Positions 1 to 64,000 of a stretch of DNA of 64,000 nt are shown here, piece by piece. The DNA is taken from positions 24,296 through 88,295 of the forward strand of contig JBGPDC010000001.1 of the NCBI GenBank assembly GCA_041482115.1, read 5' to 3'. Under the pieces are notes generated by a model. That model was not told the DNA's origin. It ran no database searches and saw only the letters and a list, made by a program, of their open reading frames with translations. Numbering within the stretch: the first letter of the stretch is position 1; each line of letters opens with the position of its first letter. Both the position numbers and the translations under genes were made by a program. Source of the DNA: Terriglobia bacterium. Lineage in GTDB: Bacteria; Acidobacteriota; Terriglobia; Bryobacterales; JACQDG01.

Positions 1-31
1 GGACCCCGCGGCCTCTAGGGTTTTTCCCCAC

Positions 32-59
32 TTGACATCCAGCCCTTCCATACTGTAAT
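32..59 (+). promoter_or_regulatory. sigma70-type promoter candidate for the GbsR/MarR-like regulator
   Basis: TTGACA at 32-37, a 16-nt spacer, then TGTAAT at 54-59. It lies 20 nt upstream of ATG 79 in an AT-rich patch of GC-rich DNA. Confidence 0.5.
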
Positions 60-79
60 TTCTGTATTGACAGAAATTA
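56..79. promoter_or_regulatory. 10-4-10 inverted repeat, operator candidate
   Basis: TAATTTCTGT-attg-ACAGAAATTA with perfect arms. It overlaps the -10 box and ends on the A of the start codon. Confidence 0.55.
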
Positions 80-612
80 TGGAACTAGCGCCCGTAACGA
101 AAAAGTTCATCCTCCACTGGGGCGAGATGGGGACCCGCTGGGGTCTCAACCGCACCGTCAGCCAGGTCCATGCCCTACTCTTCATCTCCCCCCGCCCGCT
201 CCACGCCGAGGAAATCGCCCAGACGCTATCCGTCGCCCGCTCGAACGTCAGCACCAGCCTGCGCGAGCTCCAAGGCTGGGGCATTGTCCGCATCGTCCAC
301 GTGATGGGCGACCGCCGCGACCACTTCGAATCCATGAAGGACGTCTGGGAAATGTTCCAGATCGTCATCGACGGCCGCAAGCGCCGCGAGATCGACCCAA
401 CGCTGGCGGCGTTGCGCGAATGCGTCGCGGAGTTGCAAGGGGCGGGGCCCGCGCAGGCCGAAGCCCGCCAGCGCCTCCAGGCGATGCTGGAGTTCTTCGA
501 GACCATGACCGGCTGTTACGAGGAGTTCCGGCGGCTGCCGGCGAGCTCGCTGCGGGAGTTCTTCCGGATGCGGGGCAAGGTCCGCAAGCTGCTGGGCATC
601 GCGCGCCGTTGA
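79..612 (+). CDS. GbsR/MarR-family winged-helix transcriptional regulator
   Basis: ORF 67..612 trimmed to ATG 79. The N-terminus FILHWGEMGTRWGLNRTVSQVHALLFIS is typical of COG1510/GbsR-like regulators. Confidence 0.75.
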   Translation: MELAPVTKKFILHWGEMGTRWGLNRTVSQVHALLFISPRPLHAEEIAQTLSVARSNVSTSLRELQGWGIVRIVHVMGDRRDHFESMKDVWEMFQIVIDGRKRREIDPTLAALRECVAELQGAGPAQAEARQRLQAMLEFFETMTGCYEEFRRLPASSLREFFRMRGKVRKLLGIARR

Positions 613-625
613 AAGGAGCACCGGC

Positions 626-1552
626 ATGAGAATCGCCATTACCGGCGCCACCGGCTTCGTTGGACGCCACCTCGCCCGCGCCCTCGCCGCCCGCGGCCAC
701 GAGCTGCTGTTGATCTCCCGCGGCCTCGATCGCCGCGACCCGGAAATTCGCTCCCTCGCCGGAGCCTGCTTCATGCCCATCGGCACCGGCGATGAAGAGC
801 TGCTCACCCGCGCCTTCGCCGGCTGCCACGCCGTGGCCCACTGCGCCGGCATCAACCGCGAGACCGGCGATCAAACCTACCAGAGCGTCCACGTCGCCGG
901 GACGCGCCACGTGGTCCAGGCCGCGCGCCGCGCCGGCGTGCCGAAGATCGTCCTGCTGAGTTTCCTGCGCGCCCGTCCCCGCTGCGGCTCCGGTTATCAC
1001 GAATCCAAGTGGCAGGCCGAGGAAATCGTGCGATCTTCCGGCTTGGACTTCACGGTCGTCAAAGCCGGCCTCATCTACGGAAGGGGCGACCACATGCTCG
1101 ACCATCTCAGCCTCGCCCTGCGCCTGACCCCGATTTTCGCCGCCGTCGGCCAGGACCGCCCGGTGCGCCCAACCGCCGTCGAGGACGTGGTCCGCGTGCT
1201 CGAGGCGGCCCTGCTGGAAGGCCGGCTCTCGCACCAGACGGTTGCGGTCATGGGACCCGAGGCCATGCCACTGGGAAACGCGGTCCGCCGCGTCGCCCGC
1301 GTGCTCGAGCGGCACGTCTGGATAGTCCGGCTGCCCGTCGCCTGCCACTACCTGCTGGCCCGCCTGTGGGAGCGCGTGATGCCGATCCCGCTCGTTTCGC
1401 TCGCCCAGGTCCGCATGCTGGCCGAAGGGATCACCGAGCCGCTTCCCGCCTGTGCCGGCCTTCCCGACGATCTGGCTCCCGCGAAGTTCTTCACCCCCGA
1501 ACAAATCCGGCGCGGCCTGCCCGACCGCCCGCAAGAAAGGTGTCCCGTATGA
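626..1552 (+). CDS. NAD(P)-binding SDR-family epimerase/dehydratase-like protein (NmrA/NDUFA9-like)
   Basis: RBS AAAGGAG at 612-618. Rossmann motif ITGATGFVGRHL at the N-terminus. 308 aa. Confidence 0.8.
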   Translation: MRIAITGATGFVGRHLARALAARGHELLLISRGLDRRDPEIRSLAGACFMPIGTGDEELLTRAFAGCHAVAHCAGINRETGDQTYQSVHVAGTRHVVQAARRAGVPKIVLLSFLRARPRCGSGYHESKWQAEEIVRSSGLDFTVVKAGLIYGRGDHMLDHLSLALRLTPIFAAVGQDRPVRPTAVEDVVRVLEAALLEGRLSHQTVAVMGPEAMPLGNAVRRVARVLERHVWIVRLPVACHYLLARLWERVMPIPLVSLAQVRMLAEGITEPLPACAGLPDDLAPAKFFTPEQIRRGLPDRPQERCPV

Positions 1553-2904
1553 GCTCGAGCGATCTCTGGCGCTGCGACGGTACGCTCGGCCGCGGCCGCT
1601 ATGCCCTCCTCGGGACGGTCCTGTTCGCCGTCAAGCACAACCTCGACCGGCTGATCGCCTCGTGGTACGGCCGGCCGTGGCGGCCCTTCAACTACCTCGC
1701 CCCGGGCGGCCTGCTCACCTCCCTCTCCGGCGCCGATGCCAGGTTTTACGCGACGCTGATTGCGACGGCGCTGCCCTTCATCTGGGCGGGCGTCGCGCTC
1801 ACCCTGCGCCGTCTCCGCGCCGCGGGACTGCCGCGCTGGCTCGTGGTTCTGTTTTTTGTGCCGCTGGTCAACCTGCTGTTCTTCCTCATCCTTTGCCTGC
1901 TCCCCTCCCCCGGTCCGGCCCCCACTGCGCCCGCGCCCAGCTTCCTCGACCGCCTCGTTCCCGAAAGCCGCGCCGGCAGTGCCGCGGCCGGCGCGCTGCT
2001 CGCTTCCGTAGCAGCCCTGGCGCTGGTGGCGCTCGGCGTGAAGATATTTCAGCAGTACGGCTGGGGCCTCTTCGTCGGTCTCCCCTTCGCCATGGGATTC
2101 GCCTCGGCTCTCGTGTACGGCTACCACGCTCCCCGCAGCCTCGGAAGCTGCATCGGCGTGGGCTGGCTGGCAGTCGCGATCGCCGGAGCGCTGCTGGTGT
2201 CCATGGCCGTCGAGGGCATGGTCTGCCTGGTGATGGCCGCGCCCCTCGCTCTGGTGCTCGCGGCTATGGGATCGGCGATCGGCTACCTGATCCAGAGTCA
2301 CCCGCCGCAGGCTCGCACCGCCACTCCATCCCTGCTGCTGGCGCTCCTGCTCGCCTGCCCGTCGCTGATGTGGGGCGAATATGCCGTTGGTTCCCTCGCG
2401 CCGTTGCTGCCGGTCCGCACCTCTATCGAAATCAGCGCTCCCCCGGACGTCGTCTGGCGCCACGTCGTCGCCTTCGCCGCGCTGCCCGCACCGGACGAGT
2501 GGTTCTTCCACCTCGGCATCGCCTACCCCACGCGCGCCCGGATCGACGGCGCGGGCGTCGGCGCCGTCCGCCACTGCATCTTCTCCACCGGCGAATTCGT
2601 GGAGCCCATCGAAGTCTGGGACGAACCCCGCCTGCTCAAGTTTTCCGTCCTGGCGCAGCCCGCTCCCCTGCGCGAATGGACCCCCTACGCCGAAATCCAT
2701 CCTCCCCACCTCGACAACTACCTGCTGTCCCGCCAAGGCCAGTTCCTGCTGACCGCGCTTCCCGGTGGCCGCACGCGCCTCGAAGGGACTACCTGGTATG
2801 AGAACCGCATGTGGCCCGCCGGCTACTGGCGCCCGTGGTCCGACTGGATCATCCACCGCATCCACCGCCGCGTGCTCGAGCACATCCAGCGCCTCAGCAG
2901 CTAG
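1549..2904 (+). CDS. membrane protein with C-terminal SRPBCC/START-like domain
   Basis: ORF 1009..2904 trimmed to ATG 1549, which forms an ATGA overlap with the upstream stop. The N-terminal half is multi-TM. The C-terminal ~150 aa (VWRHVVAF...GEFVEPIEVWDEPRLLKFSV) resembles SRPBCC family proteins. Confidence 0.65.
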   Translation: MSSSDLWRCDGTLGRGRYALLGTVLFAVKHNLDRLIASWYGRPWRPFNYLAPGGLLTSLSGADARFYATLIATALPFIWAGVALTLRRLRAAGLPRWLVVLFFVPLVNLLFFLILCLLPSPGPAPTAPAPSFLDRLVPESRAGSAAAGALLASVAALALVALGVKIFQQYGWGLFVGLPFAMGFASALVYGYHAPRSLGSCIGVGWLAVAIAGALLVSMAVEGMVCLVMAAPLALVLAAMGSAIGYLIQSHPPQARTATPSLLLALLLACPSLMWGEYAVGSLAPLLPVRTSIEISAPPDVVWRHVVAFAALPAPDEWFFHLGIAYPTRARIDGAGVGAVRHCIFSTGEFVEPIEVWDEPRLLKFSVLAQPAPLREWTPYAEIHPPHLDNYLLSRQGQFLLTALPGGRTRLEGTTWYENRMWPAGYWRPWSDWIIHRIHRRVLEHIQRLSS

Positions 2905-2931
2905 CGTGTGGGCTCCCGAGTTAGTCGGGTA

Positions 2932-3080
2932 GTGGGGCGGGCGCCCTCGCCCGCGGCCGACGCCCTCGTCGGCCTCTTCGGACACGCGACCATGCTGAGC
3001 GCCAAGGAACGCTTTCATCGGTCACCAGCCTCCCAAATGCGCCTTCTTGAGGCCCAAAACGGGCAAAACGGCGCCCCAAA
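2932..3080. repeat. MITE/REP-like element, degenerate copy (CCCT-loop hairpins)
   Basis: It starts GTGGGGCGG. Two tandem hairpins follow: GCGGGCG-ccct-CGCCCGC and GGCCGACG-ccct-CGTCGGCC. The core CCTCTTCGGACACGCGACCATGCTGAGCGCCAAGGAA matches the copy at 35339-35479. The right end is decayed. Confidence 0.6.
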
Positions 3081-3108
3081 CCCTCTTTTCGACGCCTCCC
3101 ATTTTAGG

Positions 3109-3139
3109 TCGGTCGTTTGATTTAATCGGTCGTTTGATT
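3109..3139. repeat. tandem direct repeat TCGGTCGTTTGATT x2 (period 17 bp)
   Basis: Exact 14-mers at 3109-3122 and 3126-3139, in an AT-rich patch 50 nt upstream of ATG 3189. Confidence 0.8.
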
Positions 3140-3188
3140 GAATCCTTACCGACCGCCGGGCTGCTCGGTGCGAAAATGAAAAACGGCT

Positions 3189-3461
3189 ATGCCCTGCCTC
3201 TTGGTGATCCTCATCCTGGCGTTTCCCCGTGTGGTACTGGCGTTCCTGCTGCTCTTCTCACACTACCTGGAGCGCGCCTATCACGGGTTCCTCCTGCCGC
3301 TCCTCGGATTCTTTTTCCTGCCGCTAACCACGCTCGCGTACGCCTGGCTGGTGAACACCGGACAGCCTCTGGCGGGGGCGAATGTGCTGCTGCTGATCCT
3401 GGCGGTTCTGCTGGACGCGGGCGGCCTCGGCGGCGGCGAATATCACCGGCGGAGACGTTAG
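3189..3461 (+). CDS. small hydrophobic membrane protein, unknown function
   Basis: 90-aa ORF with about three hydrophobic segments and an Arg-rich C-terminus. No family recognised. Confidence 0.45.
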   Translation: MPCLLVILILAFPRVVLAFLLLFSHYLERAYHGFLLPLLGFFFLPLTTLAYAWLVNTGQPLAGANVLLLILAVLLDAGGLGGGEYHRRRR

Positions 3462-3466
3462 ACCAA

Positions 3467-4024
3467 GTGAACCAGCACGTCGCTTTCCTGCGCGCCATCA
3501 ATGTGGGGGGACGGGCGGTCGTCAAAATGACCGACCTGCGGGAGACGTTTGCCGCCGCGGGGTGCCGGGACGTCAGAACCTATATCCAGAGCGGGAACGT
3601 CATCTTCGAGTCGCCCACGGAAAACACCGCCGCGTTGTTTCAAAAGGTCCGGGTCCAGCTCCGCAAACTGCTCGGTCAGGAACCCGGCGTTGTGTTCCGA
3701 AGTGTTCGCGAGTTCGAAGGCATGGTAAGGAGCGCCCCCTTCCAGAGTCTCGAAGCCGAACCGGGCATAAAGCTGTGCGTCGTCTTTTTGTCTCAAAAGC
3801 CGCGCAGCAGGCCGCGCTTCCCTTTGGTTTCTGCCCCAGAAGCTGTGGAGGCCGTAGGGATGAAGAACCTCGACGTGTTCGTCGTAAGCCGCCGCAAGAA
3901 GAATGGCTTCCATGGCTTCCCGAATGGTTTCATCGAGAAACAACTGGGCGTTCCGGCGACCACCAGAAACTGGTCGACCGTTCTAAAGATCGTTGAACTT
4001 GTCCGCCCGGAGCCCGGTCGCTGA
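3467..4024 (+). CDS. DUF1697 domain protein
   Basis: ORF 3047..4024 trimmed to GTG 3467. HVAFLRAINVGGRAVVKMTDLR...YIQSGNVIF is the DUF1697 signature. Confidence 0.75.
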   Translation: MNQHVAFLRAINVGGRAVVKMTDLRETFAAAGCRDVRTYIQSGNVIFESPTENTAALFQKVRVQLRKLLGQEPGVVFRSVREFEGMVRSAPFQSLEAEPGIKLCVVFLSQKPRSRPRFPLVSAPEAVEAVGMKNLDVFVVSRRKKNGFHGFPNGFIEKQLGVPATTRNWSTVLKIVELVRPEPGR

Positions 4025-4034
4025 CCGCGCAGCG

Positions 4035-6662
4035 TCAGCGAAAATTCTCGACGAGTACCAGGTCACTCGATTCTGAGGCGAGCGTGTACAGAATCTTCTT
4101 ACCATCCGGAGACACGCTCAGACCAAAGCCTGGGGTTTCCGGAAGCCGGGTCAGGACCCGGCTTTGGCGCGTCGAGAATGCGAAAAACTTCATAGGAAAC
4201 ATCCCGGCTTGGTCCGCCCGTTCCGTGTAGTAAATGCCCTCCGCGGTCACTGCAAAGGCGCGGCTAAAGACGGAGGGCAGCACTTGTTGTTCGCCGCCGC
4301 CCGCCAACAGCCGGGAAAAGAGCGGCGACGAACCGCCTCCCGTCTTGGTGTAGTACAGAATTCGACCGTCTACCGATTCCACGGCGACGTAGCCCCCCTG
4401 ATCGGTTATAAGCGCCGGTTCGCCGCCGGAAGCCGGTACTCGAAAGATTTCGTCTCTTCCGCCGTTCCGGTTGGAGCTGAAGTAGATCCATTTTCCGTCG
4501 CGCGACCAGTTGGGTATGCGATCACTGGCCGGATGCTGAACGACGGGCCGGGGCCGGCCCCCGGTGGAGTCGATCACGTAGATGTCGGGAGTTCCATCGG
4601 CCGTCCGAGAATCGTAGGCAATCCACCGCCCGTCGGGCGACCAGCGCGGACTGCCGGTAGACCTGGGAGAGGATGTCAACTGCAGGGGATGGGAGCCGTC
4701 CGACTCGCAGACCCAAATTTCCCCCCGCCCGGAACGATCAGAAAGAAAAGCGATTCGCTTCCCATCCGGAGAGAACTGGGCGTTGTTTTCGCTACGGGTG
4801 GAGGAGATGAGGCGGCGGGAGCCTGCGCCCGTCTCAAAAATCCAAATGTCAGCATCGGAGGTTTGGTTCGCGTAGGCCAGCAGGCCCGTCTTGGAGATGG
4901 CGGGATACTCACTGGATTCCGGGGCAAAGACCAATCGCTGGGGCGGACCAGACACCACCGGCGCCCTCCACAACCCGAACCCGAGCGCGTACGCGTTGCT
5001 CAGACCGCCGTACAACAGAGTTTGGCTGTCGGAGGCCCACGCTAACCCACGGAGGTTAATGCCCTGCGGGGTCAACAGCCGTGCTTCGCCCTTAGGTCTC
5101 AAGCCACTTTCCAGCTCGGAGATGTAGATTTCGCAGGTATAGTTATTGCTGCAGGACGCGAACGCCAGCCGGCGCCCGTCCGGAGAAGGAACCGGTGAAC
5201 GGTACTCCGCCGCCGAACCCGTGGATACGATCAAGCGGTTCTCCCCGCCTTCCAACGGCATCAGAAAAATTCCGCCCGGTTGTTTGGGCGTCGGGCGCTG
5301 GGCCGCCACGATCCATTTACCGTCTGGAGACCACGAGATCGCGCCGTCGGCGTCGAAGTCCGCCAGCTTGCGCTCCGCTCCTCCCAAGGGCGACACCAGC
5401 AGGATGACCTGTCCTCGCACGAAGGCAATGTTTTTGCCATCGGGTGACCACGCTGGAAAGAGATCCGGGGCTGGATCGGTGGTAAGCCGGAGCGGCGCGC
5501 CCGCCGAGCCGATGATCTTGACATAAATATCCCAGTTGTCCTGCTTGTCCCCGTTCCAGGCGAAGGCTACCTGGTTTCCATCCGGGGAAAAGGTCGGGTT
5601 TGTTTCCGACCCCGTGTAACTCGTCAGCGGCGACGACTTCAAAGCGGGTATGGGCGCAGCCGGGCGGGGGCGTAACAAGATCCAGGCCGCGACTACGGCG
5701 ATCACTGCGATCGCCGCCATCGCTACCCAGCCCCAGCGCCGGACGGGCGGGGCAGGCGCGACGTCTCCCGGGGTCACCCGCCCAGAATCGGACTCCTCTT
5801 TCACCTCCTCCAGTTGGACCTTTAGGTCGGCCATGTGCTGGAAGCGCCGCGCGGGATCCTTCCGCAAACACCGCAGGATGATCCGTTCCAACTCTCTCGG
5901 CAGGGCCTCGACCGTCAGGCTCGGAGCCTTTGGTTCCGTATGCAGGATGGCGGCCATGGTAGCGGCCGACGAGTCGGCGGAAAACGGCCGGCGGCCGGTA
6001 ACCATCTCGTACAAGACCGTGCCGAAGCTAAAGATGTCCGACCGGGCGTCCACCTTGCGGCCTTCGGCCTGCTCGGGGGACATGTAGGCCACGGTCCCCA
6101 GGACGGCGCCGACTTCTGTATGCTCACGCGCGTGCAGGGTGCGAGTGGGGGCGTTCGAGTCGGAGGCATCGGGCTCAGTGGGCTCAGCGAGCTTGGCCAG
6201 ACCGAAGTCCAGCACCTTGACGACCCCGTCTTCGTTGACCATCAGGTTGCCCGGCTTGAGGTCCCGGTGGACGATGCCGGCGCCATGGGCCTTCGTCAGA
6301 GCGTCGGCAATCTGGATCGCACAACGTAGCGCTTCGCCCACCCGCATTCCGCCGCGGCCGATCAGCCGGTCGATGGTCTGGCCGCGAACGTACTCCATGA
6401 CGAGGAAGTCCACGCCGCCGTCCTCGCTGATGTCGTGAATCGTGATGATGTTCGGATGGTTCAGGGCCGAGGCGGCGCGAGCTTCTTGAATGAACCGGCG
6501 GCGGCGCCCTTCGTCGGCCATACGCTCGGCGGGAAGGACCTTAATCGCGACTTCACGGCCCAAGCGGGAATCGCGAGCTTTGTAAACCTCGCCCATCCCG
6601 CCCGCGCCCAGGGGGCCGAGTATCTCGTACGGACCAAGGTTCGTGCCGGCTGCCAGGCGCAT
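4035..6662 (-). CDS. Ser/Thr protein kinase with TM segment and TolB-like (PD40/WD40-like) beta-propeller repeats
   Basis: Kinase motifs GAGGMGEVYKA, HRDLKPGN, DFGLAK and SPEQ. TM segment WGWVAMAAIAVIAVVAAWILL. Repeated SPDG(K/R)xIAF PD40-type blades. Confidence 0.9.
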   Translation of the reverse strand: MRLAAGTNLGPYEILGPLGAGGMGEVYKARDSRLGREVAIKVLPAERMADEGRRRRFIQEARAASALNHPNIITIHDISEDGGVDFLVMEYVRGQTIDRLIGRGGMRVGEALRCAIQIADALTKAHGAGIVHRDLKPGNLMVNEDGVVKVLDFGLAKLAEPTEPDASDSNAPTRTLHAREHTEVGAVLGTVAYMSPEQAEGRKVDARSDIFSFGTVLYEMVTGRRPFSADSSAATMAAILHTEPKAPSLTVEALPRELERIILRCLRKDPARRFQHMADLKVQLEEVKEESDSGRVTPGDVAPAPPVRRWGWVAMAAIAVIAVVAAWILLRPRPAAPIPALKSSPLTSYTGSETNPTFSPDGNQVAFAWNGDKQDNWDIYVKIIGSAGAPLRLTTDPAPDLFPAWSPDGKNIAFVRGQVILLVSPLGGAERKLADFDADGAISWSPDGKWIVAAQRPTPKQPGGIFLMPLEGGENRLIVSTGSAAEYRSPVPSPDGRRLAFASCSNNYTCEIYISELESGLRPKGEARLLTPQGINLRGLAWASDSQTLLYGGLSNAYALGFGLWRAPVVSGPPQRLVFAPESSEYPAISKTGLLAYANQTSDADIWIFETGAGSRRLISSTRSENNAQFSPDGKRIAFLSDRSGRGEIWVCESDGSHPLQLTSSPRSTGSPRWSPDGRWIAYDSRTADGTPDIYVIDSTGGRPRPVVQHPASDRIPNWSRDGKWIYFSSNRNGGRDEIFRVPASGGEPALITDQGGYVAVESVDGRILYYTKTGGGSSPLFSRLLAGGGEQQVLPSVFSRAFAVTAEGIYYTERADQAGMFPMKFFAFSTRQSRVLTRLPETPGFGLSVSPDGKKILYTLASESSDLVLVENFR

Positions 6663-6705
6663 GCTGGTGTTGGTCGTGATGGTACTACTTTCAGAGCGCC
6701 GAGCG

Positions 6706-6846
6706 CATCATCGCCTGACCCCTCACCAAACAATTCAACCACTTGCAAATAATGTTGCAGATCTGCAACTTTTTCCAGGCCCGCTACACCGCCCCATCTT
6801 TCCCCCGCCGCAGCACCGTGACATTCTCCAGCGTCACGAGGTCGGC
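6706..6846. repeat. diverged direct-repeat copy A of the DUF190 3' end plus terminator
   Basis: Aligns by eye with 7467-7614. Shared blocks are CAATTCAAC, TGCAGATCTGCA and CAGCACCGTGAC(A/C)TTCTCCAGCGTCACGAGG. Confidence 0.75.
6784..6846 (-). pseudogene. relic of DUF190 C-terminus (20 codons)
   Basis: The minus strand reads ADLVTLENVTVLRRGKDGAV*, compared with the intact gene end GLVTLEKVTVLQYGPSSRGKDAEA*. An in-frame TAG lies immediately upstream. Confidence 0.65.
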
Positions 6847-6900
6847 CTAAACCGTGGTCAGGCCGCCGAGCTGCCCGCTGATAGAATAAGCTTGCGGGGC

Positions 6901-7327
6901 ATGTTCGAGATCAGGAGCGAGACCGTAGGCGAATCATGGACCAGATCGATGCGGCCTGCAGGACGAACCGGAGCGCGAAACACGAAACAACAAGGTTCTA
7001 AGGCCGAACCGGCTGGCCGAGAGGGAACTGCGGATCGACCGCTTCCGAGTTTTCTACGACATTGACAAGGGAAAGACCGTTGTGAAGATTGAAGCGATCG
7101 GACATAAACGTGGCCAGCTCGTGTCCGTTCGTGGCGAGGAGTTCATTCTTGCAGAGGTCGACGACCTCAACCGGGAGATCGAGTTGGCACGTCAGAACCG
7201 CGCGCTAATGAGGTTTCTGGATTCTCGCGCCCGGCAAACCGAGACCGTTTCGTCGGAAGAGGTCCGGAACCTCCTGGGCCTGCCTGGGTCAAGGGCCCGG
7301 CGGGAATCGCGGCTGACACACCGGTAG
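6901..7327 (+). pseudogene. degenerate RelE/ParE-family toxin fused in frame to an antitoxin-like C-terminal tail
   Basis: Frame 2 from 6929 reads LQDEPERETRNNKVLRPNRLAERELRIDRFRVFYDIDKGKTVVKIEAIGHKRGQLVSVRGEEFIL, a RelE/ParE-like C-terminal half. It then runs into EIELARQNRALMRFLDSRARQTETVSSEEVRNLLGL, which is antitoxin-like. The N-terminal pieces MFEIRSE and IMDQIDAA lie in other frames, and there is a stop at 6926. Confidence 0.5.
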
Positions 7328-7360
7328 AAGAATTGCGGAAGGACGGTGATACAAGATACG

Positions 7361-7393
7361 CGGTTGCCTGCGAGCAGTGCTCGCTGACAACCG
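7361..7393. other. compound stem-loop
   Basis: CGGTTG-cct-GCGAGC-agt-GCTCGC-tga-CAACCG, i.e. outer and inner 6-bp stems. Confidence 0.6.
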
Positions 7394-7411
7394 AATGTCA
7401 GACCGACGATT

Positions 7412-7437
7412 TTGACCCGGCAAATTTGCCGGGTCAA
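7412..7437. other. perfect 26-bp palindrome
   Basis: TTGACCCGGCAAA|TTTGCCGGGTCAA. The arms are exact reverse complements with no spacer. Confidence 0.85.
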
Positions 7438-7466
7438 GCCCACTCCGCCCTCCGCCCCTGGGCCCC

Positions 7467-7614
7467 CATCACCCCTCCCCAACCAATTCAACGACTTAAA
7501 AAAAGAGTGCAGATCTGCACTCTTTATTCGGCCCCACTACGCCTCCGCGTCCTTCCCCCGGCTGCTCGGGCCGTACTGCAGCACCGTGACCTTCTCCAGC
7601 GTCACGAGGCCGCT
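7467..7614. repeat. direct-repeat copy B (authentic DUF190 3' end plus terminator)
   Basis: Partner of 6706-6846. It contains the real stop codon of the DUF190 gene at 7537. Confidence 0.75.
7497..7523 (-). terminator. rho-independent terminator of the crcB-DUF190 operon
   Basis: Perfect 20-bp palindrome AGAGTGCAGATCTGCACTCT at 7504-7523. On the minus strand it is followed by T7 (the A7 run at 7498-7504). It begins 14 nt after the DUF190 stop. Confidence 0.8.
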
Positions 7615-7893
7615 CCCCATCATCGGATCGATCGCTTCGACGAACGCCTGGATCTTCTCCTCGCTATCGACGATCTCGATCACCACCGGCAGGTCTTCCG
7701 AGAGCCGCAGGATCTTCGAGGTGTGCAGGTGGCTCGAAAGCCCGAAGCCGAGCGGGCCGCGCAGCACCGTCGCGCCCCCCAGGTGCATCTCCCGGGCCTT
7801 CAGGACGATCGCTTCGTAAAGCGGCCTCCCGCCCGCCCTGTCCGCCTCGCCCACGAAAATTCTCAGCAACATCGCTTGCCGCGGGATCTGCAT
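7537..7893 (-). CDS. DUF190 domain protein (CrcB-associated)
   Basis: MLLRIFVGEADR...LPVVIEIVDSEEKI is typical of DUF190. The ATG lies 1 nt after the crcB stop. An alternative start is M8. Confidence 0.8.
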   Translation of the reverse strand: MQIPRQAMLLRIFVGEADRAGGRPLYEAIVLKAREMHLGGATVLRGPLGFGLSSHLHTSKILRLSEDLPVVIEIVDSEEKIQAFVEAIDPMMGSGLVTLEKVTVLQYGPSSRGKDAEA

Positions 7894-7894
7894 G

Positions 7895-8302
7895 CTACCT
7901 CTCGTTCAGCGCGCTCGCCGCCAGATAGCCGAGCCACACCCCGGCCAGGCACAATAGCAGCGAGCCCGCGATGTTGCCGGCCGCCTTCCCCCAGTCCCCG
8001 TCCCGCGCCAGGTTCAGCGTCTCCAGGCTGAAGGTGGAGAAGGTCGTGAAGCCGCCGCAGACGCCCGGCATCACGAACTGCCGCACCACCGCCGGCGCGA
8101 ACCAGCGGCCTTCCGGACCGGTCAAGGCGGCGAAGAATCCGATGAACGTACAGCCCACGATATTGACCAGCAGCGTACCCCACGGAAACGTCTCACCGAG
8201 GTGCCGCGCCGCGAGACCGTAGCACCAGTAGCGCGTCAGGCCGCCGAGCGCGCTGCCGCAAGCCACCCATAAGTAAGGTGAAAGAAGCCAGGAAGAAGGC
8301 AA
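7895..8302 (-). CDS. crcB: fluoride ion channel CrcB/FluC
   Basis: GSALGGLTRY...GTLLVNIVGCFIIG-like...GFCGGFTTFSTFS motifs. The TTG start at 8302 is uncertain; an internal GTG is possible. Confidence 0.85.
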   Translation of the reverse strand: MPSSWLLSPYLWVACGSALGGLTRYWCYGLAARHLGETFPWGTLLVNIVGCTFIGFFAALTGPEGRWFAPAVVRQFVMPGVCGGFTTFSTFSLETLNLARDGDWGKAAGNIAGSLLLCLAGVWLGYLAASALNER

Positions 8303-8376
8303 GCCCCATTCTACAACCGCTCTGAGGAACCAAAACCGATGCGCTGGTGTCCACCTGTTACAGAAGGGGGATCTGT

Positions 8377-8856
8377 ATGCAAATGGCGTTGCCAGGCACG
8401 ATATCGTTTGCTGGCCTGTTCTTGACTTTAGCGCTGATCTCCGCAGTCTCCCTCAGCAGCATGCCCGAGGGGATTTTCGTCTATATCGCCGGAACACAAG
8501 AAGATTGCGTTGACAACAGAAGGACAATCGTGGCGACCGCCCTGCGGAACGGCGACGTCGTGCTAAATCAGGACACCGTCAAGCGTGCAAACCTGGAGAA
8601 CCGTTTGGCAGAAATGCTCAGGACGAGAGCAGAGCGGTTCCTCTTCCTCAAGGCTGAACCGGACGTTCCGTTCCAGGAAGTTATTGAGGTGATCGATGCG
8701 GCAACCAAACAGGCTGCCCATGTCGCTATCCTGACGCCGTTTGTTGACGCGGAAGCAAGAATAGAGCCCCACTGCCTGGCAGTCTCCCTCCCGGATAAAC
8801 CACTGCACCTGACAATACCCCTCCCGGCTGAATTGCAACCCAAAGTCCTGGAGTGA
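8377..8856 (+). CDS. ExbD/TolR-like biopolymer transport protein (orphan)
   Basis: ORF 8347..8856 trimmed to ATG 8377, with RBS AAGGGGG at 8364-8370. One TM segment, then RFLFLKAEPDVPFQEVIEVIDAATKQAAHVAILTP, which resembles the ExbD/TolR periplasmic domain. GC is locally lower. Confidence 0.55.
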   Translation: MQMALPGTISFAGLFLTLALISAVSLSSMPEGIFVYIAGTQEDCVDNRRTIVATALRNGDVVLNQDTVKRANLENRLAEMLRTRAERFLFLKAEPDVPFQEVIEVIDAATKQAAHVAILTPFVDAEARIEPHCLAVSLPDKPLHLTIPLPAELQPKVLE

Positions 8857-8944
8857 TACCGCAGGCCAGGACGCCATGAACCTCTAGCCCGTACTCCCGA
8901 GGCCGCCAGCAGGAGAGCATCGCACTGTCCGGACACTACCCGTT

Positions 8945-8953
8945 TGCTATAAT
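8945..8953 (+). promoter_or_regulatory. extended -10 promoter candidate (TGCTATAAT) for fmdB-like/thrS
   Basis: Perfect TATAAT at 8948-8953 preceded by TGC. It lies 37 nt upstream of ATG 8990. The -35 is weak. Confidence 0.5.
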
Positions 8954-8989
8954 TTAGAGAGTTGTCGTCCGAAGTGGAAACGAAGTCCT

Positions 8990-9388
8990 ATGCCAGTCTA
9001 TGAGTACGAGTGCCTGAAATGTGGCACCCGTTTTGAGGAGATCCGCAAGTTTTCCGACCCGCCGGTCAAGAAACACACCGGCTGCGGCGGACGCGTGAAG
9101 CGCCTGCTCTCGGCGCCGGCCTTCCACTTCAAGGGCACCGGCTGGTACGTCACCGACTACGCCGATAAGAACAAGAAGGACGGCGGCAAATCCGGGTCCC
9201 AGGACGCCGAAAAGAAGGCCGACGCCAAGAGCGATGCCGCCAGGAGCGGCAGCAGCGGCAAGACCGAGAGCAAGGACAAAACCGACGGCAGCGCGAAGGC
9301 TGACAGCAGCGCCAAAAGCGACAGCGCCGGCAAGAAAGACAGCGGCGCCAAGAGCAGCAAGTCCTCTGAAAAGGCCTCCAAATCCTGA
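8990..9388 (+). CDS. FmdB-family zinc-ribbon protein with K/S/D/A-rich disordered tail
   Basis: [17 protein letters not shown]...HTGCGG is the FmdB/CxxC_CxxC_SSSS-type N-terminus. The C-terminal ~75 aa are low complexity. Its stop overlaps the thrS ATG. Confidence 0.8.
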
Positions 9389-11322
9389 TGGCATCGATCC
9401 GGGTAACGCTCCCCGACGGGAGTGCGAAAGAGTATCCCCAGGGCTCGAGCGCGCTCGATATCGCGCGGTCCATCGGCCCGCGCCTCGCCGATGCGGCCTT
9501 GATGGCCGAAGTCAACGGCGTCCTGACCGATCTGAAGGCGCCAGTCAATCAGGACGCGAAGCTCCGCATCCTCACCGCCAAAGACCCCGAGGCCTTGCAG
9601 CCCTATCGCCACTCGACCGCCCACGTCATGGCGGCCGCCGTGCTCGACCTCTTTCCCGAGACCAAGCTCGGCATCGGCCCGCCCACTGAAGACGGCTTCT
9701 ATTACGACTTCCTGCGCGAGACGCCCTTCACCCCCGAAGACCTGGAAAAAATCGAAGCCCGCATGAAGGAGCTCGTCGCGGGCGATTTGCCCTTCGAGCG
9801 CGTCTGGCTGCCGCGCGAGGAGAGCCTGCGAAAATTCCGCGAGGCCGGCGAGTGGATGAAGTGCGAGCTGATCGAGGACAAGACCGAGGGCGACCGTATC
9901 TCGTGCTACACCACCGGCCCGCACTTCGTCGACTTCTGCCGCGGCCCGCATATTCCGTCCACCGGCAAGATCAAGGCCCTCAAGGTCATGTCGCTGGCCG
10001 GCGCTTACTGGAAAGGCGATGAGCGCAACCCGCGGATGCAGCGCATCTACGGCACCGCGTTCTTCACCAAAGAAGATCTCGACGCCCACCTGCACCGCCT
10101 TGAAGAGGCGAAGAAGCGCGATCACCGCAAGCTCGGCCCCGAGCTCGACCTTTTCAGCATCCAGGAACTCGCCGGCCCCGGACTGATCTTCTGGCACCCC
10201 AAGGGCGGCCTGGTGCGCAAGATCATGGAGGATTGGCTGCGCGAAGAGTACCTGCGCCGGGGCTACGGGCTGGTCTTCACCCCGCACGTGGCGCGCCTGG
10301 ACCTCTGGCGCGTCTCGGGCCACCTCAATTTCTACGCCGAGAACATGTTCAAGGCCATGGAGCTGGACGACGCCGAATACCAGCTCAAGCCCATGAACTG
10401 CCCGTTCCACATCCTGATTTACAAGGACCGGCTGCGCAGTTACCGCGAGCTTCCCGTGCGCCTGGGCGAATTGGGTACCGTGTATCGCTACGAGCGCTCC
10501 GGCGTGATGCACGGCTTGATGCGCGTGCGCGGCTTCACGCAAGATGACGCCCACATCTTCTGCACCCCGGACCAGGTCAAGGACGAAGTGATCGGCTGTC
10601 TCGATTTCGCGCTGGACGTGCTGCGGACTTTCGGCTTCGACAAGTATCAAGTGGAGCTTTCCACTTGGGATGGCGGCAAGAGCGGCAAGTACGACGGCGC
10701 GCCCGAGCAGTGGAAGCTCGCCGAAGACGCGCTGCACGCGGCGCTCGAGCAGCGCAACATTCCGGCCAAGGTCATCCCGGACGAGGCGGCGTTCTATGGT
10801 CCTAAGATCGACGTCAAGCTGGTGGACGCGATCGGACGGCTGTGGCAGCTCTCGACCGTGCAGTTCGATTTCACACTGCCGCGGCGCTTCGATCTCGAAT
10901 ACATCGCCGAGGACGGCAAGGCGCACCAGCCGCTGATGGTGCACCGCGCGCTGTGGGGCTCGGTCGAGCGCTTCTTCGGCGTGCTGCTCGAGCACTACGC
11001 CGGGGCGTTTCCGCTCTGGCTCGCGCCGGTGCAGGCGGTGGTGCTGCCGATCACCGACAAGCAGATCGACTATGCACGCGGCGTCACCGAGCGCTTGCGA
11101 GCCGCCGGCCTGCGAGTCGACCTCGACGCGCGCAGCGAAAAGGTCAACGCCAAGATCCGCGAGGCCCAGATCCACAAGATTCCTTACATGCTGGTGGTCG
11201 GGGGGCGCGAGGCCGCGAGCGGACAGGTGTCGGTGCGGCACCGCAAGCTCGGCGACCAGGGCGCGAAACCGGTCGAAGAATTCCTGGCCGCGGCCCAACA
11301 GGAAATCGCGGCCAAGGCCTAA
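9388..11322 (+). CDS. thrS: threonine--tRNA ligase
   Basis: 644 aa. N-terminal TGS-like segment, HSTAH editing motif, and class II core ([18 protein letters not shown]). Confidence 0.97.
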
Positions 11323-11333
11323 GGGAGATATTT

Positions 11334-11705
11334 ATGCGACTTCTACTAGCTGGAATCCTGGTGTTCAGTGCTGGCCTGCTGGTCGGCCAGCGGACCGTGA
11401 CGCCGCAGAAGACCCTGGTGCATGCCTTCGCTTTCCAATTGCAGGAGGGCGCCGGGGAAGCGCAGGTCCAGCAGGTCTGGGCCGCCACTCGTAAAATGGC
11501 CGCCGCGATTCCAGGCATCCGCAACGTGTGGATGGGCAAGGTGCTCAACCGGGGACAGGAATACCAATATGGCGTGGTGATGGAGTTCGAAAACCAGGCG
11601 GCCGTGAAGGCTTACGCCGCCCACCCGGCGCACAAGGAATGGGACCAGGTCTATAGCAAGGTCCGCGTGGAGGGCACCAACACGCTGGACATCCAAGGCG
11701 AATAA
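11334..11705 (+). CDS. Dabb (stress-responsive alpha/beta barrel) domain protein with signal peptide
   Basis: ORF trimmed to ATG 11334, with RBS AAGGGAG at 11321-11327. LVHAFAFQL...YGVVMEFENQAAVKAYAAHPAHKEW is the Dabb signature. Confidence 0.75.
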   Translation: MRLLLAGILVFSAGLLVGQRTVTPQKTLVHAFAFQLQEGAGEAQVQQVWAATRKMAAAIPGIRNVWMGKVLNRGQEYQYGVVMEFENQAAVKAYAAHPAHKEWDQVYSKVRVEGTNTLDIQGE

Positions 11706-11719
11706 GCCGGGCTGGGCGG

Positions 11720-12859
11720 ATGGCGGTTTTTTTCTGGATGGCGTACGCCGCCTGCTGCTGTGTCGCAGCCGGCGGCGTGGTCTTCTACGGCCTGGCCATC
11801 GCCGCGACGCGGCGCTACCGCGCGCAAGCCGCCCGGCCGGGGGACTTCGCGCCGCCGCTCACGGTCCTCAAGCCGCTGGCCGGGCTCGACGACAATCTCG
11901 AAGAGAACCTCGCCACCTTCTTTGAGCAGGACTATCCGCGCTACCAGATTCTGTTCGCGGTGCGCCGCGACGACGAACCCGCGGTGGCGGTGGTCGAGCG
12001 TTTGCTGGCCCGCTACCCGCAGCAGGACGCCGAGCTGATCGTGAGCGGCGAGCCGCCGTTTCCCAACGCCAAGGTTTACAGCCTCGCCCGCATGGCCGAG
12101 CGCGCGCGCTACGACATTCTGGTCATCAGCGATAGCGACATCCGCGCCGATCGCAGTTGCCTGCGGGGTGTGGCTGCGGAGTTCGGTGACCCGCGCGTCG
12201 GGGTGATCACTTGTCCTTATCGCGCGGTGCCGGGCGTGAGCTTCTGGTCGCGCCTGGAGGCGCTCACGCTCAACACCGAGTTCTGGTGCGGCGTGGTGGT
12301 GGCGAAGAGGCTCGAAGGGATGCGCTTCGCGGTCGGCCCTACGATGGCGCTGCGCCGCCCGTACCTGGAGCAAGTGGGGGGCTTCCCTGCCGTCGGCGAA
12401 TACCTGGCCGAGGATTTTGTGCTGGGCCAGTGGGCGGCCTCGCACGGGTACCGCGCCGAGCTAGCGGCCCACGTGGTCGATCACTGCATCGGGAGCCAGC
12501 CGTTTGGGACGAACCTGCGCCATCGCATCCGCTGGGCCCGCTCCACACGGCGGTCGCGGCCCTGGGGCTATGTCGGACAAGTATTTACTAACCCGCTGCC
12601 GTTTGCGCTGGTCGTACTGGCTGGTCCCGCGGCGGCCCTGGGAGTGGCGGTGGTGCTGGCGCGCGTGTGGGTCGCGGCCGTGGTCGCCGGCGGCTGGTTG
12701 CGCGACCCGCTGACGCGGCGCTGCTGGTGGCTGGTCCCGGTGGCGGATCTGGCGAGCCTGGTGGTTTGGATTTTGGGGTTCTTCGGAAACACCGTCGAGT
12801 GGCGCGGCCAGCGCTACGATCTGCTGCGGGACGGGCGCTTCCGCCTGGCGGGCGGCTAG
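11720..12859 (+). CDS. GT2/GT21-type glycosyltransferase (ceramide glucosyltransferase / hopanoid HpnI-like)
   Basis: LTVLKPLAGLDDNLEENLATFFEQDYPRYQILFAV, a DSD motif, and a RHRIRWARS (Q/RxxRW-like) motif. Several TM segments. Confidence 0.7.
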   Translation: MAVFFWMAYAACCCVAAGGVVFYGLAIAATRRYRAQAARPGDFAPPLTVLKPLAGLDDNLEENLATFFEQDYPRYQILFAVRRDDEPAVAVVERLLARYPQQDAELIVSGEPPFPNAKVYSLARMAERARYDILVISDSDIRADRSCLRGVAAEFGDPRVGVITCPYRAVPGVSFWSRLEALTLNTEFWCGVVVAKRLEGMRFAVGPTMALRRPYLEQVGGFPAVGEYLAEDFVLGQWAASHGYRAELAAHVVDHCIGSQPFGTNLRHRIRWARSTRRSRPWGYVGQVFTNPLPFALVVLAGPAAALGVAVVLARVWVAAVVAGGWLRDPLTRRCWWLVPVADLASLVVWILGFFGNTVEWRGQRYDLLRDGRFRLAGG

Positions 12860-13554
12860 GTCGCTTCGCTGCCGTCGGTCAGCGCCGCCTGCTGCGCGGC
12901 AGCGGCCTGCTCCTCTTGGGCGCGCATCAACTCCAGTTGCCATTCGGGCCGTACCGTGAATTGTCCCGGCGGATTCAGGAACGAGCTGAGCATCGTCCGC
13001 TTGTCGAGCTTCCACTCGGCGTGCGGGCCGTTCTGGTCCACCCAGAACAGGCTCACTTGCGCGCAGTGGTCCCCCGTAAACGGCTCGCGCCAGTGCGGGC
13101 AGTCGAGGCCCCGGTAGAGCACGCCGTCGCCGGGCCGCATATTGCAGGGGGCGGCACCATGCGGACCCTTCACCCAGAGCGGCCACGGCTCGTCGGGTTG
13201 CTGCCCGAGGTTCAGCGAGACGGAGATCTCGCAGGCGGGCCGGTCGGTATGGCGCGGGAGGGTGTCGCCGCCGCGCAAGACACGGTAAAACGAGTAGGTC
13301 GGATACAGGCGCAATCCGGTGGCTTGTTCCAGGCGCGGGGTGAGGTTCGCGAGGAGTGTGTCCATCATCGGATCGCCGTAGGCGGTGGCCGCCGGGGGCG
13401 CCGTGCGGTCGGGGTTCATCCGCTCCATGGCGGTGGGCGCGAGGTCCGCTCGCTTCAGGGCGTAGTGGTACAACTGCGAGAGGAGCGGGTCGGTCACCAG
13501 GCCGGTGAGCACGACGTACTTGTCTTGCTGGAAGGCGGCGGCGGTGTCGACCAT
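12856..13554 (-). CDS. 2OG-Fe(II) oxygenase superfamily protein
   Basis: HTD...PHW facial-triad-like motif (LPRHTDRPACEISVSL ... GLDCPHWREPF). It converges with the glycosyltransferase, and the two stops share one CTAG. Confidence 0.65.
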   Translation of the reverse strand: MVDTAAAFQQDKYVVLTGLVTDPLLSQLYHYALKRADLAPTAMERMNPDRTAPPAATAYGDPMMDTLLANLTPRLEQATGLRLYPTYSFYRVLRGGDTLPRHTDRPACEISVSLNLGQQPDEPWPLWVKGPHGAAPCNMRPGDGVLYRGLDCPHWREPFTGDHCAQVSLFWVDQNGPHAEWKLDKRTMLSSFLNPPGQFTVRPEWQLELMRAQEEQAAAAQQAALTDGSEAT

Positions 13555-13607
13555 GACAACTCAACTATAACGCGGGCGCGCGGCCGTGAAAGCGGGGCGG
13601 GCGGAGG

Positions 13608-13928
13608 TCACGCCCGCTTCGCTTCGCGCCGAATTCCCTCCACAATCCACATTCGCAATTGGGTCTGGTAGCCGACCGATTTCTTCGCCGCAATTCTCTT
13701 GGCGGCCTCGATCTGCTCGGGGGCCAGGCGGAGCGAGATGGGCGATTTGGCGCGAGCGTGACGCTCCCGAATCGACTTCGCGAGCGCTGCGGACGGCCGG
13801 GCAGGCTTGGCTGCGGGCAGTTGATTCCACACCTCGGCCACGGAGTGCGAATCGAAATACCGCGCGGCGTCCTCGTCAGACCGGAGCTTGGGGAGAGGCG
13901 CTTTCGCGGGGAGGAGTTTTTTTCTCAT
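13608..13928 (-). CDS. BrnA/CopG-like antitoxin (orphan)
   Basis: SDEDAARYFDSHS ... ISLRLAPEQIEAAKRIAAKKSVGYQTQLRMWIVEGIRRE matches the BrnA-family pattern. There is no intact BrnT/DUF497 gene upstream. Confidence 0.7.
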   Translation of the reverse strand: MRKKLLPAKAPLPKLRSDEDAARYFDSHSVAEVWNQLPAAKPARPSAALAKSIRERHARAKSPISLRLAPEQIEAAKRIAAKKSVGYQTQLRMWIVEGIRREAKRA

Positions 13929-14047
13929 AGAGCTACCTACTTGCGACGGAACAGCCGGCTCACCGAATCTGAGTCATCGCGGCTCGTGACATGAAGGCCG
14001 TCGGGCATTGAGTATTTGTCGAGCAGGAAATGTCAAGAGCCTAAATG

Positions 14048-15157
14048 TCACGCGCGGCGGAACTGTATGATCTCTGGTTCCTTTCCTTTGGGTACTGGGA
14101 CAGCAACGCCCGTAATGTCACGAAACGTGTCGGGCGTGAATTTGAGTTCCCGGCAAAGAGCGTCCAAGGTAACATCGGCTTTGGTTCCGAGCGCCTTCAG
14201 CGCTGTTAGAAGCAACTCGGGCTCCTGAAACGGAGGTTCGTGTGGTTCGCCTTTGGTCCAACCTTTCGCGGACATGTACTTGAATGCCTGCCGATAGGTG
14301 ACGGCATCAAGCAACCTCAGATCGTAGGCCCGCCTGATGATTGCAGCTGCACTGGTCTGCCAGCGCCGTTTTAAATCGAAGATATGTTCCCATGAGAAGG
14401 ACGAAAGGCTGAACTCTCGACCAAATGCCCTGCGAGGCATCAGGAAGGCGCTAGCGAACCGATCAGCGGCCATCTCGGTGTCGACGGTACCCGTGGGGAC
14501 ACCACGATGCACTACGAGATGACCGCATTCATGCGCGATGTCGAAGTTCCACCGGGACGTGCTCGGCGTCGCTTGATTCAGAAAAATGATCGTGGTTCGG
14601 CCGTACCTTGAAAAGGCATCTACCTTCGCGGACTGAATTGGCTGATGCACGATAATCACGCCAGCGTGCTCCAGCACCCTACCGATTTGCAGAATTGGCG
14701 CGTCCACTCCGACCCTCCAATGCTGGCGGCATTCCTCCGCCGCTGTTTCTATCTCTTCCGCGCTCGACGCTGGGATGTTCGGCACATTGATCTCGGGAAA
14801 CCTGAAAAGAGACTGCAGCCGTAGGAGCAGCATGCCGAGCAAGGTCGCATGAGCGCGAACCCGCGTCTTGAGCCGTTCTGGAGTGGTCCGCCGATGCCGA
14901 AAACTGCATTCATCTTCTCGGAAAACATCATCGAGCGAGCCATAGAAAAAGGCAGGCTCAAATCCGAGAACGACGCCACATGCTTCGACGAGGTCTCGGG
15001 CCGGGTCTCTCTTCTTACCTGCCTCGCAAAGCGAGATGAGGGCAGGCGAGGCTGCGACCTTCTCGCCAAGCTCCTTTTGCGTCAGGCCCCGGAACTCACG
15101 CGCGAGCTGCAGTCGTTCGCCCCAGAACACTTCGCTTGGAAACAACAAACCGCTCAT
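14048..15157 (-). CDS. XRE-family HTH fused to ImmA/IrrE (COG2856) zinc metallopeptidase
   Basis: N-terminal HTH (LAREFRGLTQKELGEKVAASPALISLCEAGKK). HEXXH motif IAHECGHLVVH followed by ADRFASAFLMP. 369 aa. GC is lower than the flanks. Confidence 0.85.
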   Translation of the reverse strand: MSGLLFPSEVFWGERLQLAREFRGLTQKELGEKVAASPALISLCEAGKKRDPARDLVEACGVVLGFEPAFFYGSLDDVFREDECSFRHRRTTPERLKTRVRAHATLLGMLLLRLQSLFRFPEINVPNIPASSAEEIETAAEECRQHWRVGVDAPILQIGRVLEHAGVIIVHQPIQSAKVDAFSRYGRTTIIFLNQATPSTSRWNFDIAHECGHLVVHRGVPTGTVDTEMAADRFASAFLMPRRAFGREFSLSSFSWEHIFDLKRRWQTSAAAIIRRAYDLRLLDAVTYRQAFKYMSAKGWTKGEPHEPPFQEPELLLTALKALGTKADVTLDALCRELKFTPDTFRDITGVAVPVPKGKEPEIIQFRRA

Positions 15158-15789
15158 CGGGTTTTTTCTGCTTCTCTGCGCTTCTCCTGCTTCTCCTGCT
15201 TGTTCCGTTCCGCAGTCTTCAAAGGTTCGAGTATCGGCGGCGGCAGGTCAATAGGCTTGGCTTGCATCGGGGTGACACGGTCCGGCTCAAGATCGAACGG
15301 AATGGCGTAGGTCTGCGTGATGTTTCCGGACTCATCCATCTCGACGAAGATGACGCTAGACACCAGGCGGGTGGCGGGATCGACTTCGACAGCAAGACGG
15401 AGCGTCGTATCTAATGGAGGGAGGCCCTCCATCTCAAACGACATCTGCCGGTGGTGTAACTCTCCATAGGTTGCGATGAGATACCGTTCAGGCGGGTCGT
15501 CTGATGCACCCTTGTAGAATCGGAAGGGTACCGATTCGATGGCGAAACTGAACCGCAAAACCTCAGCCTCGGGTAGGATTGTGAGCCAAGGGTGGTCCTT
15601 GGCGGCTTTGCGTATCGCGTGACATGTTCGGACGTAAACTCGGCAACCGAGGCTCCACTCGTTGTCTCCATTCGCCGTGTCGTGGAGCTGTACGGCGTCA
15701 CGTCTCACGTCGCGGATGATGCCCGCAACCGCCGAAAGGCGGTCTCGCGTGAGGTCCGGGTACCTAGCCCAAGGCTCGAAGTTATTCAT
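15154..15789 (-). CDS. hypothetical protein, no recognisable family; partner of the HTH-ImmA/IrrE gene
   Basis: 211-aa ORF. Its stop overlaps the downstream ATG (ATGA at 15154-15157). It has a mixed helical/beta core, a Pro-rich linker and a K/E/R tail (KTAERNKQEKQEKRREAEKTR). Confidence 0.6.
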   Translation of the reverse strand: MNNFEPWARYPDLTRDRLSAVAGIIRDVRRDAVQLHDTANGDNEWSLGCRVYVRTCHAIRKAAKDHPWLTILPEAEVLRFSFAIESVPFRFYKGASDDPPERYLIATYGELHHRQMSFEMEGLPPLDTTLRLAVEVDPATRLVSSVIFVEMDESGNITQTYAIPFDLEPDRVTPMQAKPIDLPPPILEPLKTAERNKQEKQEKRREAEKTR

Positions 15790-15830
15790 GCGTCATAGCA
15801 TACACGATTGCGGACATTGGTGCAATAAAA

Positions 15831-15893
15831 TTTACGGCCAGGAAATTATTTACAGTGATGTCAATAGTTTACAGCGTCGTAAAGACTTTACAG
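15831..15893. repeat. four direct TTTACRG repeats at 18-19 bp spacing (iteron/operator-like)
   Basis: TTTACGG at 15831, then TTTACAG at 15849, 15868 and 15887. Each is preceded by an A-rich stretch. The array lies between the stop of the small basic gene (15895) and the start of the 211-aa gene (15789). Confidence 0.8.
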
Positions 15894-15894
15894 C

Positions 15895-16143
15895 CTATTT
15901 CTTGCCCCACCGCGCCGCCGCCGCCTTTTTAGCGATCATCTTCCGCTTGCGGGCCGACAGTGATTCCGCCCGCGCCTTGCCCCCCTTGGACGCCCCCAGC
16001 TTACTCAGCGCCACGGCTGCCTGGTTCCGGGTGTCGGGCGGATCGGGCGGGCGCTCGACCTGCCCGGTCAACTCCTGGACCACCTGCCAGGCTAGCTGGT
16101 TCGTGTCCCTGGGGCGCTTCGGCCTGCTTGCTCGGGAAGGCAT
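15895..16143 (-). CDS. small basic protein (Lys/Arg/Ala-rich C-terminus, putative nucleic-acid binding)
   Basis: ORF 15895..16179 trimmed to M13. MPSRASRPKRPRDTNQLAWQVVQELTG...GASKGGKARAESLSARKRKMIAKKAAAARWGKK resembles widespread small hypothetical proteins of this pattern. Confidence 0.55.
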   Translation of the reverse strand: MPSRASRPKRPRDTNQLAWQVVQELTGQVERPPDPPDTRNQAAVALSKLGASKGGKARAESLSARKRKMIAKKAAAARWGKK

Positions 16144-16164
16144 GGTAAGATTGTGGCACATGTC

Positions 16165-16509
16165 ATGAACGTGAAGCATGCTTTGATTCTGGCACTCGTG
16201 CTGGGCTTGGGATCTGCGTGGAGCGCAGACAAGGCCGTAGAACTAGCCGTAGAGGAGACCACCACTCTCCGGGTCGGAGAACTGGCGGTACTGCAAATCC
16301 CCTCGGATCGCCGTTATTCGCATTTTCGGGGGAACGTAGCTGGAAACGCGCTTGCCTTCATTCGGCGTTCTGGACGCAAAGTGCTCTATCGTGCCGTTCA
16401 GCCTGGGCAAAGCACAATAGTCATCGGCCCCGAGGTTCCCAGGGGAGAATGCATTAGCTGCGCCACGCTCCATTATTTCATTACCGTAGTTCCACAGAGG
16501 TCAAACTAG
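16165..16509 (+). CDS. small secreted hypothetical protein
   Basis: Signal peptide MNVKHALILALVLGLGSAWSA. 114 aa from ATG 16165. No family recognised. Confidence 0.45.
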   Translation: MNVKHALILALVLGLGSAWSADKAVELAVEETTTLRVGELAVLQIPSDRRYSHFRGNVAGNALAFIRRSGRKVLYRAVQPGQSTIVIGPEVPRGECISCATLHYFITVVPQRSN

Positions 16510-16551
16510 ACCACTACCCCATCGTAGCGCCGTCCGGCGTGAGCCTGCCCG

Positions 16552-16560
16552 TGTTATACT
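16552..16560 (+). promoter_or_regulatory. extended -10 promoter candidate (TGTTATACT) for rpmI-rplT
   Basis: TATACT at 16555-16560 preceded by TGT. This leaves a leader of roughly 90-100 nt before the TTG start at 16660. Confidence 0.45.
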
Positions 16561-16659
16561 ATTAAGTCTTTCCGCTCGGCCGCGCAGTATCCCCAGACTA
16601 GAGCGAGCGAAACGGGTAACACCGGTTCGTGGTGTGCGCGGGGGCGAAGGAGGTATCCG

Positions 16660-16851
16660 TTGCCGAAGCTAAAGACCCATCGCGGTGCGATGAAGCGTTT
16701 CAAGAAAACAGCCAGTGGCAAGATCAAGCGGGGCCATGCCTCGGCGCGTCACATCCTGACCAGCAAGACCCGCAAGCAGAAGCGCAGGCTTCGCAAGGGG
16801 GGCCTGGTCAGCGACGGCGACTACAAACGGATTGCCCGGATGCTGCTCTAG
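16660..16851 (+). CDS. rpmI: 50S ribosomal protein L35
   Basis: [27 protein letters not shown] start. RBS GGAGG at 16649-16653. Confidence 0.95.
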
Positions 16852-16936
16852 CAGCCTCCGCGATCCCAGGCGTGCGAGCAGTGCGCGAGGCACGTGCCTG
16901 CGTTGCCGCCGACTTTACTGACAGGAGAAAAAAACC

Positions 16937-17299
16937 GTGCCCAGAGTAAAACGCGGCACTAAGCGCCGCGACCGACGCAAGAAGATTCTGCACCGCGCCT
17001 CCGGTTATTTCTTAACCAAGAGCAAACTCTACCGGCCGGCTAAAGAAGCCGTAGAGCGCGGGCTCAAGTTCGCGTACACCGGCCGCCGGCTGAAGAAGCG
17101 CGATTTCCGGTCCCTGTGGATCGTCCGGATCGGGGCGGCCGCCCGCCTTCACGACCTTTCCTATAACCGCCTCATCCATGGCTTGAAGCTGGCCGGGGTC
17201 GATCTCGACCGCAAGATCCTCGCCGACATCGCTTCCCAGGACCCGCCTACGTTCGGGGCCCTGGCGGCCAAGGCCAAGGCGGCGCTCGCGGCGAAGTAG
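16937..17299 (+). CDS. rplT: 50S ribosomal protein L20
   Basis: [18 protein letters not shown]...[12 protein letters not shown] start. Confidence 0.95.
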
Positions 17300-17315
17300 C
17301 GGGCGGGAGCGGGGC

Positions 17316-18392
17316 ATGTCCGTCACCGCCAAGGTGAACCAGCCGCTGGCGGAGGTCGCCACCGACGCGGCCGCCGTGGAGCAGCTCTATCGCGAGCTCG
17401 ACGCGCTGTTCGCGAGCGAACTGGCCGCGGCCCGCGACGGAGAGGAGCTCAAGAAGCTCCGCGACCGCTGGCTCGGCCGCAAGCAGGGGCTGCTCACCTT
17501 CTCGAACGACCACTGGTTGAAGTCCGCGCCGCGCCCGCTGAAGCCCGCCGTCGGAAAACTCCAGAACCAGCTCAAGACGCGCATTGAACAAGCCCTCGAA
17601 GAGCAGGCCGGACGCGCGGTGCAGACGGCCCGGTCAGAGCCGGGCTTGGACCTCACGCTGCCCGGTCCTGAGCGGCCGATTGGGGCGCGCCACCCGGTGC
17701 GCATTGTGCAGGAAGAGGTCGAGTCTATCTTCCGCTCGATGGGCTACTCCGTGTCCTCCGGGCCGGAGATCGAAAGCGACTACTACAACTTCGAGGCGCT
17801 CAACTTTCCGTCCGACCATCCGGCGCGCGACGCGATGGACACCATTTTCATCACCGACCGGATGCTGTTGCGCACCCATACCTCGCCCAACCAGATCCGC
17901 ATCATGGAAAGTACGCCGCCGCCGCTGCGCTACATCGTGCCGGGGAAGGTCTACCGCAACGACGCTCCCGACGCCAGCCATTCACCGATGTTTCACCAGG
18001 TGGAGGGCTTCGCGGTCGACGAGAAAATTTCCTTCTGCGACCTGAAGGGCACCATCGATTACTTCCTGAAGAGCCTGTTCGGCGCGGCGATCCGGACGCG
18101 CTTCCGGCCGAGCTTCTTTCCGTTCACGGAGCCGAGCGCCGAGGTCGATATCTCGTGCATCTTTTGCGGCGGCGAAGGGTGCCGGGTCTGCAAGCAGTCC
18201 GGGTGGATCGAGCTGCTGGGCTGCGGCATGATCGACCCGGCCGTCTTTCGCTACGTAAATTACGACCCCGAGCGGTACTCCGGGTTTGCCTTCGGCGTGG
18301 GGATCGATCGCCTGGCCATGCTGAAGTACGGCATTAATGATATCCAGTTGCTGTTCCAGGGCGACGTGCGGTTCTTGAGGCAGTTCCGCTGA
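17316..18392 (+). CDS. pheS: phenylalanine--tRNA ligase alpha subunit
   Basis: Class II motifs (HPARDAMDTIF, LLRTHTSP, FRPSFFPFTEPS, GFAFGVGIDRLAML). Confidence 0.96.
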   Translation: MSVTAKVNQPLAEVATDAAAVEQLYRELDALFASELAAARDGEELKKLRDRWLGRKQGLLTFSNDHWLKSAPRPLKPAVGKLQNQLKTRIEQALEEQAGRAVQTARSEPGLDLTLPGPERPIGARHPVRIVQEEVESIFRSMGYSVSSGPEIESDYYNFEALNFPSDHPARDAMDTIFITDRMLLRTHTSPNQIRIMESTPPPLRYIVPGKVYRNDAPDASHSPMFHQVEGFAVDEKISFCDLKGTIDYFLKSLFGAAIRTRFRPSFFPFTEPSAEVDISCIFCGGEGCRVCKQSGWIELLGCGMIDPAVFRYVNYDPERYSGFAFGVGIDRLAMLKYGINDIQLLFQGDVRFLRQFR

Positions 18393-20422
18393 TGAAGATC
18401 CTGCTGAGCTGGCTCCGCGAATACGTGGACATCCCCGAGCCGCCCGGGCAACTCGCCCAGGCGCTCACGATGGCGGGATTGACCGTCGAGGGGTTGTCGG
18501 AAGAGCACGGCGAGACGGTCATCGAGTTCGACATCACGGCCAACCGGCCGGACGCGCTCAACCACCTGGGCGTCGCCCGCGAGGTGGCGACGGTTTTCGG
18601 ACGGGAGGTCCGGCGGCCGGAGGTGCGGTTCACCGAGGATCCCTGGCCGGCGGCGAGCAACGCTTCCATCGAGATCACCGCTCCGGACCTGTGCGCGCGT
18701 TACACGGGGCGGGTGGCGATCAACGTGAACGTCACGGCCTCGCCGGACTGGATGCGCCGGCGGCTGGAGGCATGCGGCGTGCGTTCGATCAACAACGTCG
18801 CCGACATCACCAACTACGTGCTGCTGGAGGCGGGACATCCGACGCACGCTTTCGACCTCGATACGCTCGAGGGCGCGAAGATCATCGTCCGGCGGGCGGG
18901 CCCCGGCGAGTCACTCACGACGCTCGACGGCGTGGAGCGCGTGTTGCGTCCCGAGCAACTGGTGATCGCCGATGCGCGGCGGCCGGTGGCGCTCGCCGGG
19001 ATCATGGGCGGCGCTGCGACCGAGATCTCGCGGCAAACCCGCAACGTCCTCATCGAGAGCGCCTGGTTCGAGCCGTCGTCCATCCGCCGCACGGCGCGCC
19101 AGTTTGGGATGCACACCGAGGCGTCCCACCGCTTCGAGCGGGGCGCGGATATCGAGGCCGCCCCGTGGGCCAACGACCGCATCGCCGCTTACCTGGAGCA
19201 ACTGGCCTCGGCGACGATTCTCAGCGGGCTGATCGACGCTTATCCGGCCAGGCGCGCCCGCGCGGCGATTGGGTTGCGGAGATCCGCGGTGCGGCGGCAC
19301 CTCGGCGTGGAGATTCCTGCGGCGGAGGTCGAGCGGATCCTGGCGGCCCTCGGGTTCCGGATACAAGGCGAGCCGGAGGGCTGGCAGGTCACGCCGCCCA
19401 CGGCGCGCCTGGATATTGAGCGCGAGATCGATCTGATTGAAGAGATCGCACGCGTTTACGGACACGATAAGTTCCCGCCGCGTCTGCCCGAGTGGGGCGG
19501 CCACGCCGAGGAGGCGGAAAACGGCGTCCCGGAGCGGCGCCTGCGCGAGACGGCGCGCGCGCTCGGGTACGACGAGGCCGTGACGTATGGATTCATTGCC
19601 GCCGGGGAGGCCGAGCGCTTCGGCTCGTGGCCGGCGGTGGCGGTGCGGAATCCGTTGAGCGAGCTGTATAGCGTGATGCGCAACTCGGCGGTGCCGGGAC
19701 TGCTGCATGCCGTGGAGTGGAATTCGAACCGGGGCCAGCACGACGTACGGCTCTGTGAGGTGGGGCGGCTCTACCGGGCGGTGAAGGAAGGCTTTGCGGA
19801 ACCGCCGGTGATGGCTCTCGCGGCCACCGGGCGGGTGCGGCCGGCGTGCTGGAACGATCCGGGTAAGCTTTACGATTTCTGGGAAATCAAATCGGACGTG
19901 CTGACGTTGCTCCGTCTGTTCGACGGGCGGCTGGGCCTGGAGCCGGAGACCGAGGCCGGCTACTACCGCCCGGGCCATGCCGCGCACATTACCGCCGGCG
20001 GGCGCGCGGTCGCGCGCTGCGGCGAGCTTGACCCTGCCTTGCAGGCCGAGCGCAAGCTCCGCCATCCGGTCTTCCTCGCCGAGGTGTGGCTCGACGTCCT
20101 CTACGGCCTGCCCTTGCGGCAGCCGAAGTTCCAGGCCCTGCCGCGCGTGCCGGCGGTGGACCGCGACTTCTCCTTACTGCTGCCGGAGGGAACCCGCTTC
20201 GAGCAGATCGTGGAAACGATCGGCGAGCGGCCGTACCTGGTCCGTCTCGAACCGATGGAAATCTTTCGCGGCGGCCCGGTACCGGCGGGCAAATACAGCC
20301 TGCTGCTGCGCGCCGTCTGGCAGCGCGACGACACCACGCTCACGGACGAGGAAGTCAACGAATACGCGCGGCGGCTGGTCGAAACTCTCGAGCAGAAGCT
20401 CGGCGCGGAACAGCGGCGTTAA
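18392..20422 (+). CDS. pheT: phenylalanine--tRNA ligase beta subunit (lacks the B2 OB-fold tRNA-binding domain)
   Basis: ATGA overlap with pheS. B1 (MKILLSWLREYV) runs directly into ITANRPDALNHLGVAREVA. B3/4, B5 and the FDX-ACB-like C-terminus are present. 676 aa. Confidence 0.93.
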   Translation: MKILLSWLREYVDIPEPPGQLAQALTMAGLTVEGLSEEHGETVIEFDITANRPDALNHLGVAREVATVFGREVRRPEVRFTEDPWPAASNASIEITAPDLCARYTGRVAINVNVTASPDWMRRRLEACGVRSINNVADITNYVLLEAGHPTHAFDLDTLEGAKIIVRRAGPGESLTTLDGVERVLRPEQLVIADARRPVALAGIMGGAATEISRQTRNVLIESAWFEPSSIRRTARQFGMHTEASHRFERGADIEAAPWANDRIAAYLEQLASATILSGLIDAYPARRARAAIGLRRSAVRRHLGVEIPAAEVERILAALGFRIQGEPEGWQVTPPTARLDIEREIDLIEEIARVYGHDKFPPRLPEWGGHAEEAENGVPERRLRETARALGYDEAVTYGFIAAGEAERFGSWPAVAVRNPLSELYSVMRNSAVPGLLHAVEWNSNRGQHDVRLCEVGRLYRAVKEGFAEPPVMALAATGRVRPACWNDPGKLYDFWEIKSDVLTLLRLFDGRLGLEPETEAGYYRPGHAAHITAGGRAVARCGELDPALQAERKLRHPVFLAEVWLDVLYGLPLRQPKFQALPRVPAVDRDFSLLLPEGTRFEQIVETIGERPYLVRLEPMEIFRGGPVPAGKYSLLLRAVWQRDDTTLTDEEVNEYARRLVETLEQKLGAEQRR

Positions 20423-20451
20423 CATGCTGACGTGGCAGGGAGGTCAATGAG

Positions 20452-20748
20452 ATGGACGACATCGAATCCAGCGTGACGGACACCGCGGAGGCGACCCTGG
20501 CCGGTCTCGAGCCGCTGGCGCGCCTCGAGGAGCGCATCCTGGCGACGGTGGAACAGTTGCGGGCCGCGCGCCAGGAGAAGGCGCAGGCCGAGAGCGACCA
20601 GGCCCGGCTGCGCGAGCAACTGGCCCGCGCCGAACAGGAAAACCGCAAGTCCCGCGGCGAGGCGGAAGCGCTGCGCAAGGAGCGCCGCCAGATTCTCGAG
20701 CGCGTCGAGCGCCTGCTGGCGCAGGTAGAGAAGCTCCCGCAGAGTTAG
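20452..20748 (+). CDS. coiled-coil cell-division protein (ZapB-like)
   Basis: 98 aa, E/R/Q/A-rich heptad-like sequence, immediately upstream of zapA. RBS GGGAGG. Confidence 0.6.
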   Translation: MDDIESSVTDTAEATLAGLEPLARLEERILATVEQLRAARQEKAQAESDQARLREQLARAEQENRKSRGEAEALRKERRQILERVERLLAQVEKLPQS

Positions 20749-20766
20749 GCGCGCTCACTTTTTTAT

Positions 20767-20795
20767 TTGACATCCGGCCCCGCCCGTTCTAAATA
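20767..20795 (+). promoter_or_regulatory. promoter candidate for zapA
   Basis: Perfect TTGACA at 20767-20772, a 17-nt spacer, then TAAATA at 20790-20795. The -10 ends 6 nt before ATG 20802. Confidence 0.45.
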
Positions 20796-20801
20796 AGGAC
20801 C

Positions 20802-21122
20802 ATGGAGCAGTCTGAAGGCATTCGCATTTCGATCTTCGATCAGGTCTACCAACTCAAGACCGACGCGGCCGGCCGCGCGCACCTGCAGGAGGCGGCGCGC
20901 TATGTCGACCAGAAGATGCACGCCGTAGCGTCCCGCACCCAGACCGTGGATTCCTACCGCATCGCGGTGCTGGCCGCGCTGCACATCGCCGACGAGCTGT
21001 CGCGGCTGCAGGAAGAGCACCGGCGACTGCAGAGCGGAGTGCAAACCCAGACTTCGCGCTGCGCGGCGCTGCTGGACGAAGCTTTGGGAGCACAGTTCGT
21101 AAAAACACCAGCCGAGATCTAG
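20802..21122 (+). CDS. zapA: cell division protein ZapA
   Basis: IRISIFDQVYQLKTD...YRIAVLAALHIADEL is the ZapA pattern. 106 aa. Confidence 0.85.
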   Translation: MEQSEGIRISIFDQVYQLKTDAAGRAHLQEAARYVDQKMHAVASRTQTVDSYRIAVLAALHIADELSRLQEEHRRLQSGVQTQTSRCAALLDEALGAQFVKTPAEI

Positions 21123-21141
21123 TACTCTCACTACTTCGCTC

Positions 21142-21169
21142 TTGCTTTGGCGCGCTTTTGGGGTACAAT
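21142..21169 (+). promoter_or_regulatory. sigma70-type promoter candidate upstream of the ymdB-like gene
   Basis: TTGCTT at 21142-21147, a 16-nt spacer, then TACAAT at 21164-21169. This implies a leader of about 100 nt before ATG 21277. Confidence 0.55.
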
Positions 21170-21276
21170 GCTCGCTGGAGCCTCCTCCTGACAGCTTGGG
21201 GTCAAATGCGGCCGCCGACATGGCAGGAGGCCAGGCACCGTCTCCCCTTTGGCACGACCCCCCGCGTGCGCACGAC

Positions 21277-22059
21277 ATGAGGATTCTGTTCATTGGCGAC
21301 ATCGTCGGCTCGGCCGGCCGCCAGGTGGTGGCGGACCACGTGGCGGATATCACCGCCTCCCAGAGCATCGACCTGGTCATCGCCAACTGCGAGAACTCCG
21401 CCGCCGGCTTTGGCGTTACGCCGCGGCTGGCCGAGGATCTGCTGGGCCTGGGGATCGCGGTGCTGACCTCCGGCAACCACATCTGGGACAAGAAGGAAAT
21501 CGTGGGGTACATCGACCGGCAGCCGCGCTTGCTGCGGCCGGCTAACTACCCGGCGGGGACTCCGGGGACGGGCGTTTTCGTGGGCCGCACGGCGGCGGGC
21601 GCCGGTTACGCCGTCCTGAACCTGCAGGGCCGCACCTACCTGCCGAACATCGATTGTCCGTTCCGCGGCGCCGACGCGCTGCTCGCGGAGCTGCCGGAGG
21701 CCGTCAAGATACGGGTCATCGACTTTCACGCCGAGGTCACCAGCGAAAAGGTCGCCTTTGGGTGGTACGTGGATGGCCGCGCCACCGCGGTGCTCGGTAC
21801 GCATACTCACGTGCCGACGGCCGATGAGAGAATCCTGCCCGGCGGGACGGCCTATCTGACCGACGCGGGCATGACGGGCGCTTATGATTCGGTGATCGGC
21901 GTGGAAAAGACCGGGGCCATCGAGCGCTTCTTGACGGGTATGCCCCGGCGACTGGAGCCGGCCACCGGCGACGTGCGCCTGGCGGCGGTCATCGTCGAGG
22001 CGGACGAAGCCACCGGCCGCGCTTCCTGCATCCGGCGGCTGCAGCTTATGGGAGACTGA
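21277..22059 (+). CDS. YmdB-family (TIGR00282) metallophosphoesterase / 2',3'-cyclic-nucleotide phosphodiesterase
   Basis: ORF 21142..22059 trimmed to MRILFIGDIVG. Contains ANCENSAAGFG, TSGNHIWDKKE and GTHTHVPTAD. Confidence 0.85.
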   Translation: MRILFIGDIVGSAGRQVVADHVADITASQSIDLVIANCENSAAGFGVTPRLAEDLLGLGIAVLTSGNHIWDKKEIVGYIDRQPRLLRPANYPAGTPGTGVFVGRTAAGAGYAVLNLQGRTYLPNIDCPFRGADALLAELPEAVKIRVIDFHAEVTSEKVAFGWYVDGRATAVLGTHTHVPTADERILPGGTAYLTDAGMTGAYDSVIGVEKTGAIERFLTGMPRRLEPATGDVRLAAVIVEADEATGRASCIRRLQLMGD

Positions 22060-22071
22060 AAGGGTCAAGGC

Positions 22072-23244
22072 ATGGACGCGCTGGTAAGACCCGATTTCCT
22101 GGCCCTGGTTGCCCACATCGTCGGCACGGCGCTGTTTGCCGGCGTCTTCGCATTCCTGCACCGCGAATCGAACCACACGTATTTCGGCTATTGGTCGCTC
22201 GCCTGGGGCCTGCTGAGCGCCGCCCAGGCGTGCAATCTGGCCTCCACGCTCACGGGCCGGGCGGTCTTCCTGTTCCCCTTCGCGGTGCTGGAGCTGGCGT
22301 TCGTGGCGAGCCTGTTGTTCGCGGGCGCTTCGGTGGCGGGCAGCTTCAACCTGCGTCTGACGTCGGTGGCCCTGGCGGTTCCCGTCCTGCTGATGGGTGG
22401 TTTTGCGCTCGGGATGCTGAATGACCTCTCGGGTTTCTACGGGCTCCACAGCCTGGTGCTGACGATCGCCTACGGGTGGAACTTCCTCTCGTTCCGCCGG
22501 GCTTGGAAGCCCGCGGGCGGCATGGGGCGCAAGCTTTTTGGCGGCGCCCTCCTGCTGGCCTCTCTGCTCTACTCGCACTATGCGCTGATCTACGGCTCGA
22601 CGCACCTGGCCCATGCTTCCATCCCTTCCTACCTGCGGTATCACGATCTGTACGACCTCATGCTGGAGACCGTCCTGGCCTTTGCCGCGATGATGATGTG
22701 GATGGAGGAACAGCACCGCCGGCTCCAGGCCGCGAACGAGGAACTGGCCGACAGCCGCCAGGAGATCGCGCGGCGGGCCCGCACTGACAGCCTGACCGGG
22801 CTCCTGAATCGCGACGCCCTGAACGAAACCTGCGAAGCGGGCGAGCCGCTGGCCGGCGTGGTGGCGGTGCTCGACGTGGACAACTTTAAGCAGATCAACG
22901 ACAGCCGGGGCCACCTCACCGGCGACGAGGTGCTGGCCAACCTGGGCAGCCTGATCCGGTCTTCGGTGCGCAAGGAAGACGAGACCTGGCGCTGGGGCGG
23001 CGATGAATTCGTGATTCTGTTCCGCGATCAGACCCGCGACGCCGTGGAGGACCGCATCCGCCAGCTCGGCAAGCGGCTGGAGCATTTTCGCCTGCGGGGA
23101 AATGGCGTGCTGCCCGTGCGGCTGAGCTGGGGCACGGCGGAGCTCGAGCACCGCTCGCTGCGGCAGGCGATCGCGGAGGCCGACCACCAGATGTACCTGC
23201 GGAAGCACGACAAAATCCCGCCCGCCAAACAGCTCTTCGGCTGA
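22072..23244 (+). CDS. membrane-anchored diguanylate cyclase (GGDEF)
   Basis: About six N-terminal TM segments. DSLTGLLNR ... LDVDNFKQINDSRGHLTGD ... RWGGDEFVILF. Confidence 0.9.
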   Translation: MDALVRPDFLALVAHIVGTALFAGVFAFLHRESNHTYFGYWSLAWGLLSAAQACNLASTLTGRAVFLFPFAVLELAFVASLLFAGASVAGSFNLRLTSVALAVPVLLMGGFALGMLNDLSGFYGLHSLVLTIAYGWNFLSFRRAWKPAGGMGRKLFGGALLLASLLYSHYALIYGSTHLAHASIPSYLRYHDLYDLMLETVLAFAAMMMWMEEQHRRLQAANEELADSRQEIARRARTDSLTGLLNRDALNETCEAGEPLAGVVAVLDVDNFKQINDSRGHLTGDEVLANLGSLIRSSVRKEDETWRWGGDEFVILFRDQTRDAVEDRIRQLGKRLEHFRLRGNGVLPVRLSWGTAELEHRSLRQAIAEADHQMYLRKHDKIPPAKQLFG

Positions 23245-23257
23245 GCGCCGCCCGCCC

Positions 23258-23992
23258 TCACTTCGTGGCGACGACGCTGAGGGAAAGCGCCGCGAAGGCG
23301 CCGGTGCTGTAACCGTCGTAGGCGAACTCGTCCGCCACTTCCACGGCCGCGAAACCGGCCTCGCGGATCATCTCGAGATACACCTCACGGCCGAGGGCGC
23401 CCGCTACGCACCCCGCCCACTGCTCCAGATCCCGGCGCACCGCCGCGGGCATCTCGCCGCGGGTGACGATATCCGAGATCTGCATCCGTCCCCCGGGCCG
23501 GAGCACCCGGTGGGCCTCGCGAAACACCCGCCGTTTGTCCGGCGCGAGATTGATCACGCAGTTGGAGAGAATCACGTCGATGCTGCCGCTCTCGACGGGC
23601 AGGTTCTCGATCTCGCCGCGCCGGAACTCCACGTTGGTGTAACCGCCGGCGGCGGCATTCGCCCGGGCCCTTTCGAGCATCCCGTCGGTCATGTCCACGC
23701 CGATCACGCGGCCCGTGGGACCGACCTGCTGGGCGGCGAGGAAAGCGTCCACGCCGGCGCCCGAGCCCAGGTCGAGGACGGTCATGCCCGGCTCGAGCGG
23801 CACCAGGCGGGTCGGGACGCCGCAGCCCAAGCCGAGCGCGGCGCCCTCCGGCAGCGAAGCCAGCTCCTCCGGCCGGTAGCCCCCGGCGCCGGTTCGCACC
23901 TGGGTCAGAGCGGTGCAGCAGGAGCGCGTCCCCGCCGCCACCTCGCCGTATTTCTTTCGGACGGCGTCTTTGATTTCCGATTCGGTTCTCAT
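23258..23992 (-). CDS. arsM: arsenite S-adenosylmethionine methyltransferase-like protein
   Basis: ORF trimmed to [20 protein letters not shown] motif [11 protein letters not shown]. Conserved Cys positions ([19 protein letters not shown]). Start overlaps the arsR stop (TGATG). Confidence 0.8.
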
Positions 23993-24333
23993 CACTTTTT
24001 GCCTCCTGCGATTTCTTCCACACGGACCACCTGGTGGCCGGTACAGCACTCCTCGAAAAGAAAACTCAGCATCTCCCGCAGACCCTTGGCGCGGGCGGCG
24101 TACCACACCCACTGGCGGTCGCGGCGCGACTCGACCAGTCCGGCCCGCTCCAGTTTCATCAGGTGGTGGTTCAAGGTGGAGCCGGGCATTTTGAGCCGCG
24201 TCTGGATCTCTCCAGCCGTCATGCCGCCGAGGTCATACACCGCCAGCAGCAGCCGGACTATCTGGATACGGTGGGGGTGAGCCAGGGCCGCAAACTGCCC
24301 TGCCATGGCTTCAACCTGGGCTGAGATTTCCAT
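23992..24333 (-). CDS. arsR: ArsR/SmtB-family transcriptional regulator
   Basis: FAALAHPHRIQIVRLL...AGEI...STLNHHLMKLERAGLV. Confidence 0.88.
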   Translation of the reverse strand: MEISAQVEAMAGQFAALAHPHRIQIVRLLLAVYDLGGMTAGEIQTRLKMPGSTLNHHLMKLERAGLVESRRDRQWVWYAARAKGLREMLSFLFEECCTGHQVVRVEEIAGGKK

Positions 24334-24356
24334 ATTTCTAATATACTAGAAATATG
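24331..24356. promoter_or_regulatory. 10-6-10 inverted repeat, ArsR operator candidate
   Basis: CATATTTCTA-atatac-TAGAAATATG with perfect arms. It overlaps the arsR start codon at 24331-24333. Confidence 0.6.
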
Positions 24357-24395
24357 GCAAAGGTAAAGGTCCAATGGAATCTCGCGCTGCGGTTT

Positions 24396-24416
24396 AGTAC
24401 CATGGTATATGGTACT
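24396..24416. promoter_or_regulatory. 8-5-8 inverted repeat over the HAD gene start
   Basis: AGTACCAT-ggtat-ATGGTACT. It contains the 10-bp palindrome TACCATGGTA and three TGGTA direct repeats. It overlaps ATG 24409. Confidence 0.5.
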
Positions 24417-25092
24417 GGTACGCGCGCTGATCTTCGATATGGACGGGGTGCTGATCGATTCGAACCCCTGGCACCGGCGCGTGTGGGCGGAGTTTTGCGA
24501 GCGGCACGGCCTCCCGCTCCCGCCGGATCGGGTAGAGTGGATGTACGGGAAGCGGAACGATGAGATCGTGGACGCTTGGTTTGGCGGGCAGAGGAGCGCG
24601 GCGGAGCGCCTCCGCTTGGGACACGAAAAGGAAGCTTTGTTTCGCGAGCTGCTGCGGGGGCGAGTAATGGATATCGCAGTGCCCGGCCTCCACGACCTGT
24701 TGCGCCGTTACGATTCCTATCCGGCGGCCGTGGCCAGCAACGCCGAGATCGAAAACCTCGAGTTTGTGATCCAGGGCCTGGGACTCGGGGAACGGTTCGG
24801 GGCCGTGGTCAGCGGGGGGGAGGTGCAGCGGCCCAAACCCGATCCGGAGGTCTACCTGGTGGCCGCCCAGCGGCTCGGCGTGGGGCCCGGCGAATGCCTG
24901 GTGTTTGAAGACACGGCCCCGGGCGTCGCGGCCGCCCGCGCGGCCGGCATGCGCGCCGTGGGGCTGAGCACGACGACCCCCGATTTGCCCGGCGCGGAGC
25001 TGGTCGTAGAGGATTTCCGTTCTCTGGCGCTCGAGCCGTTTCTGGCGGCGGCCCTGGCCTCGGCGCCCGTGGCAGAAGGCGGCCAGCCGTGA
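24409..25092 (+). CDS. HAD-superfamily hydrolase (beta-phosphoglucomutase-like, subfamily IA)
   Basis: LIFDMDGVLIDS ... VASNA ... KPDPEVY ... FEDTAPGVAAARAAGM. Confidence 0.85.
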   Translation: MVLVRALIFDMDGVLIDSNPWHRRVWAEFCERHGLPLPPDRVEWMYGKRNDEIVDAWFGGQRSAAERLRLGHEKEALFRELLRGRVMDIAVPGLHDLLRRYDSYPAAVASNAEIENLEFVIQGLGLGERFGAVVSGGEVQRPKPDPEVYLVAAQRLGVGPGECLVFEDTAPGVAAARAAGMRAVGLSTTTPDLPGAELVVEDFRSLALEPFLAAALASAPVAEGGQP

Positions 25093-26801
25093 GTGGACTG
25101 CAGGTGACACTGGCGATCCTGCTTCCGGCGGCGGCGCTGGCCCTGCTGGGCGCCTGGCTGGTGATGTTCCGCCGCCGGAACGAGGCTCAGAAGCGGCTGC
25201 TGCGCAGCCTCTACGGCGTGGCCGAGAGCATGATCTCAGCCGACGAGGCCGCGGCCATTTATCGCCGCATCGTCGAGACGCTGCCCGTTATCCTGCACGC
25301 CTCGCACTGCTACCTGCTGCTCCACAACCGCGTCTCGAAAGAACTCGACGTCCTGGCGGGCACCGACAAATACCCGGTCCAGGCGGTGCCGCTGGACGCC
25401 ACTTCGGGACCGGCGGCGTGCTTCAGCAACCGGGCGCTCGTGGAGGTGCCCGAGGCGGAGCAGTGCCCTTTCCTGGACCCCGCCACGGTGCGGCGCCTGG
25501 GGCAAAAATCGTTGCTATTTATTCCGGTGATCTCGGAAGGCGAGATCTTCGGAGTGCTGGAGGTGGACGACCGCCGGCGGAAGCGGACCTTCACCGAGGA
25601 GCAGAAAGCTTCGGCGCAGCACGTCGCCAACCTGGGCGCGCTGGCCATGAAGCTGTGCGAGCAGCGCCGGATGCGCGAACAGTTATACCGCACGGAGAAG
25701 ATGGCCGCGGTGGGCGAGCTGATCTCGGGGGTGGCCCACGAGCTGAAGGCCCCCTTGGCCTCGCTGCTGGGCCTGTCGGAGCTGGCCCTGGCACGGCACC
25801 CGGCGGGTCTGGCCGGAGCGGACCTGCGTTCGATTCATTCCGAAGCGCGGCAGGCCAGCACCATCCTGCAGCGGCTCATTTCGTTCGCCCGGCCGCAGCG
25901 GCCCGGTCCGAAGCTGGTGGACATCAACAACGTCCTGCGCGCGGTGATCGCGCTGCGGGAGGACAAATGGGAGGCGCGCGGCATCCGGATCCGCCTGCAA
26001 CTCTCGCCGGTGGCCCCACTGGTGGCCAACGACGCGACGCACCTGGAGCAGGTGTTTCTGAACCTGCTGATCAACGCCGAGCGGGCGCTCGAACACTCCC
26101 GGGAGAAGGTCATCACGGTGCGCACGGCGATTCTGGCGAAGCGCATCCTCATCTCGATCAGCGACACCGGCCCCGGCCTCAGCGCGGAGATGCAAAAGCG
26201 GCTGTTTCACCCCTTCTTCGACACGCGCAATCCGAGCGAGACCGCCGGCCTGGGACTGGCCGTGTGCCAAAGCCTCATCGAGGGCCATGGCGGCACGGTG
26301 CAGGTGCGGAGCTCGCAGGGTCACTCGACGACCTTTGAGATCGAGTACCCGCTGGCCGACGGGATGCCGCGGGAGCCGGTGCGCCCGGCCACGGATCGCG
26401 CCGCCGCCGCGCGGACCCAAGCCAATCTCACGGCCCTGGTGATCGACGAGGACCACAAGGTACAGGATTCCCTGCTCAACCTCCTTAGCGACCGCGGCTA
26501 CCGGGTAATCACGGTGGCGAGCGGCGAGGAGGCTCTGGACCTGACCGAGCGCGCCCGCTTCGATCTGGTCCTGTGCGACGTGCGCCTGCACGGCATCAAC
26601 GGCATCGAGCTGTCCCGCCGGCTGAAGAACCGCGTACAGGGTTTTGTCTTCCTCTCCTCCGACGCCTTCAGCGCCGATCTCCAGGAGATGTTCTCGGACC
26701 AGCACCAGGCGGTGCTGGCCAAGCCGTTTACCGCCGCCGACGTGGAACGGCTGCTGAACGAGATTGAGCCGCGGCTGCTGGAAGCGCATGTCCGCGGCTA
26801 G
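25089..26801 (+). CDS. hybrid sensor histidine kinase (TM-GAF-HisKA-HATPase-REC)
   Basis: GTGA overlap with the HAD gene. H-box SGVAHELKAPL. G-boxes DTGPGL and GLGLAV. C-terminal receiver (VLCDVRLHGINGIEL...LAKPF). Confidence 0.9.
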   Translation: MSGLQVTLAILLPAAALALLGAWLVMFRRRNEAQKRLLRSLYGVAESMISADEAAAIYRRIVETLPVILHASHCYLLLHNRVSKELDVLAGTDKYPVQAVPLDATSGPAACFSNRALVEVPEAEQCPFLDPATVRRLGQKSLLFIPVISEGEIFGVLEVDDRRRKRTFTEEQKASAQHVANLGALAMKLCEQRRMREQLYRTEKMAAVGELISGVAHELKAPLASLLGLSELALARHPAGLAGADLRSIHSEARQASTILQRLISFARPQRPGPKLVDINNVLRAVIALREDKWEARGIRIRLQLSPVAPLVANDATHLEQVFLNLLINAERALEHSREKVITVRTAILAKRILISISDTGPGLSAEMQKRLFHPFFDTRNPSETAGLGLAVCQSLIEGHGGTVQVRSSQGHSTTFEIEYPLADGMPREPVRPATDRAAAARTQANLTALVIDEDHKVQDSLLNLLSDRGYRVITVASGEEALDLTERARFDLVLCDVRLHGINGIELSRRLKNRVQGFVFLSSDAFSADLQEMFSDQHQAVLAKPFTAADVERLLNEIEPRLLEAHVRG

Positions 26802-27150
26802 ACGCGCGGCCCCGCGCCCGGGCTCGAGCGGCTCGCGGGCGGGAGCCAGCGGCTACTTCGCCCGGGTGTGGAGGGTGGTGCGGCGCATTCCACGCGGGCG
26901 CGTGGCCACCTATGGGGCCATCGCCCGCGCCGCCGGCTCGCCCGGCACGGCGCGCCAGGTGGCGTGGGCCTTGCGCGGCGCGCCCCGCCCCGCGCAACTG
27001 CCCTGGCACCGGGTGCTGGGCGCCGGGGGACGCCTCCTGCTCGGCGGGCCGGCCGCCCTGGAGCAGCGGCTGCGCCTGGAGGCGGAAGGCGTCGCTTTCG
27101 CCGGGGGGCGTGTCCGGATGGACCGCCATGAGTATAAAATACGGTCATGA
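26788..27150 (+). CDS. alkyltransferase-like (ATL) protein, MGMT-family DNA-binding domain without acceptor Cys
   Basis: VPRGRVATYGAIA...PWHRVL, where PWHRV replaces the PCHRV active site. Start ATG 26788 overlaps the kinase end by 14 nt. Confidence 0.7.
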   Translation: MSAARRAAPRPGSSGSRAGASGYFARVWRVVRRIPRGRVATYGAIARAAGSPGTARQVAWALRGAPRPAQLPWHRVLGAGGRLLLGGPAALEQRLRLEAEGVAFAGGRVRMDRHEYKIRS

Positions 27151-27638
27151 AACTGGTGCTGCTGGCGGCTGTGGCGTTCGCTGCGGGGACCGCCGCGGGG
27201 CAGCCTGTCAACAAGAAAACCGGATTGCCCGACCCGCCGAAGCCGGACTTGCCCTACATCATTCACGCCAGCTCGCTCGTCGCGACCGAGCGCAACGAAG
27301 CCAAAGAGGAAACCCGTAAGGACGAGACGATCTACGCCGTGGGCGGGGCTTCGTCAGGCGCGCGCACGCCGCTGGCCAGTCCGGAGTTTTTGCTGCAGAC
27401 CGAGAGCGTGCCCCCGGACCGCCTGCAACTCTTCAAGCTCGAGGTGCGCGGGGGCCGGCGGGAGGTGGTGGTGACGCGCAAGAAGAAGCCGGTCGCGAAG
27501 CCTCTACGGGTTTCCGTCTTTCAGGTCGATCAAAAACTGAAACTGTTCCGCATCCGGGTGGACGAAAGCCTGACGGCGGGAGAGTATTGCCTGTCGCCCG
27601 AAGGCTCGAATACGATCTTCGGTTTTACGATAGAGTGA
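27147..27638 (+). CDS. secreted hypothetical protein
   Basis: ATGA overlap with the upstream gene. Signal peptide MKLVLLAAVAFAAGTAAG. No family recognised. Confidence 0.5.
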   Translation: MKLVLLAAVAFAAGTAAGQPVNKKTGLPDPPKPDLPYIIHASSLVATERNEAKEETRKDETIYAVGGASSGARTPLASPEFLLQTESVPPDRLQLFKLEVRGGRREVVVTRKKKPVAKPLRVSVFQVDQKLKLFRIRVDESLTAGEYCLSPEGSNTIFGFTIE

Positions 27639-27677
27639 GCGGAGCCGCCTAGTCTGCCACGATAGGAAACGGAGTCT

Positions 27678-30299
27678 ATGACCTTCTTACGAACTGCAGT
27701 TTGCCTGCTGCTTCTCGGCCAGGCGGCCCTGGCCCAGAGGCTGATCTCCGGCGTGCCATTTCGCTTCACGATTCCCGCCCAGTCCCAGGCGGCCACCGTG
27801 ACCGGTTTGAGCGTGGTGGTCCCGCCGGGCTCAATCCGGCTCACTATCGACCTGAAAGCCGACGTGCCGTCGAACACCCTCTTTTTGTGGGCCCGCTTCG
27901 ACCGTGAGATCACCGTCGATGGCGGCCTGGTGACGGCCTCCGATTACAGCGCCCAGGTGCAAGGCAGCGGAACCCAGCAACTGGTCATAACCCCGGCCAA
28001 CGACGTGCCGCTGCAGACCGGCACTTACCACCTCGCCATCGGAGTAGCGACCTTCAACAGCCCCATCTCGGGCACTCTGACCGCCACGGTGCAGGGCGGC
28101 GGCACGGGCGGCACGTTCGTCATCTCTACCTTCGAAAGGGACAGCGAAGACTGGGGCCGGAACTACCCCGGCTCCCTGCTGCCGGGCGCCAGCCCGGGCG
28201 GCGACCAGACCTCGGCGCTCGTCCGCAGCAACACGGGCGGCGCCCCGGGGGGGTATTTGCAGATGACCGATGACGGCGGTCCCTTCCAGGCCGACAACCA
28301 GGACTTTGCCGTGGCCCCTGGGAAGTTCCTCGGCAACCTGGGGGCCCTGCCTAACGCCCGCCTCGATTTTGACTACCAGCGTTTCGTAGGCCCCCCGGCG
28401 ACATTTCCGCTGCGCCTGGTCGTCATCGGCACCGACTCCGCCTTCCAGTGGGTGAGCAGCGACCCGCCGGAGGGGGGGTGGAATCACTTCCGCATCGACC
28501 TCAACACCAACACCCTGAAGCGCGCCGCCGGCACGGCGCCACTGGGGACGGTCCTCTCCAACGTGCAGCGCATCGAGCTCAGCATGGACCAGGCTTTTGG
28601 CGGTATGCGGGAAGTTAACGGCCTCGACAACTTTGCGCTTAGCAGCGACCTGCCTCCGCCTCCGCCCGCGACGCAGCCCGTTCCGGCCGTCCCGGTCCTC
28701 TCGACCTTCGACAACGGCTGCGACGACTGGACCCGCAACTACCCGCCCGCCGGAATTCCGGGCTCCACCGTGGGTGATGGCGGTTCCAATGTGAGCTGTC
28801 CGCTGGGACAAGGCAAGTCCGGTGGCAGTCTCGATGGCGGTCTCGTTTTGGCCGAGGCCGGCGGCGACGCGGATGATTACTTCGTCGCGCCGGCCAAGTT
28901 TTTGGGCAATATCGGCGCCATCCCCTTTCCGCGCCTGGAGTTCGATTACCGGCACATTCCTCTGAACGGGCCGGGGGGGGTCGCGAGCCTGGTGGTGCGG
29001 CTGCTCGGCGCCGGGAGCTCCTACATCTGGCAAGGCGCCCCCCCAGGCGCGCTAGGACAGTGGCAGCACTTCGCGGTGCCCTTGGGCCAGGCCTTCTTCA
29101 TCCGGGAGTCGGGCACCGCCACCTTCGCGCAGGTGCTGGCCGCTGTGACACGCCTGGAGATCAGCGCCGACCAAATAGAGACCGCCGAGACCGACGTGCT
29201 GGATAACGTGCGGTTGTTCAGCGCCGCGGCACCGCCCGTGCAGCCTCAACTGCAATTCTCTCCGGCGATCCTGACCTTCACCGCCCCGGGGGACGGCTCC
29301 TCTCCCGCGCCGCAGTCTTTGCGGATCACCTCGAGCGGCGATTCAAGCTCCGACGCCGGAGGCCCGCTGAACTGGACCGCACAGCTCGATCCGAACGCCC
29401 CCTGGCTGACCCTGTCACAGACGACCGGGATTACTCCCACCGTCATCACGGTCACGGCCAACGCGGCTGGCCTGGCCGCGCGCACCTACAGCGCCGTCCT
29501 GACGGTGACGGCCATCGGCGCCAGCAACTCGCCCCAAAGCTTTACGATCAGCCTGACCGTGCTGCCTCCCCCGACGGCGCAGCCGCGCCTGGACGGCGTC
29601 GTGAACGCCGCCAGCTTCCGCGGACCGCTCGCGGCGGGCACGCTCGCCAGCGCCTTTGGCATTAACTTTGGCGGCACGGCCGCGGGCGAGAGCACCGGCT
29701 TCCTGCCCAACACCACAGACTTGCCGCGCATCTTCCGCGGCGTCCGCGTGGTGCTGCGCGACGGGGGAACCGAGCTGGGCAGTTGCCCCCTCCTGTTTCT
29801 CAAAAACGACCAGATCAACTTTCAGTTGAACTACGAGGTGGCCAGCCGCTCCGCGGTGCAGATCGTGGTGGAGAACAACGGGGTGCAGAGCGCGCCCCTG
29901 ACGGTGACCCTGGCGTCGAACGCACCGGGACTCTTCACCTACGGATCGAATAACCACGCCGCGGTACAGAACCAGGACTATTCGCTCAACGGATCGAACA
30001 ACGCGGCCCTGCGCGGGAGTACCATCATCGCCTATCTGACCGGGCCAGGGGTCGTGGCGCCGGACGTGGCCACGGGCCACGCCGCTCCCAACAGCCCGCT
30101 CTCGTCCGTCCCGAGCTCGTCCTCGGCGACGATCGGCGGAGTGGGCGCGCGAGTGGCCTTCCTGGGACTTACGCCGGGCTTCGTCGGCCTGGTGCAGGCC
30201 AACATCGAGGTGGCGGCCGGCACACCGATTGGCGAGCAGTTGCTCTTCCTCTCGGTCGGCAGCCAGTCCGCCAACGCCGCGATCGTCTCGATCAAGTGA
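27678..30299 (+). CDS. large secreted multidomain protein (PPC-like, 2x duplicated ~175-aa domain, BACON-like, TIGR03437-type C-terminal domain)
   Basis: Signal peptide MTFLRTAVCLLLLGQAALA. An internal duplication covers aa ~147-322 and ~339-515. The C-terminus (VVNAASF...QINFQL...PGLF...GLTPGFVGLVQANIEV) matches the Solibacter-type C-terminal domain pattern. Confidence 0.8.
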   Translation: MTFLRTAVCLLLLGQAALAQRLISGVPFRFTIPAQSQAATVTGLSVVVPPGSIRLTIDLKADVPSNTLFLWARFDREITVDGGLVTASDYSAQVQGSGTQQLVITPANDVPLQTGTYHLAIGVATFNSPISGTLTATVQGGGTGGTFVISTFERDSEDWGRNYPGSLLPGASPGGDQTSALVRSNTGGAPGGYLQMTDDGGPFQADNQDFAVAPGKFLGNLGALPNARLDFDYQRFVGPPATFPLRLVVIGTDSAFQWVSSDPPEGGWNHFRIDLNTNTLKRAAGTAPLGTVLSNVQRIELSMDQAFGGMREVNGLDNFALSSDLPPPPPATQPVPAVPVLSTFDNGCDDWTRNYPPAGIPGSTVGDGGSNVSCPLGQGKSGGSLDGGLVLAEAGGDADDYFVAPAKFLGNIGAIPFPRLEFDYRHIPLNGPGGVASLVVRLLGAGSSYIWQGAPPGALGQWQHFAVPLGQAFFIRESGTATFAQVLAAVTRLEISADQIETAETDVLDNVRLFSAAAPPVQPQLQFSPAILTFTAPGDGSSPAPQSLRITSSGDSSSDAGGPLNWTAQLDPNAPWLTLSQTTGITPTVITVTANAAGLAARTYSAVLTVTAIGASNSPQSFTISLTVLPPPTAQPRLDGVVNAASFRGPLAAGTLASAFGINFGGTAAGESTGFLPNTTDLPRIFRGVRVVLRDGGTELGSCPLLFLKNDQINFQLNYEVASRSAVQIVVENNGVQSAPLTVTLASNAPGLFTYGSNNHAAVQNQDYSLNGSNNAALRGSTIIAYLTGPGVVAPDVATGHAAPNSPLSSVPSSSSATIGGVGARVAFLGLTPGFVGLVQANIEVAAGTPIGEQLLFLSVGSQSANAAIVSIK

Positions 30300-30329
30300 C
30301 CACCGTGCGACAATGAATAATCGAGTTGC

Positions 30330-31814
30330 ATGCCTTCCCCTGAGGTCGTCATCATTGGCGCCGGCCCGGCCGGGCTGACCGCCGCCTACGAATTGTCTAA
30401 AGCGGGCGTGCCTTCGACGGTGCTCGAGAAAGACACCGTGGTCGGGGGCATCGCCCGCACCGTCAATTACAAGGGCTACCGCTTCGACATCGGCGGGCAC
30501 CGCTTTTTCACCAAGGTTACGCTGGTCAACCAGTTGTGGAAGGAGGTGCTCGGCAACGATCTCATCCGCCGCTCGCGCCTCTCGCGCATTTACTACCACG
30601 GCAAGTTTTTCTACTACCCGCTGCGGGCCTTTAACGCCCTGTTCAACCTGGGAATTTGGGAGACCTGCCGCTGCGTCGCGAGCTACGGCTGGGCGAAGCT
30701 GTTCCCGAAGAAGCCCGAGGACGATGTCGCCACCTGGATTACGAACCGCTTCGGCAAGCGCTTGTTCGAGATCTTCTTCAAGACTTACACCGAGAAGGTC
30801 TGGGGCATCCCCTGCACCGAGATTCAGGCGGAGTGGGCCGCCCAGCGCATCAAGGGTCTTTCGTTCTTTTCCGCCATCAAGAACGCCCTCTTCGGCGAGC
30901 TGGGGAAGAGCAAGGACGAGATCATCAAGACTCTCATCGACGAGTTCGAGTATCCCCGCCACGGGCCGGGCATGATGTGGGAGCGCACCAAGGAGATCCT
31001 CGAGCAGCGGGGCACCCGCGTGGTCTTTGAAGCCCCCGTGGACCGCATCTACTGGCGCGAGGGCGCGGTCGAAGCTGTGGAAGCCGGGGGAAACGTTTAC
31101 CCGCTCACGCACCTGATCAGCAGCATGCCGGTCCGCGAGCTGATCGAGAAGCTAACGCCGGCCGCGCCCGACGAGCTGCTGCGCGCCGCGCAGGACCTCC
31201 ACTACCGGGACTTCCTCACCGTCGCCCTGGTGGTGAAGAAGACGGACCTGTTCCCCGACAACTGGATCTACGTTCACGACAAGAACGTCCAGCTCGGCCG
31301 GATCCAGAACTTCAACAACTGGAGTCCCGAGATGGTGCCCGATCCGGCGACGACGTGCCTCGGCCTCGAGTATTTCTGCTTCGAAGGGGACGGCCTGTGG
31401 ACCACGCCCGATGCGGACCTGATCGAGCTGGGCAAGCGCGAGCTCGGCCAGTTGGGCCTCGTGAACCCGGCCGACGTGATCGACGGCGCGGTGGTGCGGA
31501 TGCAGAAGGCCTACCCGGTCTACGACGGCGGCTACGAGGGCGCCATGGTTAAGGTGCGCCAGTTCCTGAAGCGCGTCCCCAACCTGCAACTGGCCGGCCG
31601 CAACGGCATGCACCGCTACAACAACCAGGACCACTCCATGCTCACCGCGGTGCTGGCCGCCCGCAACATCCTGGGCGGCCACTACGACCTCTGGCAGGTG
31701 AACGTCGAGCAGGAGTACCACGAAGAGGGCGGCGAAATCGCGGTCGAGGATATGCAGAAGATCGAGGAGACGCAGCCGCTGGTACCCCAGCGGCGGACGC
31801 CCGCCGGGGAGTAG
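30330..31814 (+). CDS. FAD/NAD(P)-binding oxidoreductase (amine-oxidase/UDP-galactopyranose-mutase-like)
   Basis: VVIIGAGPAGLTAAYEL...GGIART...GGHRFF dinucleotide-binding N-terminus. 494 aa. Confidence 0.8.
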   Translation: MPSPEVVIIGAGPAGLTAAYELSKAGVPSTVLEKDTVVGGIARTVNYKGYRFDIGGHRFFTKVTLVNQLWKEVLGNDLIRRSRLSRIYYHGKFFYYPLRAFNALFNLGIWETCRCVASYGWAKLFPKKPEDDVATWITNRFGKRLFEIFFKTYTEKVWGIPCTEIQAEWAAQRIKGLSFFSAIKNALFGELGKSKDEIIKTLIDEFEYPRHGPGMMWERTKEILEQRGTRVVFEAPVDRIYWREGAVEAVEAGGNVYPLTHLISSMPVRELIEKLTPAAPDELLRAAQDLHYRDFLTVALVVKKTDLFPDNWIYVHDKNVQLGRIQNFNNWSPEMVPDPATTCLGLEYFCFEGDGLWTTPDADLIELGKRELGQLGLVNPADVIDGAVVRMQKAYPVYDGGYEGAMVKVRQFLKRVPNLQLAGRNGMHRYNNQDHSMLTAVLAARNILGGHYDLWQVNVEQEYHEEGGEIAVEDMQKIEETQPLVPQRRTPAGE

Positions 31815-32037
31815 GAGGCGCTTTGCGCCTGCACCGGCTTTTCACCTTGGCGCTTGTTGCCGCACGGTGCTTATCTGCGCAGGATCTTCATTTCGGGGTC
31901 AAGGGCGGCGTGCCTGTCACGCAGTACTTCGATACCGGACAAGCTGGGAACCTGCGTTTGGCGCCGAATCAGGCGGAGGTGCTGGTGGGATTGTTGTTCT
32001 AATGCCAAATGGCAGCCTCTGATAAACTTGTACGCAG

Positions 32038-32340
32038 ATGCCAGCACCTCTGTCACAAGTTGTTCAAACCCTGCGGCAAAACGAGGTCGAACTCCATCGC
32101 CGCGGGGTGCGTCATGCGGCTGTATTTGGCTCCGTAGTCCGCGGGGAAGCCCGGGCGGCCAGCGACATCGACATCCTGATAGACCTTGACCCGGAGCGTC
32201 CGATGGGCATTTTTGAGTACGCGAGGCTCAAGCTCTACGTTGGTCAAATGTTGGGCGGAGCGGCGGATGTAGTAAATCGAAAGACTCTAAAGCCTCTCCT
32301 GCGCGACAATATTTTGCGCGAAGCCGTGAATGTATTCTAA
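32038..32340 (+). CDS. MNT-type nucleotidyltransferase antitoxin (HepT/MNT type VII TA)
   Basis: FGSVVRGEARAASDIDILIDLD is the GSxxRG...DxD minimal nucleotidyltransferase motif. Confidence 0.85.
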   Translation: MPAPLSQVVQTLRQNEVELHRRGVRHAAVFGSVVRGEARAASDIDILIDLDPERPMGIFEYARLKLYVGQMLGGAADVVNRKTLKPLLRDNILREAVNVF

Positions 32341-32686
32341 GAATCCGTCACAGCGGCTTACGGACATCGTCGATAGCATCGAAGCAATCACCCGGTTCAC
32401 GGCCGGCATGACGTTCGAACGGTTCACGCTCGATCGGAAAACAGTCTACGCTGTCACGAGGGCGTTAGAAATCATATCCGAGGCGTCACGACGACTCCCG
32501 GAGGAATTGAAACAGCGCCACTCACAAATCGACTGGATTGGGATAGCTGCCGCTGGAAACGTCTATCGGCACGAGTGTGAGGTGGTGGATGATGCTCTGG
32601 TCTGGCAAACAGTTCAGAACGACTTGCGGTCGCTGAGCGATGCAGCCCGAACGGAATTGCAGCGCCTGTCCGGGGAGAGTGGTTGA
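32330..32686 (+). CDS. hepT: HepT-like (DUF86, HEPN) toxin
   Basis: 11-nt overlap with the MNT gene. LTDIVDSIEAI...NVYRHECEVVDDALVW contains the Rx4H HEPN motif. Confidence 0.85.
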   Translation: MYSKNPSQRLTDIVDSIEAITRFTAGMTFERFTLDRKTVYAVTRALEIISEASRRLPEELKQRHSQIDWIGIAAAGNVYRHECEVVDDALVWQTVQNDLRSLSDAARTELQRLSGESG

Positions 32687-32688
32687 CC

Positions 32689-33933
32689 TCACCCTTCCAG
32701 CGCCGCCTCGAAATCCGTCAGGAGATCTCGCCAGTCCTCGACTCCGACCGACACCCGCACCATCGCCTCGGTGATTCCCGCCGCGGCCGTTTCTTCCGGG
32801 GAAAATTCTGAATGCGTCGTCGTCAGCGGATGGCAGGCGAGCGTCTCCACACCCCCCAGGCTTACGGCGTTGCGCGCGATGCGCAGCCGCCGCAGGAAGT
32901 CGAAGGCCGCCGCGCGTCCGCCTTTCAGCTCCAGCGTGAAGATGGCCCCGGGGAACCGGCACTGCCGCTCGCGGATGGCGATCTGGCATTTATCCTGGAA
33001 GAGGCTCGGGTAGTGTACGCATGCGACGCGCGGGTGGTCCGCCAGCCGCTCGGCGATGCGCTGCGCGTTTTTGCTCTGGCGGTTCATCCGCAGCGTTACG
33101 GTCGGCAAGCGGCTGTCGAGCAGCCAGCACTCGTCCGGCTGCAGGATGTTGCCGAGCATGGCGCGCGCCCCGCGCAGCCGCGCGATCAAGTCGGGATCTC
33201 GCGCGAGCGCCATGCCGCCCAGCATGTCGCTGAAGCCTGCGAGGTACTTGGTCGCGGAATACACCACCAGGTCGGCCCCGAGCTGCAACGGATGCTGGAA
33301 CGCCGGCCCGAGCAGAGTATTGTCCACTACCACCAGCGGACGGTCCGGATGCCGGCTCGCCGCCGTGGCCGCCGCCTCAATGTCGGTCATCCGCAGCGTG
33401 GGGTTCGCCGGCGTCTCGATGAACACCACGTGGAGCTGCTTCGCTTGGGCGATGGCGCGCTCGAGGCCCGCCGTATCTCCGGCCGCTACCGGAATGCCGC
33501 GCATCCCGAACGGCTCCAGCATCTGGTGGATCAGATATTGCGTACCGCCGTAGAGTGGCGTCGTATAGACAAACGAGGTGTTCGGTCCGCCCAGGGTGAG
33601 AAACACGGTGGAGATCACCGCCATGCCGGAGTTGAAGACCGCGGCGGCCTCCGCGCCGGGCTCGAGCGGCACAATCTGGTCCTCCAGGATCTCGGCGTTG
33701 GGATGCGAAAGGCGTGAATAGATCAGTTCCACGTTCTCGCCCGGCTCGGGCTGGGCCTTACCGAGCGCGATGTCGAAGGAGCGGACCGCCGCTTCGGGGC
33801 TCGAAAACACGTAGGTCGAGGACCGGAACACCGCAGGGCGCGCCGAACCGACCGAGAGCCGCGGGTCGAAGCCGCGGGTCAGGATGGCGGTCCTCGGGCG
33901 GACCAGGTAAGGGGATTCAACGGGACGTTTCAT
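32689..33933 (-). CDS. PLP-dependent Cys/Met-metabolism enzyme (cystathionine gamma-synthase / methionine gamma-lyase family)
   Basis: YSATKYLAGFSDMLGG (PLP lysine motif). VDNTLLGPAFQHPL. 414 aa. Confidence 0.85.
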   Translation of the reverse strand: MKRPVESPYLVRPRTAILTRGFDPRLSVGSARPAVFRSSTYVFSSPEAAVRSFDIALGKAQPEPGENVELIYSRLSHPNAEILEDQIVPLEPGAEAAAVFNSGMAVISTVFLTLGGPNTSFVYTTPLYGGTQYLIHQMLEPFGMRGIPVAAGDTAGLERAIAQAKQLHVVFIETPANPTLRMTDIEAAATAASRHPDRPLVVVDNTLLGPAFQHPLQLGADLVVYSATKYLAGFSDMLGGMALARDPDLIARLRGARAMLGNILQPDECWLLDSRLPTVTLRMNRQSKNAQRIAERLADHPRVACVHYPSLFQDKCQIAIRERQCRFPGAIFTLELKGGRAAAFDFLRRLRIARNAVSLGGVETLACHPLTTTHSEFSPEETAAAGITEAMVRVSVGVEDWRDLLTDFEAALEG

Positions 33934-34015
33934 GGCAGGCCTCCCAAACGGGGGTCAGAGTCCCTACACTCTTCATTGTAGCCCCCGGTTCCGGCCGGGC
34001 GGCCCGGAGGCTTCC

Positions 34016-35302
34016 ATGCACACTCCGACCCGGCGCGGCTTCCTGCACCATACCGCTCTCGGCGCGCTGCTCTGCCGTTTTGCCGCTGGCTGGCAGGGCG
34101 TGCTCCGCGCCCAGCAACCTGCCGCGCCGCCGGCAACCCCGCGCTACGATCTCGTAGTCAAGGGCGGACGCGTCATCGACCCCGCGCAGAACCTCTCCGC
34201 CCCGCGTGACGTGGGCATCACCGGGCACCGCATCGCCCGCGTGGCTACGGATATCCCGGCCACCGAAGCCCGCGCGGTCCTTGACGCTCGCGGCCAGGTT
34301 GTCACCCCGGGACTCATCGACATCCACACTCACGTCTATGACGGCGTCGCGCCGCTCGGTATTCCCGCCGACCCGAACTGCCTCGCCAAGGGCGTCACCA
34401 CCGCCGTGGACGCGGGCTCGGCCGGCGCCCATACCTTCCCCGGGCTTCGCAAGTACGTCATCAACGTGGTGGACACCCGCGTCTATGCGCTGCTGAACAT
34501 CTCGGTGGTGGGCCAGTCCACGCTTTCGGACGACGAGCCCTACGGCGAATTGCTCGACCTGCGTTACGCGAACCCCAAGCTCGCTGTGAGAACCATCGAG
34601 CAGAACCGCGACGTGATCCTAGGCGTGAAGATCCGCCTGACGCGTAATATCGCGGGCGACCACGACCTCGAGGCCCTGGGACTCGCGCGGGAGGCGGCGG
34701 ACGCCGTCGGCTTGCCTCTTATGGTCCACATCGGGGACACGCACTCGTCACTGCCGGCGATCCTCGCCCGGCTCAAGAAGGGCGACGTCATCACCCACAG
34801 CTTTCATGGCCGTGCGGGGGGCATCCTGGACTCGAACGGCCGCCTCCTGCCGGAGGTGCGCAAGGGGGTAGCCGGGGGCGTCCACATCGACGTCGGACAC
34901 GGGCGGGGCAGCTTCTCCTTCGACGTCGCGGAAAAGGCGATGCAGCAGGGGCTGCTGCCCGGTACCATCTCGAGCGACGTCCACCAGTTCAATGTGAACG
35001 GGCCAGTTTTCGACCTCGTCACCACGCTCTCGAAGTTTCTGCACCTCGGGCTTACTCTCGAACAGGTCATCGAGCGCGTCACTTCCAATGCCGCCCGGGT
35101 GTTCGGTTTTCCGCAGGGGCTCGGAACCTTGCGCGAGGGCTCCGAAGCCGATGTCGCGGTCTTCCACCTCGCCGAGGGCGACTTCGAGTTTGCGGACGCG
35201 CACGACGCGAAGCGTATCGGCCATCGCAAGCTCCAGCCCGTCGCGACCGTCAAAGCGGGTAGAATTTATGGGTCAGCCTCGATTCCCGTGGCGACCCTTT
35301 AG
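34016..35302 (+). CDS. Tat-signal amidohydrolase/deacetylase-family metallohydrolase
   Basis: ORF trimmed to ATG 34016. RRGFL twin-arginine motif. GLIDIHTHVY metal-binding HxH. Confidence 0.8.
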   Translation: MHTPTRRGFLHHTALGALLCRFAAGWQGVLRAQQPAAPPATPRYDLVVKGGRVIDPAQNLSAPRDVGITGHRIARVATDIPATEARAVLDARGQVVTPGLIDIHTHVYDGVAPLGIPADPNCLAKGVTTAVDAGSAGAHTFPGLRKYVINVVDTRVYALLNISVVGQSTLSDDEPYGELLDLRYANPKLAVRTIEQNRDVILGVKIRLTRNIAGDHDLEALGLAREAADAVGLPLMVHIGDTHSSLPAILARLKKGDVITHSFHGRAGGILDSNGRLLPEVRKGVAGGVHIDVGHGRGSFSFDVAEKAMQQGLLPGTISSDVHQFNVNGPVFDLVTTLSKFLHLGLTLEQVIERVTSNAARVFGFPQGLGTLREGSEADVAVFHLAEGDFEFADAHDAKRIGHRKLQPVATVKAGRIYGSASIPVATL

Positions 35303-35338
35303 TGTAAGGAGTGAGGGGTTCGGTGCAGAGGTCGGGTT

Positions 35339-35479
35339 GTGGGGCGGTCCCCCTGGACCGCGGCCGGCGCCCTCGCCGGCCTCTTCAGAAACGGACCATG
35401 CTCACCCACCAAGGAATTTCTCCGTATGGTTCAACAGCCGGACCAGGGGGTCCGGCGCGGACGAGGGCGTCCGCCCCAC
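35339..35479. mobile_element. MITE/REP-like element with terminal inverted repeats and four CCCT/AGGG-loop hairpins
   Basis: Ends are GTGGGGCGG...CCGCCCCAC. Hairpins are GGTCC-ccct-GGACC, GCCGGCG-ccct-CGCCGGC, CCGGACC-aggg-GGTCCGG and GCGGACG-aggg-CGTCCGC. The core matches 2974-3010. Confidence 0.6.
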
Positions 35480-35511
35480 TTTTAACTCCGCACGATAGGC
35501 TCTCACTTCTC

Positions 35512-36828
35512 ATGCGACTCCGGCGCGCGCTTCTCGTCTGCCTGCTGCTGTTCACCGGCCTCGCGCCGGCCCAGAGCGATCTCCGGCCGCTCACCATCCT
35601 GCATACCAACGACCTGCACTCGCACTTTCTGCCGGATTCGCAGGGCCGGGGTGGCTTCGCCTATCTCGCCACCGCCTTGCGCCGCGAATTGAAAGACTGC
35701 CGCTCGTGCCTCGTGCTCAACGCCGGCGACTCGGCCCAGGGCACGCCCGTCTCCACGCTCTACCGTGGCCTGCCGGTTTTCGAGGTGTTGAACCTCTTCC
35801 CGCCGGAGGTGGCGACCATCGGCAATCACGAGTTCGACTACGGCTGGCAGCGCCTGCTGGATTTCGAGCGCACGGCGAAGTTTCCCATCGTCTCCGCCAA
35901 CCTCGTGGACGGACAGGGTCGCTTGCTCGCCCGCCATCCGTACGTGATCCGCAACGTGAACGGCCTGCGGGTGGCGGTAATCGGCGCGCTCCTCGCCAAC
36001 CTGGAAGCCGAGGTCATGCCGGGCCTGACGGGTCCGTGGCGGGTCTTGCCGGTGGTCGAGACCGTCCGGCGTTACGCGCGGGAGGTGCAAGGACGGGCCG
36101 ACCTGATCGTCGTGCTGGGACACATCAGCCCGCAAGAAGAACAGCAGGTCCTGCGCGAGGCGCCGGAGGTGGCGGTGGTGGTCAGCGGGCATGTGCACAC
36201 CGGTATGGAGAAGGAGTCCGTGGTGGAGGGCCGTATTCTGGTGCGCGTGCGCAGCTACGGCGAGGAGTTGGGGCGCCTCGATCTCCAGGTCGACCGGGCC
36301 GCCCGGAAAGTTGCTTCCTGGAACTGGAAGCGCATTCCCATCCGGACGGCGGACCTGGCTCCCGCCCCCGATGTCGCGCGGGCCGTGAAGGCCTGGGAGG
36401 ACAAGGTCTCGAAGGTCGTCGACGTCCCGATTGGTGAGGCGAAGCGGGAATTCTCGCTGGCGGATCTCAAGGTCCTGATGGAGCAGGCCATGGCCGAGAC
36501 CATGGGCGCCGACTCTGCCTTCGTGAACTTCACAGGCATCCGGGACACTCTCCCCCGGGGGCAGATCCTGGCGCGGCAGATCTGGAACATCATGCCCTTC
36601 GACAACAAGATCCTCGCCGGCACCGTAAAGGGCCGCGATTTGCCGGCCGCGATGAAAGAAGGCCGCACCATCGATCCCGACCGCGACTACACGCTGGCTG
36701 TCGACGAATTCGTGGCCGGACACCAGCAGGCGTATCTCGGCACGAAGGACCTGCAGTTTCCCCGCGTCGGCCCGCTCCATCGGGACGCGCTCATCGCGTG
36801 GATCCAGAAGAAGAAAGTGCTGGAGTAA
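35512..36828 (+). CDS. secreted 5'-nucleotidase/metallophosphoesterase (UshA-like)
   Basis: ORF trimmed to ATG 35512. Signal peptide present. ILHTNDLHSH, NAGDSAQG, GNHEFDYG. Confidence 0.85.
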   Translation: MRLRRALLVCLLLFTGLAPAQSDLRPLTILHTNDLHSHFLPDSQGRGGFAYLATALRRELKDCRSCLVLNAGDSAQGTPVSTLYRGLPVFEVLNLFPPEVATIGNHEFDYGWQRLLDFERTAKFPIVSANLVDGQGRLLARHPYVIRNVNGLRVAVIGALLANLEAEVMPGLTGPWRVLPVVETVRRYAREVQGRADLIVVLGHISPQEEQQVLREAPEVAVVVSGHVHTGMEKESVVEGRILVRVRSYGEELGRLDLQVDRAARKVASWNWKRIPIRTADLAPAPDVARAVKAWEDKVSKVVDVPIGEAKREFSLADLKVLMEQAMAETMGADSAFVNFTGIRDTLPRGQILARQIWNIMPFDNKILAGTVKGRDLPAAMKEGRTIDPDRDYTLAVDEFVAGHQQAYLGTKDLQFPRVGPLHRDALIAWIQKKKVLE

Positions 36829-36829
36829 C

Positions 36830-37999
36830 TCAGTCCGGCCAGTTTGTCAGGCGGTCGACTGACCGGTAAAGGTCGTGGTAGGGCACGTCCTCGGCAGGGC
36901 GCTTCCCGAGCGATTCCCACATCCGCTCGCAAATGATGCCGGCTTCCTCCACCGTCAAGCGCCGCAAGTCGAGGCAAACGCGCCCGGTCCCCCCGCTGTC
37001 CGTGGCGTCCGCCACCCAAATTGGCGGCGTCCCTTCGCGCAACAGGTTCGCCAGTTGCTGTGCCGTCATGCGAGCGGTGGCGTGATCCACGGTCACCACG
37101 ACCTCGTGGGCCACGGCCCCGCGTCCGGCGCGCACGGCCGCAAAATCCCCCAGCCGCGCCTCGAAAACTGCCGCTACAGCCTCGAGCCGCCGGCACTCCT
37201 CCTGCGGGTCGCGCCGGTCCCAGGCTTCGAGTGCCGCCATTAGCCCCACGATGCCCTCTTTGCCCACTTTCATCGCGCGTCCGATCCCCCAGTTCTGCAG
37301 ATAGCAGGCCCGCACCATCGACTTCGACCCGCAAATCAGACCCGAGGTGGGCGCGCCCAGCACCTTGTGCCCGCTCGCGAGGACTAGATCGGCGCCCTGC
37401 TGCACAAAGGGGCGCACGTCCGGCTGGGCGGCGGCATCGACGATCACCCGAATCCCCCGTGGCCGGCAGGCCTCCACGCACTCGGCGAGCGAGAGCAGGT
37501 GCGCCTCGGCCGGCACGGCCCCGCTCACCACGTAGAGCACGGCCGCCGTCCGGGCGTTGAGTGCCGCGCTCAGGTGGAACCGGTCGCAATGGTTCGCCGT
37601 GCCGATCTCGACCACCCGAGCTCCGGCGAGGCGCAGCATCTGGCCGATCGGCGCCCCGAAGTTCACGTCGTGCGCTTTTTGCAGCACGATCTCGTTTGGC
37701 ATTCCCGTCGTATCGGGTAACTGCGCGATCCGCCCGAAGTAAGGACCCGTCATGGACGCGGCCGCCGCCACCACGATCCCCGAAGCGCACGATGACGTCA
37801 CGCAGCCGGCCTCGGCACCCGTCACCCGTGCGATGACGGCGCAGGCGCGGCGCTGCAGCTCGTCCAGCTCGAGGTTTATAGCCAGCGCCTCGGCCGCGGC
37901 GGCGACTACTTCCGGCGCGCAGACATTCGCCCCCACGATCGTCGGATACCCTGTGGCGTTAATCAGCGGCTCGAGGCCATACCGCTCGCGAATTGACAC
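36830..37999 (-). CDS. SelA-like PLP-dependent enzyme (L-seryl-tRNA selenium transferase-related / DgaE-like)
   Basis: LASGHKVLGAPTSGLICG resembles the SelA-family PLP-lysine motif. 389 aa. Confidence 0.65.
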   Translation of the reverse strand: MSIRERYGLEPLINATGYPTIVGANVCAPEVVAAAAEALAINLELDELQRRACAVIARVTGAEAGCVTSSCASGIVVAAAASMTGPYFGRIAQLPDTTGMPNEIVLQKAHDVNFGAPIGQMLRLAGARVVEIGTANHCDRFHLSAALNARTAAVLYVVSGAVPAEAHLLSLAECVEACRPRGIRVIVDAAAQPDVRPFVQQGADLVLASGHKVLGAPTSGLICGSKSMVRACYLQNWGIGRAMKVGKEGIVGLMAALEAWDRRDPQEECRRLEAVAAVFEARLGDFAAVRAGRGAVAHEVVVTVDHATARMTAQQLANLLREGTPPIWVADATDSGGTGRVCLDLRRLTVEEAGIICERMWESLGKRPAEDVPYHDLYRSVDRLTNWPD

Positions 38000-38033
38000 T
38001 CTCTTACCCTCCGGCGCACAATGGCAGACTTCT

Positions 38034-38423
38034 ATGCTACAACCTGGCCTGACTCACGAAATCAAGCGGGTCGTCACCGCCGCGGAAACTATTCACTTCC
38101 TCGGACCCGCGGTTACACCCGCCCTCTCCACGCCCTCTATGATTATGATGCTCGAGATCACGGCGCGCGACAACGTGCTCCCCCATCTCGAGGCCGGCCA
38201 GGACAGCGTCGGCACGGTGGTGAACATCGCCCACCTCGCCGCCACGCCCCTCGGCATGCAGGTCACGTACCGCGCGATCCTGACCGCCATCGACCGGCGC
38301 CGCCTCACCTTCGCCGTCGAGGCCTGGGACGAGAAAGACAAGATCGCCGAGGGCACCCACGAGCGCTTCGTCATCGACGTGGCGCGCTACGCCGAGCGGC
38401 TGAAGGCGAAGGCGGGGGGCTAA
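38034..38423 (+). CDS. hotdog-fold thioesterase (FlK/fluoroacetyl-CoA thioesterase-like)
   Basis: ORF trimmed to ATG 38034. LSTPSMIMMLEITARD...VGTVVNIAHLAATPLG pattern. Confidence 0.6.
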   Translation: MLQPGLTHEIKRVVTAAETIHFLGPAVTPALSTPSMIMMLEITARDNVLPHLEAGQDSVGTVVNIAHLAATPLGMQVTYRAILTAIDRRRLTFAVEAWDEKDKIAEGTHERFVIDVARYAERLKAKAGG

Positions 38424-38436
38424 GAATGATAGTGAC

Positions 38437-38661
38437 ATGGAGCAGATGGCCATCTCTAAATTCAAGGCCACCTGCCTGACGGTCCTCGAGCGGATCCCTC
38501 GGACACGCCGTCCGGTGCTCATCACTCGCTTTGGCAAGCCAGTGGCCGAGGTGGTTCCGCCCTCGACGCCGCCCCAGTCCCGCCGCGTGTTGGGAACTAT
38601 GCGGGGAACCGCACAGATCGTCGGAGACATTGTCTCTCCGACGAGCCCGAGCAACCGCTAG
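38437..38661 (+). CDS. Phd/YefM-type antitoxin (orphan)
   Basis: ISKFKATCLTVLERIPRTRRPVLITRFGKPVAEVVP. No toxin ORF follows; the next gene is convergent. Confidence 0.75.
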   Translation: MEQMAISKFKATCLTVLERIPRTRRPVLITRFGKPVAEVVPPSTPPQSRRVLGTMRGTAQIVGDIVSPTSPSNR

Positions 38662-38667
38662 CGATTC

Positions 38668-39600
38668 TTACCTCATCACACCCCACTTGATGGTCACGGC
38701 GTGCCGGAGGCGCCGCCGGCTGCGCAGCGAGAGCCGCTTCCATCCATTCCCCGGGCCCGGCGGGTCGATCACCATGAAATCGTCGGTCTCGAGCTGGATG
38801 ATCACCGGCACGCCGGGCAGTTCTCCGGTCAGACGCCCCAGCGAGACTTGGGTCCCGTTGATCACCACGAGCGTGTTCTCGCCGATGTCGCCCGACCAGA
38901 TCAGCGTGCCCGCCGAAGGTCCGGTATAGGGAGCCGCCGCGGCCGGCTGAGCGGAAGTTCCCCCGCTGCCGGCGGGTGGCGAGGGCGAGATGGGCTCCGC
39001 TCTCGGGGCGGCCGGCTCCGGCCGCTCCGGACGCAGAATCCCAATCTTGGGCCGCGGCGCGGCGGCCGGCCGGGGACCGGCCGGAACCACCGGAATCCCA
39101 GCGGCCGAATCCGGCGCCGCAGCAGTGTCAGCCGGCGGCGCCTTCGCCACCGGCTCGTCGAAATCGTCCTTGGGGATGTTAATTCTGCGCGTGGACAGCT
39201 TCCGCGCCGGCGCCTCGGGCTCGTTCGCGGGCGGAGGAGACACCGGGGAGGGCGCCTGGGACGCAACCGGTTGCGGCGCCCGCCGCGGGGTTGGCTCTTC
39301 AATCCGCATCACCGGAGGCGGCGTGGCCGGCGGCTTGGCGGTCTTCTCTGGAGGTGGACCAGGCGCGGCCACAGGCGTGGTCTCCGGCGCGGCCGGCGCC
39401 GGCCTCACCTGCGCCACAGGCGTGTTCTGCGCCTCGTGCAATGCGTACACCCGGTAGCCCAGTAACCCGATTACTCCCGCCAGCAGAACCATCGCGCCGC
39501 CCCACAGCCACGGAGCCGTCCCGCGCGGCGCAGGCGTGCCGCAACCGGGGCAAAACTTCTGCCATTCCTCGAGCGCCCATCCGCACCGCTTGCACTGCAT
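38668..39600 (-). CDS. zinc-ribbon / single-TM / proline-rich protein with conserved-looking C-terminal beta domain
   Basis: ORF trimmed to MQCKRCGWALEEWQKFCPGCG. TM segment WLWGGAMVLLAGVIGLLGY. About 170 aa of P/A-rich linker. Confidence 0.6.
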   Translation of the reverse strand: MQCKRCGWALEEWQKFCPGCGTPAPRGTAPWLWGGAMVLLAGVIGLLGYRVYALHEAQNTPVAQVRPAPAAPETTPVAAPGPPPEKTAKPPATPPPVMRIEEPTPRRAPQPVASQAPSPVSPPPANEPEAPARKLSTRRINIPKDDFDEPVAKAPPADTAAAPDSAAGIPVVPAGPRPAAAPRPKIGILRPERPEPAAPRAEPISPSPPAGSGGTSAQPAAAAPYTGPSAGTLIWSGDIGENTLVVINGTQVSLGRLTGELPGVPVIIQLETDDFMVIDPPGPGNGWKRLSLRSRRRLRHAVTIKWGVMR

Positions 39601-39716
39601 ACCTTCATTATCAACCAGACGGCTTCGCCCAGCAGAAGGCCATCGCCCACCCCTGGTACGACGCGGAGAACAAGCGTGACCTGTCATCCGCTCCAGGTCG
39701 CCAAACGTGGTCTGTT

Positions 39717-40172
39717 CTATTCGGCCTTTAAGATCTCTATCGCCCGCCGATGGTCGGACCCAGGCGGCAGTAAGTTTTCGACACGCCGGTCAAAGGTGGC
39801 CAACTGGCCGGTTCGCCGAATGGCCAGATCCAGGAGCACGGCGTCGGCGAGCTGGTGGTGCCCCATCACGCGCTGTCGCAGCTCGGGCAACAGGTCCGAC
39901 ATGCCGCTCTCGAGCGGCCAGAACTCATGATTCTCCGCCCCCAGGTTGACATCCAGCATCTGCCAGGCCTCTGCGGTGGTGATGGTCGTTTTGACAACAG
40001 CAGGTTGAGAGGACAGGCGAACGAAAGCCTGTTGGGTAAGCAGACAGGTTGCCCACCTTTGGCCTCGCCTTCGCGCCAACCACTCATGCGCCGCCTCGTG
40101 GTGCAAATGATTGGGCCACGCCAGCGCCAGGAGAACGTTAGTGTCCAGGAGCGCCACCGCCATGTCGCTCAC
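39717..40172 (-). CDS. vapC: PIN-domain toxin VapC
   Basis: ALLDTNVLLAL ... ATFDRR. 4-nt overlap with the upstream antitoxin gene. Confidence 0.85.
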   Translation of the reverse strand: MSDMAVALLDTNVLLALAWPNHLHHEAAHEWLARRRGQRWATCLLTQQAFVRLSSQPAVVKTTITTAEAWQMLDVNLGAENHEFWPLESGMSDLLPELRQRVMGHHQLADAVLLDLAIRRTGQLATFDRRVENLLPPGSDHRRAIEILKAE

Positions 40173-40432
40173 GGGTGGGGCTTCCAGAAGCTATCGCCGG
40201 TGCGCAAGTCTTCGGACTCCAGCGCCGCCGCCACCTCTTCCGGACCAAATGTCGGAGCGCGCTCTTCCAAAGAGAAGACGTGAAATCCGTTTTTCACTTG
40301 GAGGGGCACTCGCGCTGTTGCGCCTCGCCGGGCCAGGGATGAGATTGCCTTCCCGATAGAAATCTTACGGGCCTCCGCCAGCCCGCGGGCCAGGGCTAGA
40401 ACATCATCGTCGACATCTAACGTCGTCCGCAT
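40169..40432 (-). CDS. vapB: VapB-type antitoxin
   Basis: MRTTLDVDDDVLALARGLAEARKISIGKAISSLARRG is the typical antitoxin N-terminus. Confidence 0.75.
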   Translation of the reverse strand: MRTTLDVDDDVLALARGLAEARKISIGKAISSLARRGATARVPLQVKNGFHVFSLEERAPTFGPEEVAAALESEDLRTGDSFWKPHP

Positions 40433-40486
40433 CTTGATTCTATGATGTCAGAAAGCTCATTTGATGTCAAAGGGGGCGTGGCTTGA

Positions 40487-40930
40487 TCAAGGCTCTAAAA
40501 CCGCCAGCCCGGGCGGCGCCACCGCGAGAAAATGCCGGACATTGAACGTGAGCAGGGTCGTAGCTCCGGCCTGGTACGAGCAGAGAGCGATGATGCCGTC
40601 ATAAATGCGGCCGCCTCCCAGGCCGCGGGCGGCAAGATCCCGCACCGCCAAGCGGCAGGTCTCCGCCGTCATCCCGGCCAATTCGCCGGCGTCCAGATAC
40701 TTCGAGAGAATCGCTGCCGCCGTTTCCGGAGAGGTGGCCAGCGGCGGCGGCAGCCGCGTGAGAACCGAGAAGCACTCGAGAAACGCGTGTCCCGCAATCA
40801 CCAGCCGCTCCCCGCGAGCCAGGCGCTTCTCGTACCCGCGCACCGCCGCCTTGTGACGCTCGTGCCACTCGGCCAGGAGCGCGATCAGACAACTGGTGTC
40901 TAACGCAAACTTAACGCCGTGGGAACGCAC
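40487..40930 (-). CDS. vapC: PIN-domain toxin VapC (second copy)
   Basis: FALDTSCLIALL ... LLTFNVRHF. GTG start, overlapping the AbrB-type antitoxin gene by 20 nt. Confidence 0.8.
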   Translation of the reverse strand: MRSHGVKFALDTSCLIALLAEWHERHKAAVRGYEKRLARGERLVIAGHAFLECFSVLTRLPPPLATSPETAAAILSKYLDAGELAGMTAETCRLAVRDLAARGLGGGRIYDGIIALCSYQAGATTLLTFNVRHFLAVAPPGLAVLEP

Positions 40931-41189
40931 TGGTAGTGAAACGCTCGTCCCGGACTTCTTCGAGGATGCGGTTGGCCTGTTCCTGCGTTAACGGAGGCGT
41001 ACCGGGCGGAGCCGAGAGGACGTAGCGGGACCCCCGCCGCACCATACGCGCGTGACGCCGCACCGGCTCCACCTCGATGCGCCCATCGCGGTACTCCAGG
41101 CTCAGCTCCATACCGGCCTTCAAGCCGGCCCGATCCCGCAAGGTTCTGGGAATTACCAGCCTGCCCGCCGCATCTATGGTCGTGACCAT
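40911..41189 (-). CDS. AbrB/MazE/SpoVT-family antitoxin
   Basis: TIDAAGRLVIPRTLRDRAGLKAGMELSLE is the SpoVT-AbrB swapped-hairpin motif. Confidence 0.8.
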   Translation of the reverse strand: MVTTIDAAGRLVIPRTLRDRAGLKAGMELSLEYRDGRIEVEPVRRHARMVRRGSRYVLSAPPGTPPLTQEQANRILEEVRDERFTTSAFPRR

Positions 41190-41246
41190 ACCATAAAAAT
41201 ACCATAATAATGGTACACGTGTGACGCCCGCTTCGGCAACTCGCGA

Positions 41247-42323
41247 TTACGCCGGAATCCCCAACAACTTGGCGGCGTTGCCGCCCAGGATGGCGCGCCG
41301 GTCGGCATCGCTCAAGCCGGGCGCGCCGAGGACGTGATCTACGGCCGTGGAGGTCCACGGATACGGGAAGTCCGTGCCCAGCACGATTTGGCTGACGCCG
41401 CACTGCGCGACCAGATGCCGCAACGCTTCGCCGCTGAACACGAGCGAATCGAAGTAGAGCTGCTTCAAATACTCCGTGGGCTTTTTCTTTAAGGTCTTGT
41501 TGCACTGCTCGGGAAAGGTGAGACAGCCGTGGTCCGACCGGTCGGCGTAGGACGGCAGGTAGCCGCCGCCATGGGCCGCGCAGATTTTGAGCTTGGGAAA
41601 ACGGTCGAGCGTGCCGTCGAAAATCAAATGCGAGAGGGCAATTGTCGTGTCCAACGGATTTCCAATCACGTTGCCCAGCACGCCGTTTCCCCGCAGCCGG
41701 GCGCTTAGCCCCGGAACTCCCTGCGGGTGTATGAAAACTGGGATCTCCAACGCCTCCGCCTTGGCCCAGAAGGGGTCGAACCGGGGCGAGGCCAGTTCCT
41801 CGCCATTGACGCTGCCACCGAGGGAGGCGCCGCGCAGCCCGAGTTTCTTGACCCCTGCCTCCAGTTGCTCGGCGGCCAGCTCCGGATGCTGCAGCGCCAC
41901 CGAAGCAAAGGCCACGAAGCGATCGGAGTGGGCGGCACAAAACTCCGCCAGCTTCTCGTTCTGCATCCGAATCAGCTGGCGGGCCAGGTCCGGCTCGGCG
42001 GCGTACCAAAACGGATTGACGCTGAGAGCCTCGACGTCGATGCCCTGTTCGTCCATCTGCCGCAAGCGGTCGGTTCCCAGGATCTGGGACCCGCCGGCGG
42101 GCGTCGTGCGGCCCAGCAGCTCCATCACGCCCGGCAAGACACAATGCGAGTGAAAGTCTATGACCTGGACCCGGCGTCCGCCCACCATCACCTGCCGGCG
42201 TCCCCCGGCCCGGCTGGCCTGCGGAGGCGGGTGCGCCGCCGCCAGACGGCGGCCGGCGAAAACAGCTCCCGCCATCGCGCTCGCGGCGTGCTGAAGGAAC
42301 TTCCTGCGATTGGGCATGATCAT
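41247..42323 (-). CDS. Tat-signal amidohydrolase_2 (ACMSD-like) family protein
   Basis: NRRKFLQHAAS Tat motif. VIDFHSHCV, CAAHGGGYLP, LGTDFPYPW. Confidence 0.8.
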   Translation of the reverse strand: MIMPNRRKFLQHAASAMAGAVFAGRRLAAAHPPPQASRAGGRRQVMVGGRRVQVIDFHSHCVLPGVMELLGRTTPAGGSQILGTDRLRQMDEQGIDVEALSVNPFWYAAEPDLARQLIRMQNEKLAEFCAAHSDRFVAFASVALQHPELAAEQLEAGVKKLGLRGASLGGSVNGEELASPRFDPFWAKAEALEIPVFIHPQGVPGLSARLRGNGVLGNVIGNPLDTTIALSHLIFDGTLDRFPKLKICAAHGGGYLPSYADRSDHGCLTFPEQCNKTLKKKPTEYLKQLYFDSLVFSGEALRHLVAQCGVSQIVLGTDFPYPWTSTAVDHVLGAPGLSDADRRAILGGNAAKLLGIPA

Positions 42324-42385
42324 CTCCGGTGCGCGACGTTCAGTGTAGCGTGCCGGAGGTGATAGGAAGCAGGGCTGCGACCGAC

Positions 42386-43042
42386 TTATTTCTTGACCTT
42401 GACCGGCGCTTCCAGGCGGAAGCTCAGGCGGGTCTCGACCGGTATGACGATATTCTTCTTGCCGGTAGCATAGGCCCCGCCCGTACCGGCCGCCGCGCCC
42501 ACGCCCGCTCCTATCAAAGCGCCGGTGCCACCGCCGGCCAGCGCTCCGATCAAGGCGCCGCCGCCCGAGCCGCCGCCGATGAGGGCCAGGTTGCGCTTCT
42601 TATGCGAACTCGCCGCGCGGCTCACCGTGGTCGTGTTGATCTGGTAGGAGTCGCCTTCCCACACCAGCGTATCGAGCGTAAGGGCCAGGCGCGCCGGGGT
42701 CTTCAGCCGCCCCGAAGGCACCGCTTGTGTGACGTGCCCGTGGACTATCGCGCCCTTGGGCACTACTACCTTCTCGCCGGCCACGATCGGCGTGTCCAGC
42801 GTGGCCTCGAAGTCGTCTCCCGCACGGCTTGCGGCGGAGCCTATCGACTGGTTGAGGCGCACTTGCAGCTCCGTCCCCGCCGGGAGGTGCACTTCCGACC
42901 GGATCGCCGAGCGCAGCTTGGCCGCGAGCGACTTCTCCTGCTCGGGGCCTGCGGCGGCCGCGCTGTCCGGCTTCGGCTGGCTGCTGCAGCCGGCGAGCCA
43001 AGCGAGGCTCGCAATTACTAGTGCGGCGTTTTTCATTCGCAT
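42386..43042 (-). CDS. lipoprotein with C-terminal glycine-zipper region
   Basis: ORF trimmed to MRMKNAALVIASLAWLAGCSS (lipobox LAGC). GGGSGGGALIGALAGGGTGALIGAGVGAAAGTGG. Confidence 0.7.
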   Translation of the reverse strand: MRMKNAALVIASLAWLAGCSSQPKPDSAAAAGPEQEKSLAAKLRSAIRSEVHLPAGTELQVRLNQSIGSAASRAGDDFEATLDTPIVAGEKVVVPKGAIVHGHVTQAVPSGRLKTPARLALTLDTLVWEGDSYQINTTTVSRAASSHKKRNLALIGGGSGGGALIGALAGGGTGALIGAGVGAAAGTGGAYATGKKNIVIPVETRLSFRLEAPVKVKK

Positions 43043-43486
43043 GATCGGTCCCTCTGCCGCTTCAGGTGGCAACCGCGGGTCCAGTCGTACAAATCTTTAT
43101 TTTGCTATAAGTTACGTGATGCCATAGCCCTGCCGAACAGGTAAGAATTACCTGCTGCCGGGAATTCCTTCTGGGCCGGTCACGGCTTTTTGAGAATTTC
43201 TTTAGCCATGTTTTCAACACCTTGACTCGCGCGGGGCCCGCAAACAGAACTTTCCACCCTTACTCTGGAATTAGAGGGGGATCCTTCCCCAAGGAAACCC
43301 CGGCCGCAACAATGGGCGATCCGATTATCATTCCGGATCTCTGCTTCTAGCAGAGCCGGAACAATTCGGCAAACCTGCGTTGCAATTCAAACCTGTAGAG
43401 GTTGCCCGGCATCTCGCGCCGGCGCCGTCGCCAGGCCGGACATGGCCGAGCTTCGCGCGCGGGCCGGCGCAAACGCCGGAAAAAAA

Positions 43487-43527
43487 GGGGGATTCACTTG
43501 CCTTTTGGCAGTTAAATCCCCCATAAT
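43487..43527 (+). promoter_or_regulatory. hairpin plus promoter-like elements just upstream of the CHAT gene
   Basis: GGGGGATT (43487-43494) pairs with AATCCCCC (43515-43522), with inner TGCC/GGCA pairing. TTGCCT at 43498-43503, an 18-nt spacer, then CATAAT at 43522-43527. Confidence 0.4.
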
Positions 43528-43533
43528 CTCGCC

Positions 43534-46002
43534 GTGGGGAGAAAAGGCGAGTGGCTCTTTGGAAAAGGGAGCTGCTGGATAGTATTTTGGCTGGCGCTCA
43601 ATTCTCAATATTTTTCTGCGCCACCTCTGGTTCTCTCCGCCGCCGACCTGCCCGCCTGGGAGACGCATTCTACCGAAGCCCGTAGGGCCTTCGATCAAAG
43701 CCTCTATCTCGAGGCTCTGGGTGGCTACCGCGCGGCGCTGGCGGACGCGGAGGCGGCCGGCGAGCCCCCCGGCGTAACGGGCCGGATCCGCAACAGTGTG
43801 GGCGCCTGCTGGTTGGGGCTTGGCAACTATCAGGCCGCGCTCTCGGAATTTCTCCGCGCCTTGCCGTTGGTGGAACAAGCCGGCGACGCCGAGCGACAGG
43901 CGGCGGTCGAGACCAACATCGCTTCGGTGTATTTTTTTCAGGGCGACCGGGAGAATGCGCATCGTCTCTACCGCCGCGCGCTCGATAATTTGCAAAAACG
44001 GACTCCCTTACCGGATTCAATGGCGCGGATTAAGCCTCTAATTCTGGCGAATTTAGGGGCTCTCGAACGGCTGGACGGCCGCTACCGCCAGGCGCTCGAT
44101 TATGAGCAGGCGGCCCTGGCGGAGGCTCCGGCCGGCGCCGACCCGGCCCGCTGGGCGGGAGTGTACGACCTGCTCGGTCTCACCCGCCTCGATCGGCGGG
44201 AATATCCCCAGGCTCGGGAGGCCTTTGAGCAGGCCCTGCGGCTGCGCCAGCCTCTCGGCGACACGGCGCGTTCCTGGATGTTTCTGGGGCGCCTGGACCT
44301 CGCCAGCGGCCAGGCCGCCGCCGCGCTCAGGCCTTTCGACCGCGCCGCCACCGAGGCCCGCCGGATCGACGATCGCCGGACGCTGTGGCAGATCCTCTAC
44401 TGGCGCGGTACGGCCTGGCGCCGCCAGGGACGGCAGCAGGAAGCCGCCGCGGATTTGGGAGAAGCCGCCGGCGTGCTCGAATCCTTGCGGGCGAGCGTGA
44501 TTCCGACCGACGGCCTGCTGGTGCAGTTCGAGTCCCAGTATCACGACGTGTTCGAGGACTGGGCAGACTTATTGTGCGAAACGGCGGCGGAGGCTGGAGA
44601 CGCGGTCGCGGCCGCGGCGTTTCAGGCCGTCGAATCCGGACGCGCTTACAGCTTGCGGGCCCTGCTGGCGCGCCGTCCGGACCCCCCGGACGCCTCCGCC
44701 CCCACGGTGTGGAGGCAATACCAGGACCGCTTGCGACGGCTGGAGCAAGTGCGCGCCCGGGCGCGCGCCGCCGGTGATCCCGCGCCGTGGCTGGCTCGGG
44801 TGGGCGAGGAAGAAGCGGCGTTACGGGATCTGGAAGCTCGCCTGCGTGTCGAGGAGCCGGTGCTCTCGAACGCCCTCTTCGCTCCGGCTCTGACCTTGCC
44901 CGAGACCCAGGCTCTGCTCGGCCAGCAGGATCTGCTGCTGAGCTTCTACGTCCGCCCGCGCGCCGCCTGGCTATGGGCCGTGACCCGCCGCCAGGCCCGC
45001 TTTTACCGCCTCGCGCCGCCCGCGACCTGGACGCCGGAAGTGCGCCGCTTCCTGAGCGCGCTGCGCGAGGGCGGCGATACGAAGGGGCCCGGACGCCACC
45101 TCTACCGCGCGCTGCTCGGTCCGGTCGACCCGGAACTGCTGGCGCGGCGGCGCTGGATGGTAGCCGCCGACGGCGAGACGGCGCTGCTGCCGTTTGCGGC
45201 GCTGCCGGCCGCCTCCGGGCGCTACTTGATCGAGGAGCGGGCCGTGAGCTACACGCCGGCGGTGTCGGTGCTGCCGGGTTTGCGCGAGCGGGAGGCCTAC
45301 CCCTACGAGCGCGATTTTCTCGCTTTCGCCGATCCCATCGTGAACAACGCCGATCCGCGTCTGGCGGCGCGGCGCGCGGCCGCGCCGGGCGAGGCGCTGC
45401 TGCCGCGCCTGGCGTCGAGCGCCGCGGAGGCGCAGGCGTGCGCGCGGCTGTTCGGCGCGGCCCACTCCACCGTGCTGACCGGGGCGGCAGTCTCCGCGAG
45501 CGGGCTGCGGCGGCAGGCCGCCGCCGGTTACCGCTATTGGCACCTCACCTCCCATGTGATCGTCGATGATGAGCGGCCCAACTCGTCTTTCATCGCCCTG
45601 AGCCTGCCGGAGAAGCTCACGGTGCTCGAGGTGCTGAGCCTGCCGGCCCGCGCCGAAATGGTTACTTTGAATGGCTGCGAATCGGGAGGGGGCAAGCTGC
45701 TCCCCGGTACCGGGGTGCTCGGGCTGACACGCGCTTTTCTGGCCGCCGGGGCCGTCTCGGTGCTGGCCACCCGATGGCAGATCCCCGACGAGAGCGGGGC
45801 GCTCGTCCAGGCCCTTTACCGGAACCTGCTGGCCGCGGGATCCTGCCGCGCGGGCCGCTCCGAGGCGTTACGGCAGGCCCAGCTTGAGATGCTGCGCGCC
45901 GGAGGCTGGCGCTCCGAACCACGCTACTGGGCGGCCTACTTCCTTTCCGGCTGGCCGGGCCCGGACTCTTGCACCGGCTCGGATCACCGAGGTGCACTCT
46001 GA
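43534..46002 (+). CDS. TPR-repeat CHAT-domain (caspase-like) protease
   Basis: Multiple TPR-like repeats (YLEALGGYRAAL, NLGALERLDGRYRQAL). C-terminal CHAT domain with a His/Cys dyad context (WHLTSHVIVDD, VTLNGCESGGG). The GTG start is uncertain. Confidence 0.85.
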   Translation: MGRKGEWLFGKGSCWIVFWLALNSQYFSAPPLVLSAADLPAWETHSTEARRAFDQSLYLEALGGYRAALADAEAAGEPPGVTGRIRNSVGACWLGLGNYQAALSEFLRALPLVEQAGDAERQAAVETNIASVYFFQGDRENAHRLYRRALDNLQKRTPLPDSMARIKPLILANLGALERLDGRYRQALDYEQAALAEAPAGADPARWAGVYDLLGLTRLDRREYPQAREAFEQALRLRQPLGDTARSWMFLGRLDLASGQAAAALRPFDRAATEARRIDDRRTLWQILYWRGTAWRRQGRQQEAAADLGEAAGVLESLRASVIPTDGLLVQFESQYHDVFEDWADLLCETAAEAGDAVAAAAFQAVESGRAYSLRALLARRPDPPDASAPTVWRQYQDRLRRLEQVRARARAAGDPAPWLARVGEEEAALRDLEARLRVEEPVLSNALFAPALTLPETQALLGQQDLLLSFYVRPRAAWLWAVTRRQARFYRLAPPATWTPEVRRFLSALREGGDTKGPGRHLYRALLGPVDPELLARRRWMVAADGETALLPFAALPAASGRYLIEERAVSYTPAVSVLPGLREREAYPYERDFLAFADPIVNNADPRLAARRAAAPGEALLPRLASSAAEAQACARLFGAAHSTVLTGAAVSASGLRRQAAAGYRYWHLTSHVIVDDERPNSSFIALSLPEKLTVLEVLSLPARAEMVTLNGCESGGGKLLPGTGVLGLTRAFLAAGAVSVLATRWQIPDESGALVQALYRNLLAAGSCRAGRSEALRQAQLEMLRAGGWRSEPRYWAAYFLSGWPGPDSCTGSDHRGAL

Positions 46003-46640
46003 ACTCTGCAACAGGGTCGGCCACCCGGGACGAAGCCGCCGGCTGGGCGCGCATCGTGGCCCAGATTGAGGCGCGGGAAACCACCGGCCAGACGGCGCTC
46101 TACGAGTCCTTTGGACGCGGCTTGCGATTCTACTTCTCCCACTACCTCCAGCGCCAGGACGTGGAGGACCGGGTTCACGACACGCTCGTCGCGGTCGTCT
46201 TTGCCCTGCGCCACAATCACTTGCAGGAGCCGGCGTGCCTGCCGGGATACGTGTATACGATCGCCCGGCGTCAGGTGGCGGCTTACATCGCGGAGGCCGT
46301 TCGCAACCGAACGGAGTCCGCGGATCTCACGGCGGCGGCCGGGCTGCGGCAAGGCGGGCCCAACCCGGAGGAGCAGGTCATCGACAAGCAGCAGCGCGAG
46401 ATGGCACGGCAGTTGTTAGCCAGCCTTCCCGAGATCGACCGGCAGATCCTCCTGCGGTTCTACTACCAGGGGCAGTTGCCCGAGCAGATCTGCACCGAGT
46501 TGAGGCTGACCGATACGCAGTTCCGCCTGCGGAAGAGCCGGGCCAAGAAGCGCTTTGAGGAGCTGGTCCGGAAGACCTTGAGACGGGAGCGACTATTCTC
46601 CGCATTTCTGGTGAGACAAGAGGCCTCCCCAGAGCACTGA
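45969..46640 (+). CDS. ECF-type RNA polymerase sigma-70 family factor
   Basis: Sigma-2-like DRVHDTLVAVVFAL...YVYTIARRQVAAYI. Sigma-4 LPEIDRQILLRFYYQGQLPEQICTELRLTDTQFRLRKSRAKKRF. Start uncertain (TTG 45969 or CTG 45999). Confidence 0.85.
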   Translation: MHRLGSPRCTLNSATGSATRDEAAGWARIVAQIEARETTGQTALYESFGRGLRFYFSHYLQRQDVEDRVHDTLVAVVFALRHNHLQEPACLPGYVYTIARRQVAAYIAEAVRNRTESADLTAAAGLRQGGPNPEEQVIDKQQREMARQLLASLPEIDRQILLRFYYQGQLPEQICTELRLTDTQFRLRKSRAKKRFEELVRKTLRRERLFSAFLVRQEASPEH

Positions 46641-46649
46641 ATATTTGTC

Positions 46650-47276
46650 ATGACGCACGCCGATATCGAAACCCAGGAAATCATCGACCGCTACTTGCTT
46701 GGCAAGCTGCCCAGCGAGTTGCAGGAGCAGTTCGAGCAGCACTTCCTGGCCTGCGCGGATTGCCTCGAAAAGCTCGAATCGAGCCGGCCGGCGCTGGGCC
46801 TGATCGCGGCCAGCCGGGTAAGCCCCCGGCCCCGGTGGTTCACGGCCCCCGCCTGGGGTATGGCAGCGATGATCGCCCTGGCCGTGTGGGTGACGGCGGG
46901 ACGATCGCCCGCCCCGCCTAGGCCGGCCCCGGCCGCAGTCGAGGCCGCCCCGGAACCGTTGATCGAGCTCAGCACCTTCCGCGGCGGCGGGCCGGCGAGA
47001 GGACTGCGCCGGGACCAAACCGCCGGCCCCTTCAGGCTGCTGCTGGACCTCCAGAGTCTAGATACCTATGACTGCTACTCGGTCGAGATAGCGAGCGAGC
47101 AGGGCGCCGCCGTTTGGTCCCGTGGCGGCCTCCAGCCGGCGAGCGACCGAGCGCTCGAGGTACAGGTGGAGGGCTTACCTCTGGAGGCCGGGCAGTATTG
47201 GGTGCGGCTCGCGGGCTTCGGCAGCGCCGCCGGGCCGGCACTGGTACGCGAGTACTCGCTGACCGTCCAGCCTTGA
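46650..47276 (+). CDS. zf-HC2 anti-sigma factor, single TM
   Basis: QHFLACADCLEKL (Hx3Cx2C). TM segment APAWGMAAMIALAVWV. About 120-aa extracytoplasmic C-terminus. Confidence 0.8.
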   Translation: MTHADIETQEIIDRYLLGKLPSELQEQFEQHFLACADCLEKLESSRPALGLIAASRVSPRPRWFTAPAWGMAAMIALAVWVTAGRSPAPPRPAPAAVEAAPEPLIELSTFRGGGPARGLRRDQTAGPFRLLLDLQSLDTYDCYSVEIASEQGAAVWSRGGLQPASDRALEVQVEGLPLEAGQYWVRLAGFGSAAGPALVREYSLTVQP

Positions 47277-47319
47277 AGCGGCAAATGGCGTGGTAAGATC
47301 CCTAGATCGAGCCGCGGCC

Positions 47320-47685
47320 ATGATCACCGAAACTAAAACCCGGCGTATAGAACCGGATCTGACAGTAGTCGAGATTTCCGGGCGCCTGAACCTGGGCAAT
47401 ACGCTGCTTTCCATCGAGAACTCCATCGAGCGCCTGATCGCGGAGGGGGCCCGCAAGCTGATCGTCGATCTCACCGGCCTGGACTATATCGATAGCGCCG
47501 GCATCGGGGTGCTGGTGAGTTGCAGCGGGCACGTCGAGCAGAGCGGCGGACGGATGCGCATTGCCGGCGCTCACGGCATCGTCGCCCGGGCCTTCGAGCT
47601 GGTTCACATGGACCGCATCGCCCCACTCGATGCGGATGTCGAATCGGCTAGCCGCCAGTTGTCGGTGGGCGGCGCCGCGGTGTGA
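47320..47685 (+). CDS. STAS-domain anti-sigma-factor antagonist (SpoIIAA/RsbV-like)
   Basis: ORF trimmed to ATG 47320. LIVDLTGLDYIDSAGIGVLV contains the conserved phospho-Ser context. Confidence 0.8.
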   Translation: MITETKTRRIEPDLTVVEISGRLNLGNTLLSIENSIERLIAEGARKLIVDLTGLDYIDSAGIGVLVSCSGHVEQSGGRMRIAGAHGIVARAFELVHMDRIAPLDADVESASRQLSVGGAAV

Positions 47686-47701
47686 GCGCTACTCTAACAG
47701 G

Positions 47702-49012
47702 CTAAAGCGGCGGCTCCATCGGAAGGGCGAGGGGCGGCTCGAGCAGGAAATCGAGGCCCTGCATCTCCCCCACCGCTTTCCGCACGGCGCGCTCGGTGGT
47801 CGGCTCGAGGGTGATCACGAAAGGCAAATCCTCTTTATTGGGACACGGTTCCTGGAGCACGGCCTCGAGACCAATGCGGGCCGCGGCCAGGATGGAGGCG
47901 AGCGCGGCGATGATGCCCGGACGGTCCACGACACGGAACCGCAGGTAGTAAGGCCGCACCTGGTGCTCGATGGAGATCGGCGCGTATTCGCGCAGCCGGT
48001 CGTGGGCGAAGGGCGAGACGCGCTCGGGGTTGCCCTTGGCGATCTCGCGCGCCACGCGCATCAGGTCGCTCACCACGGCCACGCCGGTCGGCTGTGGGCC
48101 GGCGCCCCGGCCGTAGTAGAATGTGTCGCCGCCGTGGACGCCTTTCACCCAGATGGCGTTGAACGCGCCCTGCACGTGCGCCAGGATAGTACCGAGCGGG
48201 ACCAGCGCCGGCCGTACCGAAAGCAGCAGTCCGGCCTGCGTCTGCTGGGCCATGCCGATGAGCCGGATGGTGTGGCCGAGGCGGTGGGCATAGGAGAAGT
48301 CCATCGGCGAGATGCGCCGGATGCCTTCGAGGTAAATGTCGGAGGGCAGCACGCGGACGCCGTAAGCGAGCGCCGCCAGGATCGCGAGCTTCGAGCGCGC
48401 GTCGTAGCCGTCGATGTCGGCCGAGGGGTCGGTCTCGGCGTAACCCAGCCGCTGCGCCTCGGCCAGCACGGTCTCGAGGGGCGCCCCGTGCTTCTCCATC
48501 TCGGTGAGGATGAAGTTACAGGTGCCGTTGAGGATGCCGAGCAGGGTCTCCACGCGGTCGCCCGAAATGCCCTCACGCAGCACGGTGTGAATCGGGATGC
48601 CGCCCGCGACGCTCGCCTCCATGGCGAGGCAGATCCCCGCGCGGATGGCGGCGTCCCAGATCTTCGGCCCATCGGCCGCCATCAGCTCCTTGTTGGCGGT
48701 GACGACGGACTTGCCGTGGGCGATCGCGGCGCTCACGATCTCCGCCGCGACGCCCGTGCCGCCGACCAGCTCCGCCACGATGTGGATCTCCGGGTGCTCG
48801 ACGATATCCTGCCAGCGGGTGGTGCGCAACACGTTGGGGAATAGCGCCGCAGCCGCCGGGGGGCGCTCGGCGAGCGAGCGGGAGCAGATGGCGCGCACCT
48901 GAAGATCGAAGCCGAGCTTCTCGCGGATCTGCCGGGCGTTCTCGTGCAGGATCGTGAGGGTGCCGCTGCCGACATTACCGAGGCCTACGATCCCGATATT
49001 GATGGGGGGCAT
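47702..49012 (-). CDS. hom: homoserine dehydrogenase
   Basis: ORF 47702..49330 trimmed to MPPINIGIVGLGNVGSG. VVTANKELMA, GILNGTCNFILT. C-terminal ACT-like region. Confidence 0.93.
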   Translation of the reverse strand: MPPINIGIVGLGNVGSGTLTILHENARQIREKLGFDLQVRAICSRSLAERPPAAAALFPNVLRTTRWQDIVEHPEIHIVAELVGGTGVAAEIVSAAIAHGKSVVTANKELMAADGPKIWDAAIRAGICLAMEASVAGGIPIHTVLREGISGDRVETLLGILNGTCNFILTEMEKHGAPLETVLAEAQRLGYAETDPSADIDGYDARSKLAILAALAYGVRVLPSDIYLEGIRRISPMDFSYAHRLGHTIRLIGMAQQTQAGLLLSVRPALVPLGTILAHVQGAFNAIWVKGVHGGDTFYYGRGAGPQPTGVAVVSDLMRVAREIAKGNPERVSPFAHDRLREYAPISIEHQVRPYYLRFRVVDRPGIIAALASILAAARIGLEAVLQEPCPNKEDLPFVITLEPTTERAVRKAVGEMQGLDFLLEPPLALPMEPPL

Positions 49013-49094
49013 AAAAGGACGGGCGGCATAAAGGGTCATTCTAGCGTGTGCGGTGCTTGACCTGCGGGCTATGATGGGGGGCAGGAGAAGCCTC

Positions 49095-49427
49095 ATGCGG
49101 CTCATCGCCATCTTCGCTTTGGCTGTGGGGCTGGGTCTCGGGCTCCTGGGTCTCGGGCTTAATGCCCAGTTCGGCCGGCGCGGCCAGCACGAGCAGGACA
49201 AAGACGAGATGCGGCTGCCCGACGGCAAGTCGCAGAAGATCGAGATCCTCAAGGCGGAACACAAGAAGTCGAAAGAGGACGCCGCCGAGCTGCTGACGCT
49301 CGCCCAAGAGCTCAAGGAAGAAGTCGACAAGGACCCCTACCAGGTCGTCAACCTGCGGCTGATCAAGAAGGCCGAGGACATCGAGAAGCTGGCGCGCAAC
49401 ATCAAGAACCGGATGAAGCGCTACTGA
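49095..49427 (+). CDS. small secreted/charged hypothetical protein
   Basis: RBS AGGAGA at 49083-49088 before ATG 49095. Signal-like MRLIAIFALAVGLGLGLLGLGLNA, then a K/E-rich helical segment. Confidence 0.5.
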   Translation: MRLIAIFALAVGLGLGLLGLGLNAQFGRRGQHEQDKDEMRLPDGKSQKIEILKAEHKKSKEDAAELLTLAQELKEEVDKDPYQVVNLRLIKKAEDIEKLARNIKNRMKRY

Positions 49428-49434
49428 GCCTCCC

Positions 49435-50520
49435 TCACATTTTCACCACGCGGCCCGTCTCGGCCGCTTCCCGCGCCCGCAGCAGGATCTCACTCACCCG
49501 GTAGACATCCGCAAGCGGCAAGTGGTGCTTTCGGCCGTTATAAATCGAGTCGAGGAAATCGGCAAAGAGCGGGGAATGCTGGGGCAGGTCGGTGACGCGA
49601 TGCAGCTTCTGGGAGGCGGTGATGAGCGTGACGTCCCCGCCCTCGCGGAACTCGGCCACGCCCTTGGTTCCGGCCAGACGCAGGAGGTCATCGCCGTGCG
49701 TGGGGGCGGTTTCGGGACGCAGGAAGTCCATGCGGAGGTCGGCGGTGCCACGGTTGTCGAGGCGGAAAATGATGGCGGTGTTGTTCTCCATGTCGCCCAG
49801 CGCCGGGAAGCCCGTGGTGGATTGAAACGCCGCCGTCTCGACGAAGTCGCGCCCGCTCGTCCAGCGCATCAGGTCGATCATGTGGGCGCCGATGAACGGG
49901 ATGGTGCCGCCATAGCTCGCGCGTCGCCGCATCCACTGAGGGCGCGAACCCAGCTTGTAGGACTTCTGCGCGCCGAGCGCGACCGGCTCGCCGATCTCGC
50001 CGGCTTCGACGAGCGCGCGCATGGCGAGATACGGCGGCTCGAAGCGCATGGGCAACAGCATGGTGAGGCGCGTCCCGTAGCGCGCGACGGCCTTTTTCAC
50101 GGCGTCGAGCTCGTCGAGCGAGATCGCGAGGGGTTTCTCGCAGGCGACCGCGAGACGTCGCTCGGCGCAGGCGATCGTGGTAGCCGCGTGATCGGCGTTC
50201 TCGTTGCAAATACAGACAGCGTCGAGTTTCTCCGCGTCGAGCAGGCGGCGGTAGTCATCATACAGTTTTGCGCCCGCCAGGGCCGGGTTCGAGGCAACGC
50301 GCGGGCGGTCGCTCTCTTTGGCCGTAGCCACGGCTACCACCTGGATTTCAGGCGTGACTTTGACGGCGTCCGTTACCTCACCGAAGTGGCCGTCCAGGCC
50401 GATGATGCCGACGCGCACCGCCCTCGGCAGCTTCACACGAGGCGGCTCGGCCGCGAGCAGGCGGGCGGCGCCGGCGGCTCCGGCTTGCAAAAGGGCACGA
50501 CGGGTCCAAGGGCTGGTCAT
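49435..50520 (-). CDS. Tat-signal Gfo/Idh/MocA-family oxidoreductase
   Basis: TRRALLQAGAAGAA Tat motif. VRVGIIGLDGHFGEV Rossmann motif. Confidence 0.85.
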   Translation of the reverse strand: MTSPWTRRALLQAGAAGAARLLAAEPPRVKLPRAVRVGIIGLDGHFGEVTDAVKVTPEIQVVAVATAKESDRPRVASNPALAGAKLYDDYRRLLDAEKLDAVCICNENADHAATTIACAERRLAVACEKPLAISLDELDAVKKAVARYGTRLTMLLPMRFEPPYLAMRALVEAGEIGEPVALGAQKSYKLGSRPQWMRRRASYGGTIPFIGAHMIDLMRWTSGRDFVETAAFQSTTGFPALGDMENNTAIIFRLDNRGTADLRMDFLRPETAPTHGDDLLRLAGTKGVAEFREGGDVTLITASQKLHRVTDLPQHSPLFADFLDSIYNGRKHHLPLADVYRVSEILLRAREAAETGRVVKM

Positions 50521-50593
50521 GGCGGAATTCTACCGCAAAAGGGGGGTCGTCTTGCGGCCCGTTCACCGGTAATGCGAAGATGCAAGTAAGGGT

Positions 50594-51349
50594 ATGGGCT
50601 TCCGTACGATGCCACGCCGCGTGATCCCTTTGCTGGCGGTGCTGGCGTTCCTGCCGGCCTGTTCCGGGCCCCGCCCGGTCGAGGCGCAGCGCAAGCAGAA
50701 AGAGGTCCTGGACCTTGGCAAGGTCACCCGCAAGCGCCAGATCGCGCCGCTCTTCAGCGCCGAGAATGCCGGGTGGCTATCGCGCCCGGACCGGGAGAAG
50801 ACCGAGCAGCCGGACAAGGTTCTGGACGCGCTGCAGATTCCGCCGGGGGCGACCGTAGCCGACGTCGGCGCCGGAACGGGTTACTTCACGTGGCGCCTGG
50901 CCCAGCGGGTGGGACCGAAGGGGAAGGTCATCGCCGAGGACGTCCAGCAGGAGATGCTCGACATGCTGGCGGCGAATTTGAAGCAGCGCAACCTCCACAA
51001 CGTGGAGTTGGTGCTAGGAGGCATGCGGGACCCGCGGCTGCCGGAGAACCGCCTCGACCTGGCGCTGCTCGTGGATGTCTACCACGAGTTCTCCGAGCCC
51101 GAGGAGATGGCCGCGGCGATTCGGCGGGCGCTCAAGCCCGACGGCCGGCTGGCGCTGGTGGAATACCGCAAGGAGGACCCGAGCGTCCCCATCCTGCCGT
51201 TGCACAAGATGAGCGTCGAGGAGATACGCTCGGAAATCGAGCCGCTCGGTTTCGAGCTCGACCAGCGCCTGGAATTCCTGCCCATGCAGCACCTTCTGGT
51301 GTTTAAGAAGAAAGCGCTGCCCTCGGAAACCCCCGGGGCGAAACCGTAA
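50594..51349 (+). CDS. lipoprotein-signal class I SAM-dependent methyltransferase
   Basis: LAFLPACSG lipobox. VADVGAGTGYFTWRLA SAM motif I. The start (50594 or 50609) is uncertain. Confidence 0.8.
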   Translation: MGFRTMPRRVIPLLAVLAFLPACSGPRPVEAQRKQKEVLDLGKVTRKRQIAPLFSAENAGWLSRPDREKTEQPDKVLDALQIPPGATVADVGAGTGYFTWRLAQRVGPKGKVIAEDVQQEMLDMLAANLKQRNLHNVELVLGGMRDPRLPENRLDLALLVDVYHEFSEPEEMAAAIRRALKPDGRLALVEYRKEDPSVPILPLHKMSVEEIRSEIEPLGFELDQRLEFLPMQHLLVFKKKALPSETPGAKP

Positions 51350-51377
51350 CAGAGCCGCGACCGGGAGGGAGCGGTCC

Positions 51378-52844
51378 CTAGCGGCGTTCGCCCGCCGTGA
51401 CGACATCGGCGGGGCGGTCCTGCTCGAGGATCTTCTTGGGCCAGACCTCGCGCACCGTTTCCACCACCGCGTGGAGCATGAGGTAGCCCTCGCCACGGTC
51501 GATGTGGCGGGAAATCTCCATCCAGCTAGCCTCGAGGGGCGGGCTCAGCGGAATCCGCACGGTCCAGCAGTTCTCCCGGGAGATATGGCGGCCGGGCTCA
51601 TGAAGCCAGGATTCGTAGTGCGGTCCGCCCGCCACGGCGAGCTCGACGTAGTCAAAGCCGAGGTCGCGCATGGCCTCCACCGTCAGCCGCCAGCATTCGT
51701 CGAGCGAGCCGGCGCGCTCGAGAGCCCAGCGGTAGGCGCGCACCTTGGTCTGAGAGGCGATGAGCTGGCGCACCGTGCCGCTGAGAATGATCTTGCGGGC
51801 CTCGGAAAACTCGGCATAGCCGAGGTGCTGGATGCCGATCCAGGAAACGGCGCAGAACAGGATGATCACCAGGCCCGGGTAGCGGAACTCCGGTACCACG
51901 GTGAGGAGCGAGATCATGGCAAAGACGCTCGTGACGCCGTAAATCAGCAGCACGGCGCGCCGGGGCGTGAGACCCAGATCGAGCAGGCGGTGGTGAATGT
52001 GGCCGCGGTCGGCGGTGAAGATGGGGTCCCCGCGCAGGAAGCGGCGCGCGACGGAGATGCCGGCCTCCAGAATGGGGAAGGCCAGCGCCATCAGCGGGGC
52101 GGTCATACCCAGCAGCGTGACCGACTTCTGGTACCAGAAGATGCCGTAGACGCCCAGCAAAAAGCCGATGGTGAGGCTGCCGCTGTCGCCGAGGAACATG
52201 GAGGCCGGGTTGAAGTTGAAGCGGAGAAAGGCGAGCAGCGCTCCGGCCAGGCAAGCGGTGAGGAGCGCGAGCACCACGCCCGAGGGCACTTGCAGCGCCG
52301 CCACCAGCATCGTGCAGGTGGCGAAGAAGCCGACGCCCGACGCCAGGCCATCCATGCCGTCGATGAGGTTGAAGGCGTTGGCGCAGCCCACCAGCCACAC
52401 GACCGTCACAGGGAAACTGAACCAGTGAGCCTGAATGGCACCCAGGCCGAAGAGGTCGAAGATACGGACTCCGTGCCAATAGACCCAGGCCGCGGCGGCG
52501 AGTTCCCCGGTCAGCTTCTGCCAGGGCTTCAGATTGAACAGGTCATCCAGGACGCCTACCACGAAGATCAGCGCCGCCCCCGGCAGCAGGGGCAGCAGCA
52601 AGGGCAACTGTGCCCGGAAGGCATCGGCGCCGGAGAGCGGCAGCCAGGCGAAGACCGCCAGGGAAAGAAACATCGCGGCCAGGATCGGCACGCCTCCCAG
52701 GCGGGGGATCGGGGTCCGGTGGAGTTTGCGGCCGCCATCCGGACGGTCGAGCACGCCGGCGCGCAGCAGGAAATTGCGCACTAGCGGCGTGAGAAAAAAA
52801 CAGATCAGGAAGGAAAAGCTCGCCAGGAAGATCAGACTGAACAT
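51378..52844 (-). CDS. MraY/WecA-family polyprenyl-phosphate N-acetylhexosamine-1-phosphate transferase with ~150-aa C-terminal extension
   Basis: DRPDGGRKLHRTPIPRLGG, DDLFNLKPWQKL, NAFNLIDGMDGLASG, HIHHRLL. 488 aa. Confidence 0.88.
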   Translation of the reverse strand: MFSLIFLASFSFLICFFLTPLVRNFLLRAGVLDRPDGGRKLHRTPIPRLGGVPILAAMFLSLAVFAWLPLSGADAFRAQLPLLLPLLPGAALIFVVGVLDDLFNLKPWQKLTGELAAAAWVYWHGVRIFDLFGLGAIQAHWFSFPVTVVWLVGCANAFNLIDGMDGLASGVGFFATCTMLVAALQVPSGVVLALLTACLAGALLAFLRFNFNPASMFLGDSGSLTIGFLLGVYGIFWYQKSVTLLGMTAPLMALAFPILEAGISVARRFLRGDPIFTADRGHIHHRLLDLGLTPRRAVLLIYGVTSVFAMISLLTVVPEFRYPGLVIILFCAVSWIGIQHLGYAEFSEARKIILSGTVRQLIASQTKVRAYRWALERAGSLDECWRLTVEAMRDLGFDYVELAVAGGPHYESWLHEPGRHISRENCWTVRIPLSPPLEASWMEISRHIDRGEGYLMLHAVVETVREVWPKKILEQDRPADVVTAGERR

Positions 52845-52878
52845 GACGTCCTATGCAGCAAGCACCGACAAAACCGGC

Positions 52879-54555
52879 TCAATTGTAACGTACTTCCACC
52901 GGCCGGACCATAGCCGGATCGATCTGGATGGCAATAGTACCGGCGGGACCTTCGAGCCAGATACGGTCCGGTTGGGTCGAGATGGACACTGGCTGGGGGC
53001 CCAGAAAATAGCCTGTGCGGGTGGGAAGGGGAACGTCGCCACGCAGCACCAGGGTGCGCGACGGCTCGGAGACGCCGAGGCGGGGGGAGCAGGCGTCCGA
53101 GATAATTTCGGGCGGCGCGCTCGCCCCAAAGGGAACCACCGCCCAGCCGAGCGGGCGCAGGCAGAGGAGACCGGCCTCCAGGGACGGCTCGAGCCCCGGA
53201 GCGAAATGCAGGAAGCTCTCGAAATGGTGCTGGCCCGCACCTAGCAGGTCGTCGACGACCAGCCAGCCGAGGTCCGGCAGGCATAGGATCGTGCGGCGGT
53301 GTTCCACGCCGAGGCGGCGGTAGCCGTCGTGGGAGGCCGAAATAACTTGGAAGCGGGGCGCGCGGATTTCCTGTACTGTTGAGACCCAGGCCCGGCGGCC
53401 GACGCGAAAACCGCCCCAGGGCTGGAACTGGTCCTGGCCGTCCACGCGGACGGTGCTGTGGGCGGCGGTGGACCGCAACTGGTCGCGGCGGGGACCCGGG
53501 TCGTAGGTCTCGGTGCCGGAATCGGTCACGATGCGGGTGGATCCGGCGGAGAGCTCAAACGAGAAAATGCCGGCGTGGTGGTGGGCGGGGTTGGGCTCGG
53601 CGCCGGGGGCGCCATAGTCGGCGAGCAGGCGTCCGTGGGGACTCTCGAGAATGTAATAGCCGCTGGCAGGAAAGGAAAGCGGGGCGGACGCGGGCGGCGG
53701 GGGGGCGGGGTCGGGCTCGATGGAGTCGTGAAACAGTGGGAAGCTGCCATCCGGATGCCGCAGGGCGCGGTGGAACCCGGTCATGCGCTCACAGGCGTCG
53801 CGGAGTTGCGGTGGTACGGGCAGATTCGCGCCGGAGAGCAAGGCGATCGCGTCCGCCACCAGGTTCGTCATGCGCAGGTGGTAATAGGGAGCGCGCTCGT
53901 AATGGCCACCGTCGGTGAGGACCTGTTCGTTAAGTTCAGCGAGCAGCAGGTCGAGGCCGCGGCGTCGCCAGCGCTGGGCGGCGGGGCCGTCGAAGCGAAA
54001 GCCGGCGGCCAGCAGGGCGCGGAGATTTTCGAGCAGGTGATTGCCGCCGAGGTGGAACTCGAGGTTGCGCTCGAGAAACGCGGCTTGCGTGGCGACCGAC
54101 CGGGCGACGGCCTCGGGCATCGTGGGACCGAGCGAGCGGATCCAGTTGACGATGCGCAACGAGGCCGGATAGGGGTGCCAGGAAGGCCACGCGCCCGGCG
54201 GATTGGCGGCGATCCAGCTATCGATCTGGCGCAGCAGACGCTCGCGGGGGGTGTGCGGCGCCCAGTCGAAATAGTGAAGCTGGAACAGGCTGAGCAGCGA
54301 GCGGCCGGAGGGATGCCAGTCGGGAGGCTCGGCTGGCTCCGGCGCGGTCGTGGCGGGCGCCCCGGCCGGCCAGGAGAAATCCGGGCGCGGTCGGCAGGAG
54401 CGGGCCGCGGGCTCGCACCAGGCGCGAACGGCAGCGGGAAAACGAGGGTAAAGCCGCCAGCCGAGCGTGTAGCGCACGCGGCCGAGAAGCTGACGTGGGG
54501 GCTGGTAGCGAAGGCTATACCACCAGGCCGCGAGGCGGTCGGACGCCTCAGCCAT
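52879..54555 (-). CDS. heparinase II/III-like (alginate-lyase superfamily) protein
   Basis: ORF trimmed to MAEASDRL, with an 8-nt overlap onto the upstream GT4 stop. NPAHHHAGIFSFELSAGSTRIVTDSG and STAAHSTVRVDG patterns. Confidence 0.75.
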   Translation of the reverse strand: MAEASDRLAAWWYSLRYQPPRQLLGRVRYTLGWRLYPRFPAAVRAWCEPAARSCRPRPDFSWPAGAPATTAPEPAEPPDWHPSGRSLLSLFQLHYFDWAPHTPRERLLRQIDSWIAANPPGAWPSWHPYPASLRIVNWIRSLGPTMPEAVARSVATQAAFLERNLEFHLGGNHLLENLRALLAAGFRFDGPAAQRWRRRGLDLLLAELNEQVLTDGGHYERAPYYHLRMTNLVADAIALLSGANLPVPPQLRDACERMTGFHRALRHPDGSFPLFHDSIEPDPAPPPPASAPLSFPASGYYILESPHGRLLADYGAPGAEPNPAHHHAGIFSFELSAGSTRIVTDSGTETYDPGPRRDQLRSTAAHSTVRVDGQDQFQPWGGFRVGRRAWVSTVQEIRAPRFQVISASHDGYRRLGVEHRRTILCLPDLGWLVVDDLLGAGQHHFESFLHFAPGLEPSLEAGLLCLRPLGWAVVPFGASAPPEIISDACSPRLGVSEPSRTLVLRGDVPLPTRTGYFLGPQPVSISTQPDRIWLEGPAGTIAIQIDPAMVRPVEVRYN

Positions 54556-55810
54556 GGGTGGCAACCGGCTCCGGGAGGCCGCGCGCCGGCTGCGCGGGAG
54601 AGAGCAGGTCCAGGTATTCGGCGGCACGCGCGCGGTAGGAGCAATGACGGAGCGCGTAGTCGCGCCCGCTCGCGCCTAGGCGGCGGCAGAGGGCGGGATC
54701 GTCCGCGAGGCGAGTGACCGCCTGGGCCAATTCGGCGGGCGATTCCGGCTCGCAGAGCAGGCCGGCCCCAGCGTCGGAAACCAGGCGCGCCGCCTCCCCG
54801 CGCACCCCGAGCAGCAGTGGGCGTCCGGCAGCCATGATCTCGAACATCTTGGAGGGCAGCACAGTCTCAAAGAGCGGCGAACGCGCCAGATGCACGATCG
54901 AGGCGTCGGAGCGGGCGAGGAAAGCCGGGATCGCGTCCCAGGGCTGCTGGTCGAGGATCGTCACGTTTTCGAGGCCGCGCTCCTGGCGCTCGCGCCGCAG
55001 GTTTTCGCGCTCGGCGCCGTTGCCGATGACCACGAAGTGGACGTCGCGGCGGGAGCGGAGGATCTCGGCCGCCTGCAGGATGGTCGTGACGGAGTGCGCC
55101 ATGCCGAGGGTCCCGATGTAAGAGACGACAAACTTTCCGTCCCACTCGGGCCGGCCGGCCGGCGCCACGTCGGGCCGGAACTTTTCGGTATCGACGCCGT
55201 TCTTCACCACCGCCAGACGCGCCGGGTCGAGTCCGCGGGCCTCGAGAGTCCGCCGGAATTCGTCGCTGACCAGCACGATCTTCCAGGCCTCGCGGTAGAG
55301 GCGGCCGGCGACGCGGTCGAGCGAGCGGTAGAGGGCCGAGTCGGGAGCGCAGGCCTTCACGGCCGCCAGCGATTCGGGCCAAAGATCGCGCACTTCGAGT
55401 ACAAACCGGGCCCGCCGGCGGCGCGCAATGAACGAGGCTGCGAGGGCGCAGAGCAATTGCGGCGACGTGCCGATCACCACCTCGGGCTCAAAGTCGAGCA
55501 GCGTCCCGGCGAGCGAAGCCGAAGCGCAGAAGCTCGCATAATTGAGCGACCGGCGGACCACGCCCCGGTTGGCGGCCGGGTAAAGCCAGGTGCGGTAAAC
55601 GGGGACGCCCTGGTGCTCCTCGCGGACGAAGCCGCGCCACCAGCGGCCGCGATACCCCGGGTAGAGCTGGCCGCCCGGGTGGTTGGGAAAGCCGGTGAGG
55701 ACCCGCGCGTCGTGACCCGCTTCGCGCCAGCAACGGGAAAACTGTGAGACGCGCGCCGAGGGCGCCCCCATCTCCGGCGGGAAGTACTGGCTTACGTAGA
55801 GAAGGCGCAT
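54548..55810 (-). CDS. GT4-family glycosyltransferase (WcaI/WbuB-like)
   Basis: MRLLYVSQYFPPEMGAPSARV N-terminus. C-terminal EtvLPSKmFEimAaGRP-type GT4 motif. Confidence 0.88.
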   Translation of the reverse strand: MRLLYVSQYFPPEMGAPSARVSQFSRCWREAGHDARVLTGFPNHPGGQLYPGYRGRWWRGFVREEHQGVPVYRTWLYPAANRGVVRRSLNYASFCASASLAGTLLDFEPEVVIGTSPQLLCALAASFIARRRRARFVLEVRDLWPESLAAVKACAPDSALYRSLDRVAGRLYREAWKIVLVSDEFRRTLEARGLDPARLAVVKNGVDTEKFRPDVAPAGRPEWDGKFVVSYIGTLGMAHSVTTILQAAEILRSRRDVHFVVIGNGAERENLRRERQERGLENVTILDQQPWDAIPAFLARSDASIVHLARSPLFETVLPSKMFEIMAAGRPLLLGVRGEAARLVSDAGAGLLCEPESPAELAQAVTRLADDPALCRRLGASGRDYALRHCSYRARAAEYLDLLSPAQPARGLPEPVATHG

Positions 55811-57921
55811 GGCTCACCGGTGCGGAGCGAGCGCAGGGCGGCAAAGGTAGCCCAGGTAGTGCGGGCGAGACTCGAGAATTCGATCGGAGCAGGCCCGCCG
55901 CGGCGCACGGCGTCGAGAAAGGCGGCGACTTCCGCGCGATGGCCTTTGTCCTGGTGGCCGCTCTCGAGCGCGCGGCGTTGGCTGCCCTGGTGGACGGTGG
56001 CGGAACGGAAATCCTCCATCTCAATGACCAGATCGCAGGCGTAGATCTCCAGGCGCTCCTTGCTGAGACGGGCGCGATTGCTGGTGAGGTAGTCGATCGC
56101 GGCCGAGGAGCCGTCTTCGAGCGAGAGATGCACTTGGAGGTCGCCCGTGGCCGAGCCCGTCGCGAAGACTTTGGCCGGCAGCGCGCCTGCCAGGAACGAG
56201 ACCAGGTCGATAAAATGGCAAACCTCACCGACCACGCGGCCCCCCTCCGAGGGACGCTCGAGCCAGTGGCCGGTGGGGAGGGGTCCGGCGTTCACACGAT
56301 AGTGGAAGCGCAGCGGCGCGCTGCGTGTCAAGAGCAGATCGCGAGCCGCCCGGGCGAAAGCCGAGAAACGGCGGTTGAAACCGGCCAGCAGCAGGCGTCC
56401 GGATCTTTCCTGCGCTACAGCTATTTCTTCCAGCTCGTCCTCGCGCACGCACAACGGCTTCTCGACGAAGACGTGGAGTCCGCCGGCCAGCGCCTGGCAG
56501 ACCAGCGCGGCGTGGGTGGAGTGGGGCGTCGCGATGAAGACCGCGTCAAGATTCGCCTCGCGAAAGACGTCCTCCGCCGCAGTGGCCACAGTCGCGAAAC
56601 CGAACTTCGCGGCGACTTCGCGGGCGCGAACCGGACCAGCGGAAGCCAGGGCAGCCAACCGCAGATCCGGCTGGGCGGCGAGCGCCGGAAGCAGCACGGT
56701 GCGCGCGAAAGAGCCGGCGCCCAGGAAACCGATCGAGAGCACGCCAGGACGCGGAGCCGGCGCCTCCTGCAAGACCAAGCGGCGCACGGGTGGCGCGGCA
56801 GTCTCCGGGTAGTGGAAGACGATGCCGAGGTGCGGGGTCTGGCTCAGCAGCAGGTCGTAGGCGGCGGCCGCGTCGGCGAACTCGAAGCGATGACTGACCA
56901 AGTGGTCGAGCCGTATGCGGCCGCGGGCCAGCAGGTCGAGGAAAGCCTCGAGGTTGCGGGTCTGGGTCCACCGGACGTAGGGATACGGATAGTCGCGCCC
57001 TTCCTCTTCAAAGCTCGGGTCGTAGCGGCCGGGTCCGGTCGAGCGGGATACCACGAACTCCAGCTCCTTGAGGAAGAACTCGTGGCGGGGGAGATCGGTC
57101 TTGATCAGACCTACGGCAACGATGCGCCCCTTCTCGCGCGCGAGCTGGGCGGCCAGCTCGACCGGCGCGTTCGAAGAAGAGTCGGCGCAGATCAGGACGG
57201 CATCGGCGCCGTACCCCGTCCCCGTAACGGCGGCAGGATCGGCCTCCGGGAGTTGGCCGTTGGTGAGGGCGACAGCGGCTCCCGCCAAGCGGGCCAGCTC
57301 CACGCGGCTCGGGTCCAAGTCGATCGCGATGACGCGGCAGCCGGCGGCGAGCAGCAATTGCACGGTGATTTGGCCCAGCAGTCCTAGACCGATGACCGTG
57401 GCGGTTTCGCCCAGCGTGACCCGGGAAAGACGCACGCCCTCGAGCGCAATAGCCCCGAGCGTGGTAAAGGCCGCTTGCTCAGCCGGGACTCCGGCGGGTA
57501 CCCGGGCCACGAGCGTCCTCGGCATAGCGACCAGTTCGGCGTGAGAGGCGTAGTCCTGGCCGGCACAGGCGACGAGGTCGCCGGGGCGCAGGCCCTCCAC
57601 CTCCGGGCCCACCTCGACCACCAGGCCGCAGGAGGCATAGCCCAACGCGACGGTCTGCTGGGTCTTGTCCCGCACGGCGCGGACGGTAGCAGCCAAGCCT
57701 TCCCTTTGGAACTTAGTGACGACGCGCGCGACCAGATCCGGCCGCTCCAGTGCGGTGCGGAGCACGGACTGGCGTCCGAGCTTGAGCATGTGGCGCTCGG
57801 TGCCGGCGCTCAGGGCCGAGGCCACGGTCCGCACCAGCACTTCTCGCGGGCCGCAGGCTGGCGACGGCACCTCCACCAGCTCCACCGCGCCGGACTTACG
57901 GTTTTGGACGAGCTGTCGCAC
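55792..57921 (-). CDS. bi-domain oxidoreductase (Zn-ADH/MDR-like N-terminal half + Gfo/Idh/MocA C-terminal half)
   Basis: ORF 55792..58020 trimmed to GTG 57921 (TAGTG junction with the upstream stop). VIGLGLLGQ and IGFLGAGSFA Rossmann motifs in the two halves. Confidence 0.8.
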   Translation of the reverse strand: MRQLVQNRKSGAVELVEVPSPACGPREVLVRTVASALSAGTERHMLKLGRQSVLRTALERPDLVARVVTKFQREGLAATVRAVRDKTQQTVALGYASCGLVVEVGPEVEGLRPGDLVACAGQDYASHAELVAMPRTLVARVPAGVPAEQAAFTTLGAIALEGVRLSRVTLGETATVIGLGLLGQITVQLLLAAGCRVIAIDLDPSRVELARLAGAAVALTNGQLPEADPAAVTGTGYGADAVLICADSSSNAPVELAAQLAREKGRIVAVGLIKTDLPRHEFFLKELEFVVSRSTGPGRYDPSFEEEGRDYPYPYVRWTQTRNLEAFLDLLARGRIRLDHLVSHRFEFADAAAAYDLLLSQTPHLGIVFHYPETAAPPVRRLVLQEAPAPRPGVLSIGFLGAGSFARTVLLPALAAQPDLRLAALASAGPVRAREVAAKFGFATVATAAEDVFREANLDAVFIATPHSTHAALVCQALAGGLHVFVEKPLCVREDELEEIAVAQERSGRLLLAGFNRRFSAFARAARDLLLTRSAPLRFHYRVNAGPLPTGHWLERPSEGGRVVGEVCHFIDLVSFLAGALPAKVFATGSATGDLQVHLSLEDGSSAAIDYLTSNRARLSKERLEIYACDLVIEMEDFRSATVHQGSQRRALESGHQDKGHRAEVAAFLDAVRRGGPAPIEFSSLARTTWATFAALRSLRTGEPCAFST

Positions 57922-58070
57922 TAGAAGATCGTGTAGATGAAGGGAGCCAGCACCGACGTCTGCGCAAAGATCAGCAGCGCGCCCAGCAGGAGCAGCACGA
58001 TCACGATCGGCAGCAGCCACAACTTCTTGTTGTGGCGCAGGAACAACCAGAATTCTTGCAATAAAGACAT
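57921..58070 (-). CDS. DUF5989/SxtK-like small membrane protein
   Basis: MSLLQEFWLFLRHNKKLWLLPIVIVLLLLGALLIFAQTSVLAPFIYTIF, 49 aa. This is the pattern found next to carbamoyltransferase/SxtJ pairs. Confidence 0.7.
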   Translation of the reverse strand: MSLLQEFWLFLRHNKKLWLLPIVIVLLLLGALLIFAQTSVLAPFIYTIF

Positions 58071-58075
58071 GTCAC

Positions 58076-58480
58076 CTAGAACAGCCGCTCGAACTGCTCC
58101 CGATCCTGGCGCGTGCGGGCCCGCGGGATCCAATAGGAATCCGCGCGCGGCCCCCGCCGGCGCAACGGATCGCGGCCCAGCAGGCGCCGGGCGAAGCCGA
58201 GCGGCGTGAACACCCCATAGTACATGACTCCCAGGAGAATGCGAGTGTTGACGTAGCCCAGCGCGGCGGCCAGTTGCATCCAGCGGCGGTGGAACGAGAG
58301 CGCCGCCGAGGCCGAAGCGATGCTCGAGCAGGCTAGCGCGACCGCGGCGGAGGTGAGAATGGTGGCGCGCGTCTCGTGCCCCCGCCAAAGGCTGAGCACC
58401 ACCAGCAATTCGAGCGCCGCCGCCACCAGCAGCGCGGACCTGCGGGCCTGGCTCAGTTCCTGGGAGGGATTCTCAATCAA
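58076..58480 (-). CDS. SxtJ-family membrane protein
   Basis: 134 aa with two or three TM segments. GVMYYGVFTPLGFARRLLGRDPL pattern. 8-nt overlap with the carbamoyltransferase gene. Confidence 0.65.
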   Translation of the reverse strand: MIENPSQELSQARRSALLVAAALELLVVLSLWRGHETRATILTSAAVALACSSIASASAALSFHRRWMQLAAALGYVNTRILLGVMYYGVFTPLGFARRLLGRDPLRRRGPRADSYWIPRARTRQDREQFERLF

Positions 58481-60302
58481 GCTGGAATTCCTCCTGCCAG
58501 GACCGGCTCTCGACGAACTCGCCCTGCTCGGTCTTGTCGAGGATGAAGTCGCCCATCACCAGGTAGTCCATCTCGGTGCGCATGAAGCAAGTGTAAGCGT
58601 GCTCGGGTGAGCAAACGATCGGCTCGCCGCGCACATTGAAAGATGTATTGACCAGCAGCGGGCAGCCGGTGAGGCGCTCGAAGGCGCGCAGCAGGTCGTA
58701 GTAGAGCGGGTTCTCCTCGCGGCGCACGGTCTGGACGCGGGCCGAATAATCGACGTGCGTCACCGCCGGGATCGTGGACCGCGGCACGTGGAGCTTGTCG
58801 ATGCCGAAGAGCCGGGACTGCTCCGCCGTCATCGGGATGCGCAAATCAGGATGCACCGGGGCCACCAGGAGCATGTAGGGCGAGTCGCAGTCGAGCTCGA
58901 AGAAATCGGCCACGCGCTCGCGGATCACGGACGGGGCAAAGGGCCGGAAGCTCTCGCGGAACTTGATCTTGAGGTTCATCACCGACTGCATGCGGGTCGA
59001 GCGTGGATCGCCCAGGATGCTGCGGGCGCCGAGGGCCCGGGGACCGAACTCCATGCGTCCCTGGAACCAGCCGACCACCTTCTCCTGCGCGAGCAGAGTG
59101 GCGACGCGGTCCGGGAGCGTGGGGCGGTCCGCAAGGTGGTAGCGCGCGCCGGCGGAGTCGAGGAAGGCGCGGATCTCGTCGTTCTTATATTCCGGCCCCA
59201 GGTAGGCACCGGCCATGCCATCCGAGTGCCCTCCGCAGACGCCCGCCACGTTGCGGGGCTCCCCCCCGTATTGATACCAGGCCGAGAGTGCGGCTCCGAG
59301 CGCTCCGCCGGCGTCCCCCGCCGCGGGCTGGATCCACACGCGCTCGAAGGGTCCTTCCCGGAGAATCCGTCCGTTGCCGACGCAGTTGAGCGCCACCCCG
59401 CCCGCGAGACACAAGTTCTTCTCGCCGGTGACTTTATGGACGTGGCGCGCCATGCGTAGCATAGCCATCTCCGTCACCTCCTGCACCGAGCGGGCCAGGT
59501 CCATCTCGCGCTGCGTCAGCGGGGACTCGGGCTGGCGCGGCGGACCGCCGAACAGGCCGTCGAACTCGGCGTTGGTCATGGTGAGGCCCTGGCAGTAGTT
59601 GAAGTACCGCATGTCGAGCCGCAGCGAGCCATCCTCGCGCAGGTCGACGAGATGCTCGAGAATGGTCTGCACGTAGCGCGGCTCGCCGTAGGGGGCGAGA
59701 CCCATCACCTTGTATTCGCCGGAATTGACCCGGAAGCCGGTGTAGTAAGTGAAGGCGGAGTAGAGCAGGCCGAGCGAATGGGGAAAGTGCATCTCGGCCA
59801 GCAGGTGGACCTCATTGCCGCGCCCGTAACCGTAACTGCTGGTCGCCCACTCGCCCACGCCGTCGATAGTCAGGATGGCGGCGGATTCAAAAGGGGAGGG
59901 AAAGAAAGCGCTGGCCGCGTGGGATTCGTGGTGCTCCGTGAAGAGCACCTTTCCGGAGAAGTGGCACTCGCGGGCGATCTTTTCCCGCAGCCACAGCTTC
60001 TCCCGCAGCCATAGGGGCATGGCCTCCAGAAACGACCGGAAGCCGGCCGGAGCGTAGTCGAGGTAGGTTTCGAGCAGCCGGTCGAACTTCTGGAGGGGCT
60101 TATCGTAGAACGCCACCAGGTCGAGATCTTGGGCGCCGACGCCGCCTTGACGCAGGCAGTACTGGACCGCGTTCGTGGGGAAGCGGTGGTCATGCTTCTG
60201 GCGGGTGAAGCGCTCTTCCTGCGCGGCGGCGATAACGCGGCCGTCCTCCACGAGGCAGGCCGTAGAGTCGTGATAATAGGCAGAAATACCTAGAATTCTC
60301 AC
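58473..60302 (-). CDS. carbamoyltransferase (NodU/CmcH/SxtI family)
   Basis: MRILGISAYYHDSTACLVEDGRVIAAAQEERFTRQKHD. C-terminal LVNTSFNVRGEPIV. GTG start. Confidence 0.92.
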   Translation of the reverse strand: MRILGISAYYHDSTACLVEDGRVIAAAQEERFTRQKHDHRFPTNAVQYCLRQGGVGAQDLDLVAFYDKPLQKFDRLLETYLDYAPAGFRSFLEAMPLWLREKLWLREKIARECHFSGKVLFTEHHESHAASAFFPSPFESAAILTIDGVGEWATSSYGYGRGNEVHLLAEMHFPHSLGLLYSAFTYYTGFRVNSGEYKVMGLAPYGEPRYVQTILEHLVDLREDGSLRLDMRYFNYCQGLTMTNAEFDGLFGGPPRQPESPLTQREMDLARSVQEVTEMAMLRMARHVHKVTGEKNLCLAGGVALNCVGNGRILREGPFERVWIQPAAGDAGGALGAALSAWYQYGGEPRNVAGVCGGHSDGMAGAYLGPEYKNDEIRAFLDSAGARYHLADRPTLPDRVATLLAQEKVVGWFQGRMEFGPRALGARSILGDPRSTRMQSVMNLKIKFRESFRPFAPSVIRERVADFFELDCDSPYMLLVAPVHPDLRIPMTAEQSRLFGIDKLHVPRSTIPAVTHVDYSARVQTVRREENPLYYDLLRAFERLTGCPLLVNTSFNVRGEPIVCSPEHAYTCFMRTEMDYLVMGDFILDKTEQGEFVESRSWQEEFQLD

Positions 60303-60327
60303 AGAGCGCGACCGCCTAATCCTGAGC

Positions 60328-60336
60328 AGTATAGCA
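60328..60336 (-). promoter_or_regulatory. extended -10 candidate (TGCTATACT on the minus strand)
   Basis: The reverse complement of 60328-60336 reads TGCTATACT. Its downstream end is 25 nt upstream of the carbamoyltransferase GTG. Confidence 0.35.
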
Positions 60337-60374
60337 GTACTACGGTGCGCCGCACCCCCGGACGCGCCTGACCC

Positions 60375-61919
60375 TCAGCGAGCCTGCGTCTCCCTGGCCA
60401 GCACGTCCACCAGCACGCCGCGCTCTTCGCGGTAGGCTACTTTGTCCGCGACAATTACGAACTGGTAGCCGAGCAGGCGGCGAAACACGCCGGTGAGGCC
60501 CGCCAGCAGCGCAAAGAGAGCGCGGCCGAGCCACGTCCGGCTGAAACGGGGGAAGACCAGCGGCAGCGGCACCGGGGTCGCCGTAACCGTCCGGACCTTC
60601 CAGCCCGATTCGCGCACCAGCTCGAGCGCGGAGCGCAGGGTAAAGAAGTGCAGGTGGTCGCGGTCGAGGATGCCACGGCGGCCGTAAGGGAACCGCCCCA
60701 GCAGGATCAGCAAGCGGATGAACACGTTGGCCACATTGGGCACGGCCAGCAGGATCTCGCCGTCGGCGCCCAGCAGCCGGGCAGCGCGGGCCAGCACCGC
60801 TTCGGGCCGGCGCAGGTGTTCCAGAATGTCCGCCGCGAGCAGGACGTCGAACTGCTGGCCGAGCTCGGCAAAATCGCAGGTTTCGGGATCGGCGGTCACG
60901 ACGGCCACCCCGCGCTCGGCGGCCCGGGCGGCGGAGTGGGCGTCTTTCTCGATACCGACCACGGTGTGTCCGGCGGCCACGAGTTCGGAGGCCAGCCGTC
61001 CATCGGCGCAGCCGAGCTCCAGCACCCGCGCCGGCCGGCGCCGCCGGAAGTACTCGCGGATCACCGCGTGGCCGCTGTGTGGGTAGGGCTGATACTCATA
61101 AGCCGCCGGCTCGGAATCGCGTTCATACTTGCGGTCGTGGACCAGGCCCATGCGGTGCAAACGGTAGCCTAGCGTGGTGCGCATGCAGTTCCAGGCATAG
61201 CCCAGGCCGTTCACCCGGCAGATCTCGCTGCCGTAGAACGTCGGGATCGGCACTTCGCGTATCCGCAGGCCCGCGTGGTGGAACTGCAAAATGATTTGCG
61301 TGTCGAAGTGCCACTCATCGGAATTGAGCAAAAAGGGGACCTGCCGCAGGGCGTCCACCCGAAAGGCCCGGTACCCGGAGTGGAACTCCGACAGGTGCTG
61401 GCGGGAGAGCCGGTTCTGGAGGCCCGTAAGGATCCGGTTGCCGATGAACTTGTAAAACGGCATGCCGCCGCGCAGCGCCGCCATCCCCCCCATGCGCGTG
61501 CCGTAAACCATGTCCGCTTCGCCCGCGACCAGCGGCGCGAGGAGGCTCCACATCACCTCGGGAGCGTACTGGCCGTCGCCATGGAGGAGCACGACGACGT
61601 CGAAGCCGCGGTCGAGCGCGTAAAGATAGCCGCGCTTCTGATTGCCCCCGTACCGCAGGTTGCGGGTGTTAGCGTAGACGCGCAGCTTCTCCAGGCCCCG
61701 GTGGGACTTGAAGCCGATCGCGGCGTGAACCGTCTCGTCCTGGCTGCAATCGTCGAAGACGTAAATCTCTTCCACCTGTTCGTAGACTTCGGGCGGAATA
61801 CGGGAAATCGTCTGGTTCAGGTGCTGGACGGCGTTGAAGGAGACGATGAAGACGCCGATGCGGGCCGGACGCGCAGCCGGCTCGGAAGCGCCCCGCGTCA
61901 CCGGAGGAGAAGCACCCAT
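60375..61919 (-). CDS. GT2 glycosyltransferase fused to class I SAM methyltransferase
   Basis: N-terminal IGVFIVSFNAVQHL...VFDDCSQDET...HGDGQY. C-terminal VLELGCADGRL...DVLLAADILEHL. Confidence 0.85.
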   Translation of the reverse strand: MGASPPVTRGASEPAARPARIGVFIVSFNAVQHLNQTISRIPPEVYEQVEEIYVFDDCSQDETVHAAIGFKSHRGLEKLRVYANTRNLRYGGNQKRGYLYALDRGFDVVVLLHGDGQYAPEVMWSLLAPLVAGEADMVYGTRMGGMAALRGGMPFYKFIGNRILTGLQNRLSRQHLSEFHSGYRAFRVDALRQVPFLLNSDEWHFDTQIILQFHHAGLRIREVPIPTFYGSEICRVNGLGYAWNCMRTTLGYRLHRMGLVHDRKYERDSEPAAYEYQPYPHSGHAVIREYFRRRRPARVLELGCADGRLASELVAAGHTVVGIEKDAHSAARAAERGVAVVTADPETCDFAELGQQFDVLLAADILEHLRRPEAVLARAARLLGADGEILLAVPNVANVFIRLLILLGRFPYGRRGILDRDHLHFFTLRSALELVRESGWKVRTVTATPVPLPLVFPRFSRTWLGRALFALLAGLTGVFRRLLGYQFVIVADKVAYREERGVLVDVLARETQAR

Positions 61920-61987
61920 AAGTGGCGGAGATGGCTTACTGTTAGACTAGCAGTCGGGCCGCCCCCGCTCAAGCCCGCCCGACCCTC

Positions 61988-63946
61988 ATGTGCGGCATCG
62001 CAGGCATTTTCGGCCAGTCGGATGAGAGATTAGCGCGCGAGTTCTGCCGGATTCTGGAGCATCGCGGACCCGACGATCAAGGGTTCTACGTGTCGCCGCA
62101 CGGCCCGGTCACACTGGCCAGCCGGCGCCTCGCCATTCTGGACCTGAGCCCCGCCGGACACCAGCCGATGTGGACCGCCGACGGCCGGTACGTGCTCGTC
62201 TATAACGGCGAGACCTACAACTTCGCCGAGTTGCGGCGGCAATTGGAGTCGCGCGGCCACCGGTTCCGCAGCCGTGGCGATACCGAGGTGCTGCTCGCGG
62301 CCCTCGCCGAGCGCGGCACGGCAGCACTGCCCGAGTTCAACGGCATGTTCGCCTTCGCGCTGTGGGATACCGACCGCCGCGCCGGCTTGCTCGCGCGGGA
62401 TGCGTTCGGCGTCAAGCCGCTCTACTACGCGGAGCTTCCGGGCGGGCGCCTGATTTTCGCCTCGGAGATCAAGGCGCTCCTGCTGCATCCGGAGGTCTCC
62501 TCCGAAATCGATCCCGCCGCCCTGCAGGACTACCTGGCGTTCCTGTGGACGCCCGACCCCGCCACCCTCTTCGCAGGCATTCGTAAATTGCCGCCGGGAC
62601 ACTGCCTCGAGTGGCGCGAGGGACAGTTCGCGATCCGCCCCTATTGGGACCTGCCCGCCCGAGGCGCCGACGCGCCGCTCGGCGACCGCGAGGCCGCCGC
62701 GGCGCTGCGCGAACACCTGCACCGCGCGGTCGAGCGGCAACGGGTGAGCGACGTTCCGGTGGGCCTGTTCCTCAGTGGGGGACTCGATTCGAGTGCCCTG
62801 CTGGCCGAGATGGCGGCGTCCGGGGGGCAGCAGATTCGTTGTTACACGGCGGCGTTTCCAGCCGAAGATAACGCCTACGACCAGTTCACCGACGACCTTC
62901 CCTATGCGCGGGCCGTGGCGCAGCATTTCGGTGTGAAACTGACCGAGTTCGAAATCCGGCCGCAGGTGGCCGAGCTGCTGCCCAAGCTGCTTTACTTCCT
63001 CGATGAGCCGCTGGCCGATCCTGCCATTATCAATACCTACCTGATCGCCCAGCAGGCGCGTGCCGACGGCACGATCGTGCTCCTCTCGGGGCAAGGGGCG
63101 GATGAGCTGCTCGGCGGTTACCGGCGGCATTTGGGACCGCTCCTCACCGCCCGGGCCGGATGGCTGCCACAGGGGGCGCGCCGCGCCGTCGGCCGCGCCG
63201 CCTCGCATCTGCCGGCCGGACAGCCGGGGGCCATAGGCGGCGTGCTGCGGCGGAGCCGGAAGCTACTCGCGCCGCTCGGCGAGACTCCTCTCGGCCAGTT
63301 CACCGCCCATTGCCAATGGCTCAGCGATGCGGACACTACCTCCCTGCTCCACCCGGACCTGGCCGCGGCGCTCGGCGGCCGGCGGCCAAGCGACGGCACC
63401 ACGGCGTGGCTCGAGCGTTCTCCCTCGAGCGAACTGGTCGACCGCATGCTTTACCGCGACCTCAAGACCTTCCTGCCGGCGCTGAATCTTACCTATACAG
63501 ACAAGATGGGCATGGCGGCCAGCGTCGAGGCGCGGGTTCCTTTTCTCGACCTCGAATTCGCGAGCTTCGCCTGGCAACTGCCCTCCCGGCAGAAGATCCG
63601 TGGACGGCAAGGCAAATGGCTGCTGCGGGAGGCCATGCGCGGCGTGCTGCCGGAGGGAATTCTGCGCCGGCCGAAAACCGGGTTCGGCGCGCCGGTGCGG
63701 CAGTGGATGCGCCGCGACCTGCAAGCCCTGTCCGGCGAGTTGCTCTCGCCCGCCGCCGTGCGGGCCACCGGCTGGCTTTCCGCGCCGGGCGTCGAGGCGT
63801 TGCGGTCGCGGTTTGAAGCCGGTCAAGGCGATCTCGGCTATTCGTTGTGGGCGCTGCTGGTTTTGCAGGTCTGGCGCGAAGTATTCATTAAGAATCAACA
63901 ATTTGCAGGACCTATTGAGACAAACGCGTCTGGGATATCAACCTAA
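61988..63946 (+). CDS. asnB: asparagine synthase (glutamine-hydrolysing)
   Basis: MCGIAGI Ntn-Cys. GDTEVLL. LSGGLDSS PP-loop. 652 aa. Confidence 0.93.
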   Translation: MCGIAGIFGQSDERLAREFCRILEHRGPDDQGFYVSPHGPVTLASRRLAILDLSPAGHQPMWTADGRYVLVYNGETYNFAELRRQLESRGHRFRSRGDTEVLLAALAERGTAALPEFNGMFAFALWDTDRRAGLLARDAFGVKPLYYAELPGGRLIFASEIKALLLHPEVSSEIDPAALQDYLAFLWTPDPATLFAGIRKLPPGHCLEWREGQFAIRPYWDLPARGADAPLGDREAAAALREHLHRAVERQRVSDVPVGLFLSGGLDSSALLAEMAASGGQQIRCYTAAFPAEDNAYDQFTDDLPYARAVAQHFGVKLTEFEIRPQVAELLPKLLYFLDEPLADPAIINTYLIAQQARADGTIVLLSGQGADELLGGYRRHLGPLLTARAGWLPQGARRAVGRAASHLPAGQPGAIGGVLRRSRKLLAPLGETPLGQFTAHCQWLSDADTTSLLHPDLAAALGGRRPSDGTTAWLERSPSSELVDRMLYRDLKTFLPALNLTYTDKMGMAASVEARVPFLDLEFASFAWQLPSRQKIRGRQGKWLLREAMRGVLPEGILRRPKTGFGAPVRQWMRRDLQALSGELLSPAAVRATGWLSAPGVEALRSRFEAGQGDLGYSLWALLVLQVWREVFIKNQQFAGPIETNASGIST

Positions 63947-63976
63947 GCTCCTAAGGAAATTGCCTTTCGAAGCTCG

Positions 63977-63992
63977 GGTGCAGATTTGCACC
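63977..63992. other. hairpin GGTGCA-gatt-TGCACC downstream of asnB
   Basis: It begins 31 nt after the asnB stop and shares the TGCAGATYTGCA core with the palindromes at 6754 and 7504. The window ends before any T-tract can be assessed. Confidence 0.4.
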
Positions 63993-64000
63993 GGGGAAGT

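Follow-up and report, generated by a model that had tools for sequence, protein, structure and literature searches.

The window, the stretch of DNA that we analyzed, is 64,000 nt from a Terriglobia bacterium, and one locus within it raises a question: why is the 3' end of a DUF190 gene present twice, in the same orientation, with 626 nt of other DNA between the copies (6845-7470)? A preliminary description had put this insert at 620 bp, which is slightly too short, but it was right about the content, which is a toxin-antitoxin chimera and strong hairpins.

Two copies of the end of a gene

The features outside the insert are as follows, in order of decreasing coordinate.

8307-8318, minus strand: GGTTGTAGAATG, an extended -10-like box; in every relative, the ~850-nt crcB-DUF190 unit has its sharp left edge here
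7895-8302, minus strand: crcB fluoride exporter, 135 aa from TTG (123 aa in databases); NCBIfam CrcB equivalog, E = 4.8e-55
7537-7893, minus strand: intact DUF190 (PII-like) gene, 118 aa; Pfam PF02641, E = 1.6e-38
7471-7612, minus strand: copy B, the working 3' end, with the last 25 DUF190 codons (7537-7612), a terminator, and a 27-nt box
7502-7525, minus strand: terminator of copy B, with TTTTTTT after it on the minus strand
7471-7497, minus strand: 27-nt box of copy B
6784-6846, minus strand: relic ORF in copy A, the last 20 codons of a DUF190 gene, with TAG upstream at 6847-6849
6718-6844, minus strand: copy A, the putative displaced relic, recognized by its alignment to copy B, its translation, the absent YG motif, and its position as compared to the relative L177
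6754-6769, minus strand: terminator hairpin of copy A
6718-6744, minus strand: 27-nt box of copy A
6663-6717, minus strand: upstream flank of the kinase gene, joined directly to the DUF190 terminator box in L177
4035-6662, minus strand: 875-aa Ser/Thr protein kinase that has beta-propellers of the PD40/Tricorn type; Pkinase (E = 1.5e-50) and PD40 (E = 4e-55) in Pfam

The direct repeat is genuine, and its similarity is far beyond chance. The best Smith-Waterman local alignment pairs 6718-6844 (copy A) with 7471-7612 (copy B); 106 of 125 positions (85%) are identical, and the gaps are one of 15 nt and three short ones (1-2 nt each). Its score is 116, as compared to 19.1 ± 2.8 (maximum 32) in 500 shuffles and to a maximum of 31 across about 1,000 random chunks of the window. 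MAFFT and a separate repeat search of the window gave the same picture, with 80-82% identity in MAFFT alignments to which further taxa had been added. So the repeat that the preliminary description claimed, and proposed to check by pairwise alignment, is real; its gap of about 15 nt was correct, while its estimate that about three quarters of positions are identical was slightly low.

In each copy, the end of the DUF190 frame is accompanied by a hairpin around the core TGCAGATCTGCA and by a 27-nt box that includes CAATTCAAC; the frame end, the hairpin, and CAATTCAAC had been noticed from the sequence before. Across the 64 kb, the exact 12-mer TGCAGATCTGCA occurs at the two terminators only, and two further sites match it with one mismatch (about 0.1 expected). 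The other hairpin core that we searched for in the window, GCAAATTTGC, occurs once. We therefore rejected the idea that the hairpin cores are genome-wide repeats. Both hairpins were flagged as terminator-like by a terminator scan. On the plus strand, the copy B terminator is followed by TTTATT and is absent from the scan's list.

At the inner edge of the repeat there is an exact run of 18 nt and a block with 33 of 35 identities; no coding stretch of DUF190 is more conserved than this one. In the other direction, the duplicated segment reaches 66 nt beyond the stop codon, through the terminator and the box, and it ends exactly at the edge of an operon unit that is known from other contexts (see below).

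The 118-aa DUF190 gene truly ends in copy B, and its product differs from its closest relatives at just 2-5 of 118 residues (read by eye from the sequences). Across the copy B segment, the window is 90% identical to the related locus L176, in line with the rest of the locus, and this would be as expected for a fast-evolving segment of the same locus. We found no fluoride riboswitch upstream of crcB, either at Rfam's gathering threshold or at E ≤ 1. Over the region as a whole, no Rfam family reached the gathering threshold, and there were only weak, chance-level matches on the hairpins.

Copy A is a dead fragment of a DUF190 gene. Its minus-strand reading is TAG followed by ADLVTLENVTVLRRGKDGAV and a stop codon, so the earlier view of it as a relic ORF that is closed off by an upstream in-frame stop holds up. 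The 15-nt gap removes YGPSS from the ...VL(Q/R)YG motif, which is kept in the same or a close variant form (YR in some) in the DUF190 homologs that we examined. Because a conserved part of the protein is gone, copy A is a decayed fragment. Besides the deletion, it has 11 private substitutions, and its private states include the GTTGCAGATCTGCAAC stem and the ...RGKDGAV tail. Its terminator stem has two compensatory pairs that are unlike those of all five relatives. The hairpin loop AGATCT is common to copy A, copy B, L176, and another related locus (L178).

Copy A lies 55 nt ahead of the start of the kinase-PD40 gene. We also tried the kinase as an anchor for synteny, but its best non-self homolog, in the protein database and in a metagenome scan, is just 56-58% identical, and there was no synteny to follow.

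An empty site in a close relative

We obtained near relatives of the locus from a protein search with DUF190 and from the members of its 90% cluster, and then took their contigs. In L177 (JGI 3300055273, 998 nt), which is 92% identical to window 8319-7471, the intact 3' end of DUF190, the terminator, and the box run straight into the equivalent of window 6717-6632. This last segment, which comprises the kinase flank and the first codons, is identical at 82 of 85 positions (96.5%), and nucleotides 968-998 of L177 encode MRLAAGTNLG, which is the N terminus of the kinase in the window. There are 119 nt from the DUF190 stop codon to the kinase ATG in L177 versus 874 nt in the window, and L177 has neither a toxin-antitoxin module nor a second DUF190 3' copy in this interval. 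This is the empty site that the preliminary description had suggested looking for, with the kinase gene directly beside crcB-DUF190. The position of copy A corresponds to that of the DUF190 3' end in L177.

Given this empty site, the sequences indicate that DNA was inserted at about codon 94 of DUF190, that it brought a replacement 3' end, and that it displaced the old end as a relic. As compared to L177, 768 nt (6845-7612) have been inserted, but relic A is now 15 nt shorter than it was, so that the locus has grown by 755 nt on balance. The gene stays whole, since a DUF190 end, a terminator, and a box all came with the insert. At the junction (6844/6845), the similarity to DUF190 stops abruptly, with at most 2-4 nt of possible microhomology.

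Two other relatives show a different arrangement. L176 (ENA ERZ1760238, 4037 nt) has the threonyl-tRNA synthetase (ThrRS), a Zn-ribbon gene, crcB, and DUF190 in common with the window, at 91-92% identity, and continues through a copy B-type terminator, the box, the flank, and the first of the insert's two hairpins (hairpin 1) before it diverges. L172 (ERZ1759591) behaves like L176. So copy B, 26-60 nt of flank, and hairpin 1 lie downstream of crcB-DUF190 in both. Past hairpin 1, L176 contains a truncated, convergent fragment of a Tricorn_C1 ORF; there is no toxin-antitoxin pair, relic, or kinase gene in the 366 nt that remain before the end of the contig. Similarly, L172 has no toxin-antitoxin module or kinase gene in the 59 nt past hairpin 1 before its contig ends. 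L176-type and L177-type loci diverge precisely at the repeat's outer end (6718/7471), as would be expected from the joining of two alleles of the same locus.

The insert is a decayed toxin-antitoxin pair and two hairpins

The insert has a lower GC content (55-61% versus 65-70%). From the relic toward copy B, the DNA between the copies contains the following.

6845-6876, no strand: junction-side stretch of 32 nt, between the apparently illegitimate junction 6844/6845 and the start of homology to the toxin-antitoxin family
6877-7144, plus strand: decayed ParE/RelE-type toxin gene with a promoter-like region, TGATAGAAT; ATG at 6900; from Pfam ParE_toxin and alignment to L165 and L164
7133-7327, plus strand: C-terminal two-thirds of the antitoxin, fused in frame to the toxin at GGCGAGGAGTTC (7133-7144); from alignment to L165
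7361-7393, no strand: hairpin 2, in the window's version of the locus only
7412-7437, no strand: hairpin 1, a perfect 13+13 palindrome, TTGACCCGGCAAATTTGCCGGGTCAA; common to L176, with changed outer stem bases
7438-7470, minus strand: 33-nt flank beyond the copy B box, common to L172 and L176, not found in copy A or L177

In frame +3, the C-terminal half of a ParE-type toxin runs into an antitoxin-like tail. The Pfam family ParE_toxin (PF05016) matches the window's fragment with E = 1.7e-5 and an intact relative, P0172, with E = 5.9e-9; no Pfam family matches the antitoxin. Intact members of the family have a 97-aa toxin (for example, P0172), a 4-nt overlap, and then an antitoxin of 87-94 aa (P0124, P0126). 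As a reference module we used L165, in which the antitoxin is intact and the toxin lacks its first four codons. Window 7133-7288 is 91% identical to L165 1060-1215. The 12-mer GGCGAGGAGTTC, which encodes GEEF, is present both at the end of the toxin and inside the antitoxin, and the 98 nt between its two copies in L165 are missing from the window, so that the toxin and the antitoxin are fused in frame and the toxin's last two codons are gone. The toxin has also lost about 40 nt after MFEIR, and near 6965 its frame is shifted by 1 nt. The reading frames of the pair are thus not intact: it is a pseudogene, with a residual fusion ORF of 81 aa (7082-7327).

Homology to this family spans only about 6877-7288. 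The family is common (211 matches), and in the contexts that we examined, it forms free-standing islets among chromosomal genes without DUF190. Beyond it, hairpins 1 and 2 together have a predicted folding energy of -45 kcal/mol (z = -7). L172 aligns to the window as far as 7445 and L176 as far as about 7420; the homology to L176 stops at the base of hairpin 1. Hairpin 2 has no counterpart in L176, L172, or L177.

In the 32-nt stretch beside the junction, 15 nt (6857-6871) that begin 12 nt from the relic are identical to crcB (8235-8249) and in the same orientation. This match scores 30, as compared to a maximum of 29 in about 1,900 random chunks of 864 nt. We considered that it might be a remnant of a second crcB, but the flanks of the match do not align.

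A possible import from a related locus

How did the insert arrive? The explanation that we favor, although we would put it at a little under an even chance, is import: a related bacterium's crcB-DUF190 locus would have supplied the DNA, which would have been joined by homology at one junction and illegitimately at the other. Second comes an eroded integrative element, and in-situ duplication and a pair of unrelated events at a hotspot are minor alternatives. The mechanism of the import, which would be homology-facilitated illegitimate recombination (HFIR) or a one-sided homologous event equivalent to it, is inferred, as are the donor and the succession of events.

In the import scenario, the ancestral order would have been as in L177: crcB-DUF190, the terminator, the 27-nt box, and the kinase gene. 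In the donor, which would have been the crcB-DUF190 locus of a relative, the operon would have led into a short flank and hairpin 1 (the arrangement of L176 and L172) and also into hairpin 2 and a convergent ParE-type toxin-antitoxin module. The incoming segment would have replaced or entered the locus, with its homologous side in or upstream of the operon, while its other end would have been joined illegitimately inside DUF190, at about codon 94 (6844/6845). The incoming 3' end, terminator, and box would have kept the gene functional. The resident 3' end, terminator, and box would have been shifted 768 nt downstream, to decay ahead of the kinase gene. The toxin-antitoxin module, being useless or harmful, would have decayed next: a slippage deletion between the two GGCGAGGAGTTC repeats may have fused the toxin to the antitoxin, after which the toxin may have gained its deletion and its frameshift.

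There is a hint in the sequences of a homologous crossover inside crcB, so that the donor tract might start upstream of the insert. Left of about 8016, the window sides with L177 at 17 sites versus 9 for L176; right of this point, it sides with L176 at 28 sites versus 12 for L177. Fisher's exact test gives p = 0.006 for this switch, and a permutation test that corrects for the choice of breakpoint gives p = 0.056, which is borderline. The corresponding breakpoint test with L170 and L172 gave no signal (p = 0.29). The lower GC content of the insert, its lack of any recombinase trace, and the free-standing chromosomal islets of the toxin-antitoxin family also fit an import. Among the loci that we found, no donor has hairpin 1, hairpin 2, and the toxin-antitoxin pair in that order, and the mechanism rests on one scar.

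An eroded element with its own recombinase?

The preliminary description had read this locus as the footprint of an element that integrated into the 3' end of a gene while supplying a replacement end, with the repeats as attL/attR-like sites. The footprint itself stands, given L177: there is a replacement end, a stranded relic, and decayed cargo. The site-specific element behind it is not supported. In that explanation, which we think is rather unlikely but deserves the most attention after import, a tyrosine or serine recombinase of an element like e14 or phage 21 would have acted on a core inside DUF190, around CCTCGTGACGCTGGAGAA. With its attP arm, the element would have brought in a DUF190 3' end and a terminator to replace the old ones, the toxin-antitoxin pair would have been stabilizing cargo, and later deletions of the recombinase and of most of the cargo would have left 768 nt.

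Much of the geometry is as it should be for such an element. Direct repeats of the gene's 3' end bracket the insert, an empty site exists, and the most similar block of the repeat (33/35, with the 18-nt exact run) is at the inner boundary, which is where a core would be expected. The window, L176, and L172 share about 190 nt on the attL-proximal side and differ beyond it, and conserved ends with variable cargo are also the pattern of element families. As the Tricorn_C1 ORF of L176 is truncated past hairpin 1, there would be a further junction there. Also, with contigs that end soon after hairpin 1, L176 and L172 could just as well represent sites that are occupied by related elements.

On the other hand, there is no remnant of a recombinase in any frame of the insert: a six-frame translation of 6840-7475 showed only the toxin-antitoxin fragments, and the only Pfam match was ParE_toxin. 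The region has no match in collections of plasmids and phages. Nor does the DUF190 gene seem to be a regular target in more distant loci. Across 80 DUF190 loci (one genome per species), only crcB-DUF190 is shared, without the kinase or ThrRS. The noncoding part of the repeat and this toxin-antitoxin pair are absent from all 80, as is any further direct 3' fragment of DUF190 within 6 kb. In 76 loci, no integrase family by Pfam recurs in the first two genes downstream of DUF190. For these more distant loci, we therefore rejected recurrent integration at DUF190. An intact element that carries both this toxin-antitoxin pair and a DUF190 3' fragment, which the preliminary description had suggested searching for, did not turn up among these loci or among the free-standing islets. 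Finally, the duplication does not stop with the gene but takes in 66 nt after the stop codon, as far as the operon unit's edge, so it resembles a host locus and not an att arm. Because the copy B end, its flank, and hairpin 1 are a normal part of the locus in L176 and L172, chromosomal recombination fits at least as well as an att site that was borne by an element.

We also rejected an integron attC site as an explanation for the GTTGAAT in the box. An attC site would have its palindrome between R'' (RYYYAAC) and R' (GTTRRRY), with homology that ends at G|TT. We found no paired R'', and the homology between the copies runs 14-20 nt beyond GTTGAAT.

Possible duplication in place

It is also conceivable, if improbable, that the hairpins and the toxin-antitoxin pair were inserted just past the terminator box, that 127-142 nt of the target were duplicated in the process, and that the copies later grew apart, with selection acting on B while A was free to change. 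Copies A and B differ by 18-20%, and this divergence could have arisen since the split of the window from L176 if A drifts about 3 times faster. The hairpin loop that the two copies share also fits. However, no sites unite A with B: the count is zero against L176 and L177, and it is zero against L176, L172, and L170. And the two compensatory pairs in the stem of copy A are unlikely to have arisen by free drift while the adjacent 85-nt flank changed at 3 positions. Together, the lack of uniting sites and the private stem pairs argue against a simple duplication in place. Also, we know of no insertion mechanism that duplicates about 135 nt of target.

These comparisons do not identify the resident copy: identities among A, B, L176, and L177 are all 80-90%. 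An analysis of four sequences had placed relic A in the lineage of L170, and we have withdrawn this, as relic A is about equally distant from all of the relatives (80-85%) once L176 and L177 are included. A separate origin for the 5' part of DUF190, which site counts with L170 and L172 had suggested, was dropped along with it.

A recombination-prone locus

The crcB-DUF190 operon is not tied to one place. In L170, L171, and L173, a unit of about 850 nt is present at 89% identity with the same sharp edges and in a different context, with a GAF gene upstream and an ORF for a secreted protein downstream. On the left, the homology of L170, L173, L176, and L177 to the window begins at 8318/8319, and the sequences upstream of this point differ. 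Because the unit is found in other contexts with sharp edges, the locus is prone to recombination.

This raises another explanation, which we consider about as doubtful as duplication in place: two unrelated events in a hotspot for accessory genes. A second full crcB-DUF190 unit would once have lain next to the first, the toxin-antitoxin pair would have arrived separately, and a later deletion would have taken the first ~720 nt of the older unit. In its favor, the sharp-edged unit is known from at least three contexts, and on either side of it the window has a different flank from L176 and L177. An ExbD-like segment (8320-8941) is missing from both relatives. The crcB-identical stretch near the relic also fits, but it has no alignable flanks. 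This explanation requires more events than the one-step models, and the net extra 755 nt correspond to one insert with one duplicated end.

More speculatively, and less probable than any of the explanations above, the ~850-nt crcB-DUF190 unit or the 768-nt insert could be a small, nonautonomous mobile cassette that is moved in trans by a site-specific system, which would recognize the end boxes GGTTGTAGAATG (left) and AAGTNGTTGAATTGKTTGG (right). If so, the relic, the sharp edges in three or four contexts, and the variation of the flanks would all reflect repeated exchange of cassettes. Import from a related locus remains the explanation that we prefer.

Implications

This locus is a known kind of genomic scar in a new place, with the before, after, and donor-like states documented. 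It is a natural example of how a bacterial gene can survive an insertion in its own end because the incoming DNA supplies a spare end, and the three states were recovered from metagenomes of uncultured Acidobacteriota. It also illustrates how a small fluoride-resistance operon and a toxin-antitoxin pair can be exchanged, and can decay, at a recombination-prone spot. For annotation, the lesson is one of caution: neither the 127-nt fragment nor the 81-aa ORF is more than a relic. The scar points to no new mechanism and settles no question that was open.

Comparison with known systems

The toxin-antitoxin pair resembles type II modules of the ParE/RelE superfamily (PF05016) in the fold of the toxin, according to Pfam, and in having a small antitoxin gene with a 4-nt overlap in intact relatives. 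Unlike the usual ParE/RelE module, the toxin comes first and the antitoxin has no Pfam family, and the window's pair is a pseudogene with a 98-nt fusion deletion.

For the scar as a whole, the closest parallels are of two kinds. The first is e14, a 15-kb prophage with its own integrase that excises upon SOS induction. Like e14 or phage 21 in icd of E. coli K-12, our insert lies inside the 3' end of a protein-coding gene and brings a substitute end, so that the gene is intact. In e14, icd extends into the element, and a C-terminal pseudogene (icdC) is at the far end (PMC13626634); similarly, what was once the 3' end of DUF190 survives on the far side of our insert as a pseudogene fragment, hence the diverged direct repeat. 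Of the features of e14-type integration, direct repeats of a gene's 3' end and an unoccupied site are present, while a recombinase gene or its remnant is absent. In contrast to e14, the insert is just 768 nt with no trace of a recombinase, the duplicated part takes in a terminator and 30 nt beyond it, and the substitute end is an ordinary chromosomal allele of related bacteria.

The second parallel is the displacement of C termini at the loci of Rhs, CDI, and T6SS effectors, for which both the mechanism and the orphaned 3' regions have been described (PMC5361080); HFIR itself is described in PMC3240628. As in those cases, there would be an anchor of homology on one side and an illegitimate join on the other, with the newcomer expressed and the old 3' part orphaned downstream. 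A homology-free junction is present here, and so is incoming DNA that is homologous to the chromosomal locus of relatives (L176 at 90%, and L172); the upstream donor tract has p = 0.056. At Rhs, CDI, and T6SS loci, toxin tips are diversified under selection, often in arrays. At our locus, by contrast, a housekeeping-like fluoride-resistance gene keeps its function, and there is a single relic and no apparent selective benefit.

The crcB-DUF190 operon in another genomic context

A crcB-DUF190-terminator-box unit of about 850 nt, 89% identical, is found in the window (7476-8318) and in two relatives that carry it in another context (L170, 3981-4826, and L173, 820-1665). In MAG GCA_041496425.1, that context is a GAF gene upstream and an ORF for a secreted protein downstream, and the unit has the same left edge as in the window, GGTTGTAGAATG. 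In its behaviour, the operon is a self-contained unit that can be exchanged.

Precisely at the left edge of the unit lies a second indel, window segment 8320-8941 (622 nt). At this position, both L176, a relative that shares the copy B flank and hairpin 1, and L177, the metagenomic relative with the empty site, have instead about 67 nt with a hairpin (CCGCTGCAAATTTGCAGCGG). The GC content of the segment is 54-56%, as compared to 65-70% in its surroundings, and it contains an ORF:

Window 8347-8856: ExbD/TolR-like ORF (Pfam ExbD, E = 5.8e-6)

Upstream of crcB (window 8303-8346), no fluoride riboswitch was found with the Rfam gathering threshold, nor with the looser cutoff of E <= 1. The start of the operon seems to lie at an extended -10-like TGTAGAAT, just about 5 nt upstream of the TTG start codon.

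Hairpins and the downstream boundary

Next to the operon unit, different relatives have hairpins with a loop core in common, GCAAATTTGC, which occurs just once in the 64-kb window:

Window 7412-7437: hairpin 1, the perfect palindrome in the insert
L170 ~4775-4790: terminator
L176 ~2725-2745: upstream hairpin
L176 ~3650-3675: hairpin 1

Logan contig L003 (SRR29604914, 1713 nt) is identical to window ~9150-7445 and stops at 7445, right before the perfect palindrome, which is also where BLAST similarity between the window and L172, another relative with the copy B flank, stops. The assembly probably broke off at this hairpin. In L176, a further broken gene lies at the same boundary. Its ORF is truncated about 100 nt short of the hairpin:

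L176 3672-4037: ORF in convergent orientation that encodes a Tricorn_C1 domain (E = 1.7e-10), directly past hairpin 1

A crcB-like 15-mer and a second DUF190 3' end

Just 12 nt from the illegitimate junction (6844/6845, the inner edge of copy A), window 6857-6871 matches 8235-8249 within crcB exactly over 15 nt (GCTCGGCGGCCTGAC on the minus strand, CrcB residues ALGGLT), in the same orientation as crcB. This match is rarer than anything among about 1900 random comparisons, and the flanks of the two 15-mers do not align with each other. The 15-mer could be a chance match, junctional filler DNA, or what is left of a second crcB.

Among 80 loci, a second DUF190 3' end was found at just one other, in a Stellaceae MAG (L012), where two convergent DUF190 genes (1157-1510 and ~1545-1990) almost touch at their 3' ends.

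Decay of the toxin-antitoxin module

In L165, one of the toxin-antitoxin loci, the antitoxin is intact and the first four codons of the toxin are missing. This module is bracketed by a 10-12-nt direct repeat, T[G/T]AGCGTCCCAC (669-688 and 1219-1238). One copy lies at the truncation point of the toxin, the second at the stop codon of the antitoxin. A repeat of such length is expected by chance, yet its position is suggestive.

The window (7133-7144) and L164 (351-362) share an in-frame fusion of toxin and antitoxin at a GGCGAGGAGTTC (GEEF) repeat. L164 (ENA ERZ27247320 k141_266587) is an unrelated 623-nt contig with 87% identity to window 6987-7204; its flanks and toxin lesions differ from those of the window, while the fusion is identical. 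A third fusion, protein P0226, has its junction elsewhere. In this family, tethering of the toxin to the C-terminal part of the antitoxin by deletion seems to be a recurrent route of decay.

Follow-up and report, generated by a model that had tools for sequence, protein, structure and literature searches.

A conserved polar repeat array at the rmrT promoter of a RosmerTA-like cassette, a probable set of operators for the antitoxin RmrA

What purpose is served by four short direct repeats, regularly spaced along the gap between two small genes of a Terriglobia genome? The window studied here (the whole 64,000-nucleotide stretch of DNA that was analysed) contains such a group in the 105-bp intergenic region that separates a small basic ORF from a gene for a 211-aa protein. 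Our preferred answer, to which we give a probability of about 0.6 on the strength of sequence comparison, is a polar array of operators for RmrA, filled cooperatively and repressing the rmrTA operon. The broader statement, that this is a genuine protein-binding regulatory array of one kind or another, can be made with high confidence.

On the plus strand the repeats read TTTACGG at 15831-15837 and TTTACAG at 15849-15855, 15868-15874 and 15887-15893, their starts being 18, 19 and 19 bp apart. Independent repeat finding recovered the same three TTTACAG copies at 19/19, and of 100,000 dinucleotide-preserving shuffles of the 105-bp region just 1 contained any 5-mer four times over in a chain spaced at 17-21 bp. 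Reading of the sequence, repeat finding and shuffling thus bear out the four evenly spaced TTTACRG repeats described in the original prediction, positions and spacing included. The region has a GC content of 0.40 vs. 0.68-0.72 in its flanks, and base composition fails to account for the repeat pattern. When both strands of the 64-kb window are counted, TTTACRG occurs just ten times, four of them within the array, and a weight matrix (PWM) built from other loci found no second cluster of units anywhere in the window, other AT-rich segments included. The proviso that the motif might be equally dense in random AT-rich intergenic DNA is answered, as far as the 64-kb window goes, by these shuffles and by this search.

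The array belongs to a cassette whose two main genes are co-oriented, the stop of rmrT overlapping the start of rmrA (ATGA). The 369-aa product of rmrA has an N-terminal XRE-type HTH followed by an M78 Zn-peptidase domain (Pfam Peptidase_M78, E=3.6e-13; HECGH in the translation); it resembles the spr1629 family repressor/antitoxin of NCBIfam, below the cutoff, and within PADLOC also matches capP and capH, more weakly. Searched at full length against PDB sequences, RmrA gave no match, and the HTH alone aligns weakly to 434-type domains. For the 211-aa protein the PADLOC match comes from one RmrT model and is limited to residues 3-105, its N-terminal half. Its AF2 model (mean pLDDT 77), for which Foldseek found nothing similar in the PDB at E<=0.001, shows two long N-terminal helices and then a beta-sheet domain, and Pfam and NCBIfam reveal no recognisable DNA-binding domain in it. 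Because of the PADLOC matches to both RmrT and RmrA, we consider the cassette a RosmerTA-like toxin-antitoxin/defence pair, as also suggested by the antitoxin with HTH and Zn-peptidase, by the adjacent co-oriented rmrT and by the retention of the pair in 107/112 loci.

As for the surroundings, the stretch at ~13900-16600 that holds the cassette has a lower GC content (~0.53-0.60 vs. 0.68-0.72 in the flanks) and has a glycosyltransferase region on one side and rpmI-rplT-pheST on the other. It has the look of DNA acquired horizontally; neither an integrase nor a tRNA was found in the 64-kb window. Just downstream of rmrA there is a 106-aa CopG/BrnA-type antitoxin-like ORF (13608-13928, minus strand) with no obvious toxin ORF adjoining, and divergent from the small basic ORF there is a 118-aa ORF (16153-16509, plus strand) with a signal-peptide-like N-terminus and no family match.

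Both genes that flank the array are on the minus strand, where the repeats read (C)YGTAAA, and it is in this direction that the region makes most sense as four 13-bp units followed by a promoter (Table 1). The array itself covers 15823-15893 and sits between the two genes, as had been stated, although part of the gap, the 33 bp at its promoter-proximal end (15790-15822), is taken up by the -35, the -10 and, between them, a conserved spacer element. Similarly, the A-rich stretch noted before each copy does exist and turns out to be the other half of the 13-bp unit. A fifth, inverted copy of GTAAA, overlooked in the original prediction, is found on the plus strand at 15879-15883, between two of the listed repeats, and through it the distal unit becomes a perfect palindrome (GTAAAGACTTTAC on the plus strand, 15879-15891), which scores 11.1 bits on the plus strand as well as the 15.9 bits of the minus strand when the window is left out of training. 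The 13-mer of unit 3 is identical to the equivalent unit of one relative (L116).

Table 1. Cassette genes, promoter elements and repeat units in the window. Dyad symmetry is given out of 6, centres are relative to the ATG of rmrT, and bits come from a PWM trained on other loci only.
Feature	Coordinates	Strand	Sequence	Dyad	Centre	Bits	Remarks
rmrA	14048..15157	-					369-aa antitoxin/regulator; PADLOC RmrA E=1.8e-69; 14 RmrA models matched
RmrA XRE-type HTH (aa 13-68)	14954-15121						Pfam HTH_31 E=2.9e-9
rmrT	15154..15789	-					211-aa putative toxin; first gene of the operon; PADLOC RmrT E=7.7e-12
Putative -10	15797..15802	-	TATGCT				17 bp past the -35; 7 nt before the ATG
Spacer element	15811..15819	-	CAATGTCCG				Conserved; family consensus; no unit by PWM
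Putative -35	15820..15825	-	TTGCAC				Proposed from sequence; TTGCAC also in the family consensus; under the consensus-scan threshold
Unit 1 (promoter-proximal)	15823..15835	-	GTAAATTTTATTG	2	near -40	16.5	Half-site
Unit 2	15841..15853	-	GTAAATAATTTCC	5	near -58	8.8	
Unit 3	15860..15872	-	GTAAACTATTGAC	4	near -77	9.6	
Unit 4 (distal)	15879..15891	-	GTAAAGTCTTTAC	6	near -96	15.9	Perfect 6-1-6 palindrome
Small basic ORF	15895-16179	-					94 aa; its end coincides with the array's distal edge

In minus-strand order the units and the promoter run into the rmrT ATG (15789) as GGCTGTAAAGTCTTTACGA / CGCTGTAAACTATTGACAT / CACTGTAAATAATTTCCT / GGCCGTAAATTTTATTGCAC CAATGTCCGCAATCGTG TATGCT ATGACGC ATG. 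The units span -34 to -102, and the final three bases of unit 1 are shared with the putative -35 hexamer. A standard sigma-70 consensus scan detected no promoter at the array, the hexamers of the window being weak matches, and we have placed the putative promoter by the layout conserved across the family rather than by that scan. The family consensus has the form ..GTaAAATTTcTTGCACCAATGTCcG.ttcgggGTATAat..7 nt..ATG, with TATAat as the -10, an A/T tract upstream of the -35 and no Shine-Dalgarno. Since the ATG follows the -10 by ~7 nt without a Shine-Dalgarno, the rmrT transcript is apparently leaderless.

How general is this arrangement? RmrT has 99 database homologues, and alignment-based scans provided 112 loci, mostly from Acidobacteriota MAGs and soil metagenomes, that were reduced to 91 by dereplication; scanning the genome collection with a single RmrT protein as query had given no match. 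The self-similarity of the 91 dereplicated upstream regions peaks at a shift of 19 bp (0.395 vs. a baseline of ~0.24). An iterated weight matrix converged on the unit ggCyGTwAAAtTTy, with 288 units distributed among 78 of the 91 loci (at least three units in 63 loci) and spacings that are almost all of 18 or 19 bp (61 and 125 cases, respectively). The search for the same motif and period in related genomes that the original prediction had proposed therefore gave a positive result. In 73 loci the distance from the start of the proximal unit to the ATG is 49-55 nt. Counted outward from the promoter over 73 loci, each of the first four ranks is occupied in 84-100%, a fifth in 52% and a sixth in ~1%, against a background of 0.3-0.7%. 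Even the dependence of the pitch on position is maintained, with a step from unit 2 to unit 1 of 18 bp in 62/65 loci, as in the window, and outer steps of 19 bp in 48/59, 56/60 and 36/37 loci (19 and 19 in the window). Within the unit, conservation is strongest at the G and the T that precede the tract (1.2 and 1.9 bits), and the flanks are C/G-rich.

The closest relatives, L001 (array at 3860-3997) and L116 (2238-2368), have five units vs. four in the window, and alignment to them leaves a clean gap of 19 bp, exactly one unit, between units 1 and 2 of the window (15837-15841). L116 is an IMG/VR viral contig of 43.9 kb that carries both the cassette and the five-unit array, a hint of phage carriage. 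Among cultured isolates, Tunturiibacter lichenicola (5.5-Mb genome record) has an RmrA that is 67% identical, and it might serve as a host for experiments. Much more distant RmrT homologues (35-40% identical), which come from Nitrospirota and other phyla, share the 19-bp pitch and have a different unit, GTTGACAA. These loci (L024, L025, L028, L029, and L031) have two or three repeats ~110 bp upstream of rmrT, a Shine-Dalgarno is present and the start is not leaderless, and the proximal repeat is itself a consensus -35. Judged by its sequence conservation, the array is a cis-element that keeps its place at the rmrT promoter in the majority of homologous cassettes, and the suggestion of an unusual operator array gains support from it, protein binding being predicted.

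Each 13-mer was scored for 6-1-6 dyad symmetry (out of 6), and over the family the mean increases steadily with distance from the promoter: 2.29 for rank 1 (proximal), 2.37 for rank 2, 3.08 for rank 3, 3.69 for rank 4 and 4.71 for rank 5 (distal). The controls gave 1.9-2.5, so that unit 1 is at control level, and at rank 5 74% of the units score at least 5/6. The array is polar: there is a true palindrome at the far end, and toward the promoter the promoter-distal half-site GTwAAA alone is kept. The symmetry of the distal unit fits HTH dimers. The proximal units have one half-site only, which is atypical for XRE dimers. The original argument, that XRE repressors usually bind palindromes and that the array is unlike an XRE operator, holds only in part; it does not extend to the distal unit, a 13-bp palindrome, nor to the covariation of the unit sequence with an XRE-type HTH described below. 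What appear to be direct repeats beside an XRE-type gene can, accordingly, be graded palindromic operators.

Which protein reads the units? RmrA, present in 107/112 loci, has the sole conserved DNA-binding domain that accompanies the array, and no conserved neighbour other than rmrT-rmrA was found, the largest ORF cluster reaching 7/64 loci. Its N-terminus aligns with the 434-type HTH in such a way that residues 38 and 43 correspond to Q28 and Q33 of 434 repressor. The structures of 434 repressor with its operator have these two glutamines in contact with bases. In RmrA, His38 goes with GTTAAA (T at unit position 7) in 113/156 units, Cys38 with GTAAAA (A at that position) in 53/60 and Pro38 with the same GTAAAA in 28/39, and Ser38 combined with Tyr/Asn43 goes with GTGAAA (G at position 7) in 8/11. 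The outgroup helix, SRQYxQRLE, goes with the unit GTTGACAA. On a tree of RmrT, helix class and unit class go together and His38 occurs on at least three separate branches, a covariation that is confounded by shared ancestry and comprises a handful of independent events. Residue 38 of RmrA would appear to set the specificity of the unit. We favour the RmrA HTH as the reader because the unit variants track its recognition helix and no other conserved family is at hand; the evidence points to it.

A different reader, which could be RmrT, a surface of the complex that depends on RmrT, or a host nucleoid or global regulator, is an unlikely alternative, and still the best placed of those we have considered. 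RmrT is present at every array locus because the loci were found through it, its fold matches nothing solved, and half-sites in direct orientation, as seen in the proximal units, would suit a reader other than an XRE dimer. RmrT and RmrA are always together in these loci, and co-occurrence cannot assign the array to either. RmrA was not found with other toxins among its best 120 homologues, all of the same subfamily and at least 63% identical, and a scan of viral contigs for other partners returned one locus, with the same rmrT-rmrA pair. Against RmrT stands its lack of a recognisable DNA-binding domain, and against any reader other than RmrA the fact that the unit variants follow the base-contacting positions of the RmrA HTH. 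A host factor cannot explain a unit that changes with the lineage of the cassette and with the phylum while the 19-bp pitch stays.

With RmrA as the reader, the array could work as follows. The N-terminal HTH, alone or in complex with RmrT, would read the GTwAAA half-site, and a first RmrA dimer would settle on the fully palindromic distal unit, which we propose as a high-affinity nucleation operator. Further RmrA would then be recruited cooperatively, at fixed pitch, onto ever less symmetric units toward the promoter, until the filling of unit 1 (centred near -40 and overlapping the -35) blocked the access of RNA polymerase. The outcome would be a threshold-type negative autoregulation of the leaderless rmrTA transcript, and the loss or cleavage of RmrA, e.g., by its own ImmA-like peptidase domain upon a phage cue, would derepress the operon. 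In this scheme we infer the identity of the binder, the cooperativity, the sign of regulation and the trigger.

The sign deserves separate discussion, as RmrA might instead be an activator which contacts RNA polymerase from unit 1, in the manner of a class II activator or of lambda cI at OR2, with the upstream units loading it cooperatively. This we hold to be improbable, to nearly the same degree as a different reader. It would be in keeping with the position of every unit upstream of or at the -35, none lying over the -10 or the start, with the centre of unit 1 near -40, a class II activator position, and with the imperfect -35 and -10 of the window (TTGCAC and TATGCT), which the consensus scan missed. 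However, in the family the -10 (TATAat) is near consensus and is combined with the A/T tract upstream of the -35, so the promoter probably works unaided, and in the outgroup the proximal unit is the -35 hexamer itself, which implies occlusion. Besides, type II toxin-antitoxin operons are almost always negatively autoregulated. Examples are HipB, an XRE-type antitoxin that represses through four operators (PMC3376134), and the autorepressed Xre-RES operon (PMC12204516). Repression is favoured over activation for these three reasons: the near-consensus family -10, the outgroup proximal unit and the general autorepression of such operons.

A more speculative idea, somewhat less probable again, is that the array is an assembly track, along which RmrA-RmrT would polymerise from the distal palindrome toward the promoter at the 18/19-bp pitch. 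As a filament on the DNA, bracketed in most relatives by the inverted pair CGGACAAT/ATTGTCCG, the defence system would be kept poised and sequestered. If this were true, a phage cue would activate the fused peptidase and the cutting of the HTH tether would release the toxin and derepress the operon together.

The brackets just mentioned involve the spacer element, CAATGTC(C/A)G, which together with its distal inverted copy falls outside the RmrA-operator model (CAATGTCcG in the promoter spacer). In most relatives, e.g., L088, L016, L063, L056, and L057, the inverted copy, C(G/T)GAmAwy, lies directly upstream of the distal unit and adjoins it; the paired elements of L088 are TCTGACAATGG ... CCATTGTCAGA. 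Its mean best match is 7.16/12 vs. 6.02±0.11 for shuffled sequences and 6.81±0.10 for between-locus pairings, and the paired variants TCTGACA / TGTCAGA change together between lineages. Neither the window nor L001 has a detectable distal copy, and the 3' end of the small ORF is found at that position. The element and its copy may serve in looping or provide a second site for binding. We also considered CAATGTCCG as a degenerate, in-register "unit 0" and rejected it, its median PWM score of -15.8 bits being that of background. An intragenic inverted partner of the element (15719-15731 / 15805-15817) was put down to chance (family signal 7.86 vs. 7.95 in permuted loci). An RNA element was discarded too, with no Rfam match at E up to 1 and a fold z of +0.69.

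The units, being A/T-rich, might act without any dedicated protein, as UP-element-like or curved DNA that boosts the promoter. Each one does include AAAwTTT, and in the proximal unit this tract lies right against the -35. This reading is nevertheless very improbable, given that the best-conserved positions are the G and T before the tract and that the flanks are C/G-rich. The array also extends to ~-100, past any UP element; planar A-tract bending would call for a pitch in phase with the helix, which 18-19 bp is not; the outgroup loci have units (GTTGACAA) that are no A-tracts; and the distal units are palindromes.

The small basic ORF, which stops where the array has its distal edge, carries KGGKARAESLSARKRKMIAKKAAAARW as a C-terminal motif and matches PHROG 2384 weakly. 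A copy that is 85% identical occupies the same position in L101 (574-807), where RmrT is only 46% identical, and the ORF seems to move independently of the cassette. The gene calls also differ here: that of NCBI has the same strand and a length of 82 aa, whereas that of JGI runs over the array on the opposite strand and is 126 aa long. That the array should be a remnant origin made of iterons, or an operator for this small protein or another of RHH/AbrB or Rep type, as originally suggested, can practically be dismissed: direct repeats with a period of 18-19 bp do fall inside the iteron range (~17-22 bp) and the ORF does end at the array, yet there is no rep gene and no conserved neighbour, the contigs are chromosomal and reach 2.7 Mb, the array keeps a fixed register with the rmrT promoter and a fixed distance to the ATG, the locus of the window lies beside rpmI-rplT-pheST, and the ORF accompanies the cassette in 4/112 loci and matches no DNA-binding family of Pfam or NCBIfam.

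The repressing array that we favour has several known counterparts. With the operators of lambdoid phages (434, lambda OR1-OR3) it shares a 434-type HTH and adjacent, graded, imperfect palindromes, as well as the cooperative filling proposed here. The phage operators consist of three sites at a 20-24-bp pitch between divergent promoters, all of them recognisable palindromes. In contrast, the rmrT array has four or five units and one promoter, and its symmetry is progressively lost. Palindromes are also the rule for HipB, whose sites (TATCC-N8-GGATA) span the -35 and the -10. The hipBA operon of E. coli (PMC3376134) is comparable in its XRE-type antitoxin, its toxin-antitoxin organization and its tandem sites, at least four across the promoter, with cooperative binding that is known for HipB and supposed for RmrA. 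Unlike in hipBA, only the distal unit is a good palindrome here, the pitch is a rigid 18/19 bp and the units stop at the -35; moreover, the toxin is encoded first and a Zn-peptidase is fused to the antitoxin.

Closer in the use of a repeated short motif is RcoLS20 of plasmid pLS20, an XRE-type protein that binds cooperatively to many copies of the 8-bp CAGTGAAA, mostly co-oriented and with a few inverted pairs (PMC4207663). Its sites overlap and flank the promoter, and an XRE-type HTH on a repeated short motif is what we propose here. RcoLS20, however, has its motifs irregularly spaced within a pair of operators that lie 75 bp from each other and act with DNA looping, and the genes under its control, expressed from divergent promoters, are those of conjugation and not a toxin-antitoxin cassette (PMC4207663). 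There is no sequence relationship. The pairs ImmR/ImmA of ICEBs1, DdrO/IrrE of Deinococcus and CapH/CapP have in common with RmrA the logic of an XRE-type repressor and an inactivating M78/COG2856 metalloprotease; according to the summary in PMC4207663, ImmR binds six regions near its promoters. In those systems repressor and protease are separate proteins and the operators are palindromic or otherwise arranged, whereas RmrA is a fusion paired with a toxin.

The most direct relative is RosmerTA itself, introduced by Millman et al. [quoted passage not shown] RosmerTA is a validated phage-defence/toxin-antitoxin family whose published control is limited to the suggested cleavage of the RmrA HTH, an idea put forward as the regulation of Rosmer-like toxin-antitoxins (Ernits et al., PMC10440598); a full-text literature search for "RosmerTA", with the Millman and Ernits papers included, found no operator or promoter architecture. 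The array provides a concrete, conserved cis-element for one large RmrTA subfamily, and with it a testable handle on the control of RosmerTA. Compared to the known operators, its distinguishing traits are the rigid 18/19-bp pitch, the graded loss of symmetry, the placement wholly upstream of the -10, the leaderless promoter and the HTH-peptidase fusion. For all that, the array belongs to a known kind of gene switch and not to a new kind of element.

Follow-up and report, generated by a model that had tools for sequence, protein, structure and literature searches.

ECF anti-sigma factors of the classical RIP type are exemplified by RseA, which is processed by DegS and RseP and controls sigmaE, and by RsiW, which is processed by PrsW and RasP and controls sigmaW. 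The DdvS/DdvA pair of Myxococcus xanthus consists of an ECF sigma factor and a transmembrane TPR-CHAT anti-sigma factor (PDB 8ROT/8RW5; PMC11506125, PMC6061681). In DdvA a periplasmic TPR-CHAT part is fused to the anti-sigma factor and has been proposed to be its own site-1 protease; CHAT-dependent cleavage was not observed even for DdvA (PMC11506125). Further features of the DdvA type are an active site that lacks the three-helix motif and becomes complete on dimerisation, and control over an adjoining CBASS/CRISPR defence island. Cleavage has been demonstrated for the TPR-CHAT protease Csx29, whose substrate, Csx30, inhibits the ECF-like CASP-sigma (PMC10028731). Finally, proteolytic control has been proposed for group ECF54 of the Actinobacteria, which has CHAT, subtilase or carboxypeptidase-domain proteins in its genomic context and is described as having no anti-sigma factor (PMC8999054).

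Here we describe a locus from a 64,000-nt stretch of DNA (the window). An earlier note on this DNA had described a cluster of genes for a TPR-CHAT protease, an ECF sigma factor, a zf-HC2 anti-sigma factor and a STAS protein, and all four ORFs were recovered on the + strand (Table 1). The first three form a conserved module, which by analogy is most likely a split-gene counterpart of M. xanthus DdvA.

Gene organisation and conservation of the module

Table 1. Position of the genes and elements discussed in the text (numbering of the window).
Feature	Position (bp)	Strand	Basis
TPR-CHAT caspase-like protease gene	43534-46002	+	Pfam CHAT and TPR families, AF2 model, Foldseek
ECF sigma factor gene	45969-46640	+	TIGR02937 and Sigma70_r4_2 above cut-off
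Single-pass ZAS-type anti-sigma gene (208 aa)	46650-47276	+	Pfam zf-HC2, AF2 model
STAS gene (anti-sigma-factor-antagonist family)	47320-47685	+	Pfam STAS, TIGR00377
Conserved promoter/leader element	43487-43551	+	Promoter scan, fold z-score, comparison with L081
Catalytic His674 codon	45553-45555	+	Invariance in alignments; codon checked
Catalytic Cys715 codon	45676-45678	+	Invariance in alignments; codon checked
Anti-sigma Arg111-Gly112, candidate cleavage site	46980-46985	+	Conservation and low-pLDDT loop; inference

The genes of the module overlap or abut, both here and in related loci. The longest sigma ORF overlaps the stop of the CHAT gene by 34 nt, the anti-sigma gene starts 9 nt past the sigma stop, and no terminator-like site was found inside the CHAT/sigma/anti-sigma unit. 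The ATG of the STAS gene (47320) lies 43 nt past the anti-sigma stop. Two starts can be chosen for the sigma factor, TTG 45969 (223 aa) and GTG 46056 (194 aa). The earlier start is favoured by a W-x2-[IL]V motif that sigma homologs have preserved ahead of the GTG; a 95% identical homolog is annotated at 194 aa. Having only the sigma2 and sigma4 domains and matching the ECF model, the protein is an ECF (group IV) sigma-70 factor. It scored 46.0 bits against NCBIfam TIGR02937 (sigma70-ECF; cut-off 42.9) and 27.3 against Pfam Sigma70_r4_2 (cut-off 25.7); Sigma70_r2, at 17.9, stayed below its cut-off of 24, and none of the named NCBIfam sigma subfamilies reached its cut-off for the window sigma.

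Synteny was compared in 80 genome loci with the closest sigma relatives, all from MAGs of different species of Bryobacterales/Acidobacteriota. In 78 of the 80 loci the gene immediately upstream of sigma, in the same orientation, encodes a TPR-CHAT homolog, an adjacency that is far beyond chance; the gene immediately downstream encodes an anti-sigma homolog in 72 loci by phmmer and in 79 by blastp clustering. TPR-CHAT and the anti-sigma factor are encoded by separate genes in the window and in all 78 related loci. The trio is a conserved module of about 80 species of soil Acidobacteria. The earlier note had called for a survey of CHAT/ECF co-occurrence outside this genome; besides the 78 loci, the adjacency was found at L081 and on the contigs of two further homologs (P0033 and P0159). 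The trio occurs in unrelated surroundings: most module loci lie between ffh and tilS-ftsH, and L081 and the window lie elsewhere. One locus (L050) has the sigma gene without CHAT. Two sets of genes served as specificity controls. Neither a CHAT nor an anti-sigma gene adjoins the sigma gene in four more distant relatives (P0027, P0030, P0024 and P0021), and no ECF sigma/anti-sigma pair comes immediately after the genes of the TPR-CHAT proteins next in similarity (P0035, P0049 and P0040).

The TPR-CHAT protein and the anti-sigma factor

The TPR-CHAT protein (822 aa, GTG start at 43534) comprises a signal-peptide-like segment (residues 1-36), a TPR superhelix (~40-440) and a CHAT domain (~460-810). 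Pfam CHAT matched residues 519-806 (E = 1.2e-56) and several Pfam TPR families matched residues 85-275; the AF2 model had a pLDDT of 85.8 and a pTM of 0.86, with residues 1-35 disordered. The top Foldseek matches of this model were Csx29, DdvA and separase (E ~1e-14). By sequence profile, DdvA was the closest of the solved CHAT domains (8rot_B, E = 1.2e-4), the similarity being remote (24 bits; 16% identity in structural alignment). Csx29 was the top structural match but only a marginal sequence match (E = 0.15).

The earlier note had reckoned with the possibility that the catalytic dyad would be missing on proper alignment. H674 and C715 are, however, found without exception in 63 full-length homologs and throughout alignments A2, A3 and A4; CHAT proteins are only ~28% identical overall, yet the dyad does not vary. 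In the alignment with DdvA, H674 falls in the H862 region and C715 in the C907 region, and a second histidine, H670 (codon 45541-45543), is found near H674. With its CHAT domain, His-Cys dyad and caspase-like fold, the protein belongs to the CHAT/clan CD caspase-like group and is predicted, by dyad and fold, to be a putative cysteine peptidase. As judged from the alignments, the invariant dyad shows selection for catalysis and leaves the substrate unspecified. Most of the 63 CHAT homologs have signal-like hydrophobic N-termini, one of them lipobox-like; the hydrophobic stretch of the window protein is modest, and the gene model of the 54% homolog (P0033) lacks it. The protein is predicted to be exported to the periplasm.

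The anti-sigma factor is a class I ZAS-type (zf-HC2) protein, with a zinc motif and an upstream fourth ligand. It scored 24.4 bits against Pfam zf-HC2 (cut-off 22.2) and contains H31-x3-C35-x2-C38; none of these three residues varies among 73 homologs. The upstream fourth-ligand His, present in 96% of the homologs, is H3 in the window protein and not at family position 6. The register of the zinc ligands is that of ChrR (H6/H31/C35/C38), a weak match (E = 0.14), and the ZAS domain is weakly like those of RsiW and ChrR. In the AF2 model the cytoplasmic zf-HC2 domain is followed by a TM helix (67-85), a Pro/Ala linker (86-103) and a periplasmic beta-sandwich (104-207); pLDDT was 84-90 in the C-terminal domain and below 50 in the disordered linker. 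A fold search gave generic Ig/FN3-like matches only. The family has 1654 cluster representatives, and relatives are 200-336 aa long. Judging from the 9-nt adjacency and its conservation, the protein would be the putative inhibitor that binds the co-encoded sigma.

The juxtamembrane linker is conserved neither in sequence nor in length. Beyond it, Arg111 is kept in 99% and Gly112 in 96% of the 73 homologs, and the pair sits in a loop just past the first periplasmic strand (loop 110-115, pLDDT below 50). From this we infer that Arg111-Gly112 could be a cleavage site, with Arg at P1.

Comparison with known systems

The module has in common with DdvS/DdvA an ECF sigma factor and an anti-sigma factor that has a zinc-binding domain at its N-terminus and one TM helix, and with DdvA a His-Cys dyad and a TPR-CHAT part outside the cytoplasm (predicted here). 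It does not have the DdvA-type architecture, in which ZAS, TM and TPR-CHAT form one polypeptide: TPR-CHAT is a separate protein encoded upstream, and the anti-sigma factor carries a small beta-sandwich domain of ~100 aa instead. In addition, the hosts are Acidobacteriota, whereas reports of the fused type are confined to Myxococcota and one Comamonas, and no CBASS/CRISPR island adjoins the module. By analogy, the module may work like DdvA, outside that architecture.

The likeness to Craspase/CASP (type III-E CRISPR) is that there, too, a TPR-CHAT protease triggers transcription by cleaving a protein that inhibits an ECF-like sigma factor (PMC10028731); in the module cleavage is proposed. Craspase differs in that it is cytoplasmic and RNA-guided via Cas7-11, and Csx30 does not belong to the ZAS transmembrane anti-sigma factors. 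The module is not a type III-E Craspase, as Cas7-11/gRAMP, Csx30 and Csx31 were absent from the ORFs scanned and from the conserved flanks of related loci, and the ORFs scanned near the module included no cas genes. PADLOC gave no defence match for the module or its neighbour, and the flanks contain metabolic and housekeeping genes. With ECF54 the module shares the genomic linkage of an ECF sigma to a CHAT-domain protein, but its conserved ZAS anti-sigma and its acidobacterial hosts place it outside that group as defined in PMC8999054.

Proposed release of the sigma factor and alternative roles

Because the adjacency is conserved and the dyad invariant, the most reasonable reading is a CHAT protease that targets the anti-sigma factor. 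To this extent the suggestion of the earlier note, that a CHAT protease releases the sigma factor by a mechanism of a different kind, is partly supported; such a mechanism is not without precedent, given DdvA and Csx29. To the fuller proposal, by analogy with DdvA, that the exported TPR-CHAT protein would both sense the signal and, as site-1 protease, cleave the anti-sigma factor in trans, as a split form of DdvA, we assign about an even chance. The module would then be a three-gene envelope signalling unit of Bryobacterales (Acidobacteriota), in which the anti-sigma factor holds the sigma factor through its cytoplasmic zinc-binding (ZAS) domain. On sensing of a signal by the TPR region, the CHAT domain would cut the periplasmic part of the anti-sigma factor in trans (site-1), possibly in the Arg111-Gly112 loop; its removal would be completed by an RseP-type intramembrane protease together with proteases of the cytoplasm, and the released sigma factor would switch on the genes of its regulon. 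The same logic has been proposed for DdvA: CHAT makes the site-1 cut in trans, and RseP acts next. As in classical RIP, the anti-sigma factor would be a single-pass protein with a cytoplasmic sigma-binding domain, whose periplasmic part is trimmed first. In contrast to classical RIP, the site-1 candidate is an operon-encoded clan-CD caspase-like cysteine protease and not a serine or metalloprotease encoded elsewhere.

Strict synteny and tight gene junctions also fit a stable complex of TPR-CHAT and the anti-sigma factor, for which the large TPR superhelix, a typical protein-binding scaffold, would be suited. The protein could then serve in the periplasm as a co-expressed partner or as a sensor, its TPRs bound to the beta-sandwich, and gate another site-1 protease in an RseB/RseA-like manner; its own proteolysis would be aimed elsewhere (at a signal protein, at itself or at envelope proteins). 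A sequence-specific cut in the unconserved linker is not obvious, which agrees with such a role; against it, the related loci share no further protease gene within the module, and the selection for catalysis seen in the dyad discriminates weakly against a gating partner. We regard this role as rather unlikely.

A third possibility, to which we give a similarly low probability, concerns the position of the CHAT gene, which is the first of the unit and lies behind a conserved promoter-like element nearly confined to this position. The promoter scan of the region gave 3 sites (0.5 expected). The CHAT promoter (TTGCCT at 43498, an 18-nt spacer and CATAAT ending at 43527) is sigma70-like and is spanned by a palindrome (GGGGGATT..N..AAATCCCCC); a second hairpin, CTCGCC-N12-GGCGAG, holds the CHAT GTG start. 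The leader element folds as two hairpins (z = -2.9) and is nearly identical in L081, though the sigma factor of that locus is only 51% identical. Only 6 nt separate the end of the -10 box from the CHAT GTG, suggesting a leaderless CHAT mRNA. Autoregulation of the own operon is usual for ECF sigma factors. If the sigma factor drove this operon, the CHAT protease could be its output, an effector in envelope remodelling, defence or cell death; a sigma-controlled CHAT effector was the alternative offered in the earlier note. In some defence systems CHAT proteases do have an effector role (bioRxiv 10.1101/2023.06.23.546230). The conserved elements upstream of CHAT, however, resemble sigma70 promoters (TTGnnn-17/18-TAnAnT) and not ECF-type ones, so that sigma autoregulation is unproven, and an ECF-like candidate, GGAAC-N15-CGTT, is not conserved. 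Furthermore, the overlapping or abutting genes suggest that co-expression of CHAT is fixed with the sensor pair, no defence genes were detected near the module, and the fused architecture of DdvA puts TPR-CHAT on the sensing side (PMC11506125).

The STAS protein is a genuine member of the anti-sigma-antagonist family (Pfam STAS, E = 6.5e-18; TIGR00377 above cut-off; DSAG motif present). Its gene is probably co-transcribed here, there being no terminator between it and the anti-sigma gene. The adjacency reported in the earlier note is real, but it is lost beyond near-identical relatives, such as the 87% identical L090. At ~60% anti-sigma identity other genes replace STAS, namely Pterin_4a or Lactamase_B in moderately related loci (L081 and the P0159 contig). 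No STAS gene adjoined the module in the 80 genome loci: 79 were without one beside it, and the sole match (L063) was ~6 kb downstream. Retained only in very close relatives, the STAS gene is, by this comparison, an incidental neighbour outside the conserved module. In agreement with the earlier note, no RsbW/SpoIIAB-type kinase was seen nearby: the ORFs scanned (37.7-54.6 kb) contained no RsbW-type/HATPase_c kinase and no PP2C domain, and of the RsbV/SpoIIAA partner-switching set (STAS, RsbW/SpoIIAB kinase and PP2C) the STAS domain alone was present. Control of this sigma/anti-sigma pair by partner switching, as implied by the title of that note, is thus highly improbable, being largely refuted already by the missing conservation and opposed by an anti-sigma factor that is of the ZAS type and not a kinase.

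If the TPR-CHAT protein is indeed the site-1 protease of the anti-sigma factor, the module would be useful in that protease and substrate are separate proteins.

Gene organisation

The earlier note described genes for a TPR-CHAT protein, an ECF sigma factor, a zf-HC2 anti-sigma factor and a STAS protein; they are four consecutive ORFs on the plus strand, and the coordinates in the note match those obtained here (see the table). The sigma ORF scored above the Pfam cut-off for Sigma70_r4_2 and below it for Sigma70_r2, and it passed the NCBIfam ECF superfamily model TIGR02937 (46.0 bits, cut-off 42.9). None of the named NCBIfam subfamilies matched it at cut-off.

Features of the window
Feature	Coordinates	Strand	Details
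Low-GC stretch	14001-16000		GC 0.57, window average ~0.66
PIN-domain (VapC-like) gene	39717-40172	-	small same-strand ORF just upstream
PIN-domain (VapC-like) gene	40487-40930	-	small same-strand ORF just upstream
ORF upstream of the module	42329-43021	+	
Terminator-like hairpin and T-run	43009-43026		at the end of the upstream ORF
GGAAC-N15-CGTT	43359-43382		rejected promoter candidate
Element shared with L081	43487-43551		~65 nt
TPR-CHAT gene	43534-46002	+	822 aa; Pfam CHAT at residues 519-806 (E=1.2e-56); several TPR families at residues 85-275
ECF sigma gene	45969-46640 at longest	+	overlaps the CHAT stop by 34 nt
Anti-sigma gene	46650-47276	+	208 aa; 9 nt after sigma; zf-HC2, H31-x3-C35-x2-C38
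STAS gene	47320-47685	+	ATG at 47320; 43 nt past anti-sigma; Pfam STAS 6.5e-18; TIGR00377 passed

Between 37.7 and 54.6 kb the neighbouring genes encode a thioesterase, two PIN-domain proteins, an amidohydrolase, a homoserine dehydrogenase, a GFO/IDH/MocA oxidoreductase, a methyltransferase, a GT4 transferase and a heparinase-like protein. PADLOC assigned no defence system, and a search of 42900-47900 against Rfam gave zero matches. The two PIN-domain genes and their small ORFs are probably two toxin-antitoxin pairs, and the low-GC stretch may be foreign or non-coding DNA. In the homologous contig L086 a 218-aa gene on the minus strand was called in place of the ORF upstream of the module, so that either strand may be the coding one at 42.3-43.1 kb; the ORFs of both strands were without a Pfam match.

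Conservation of the three genes

The adjacency of the CHAT and sigma genes noted in this genome was found to extend well beyond it. A scan of GTDB (one genome per species), with an alignment of sigma homologs as query, yielded at least 573 sigma relatives, the best 80 of which were all from Bryobacterales/Acidobacteriota MAGs and showed 43-50% identity to the window sigma. Six-frame ORFs of these 80 loci (L001-L080) were searched with the window proteins. In 78 of the 80, sigma is directly preceded by a same-strand TPR-CHAT homolog that abuts or overlaps it; of the other two, L078 is cut by the contig end and L050 truly lacks the gene. An anti-sigma homolog lies directly downstream of sigma in 72/80 loci according to phmmer and in 79/80 according to blastp clustering. 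Word-index homolog searches gave undercounts (31 sigma and 8 anti-sigma matches); the numbers from the genome scan and exhaustive HMMER were much larger.

Most of the 80 loci are syntenic, with the module flanked by ffh (SRP54) on one side and an ACT-DUF5612 gene and tilS-ftsH on the other. The same trio has quite different surroundings in the window, in the related contig L081 (sigma 51% identical) and in the contigs of P0033 (a TPR-CHAT homolog with 54% identity) and P0159, and it therefore behaves as a three-gene unit. As a control, more distant sigma relatives (P0027, P0024 and P0021, ~37-41% identity, and the REC-fused P0030) had neither CHAT nor anti-sigma alongside. Likewise, no ECF sigma/anti-sigma pair comes directly after the next-closest TPR-CHAT proteins (P0035, P0049 and P0040, 1000-1200 aa). 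The linkage is thus specific to this sigma subgroup and the CHAT subfamily of ~800-850 aa.

Several individual loci deserve mention. L050 (6728-8170), the sole full-length locus without CHAT upstream of sigma, has a PfkB kinase gene in that place and a 179-aa ORF downstream of sigma. In L006 (6403-8859) a second sigma copy is located 5 kb upstream of a complete module, without CHAT or anti-sigma; it has the same TTGGTA...TAGAGT promoter-like motif in front of it as the modules and an IS4-family transposase behind it, which suggests a partial duplication associated with an insertion sequence. A typical Bryobacterales-type module was present in L058 (CALQCC020000027.1), a contig assigned to a 'Bordetella parapertussis' MAG; the bin is probably mislabelled or contaminated. 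The membrane protease FtsH is often encoded near the module (L001 8363-12722 and equivalents; L004 2501-3913), probably by coincidence, as tilS-ftsH is a common housekeeping pair.

The CHAT protease and the anti-sigma factor

The catalytic dyad of the CHAT domain, whose absence would have refuted the reading in the earlier note, is present on alignment: H674 and C715 are invariant across 63 full-length homologs (~28% identity to the window protein) and in alignments with more distant TPR-CHAT proteins, and H670 is retained in 98% of the 63. The AlphaFold model (pLDDT 85.8, pTM 0.86) consists of a TPR superhelix (~40-440) followed by an alpha/beta CHAT domain. Foldseek against the PDB retrieved Csx29 of Craspase, the Myxococcus xanthus anti-sigma factor DdvA (8RW5/8ROT) and separases, with E values of ~1e-14 to 1e-12. 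Against PDB sequences the CHAT domain alone was used as profile (TPR matches swamp the full-length profile), and DdvA (8rot_B) was the best solved relative (E=1.2e-4, His and Cys regions covered), followed by Csx29 (E=0.15) and separase (E=0.18). Most CHAT homologs start with a basic stretch and a hydrophobic segment typical of signal peptides, in one case lipoprotein-signal-like. The corresponding segment of the window protein (MGRKGEWLFGKGSCWIVFWLAL...LSAAD) is weaker and resembles that of L081; the model leaves residues 1-35 disordered. For P0033 the gene call begins at a downstream ATG and leaves out the hydrophobic segment.

The anti-sigma family consensus, His-x24-His-x3-Cys-x2-Cys, is in register with H6/H31/C35/C38 of ChrR; the first of these residues is His3 in the window protein. 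A single TM helix (residues 67-85) is predicted, followed by a variable Pro/Ala-rich linker (residues 86-103, predicted disordered) and, in the model, a beta-sandwich of ~100 residues (pLDDT 84-90). A fold search with this periplasmic domain returned generic Ig/FN3-like matches only, all with E above 1e-3. Exhaustive HMMER (E<=1e-3) collected 1654 cluster representatives of the anti-sigma family (50% clustering); the best 150 of these are ~110-340 aa long and include no CHAT fusion. In a low-confidence loop past the first beta-sandwich strand, Arg111-Gly112 is nearly invariant (99% and 96%). Cleavage after Arg is common among clan-CD proteases, separase and metacaspases included, and this loop would therefore be a candidate cleavage site. 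The specificity of separase is cited in the study of DdvA (PMC11506125).

Proposed mechanism

DdvA unites ZAS domain, TM helix and periplasmic TPR-CHAT part in one protein (PMC11506125). CHAT-mediated cleavage of the linker in trans, followed by RseP, was proposed; RseP dependence was shown for a truncated form, and CHAT-dependent cleavage itself was not observed (PMC11506125). A second precedent is the TPR-CHAT protease Csx29, for which cleavage of Csx30, which inhibits the ECF-like CASP-sigma, has been demonstrated (PMC10028731). The acidobacterial module would work like DdvA/DdvS, but its genes are separate, so that the defining one-polypeptide architecture is not found here; moreover, it occurs in another phylum and has no adjacent defence genes according to PADLOC.

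The most economical reading is that an exported TPR-CHAT protein would sense a signal and act as site-1 protease, cutting the periplasmic part of the ZAS anti-sigma factor in trans, after which intramembrane and cytoplasmic proteolysis would free sigma. We give this about an even chance, and we infer the location of the protease, the cleavage site, the signal and the regulon. Strict three-gene linkage, tight gene junctions, a dyad under selection and matching extracytoplasmic topology all fit, as does the existence of the fused form. Alternatively, the CHAT protein may be a sensor or protector that does not cleave the anti-sigma factor, with another substrate for its protease activity; we consider this unlikely.

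Transcription signals

Upstream of CHAT the syntenic loci share a conserved TTGGTA-N17/18-(TG)nTAGAGTAct, with a TCTGCCACC box ~35-40 nt further on. The TTGGTA...TAGAGT element lies ~100-150 nt before the CHAT start in L001-L080 (e.g. L042 4323, L015 4277), was found almost only upstream of CHAT in ~1 Mb of loci, and is missing from the window. A single joint TCTGCC/TAGAGT motif was dropped, the two being separate elements: a promoter-like site and the downstream box.

The window and L081 (5578-5644) share a nearly identical element of ~65 nt, AAAGGGGGATT.ACTTGC-N11-AAATCCCCCATAATCTCGCCGTGG.GAGAAAAGGCGAG. It contains two hairpins: a GGGGGATT...AAATCCCCC palindrome around a sigma70-like -35/-10 (TTGCCT-18-CATAAT, the -10 box ending 6 nt before the GTG at 43534), and then a CTCGCC...GGCGAG hairpin holding the GTG start. 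Possible roles are that of an operator, of the start of a leaderless mRNA, or of both. Both this element and TTGGTA...TAGAGT look like housekeeping rather than ECF promoters, and autoregulation by sigma is therefore no more than a possibility. The reading that the CHAT protease is an effector under sigma control appears unlikely to us.

GGAAC-N15-CGTT was considered as an autoregulatory ECF promoter and rejected; it is absent upstream of 62/62 other CHAT genes and is not conserved in L081.

The STAS gene

The STAS gene, which the earlier note had described as adjacent to the cluster, did not hold as part of the system. It is next to the module in close relatives: the window STAS belongs to a 90% cluster whose contigs also bear close anti-sigma relatives, and L090 (anti-sigma 87% identical) retains the order sigma, anti-sigma, STAS, homoserine dehydrogenase. 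Elsewhere its place is taken by Pterin_4a (at 59% anti-sigma identity) or Lactamase_B (L081), and among the 80 loci a STAS gene was seen in one, ~6 kb downstream of the module. STAS is thus a lineage-specific neighbour outside the module, possibly co-transcribed with it in the window, as no terminator-like site precedes it. Partner switching through STAS is very improbable: the ORFs scanned at 37.7-54.6 kb contained neither an RsbW-like kinase, in agreement with the earlier note, nor a PP2C phosphatase domain.

In close relatives STAS identity is at least 90% and that of the adjacent anti-sigma 76-87%; STAS is therefore under stronger constraint.

Discussion

The concept of a CHAT protease in ECF sigma control is already in the literature. 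The authors of the DdvA study searched for fused proteins only, which were found in Myxococcota and one Comamonas (PMC11506125). CHAT proteins occur in the context of ECF54 of Actinobacteria, where, unlike here, there is no anti-sigma factor (PMC8999054). CHAT goes unmentioned in the main text of the paper that re-classified the ECF sigma factors (PMC7826278). Full-text literature searches gave no description of an acidobacterial split module, which may nevertheless be listed in the ECF Hub.

Inactivation of ECF anti-sigma factors is known for only a few families, and the idea that a caspase-like CHAT domain can start the proteolytic cascade rests on DdvA, in which protease and substrate form a single polypeptide and no trigger is known, so that cleavage was not demonstrable. 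In the acidobacterial module, protease and presumed substrate are two separate small proteins with soluble domains, so the idea is directly testable in vitro and the module gives a cleaner experimental handle on this open mechanistic question.

For Bryobacterales and related Acidobacteriota we tentatively propose, as a possibility rather than an expectation, a widespread three-component ECF pathway. A secreted TPR-CHAT protein would be sensor and dedicated site-1 protease, cutting the ZAS anti-sigma factor after an invariant periplasmic Arg, as a free-standing and possibly ancestral DdvA. The module is the third independent case of TPR-CHAT proteases linked to ECF sigma control. It is conserved and carried by a large proportion of a dominant, little-studied group of soil bacteria, and thus may be a major envelope or phage sensing route in Acidobacteria. 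If the proposed mechanism is true, clan-CD caspase-like proteases would be a general class of bacterial initiators of regulated intramembrane proteolysis.
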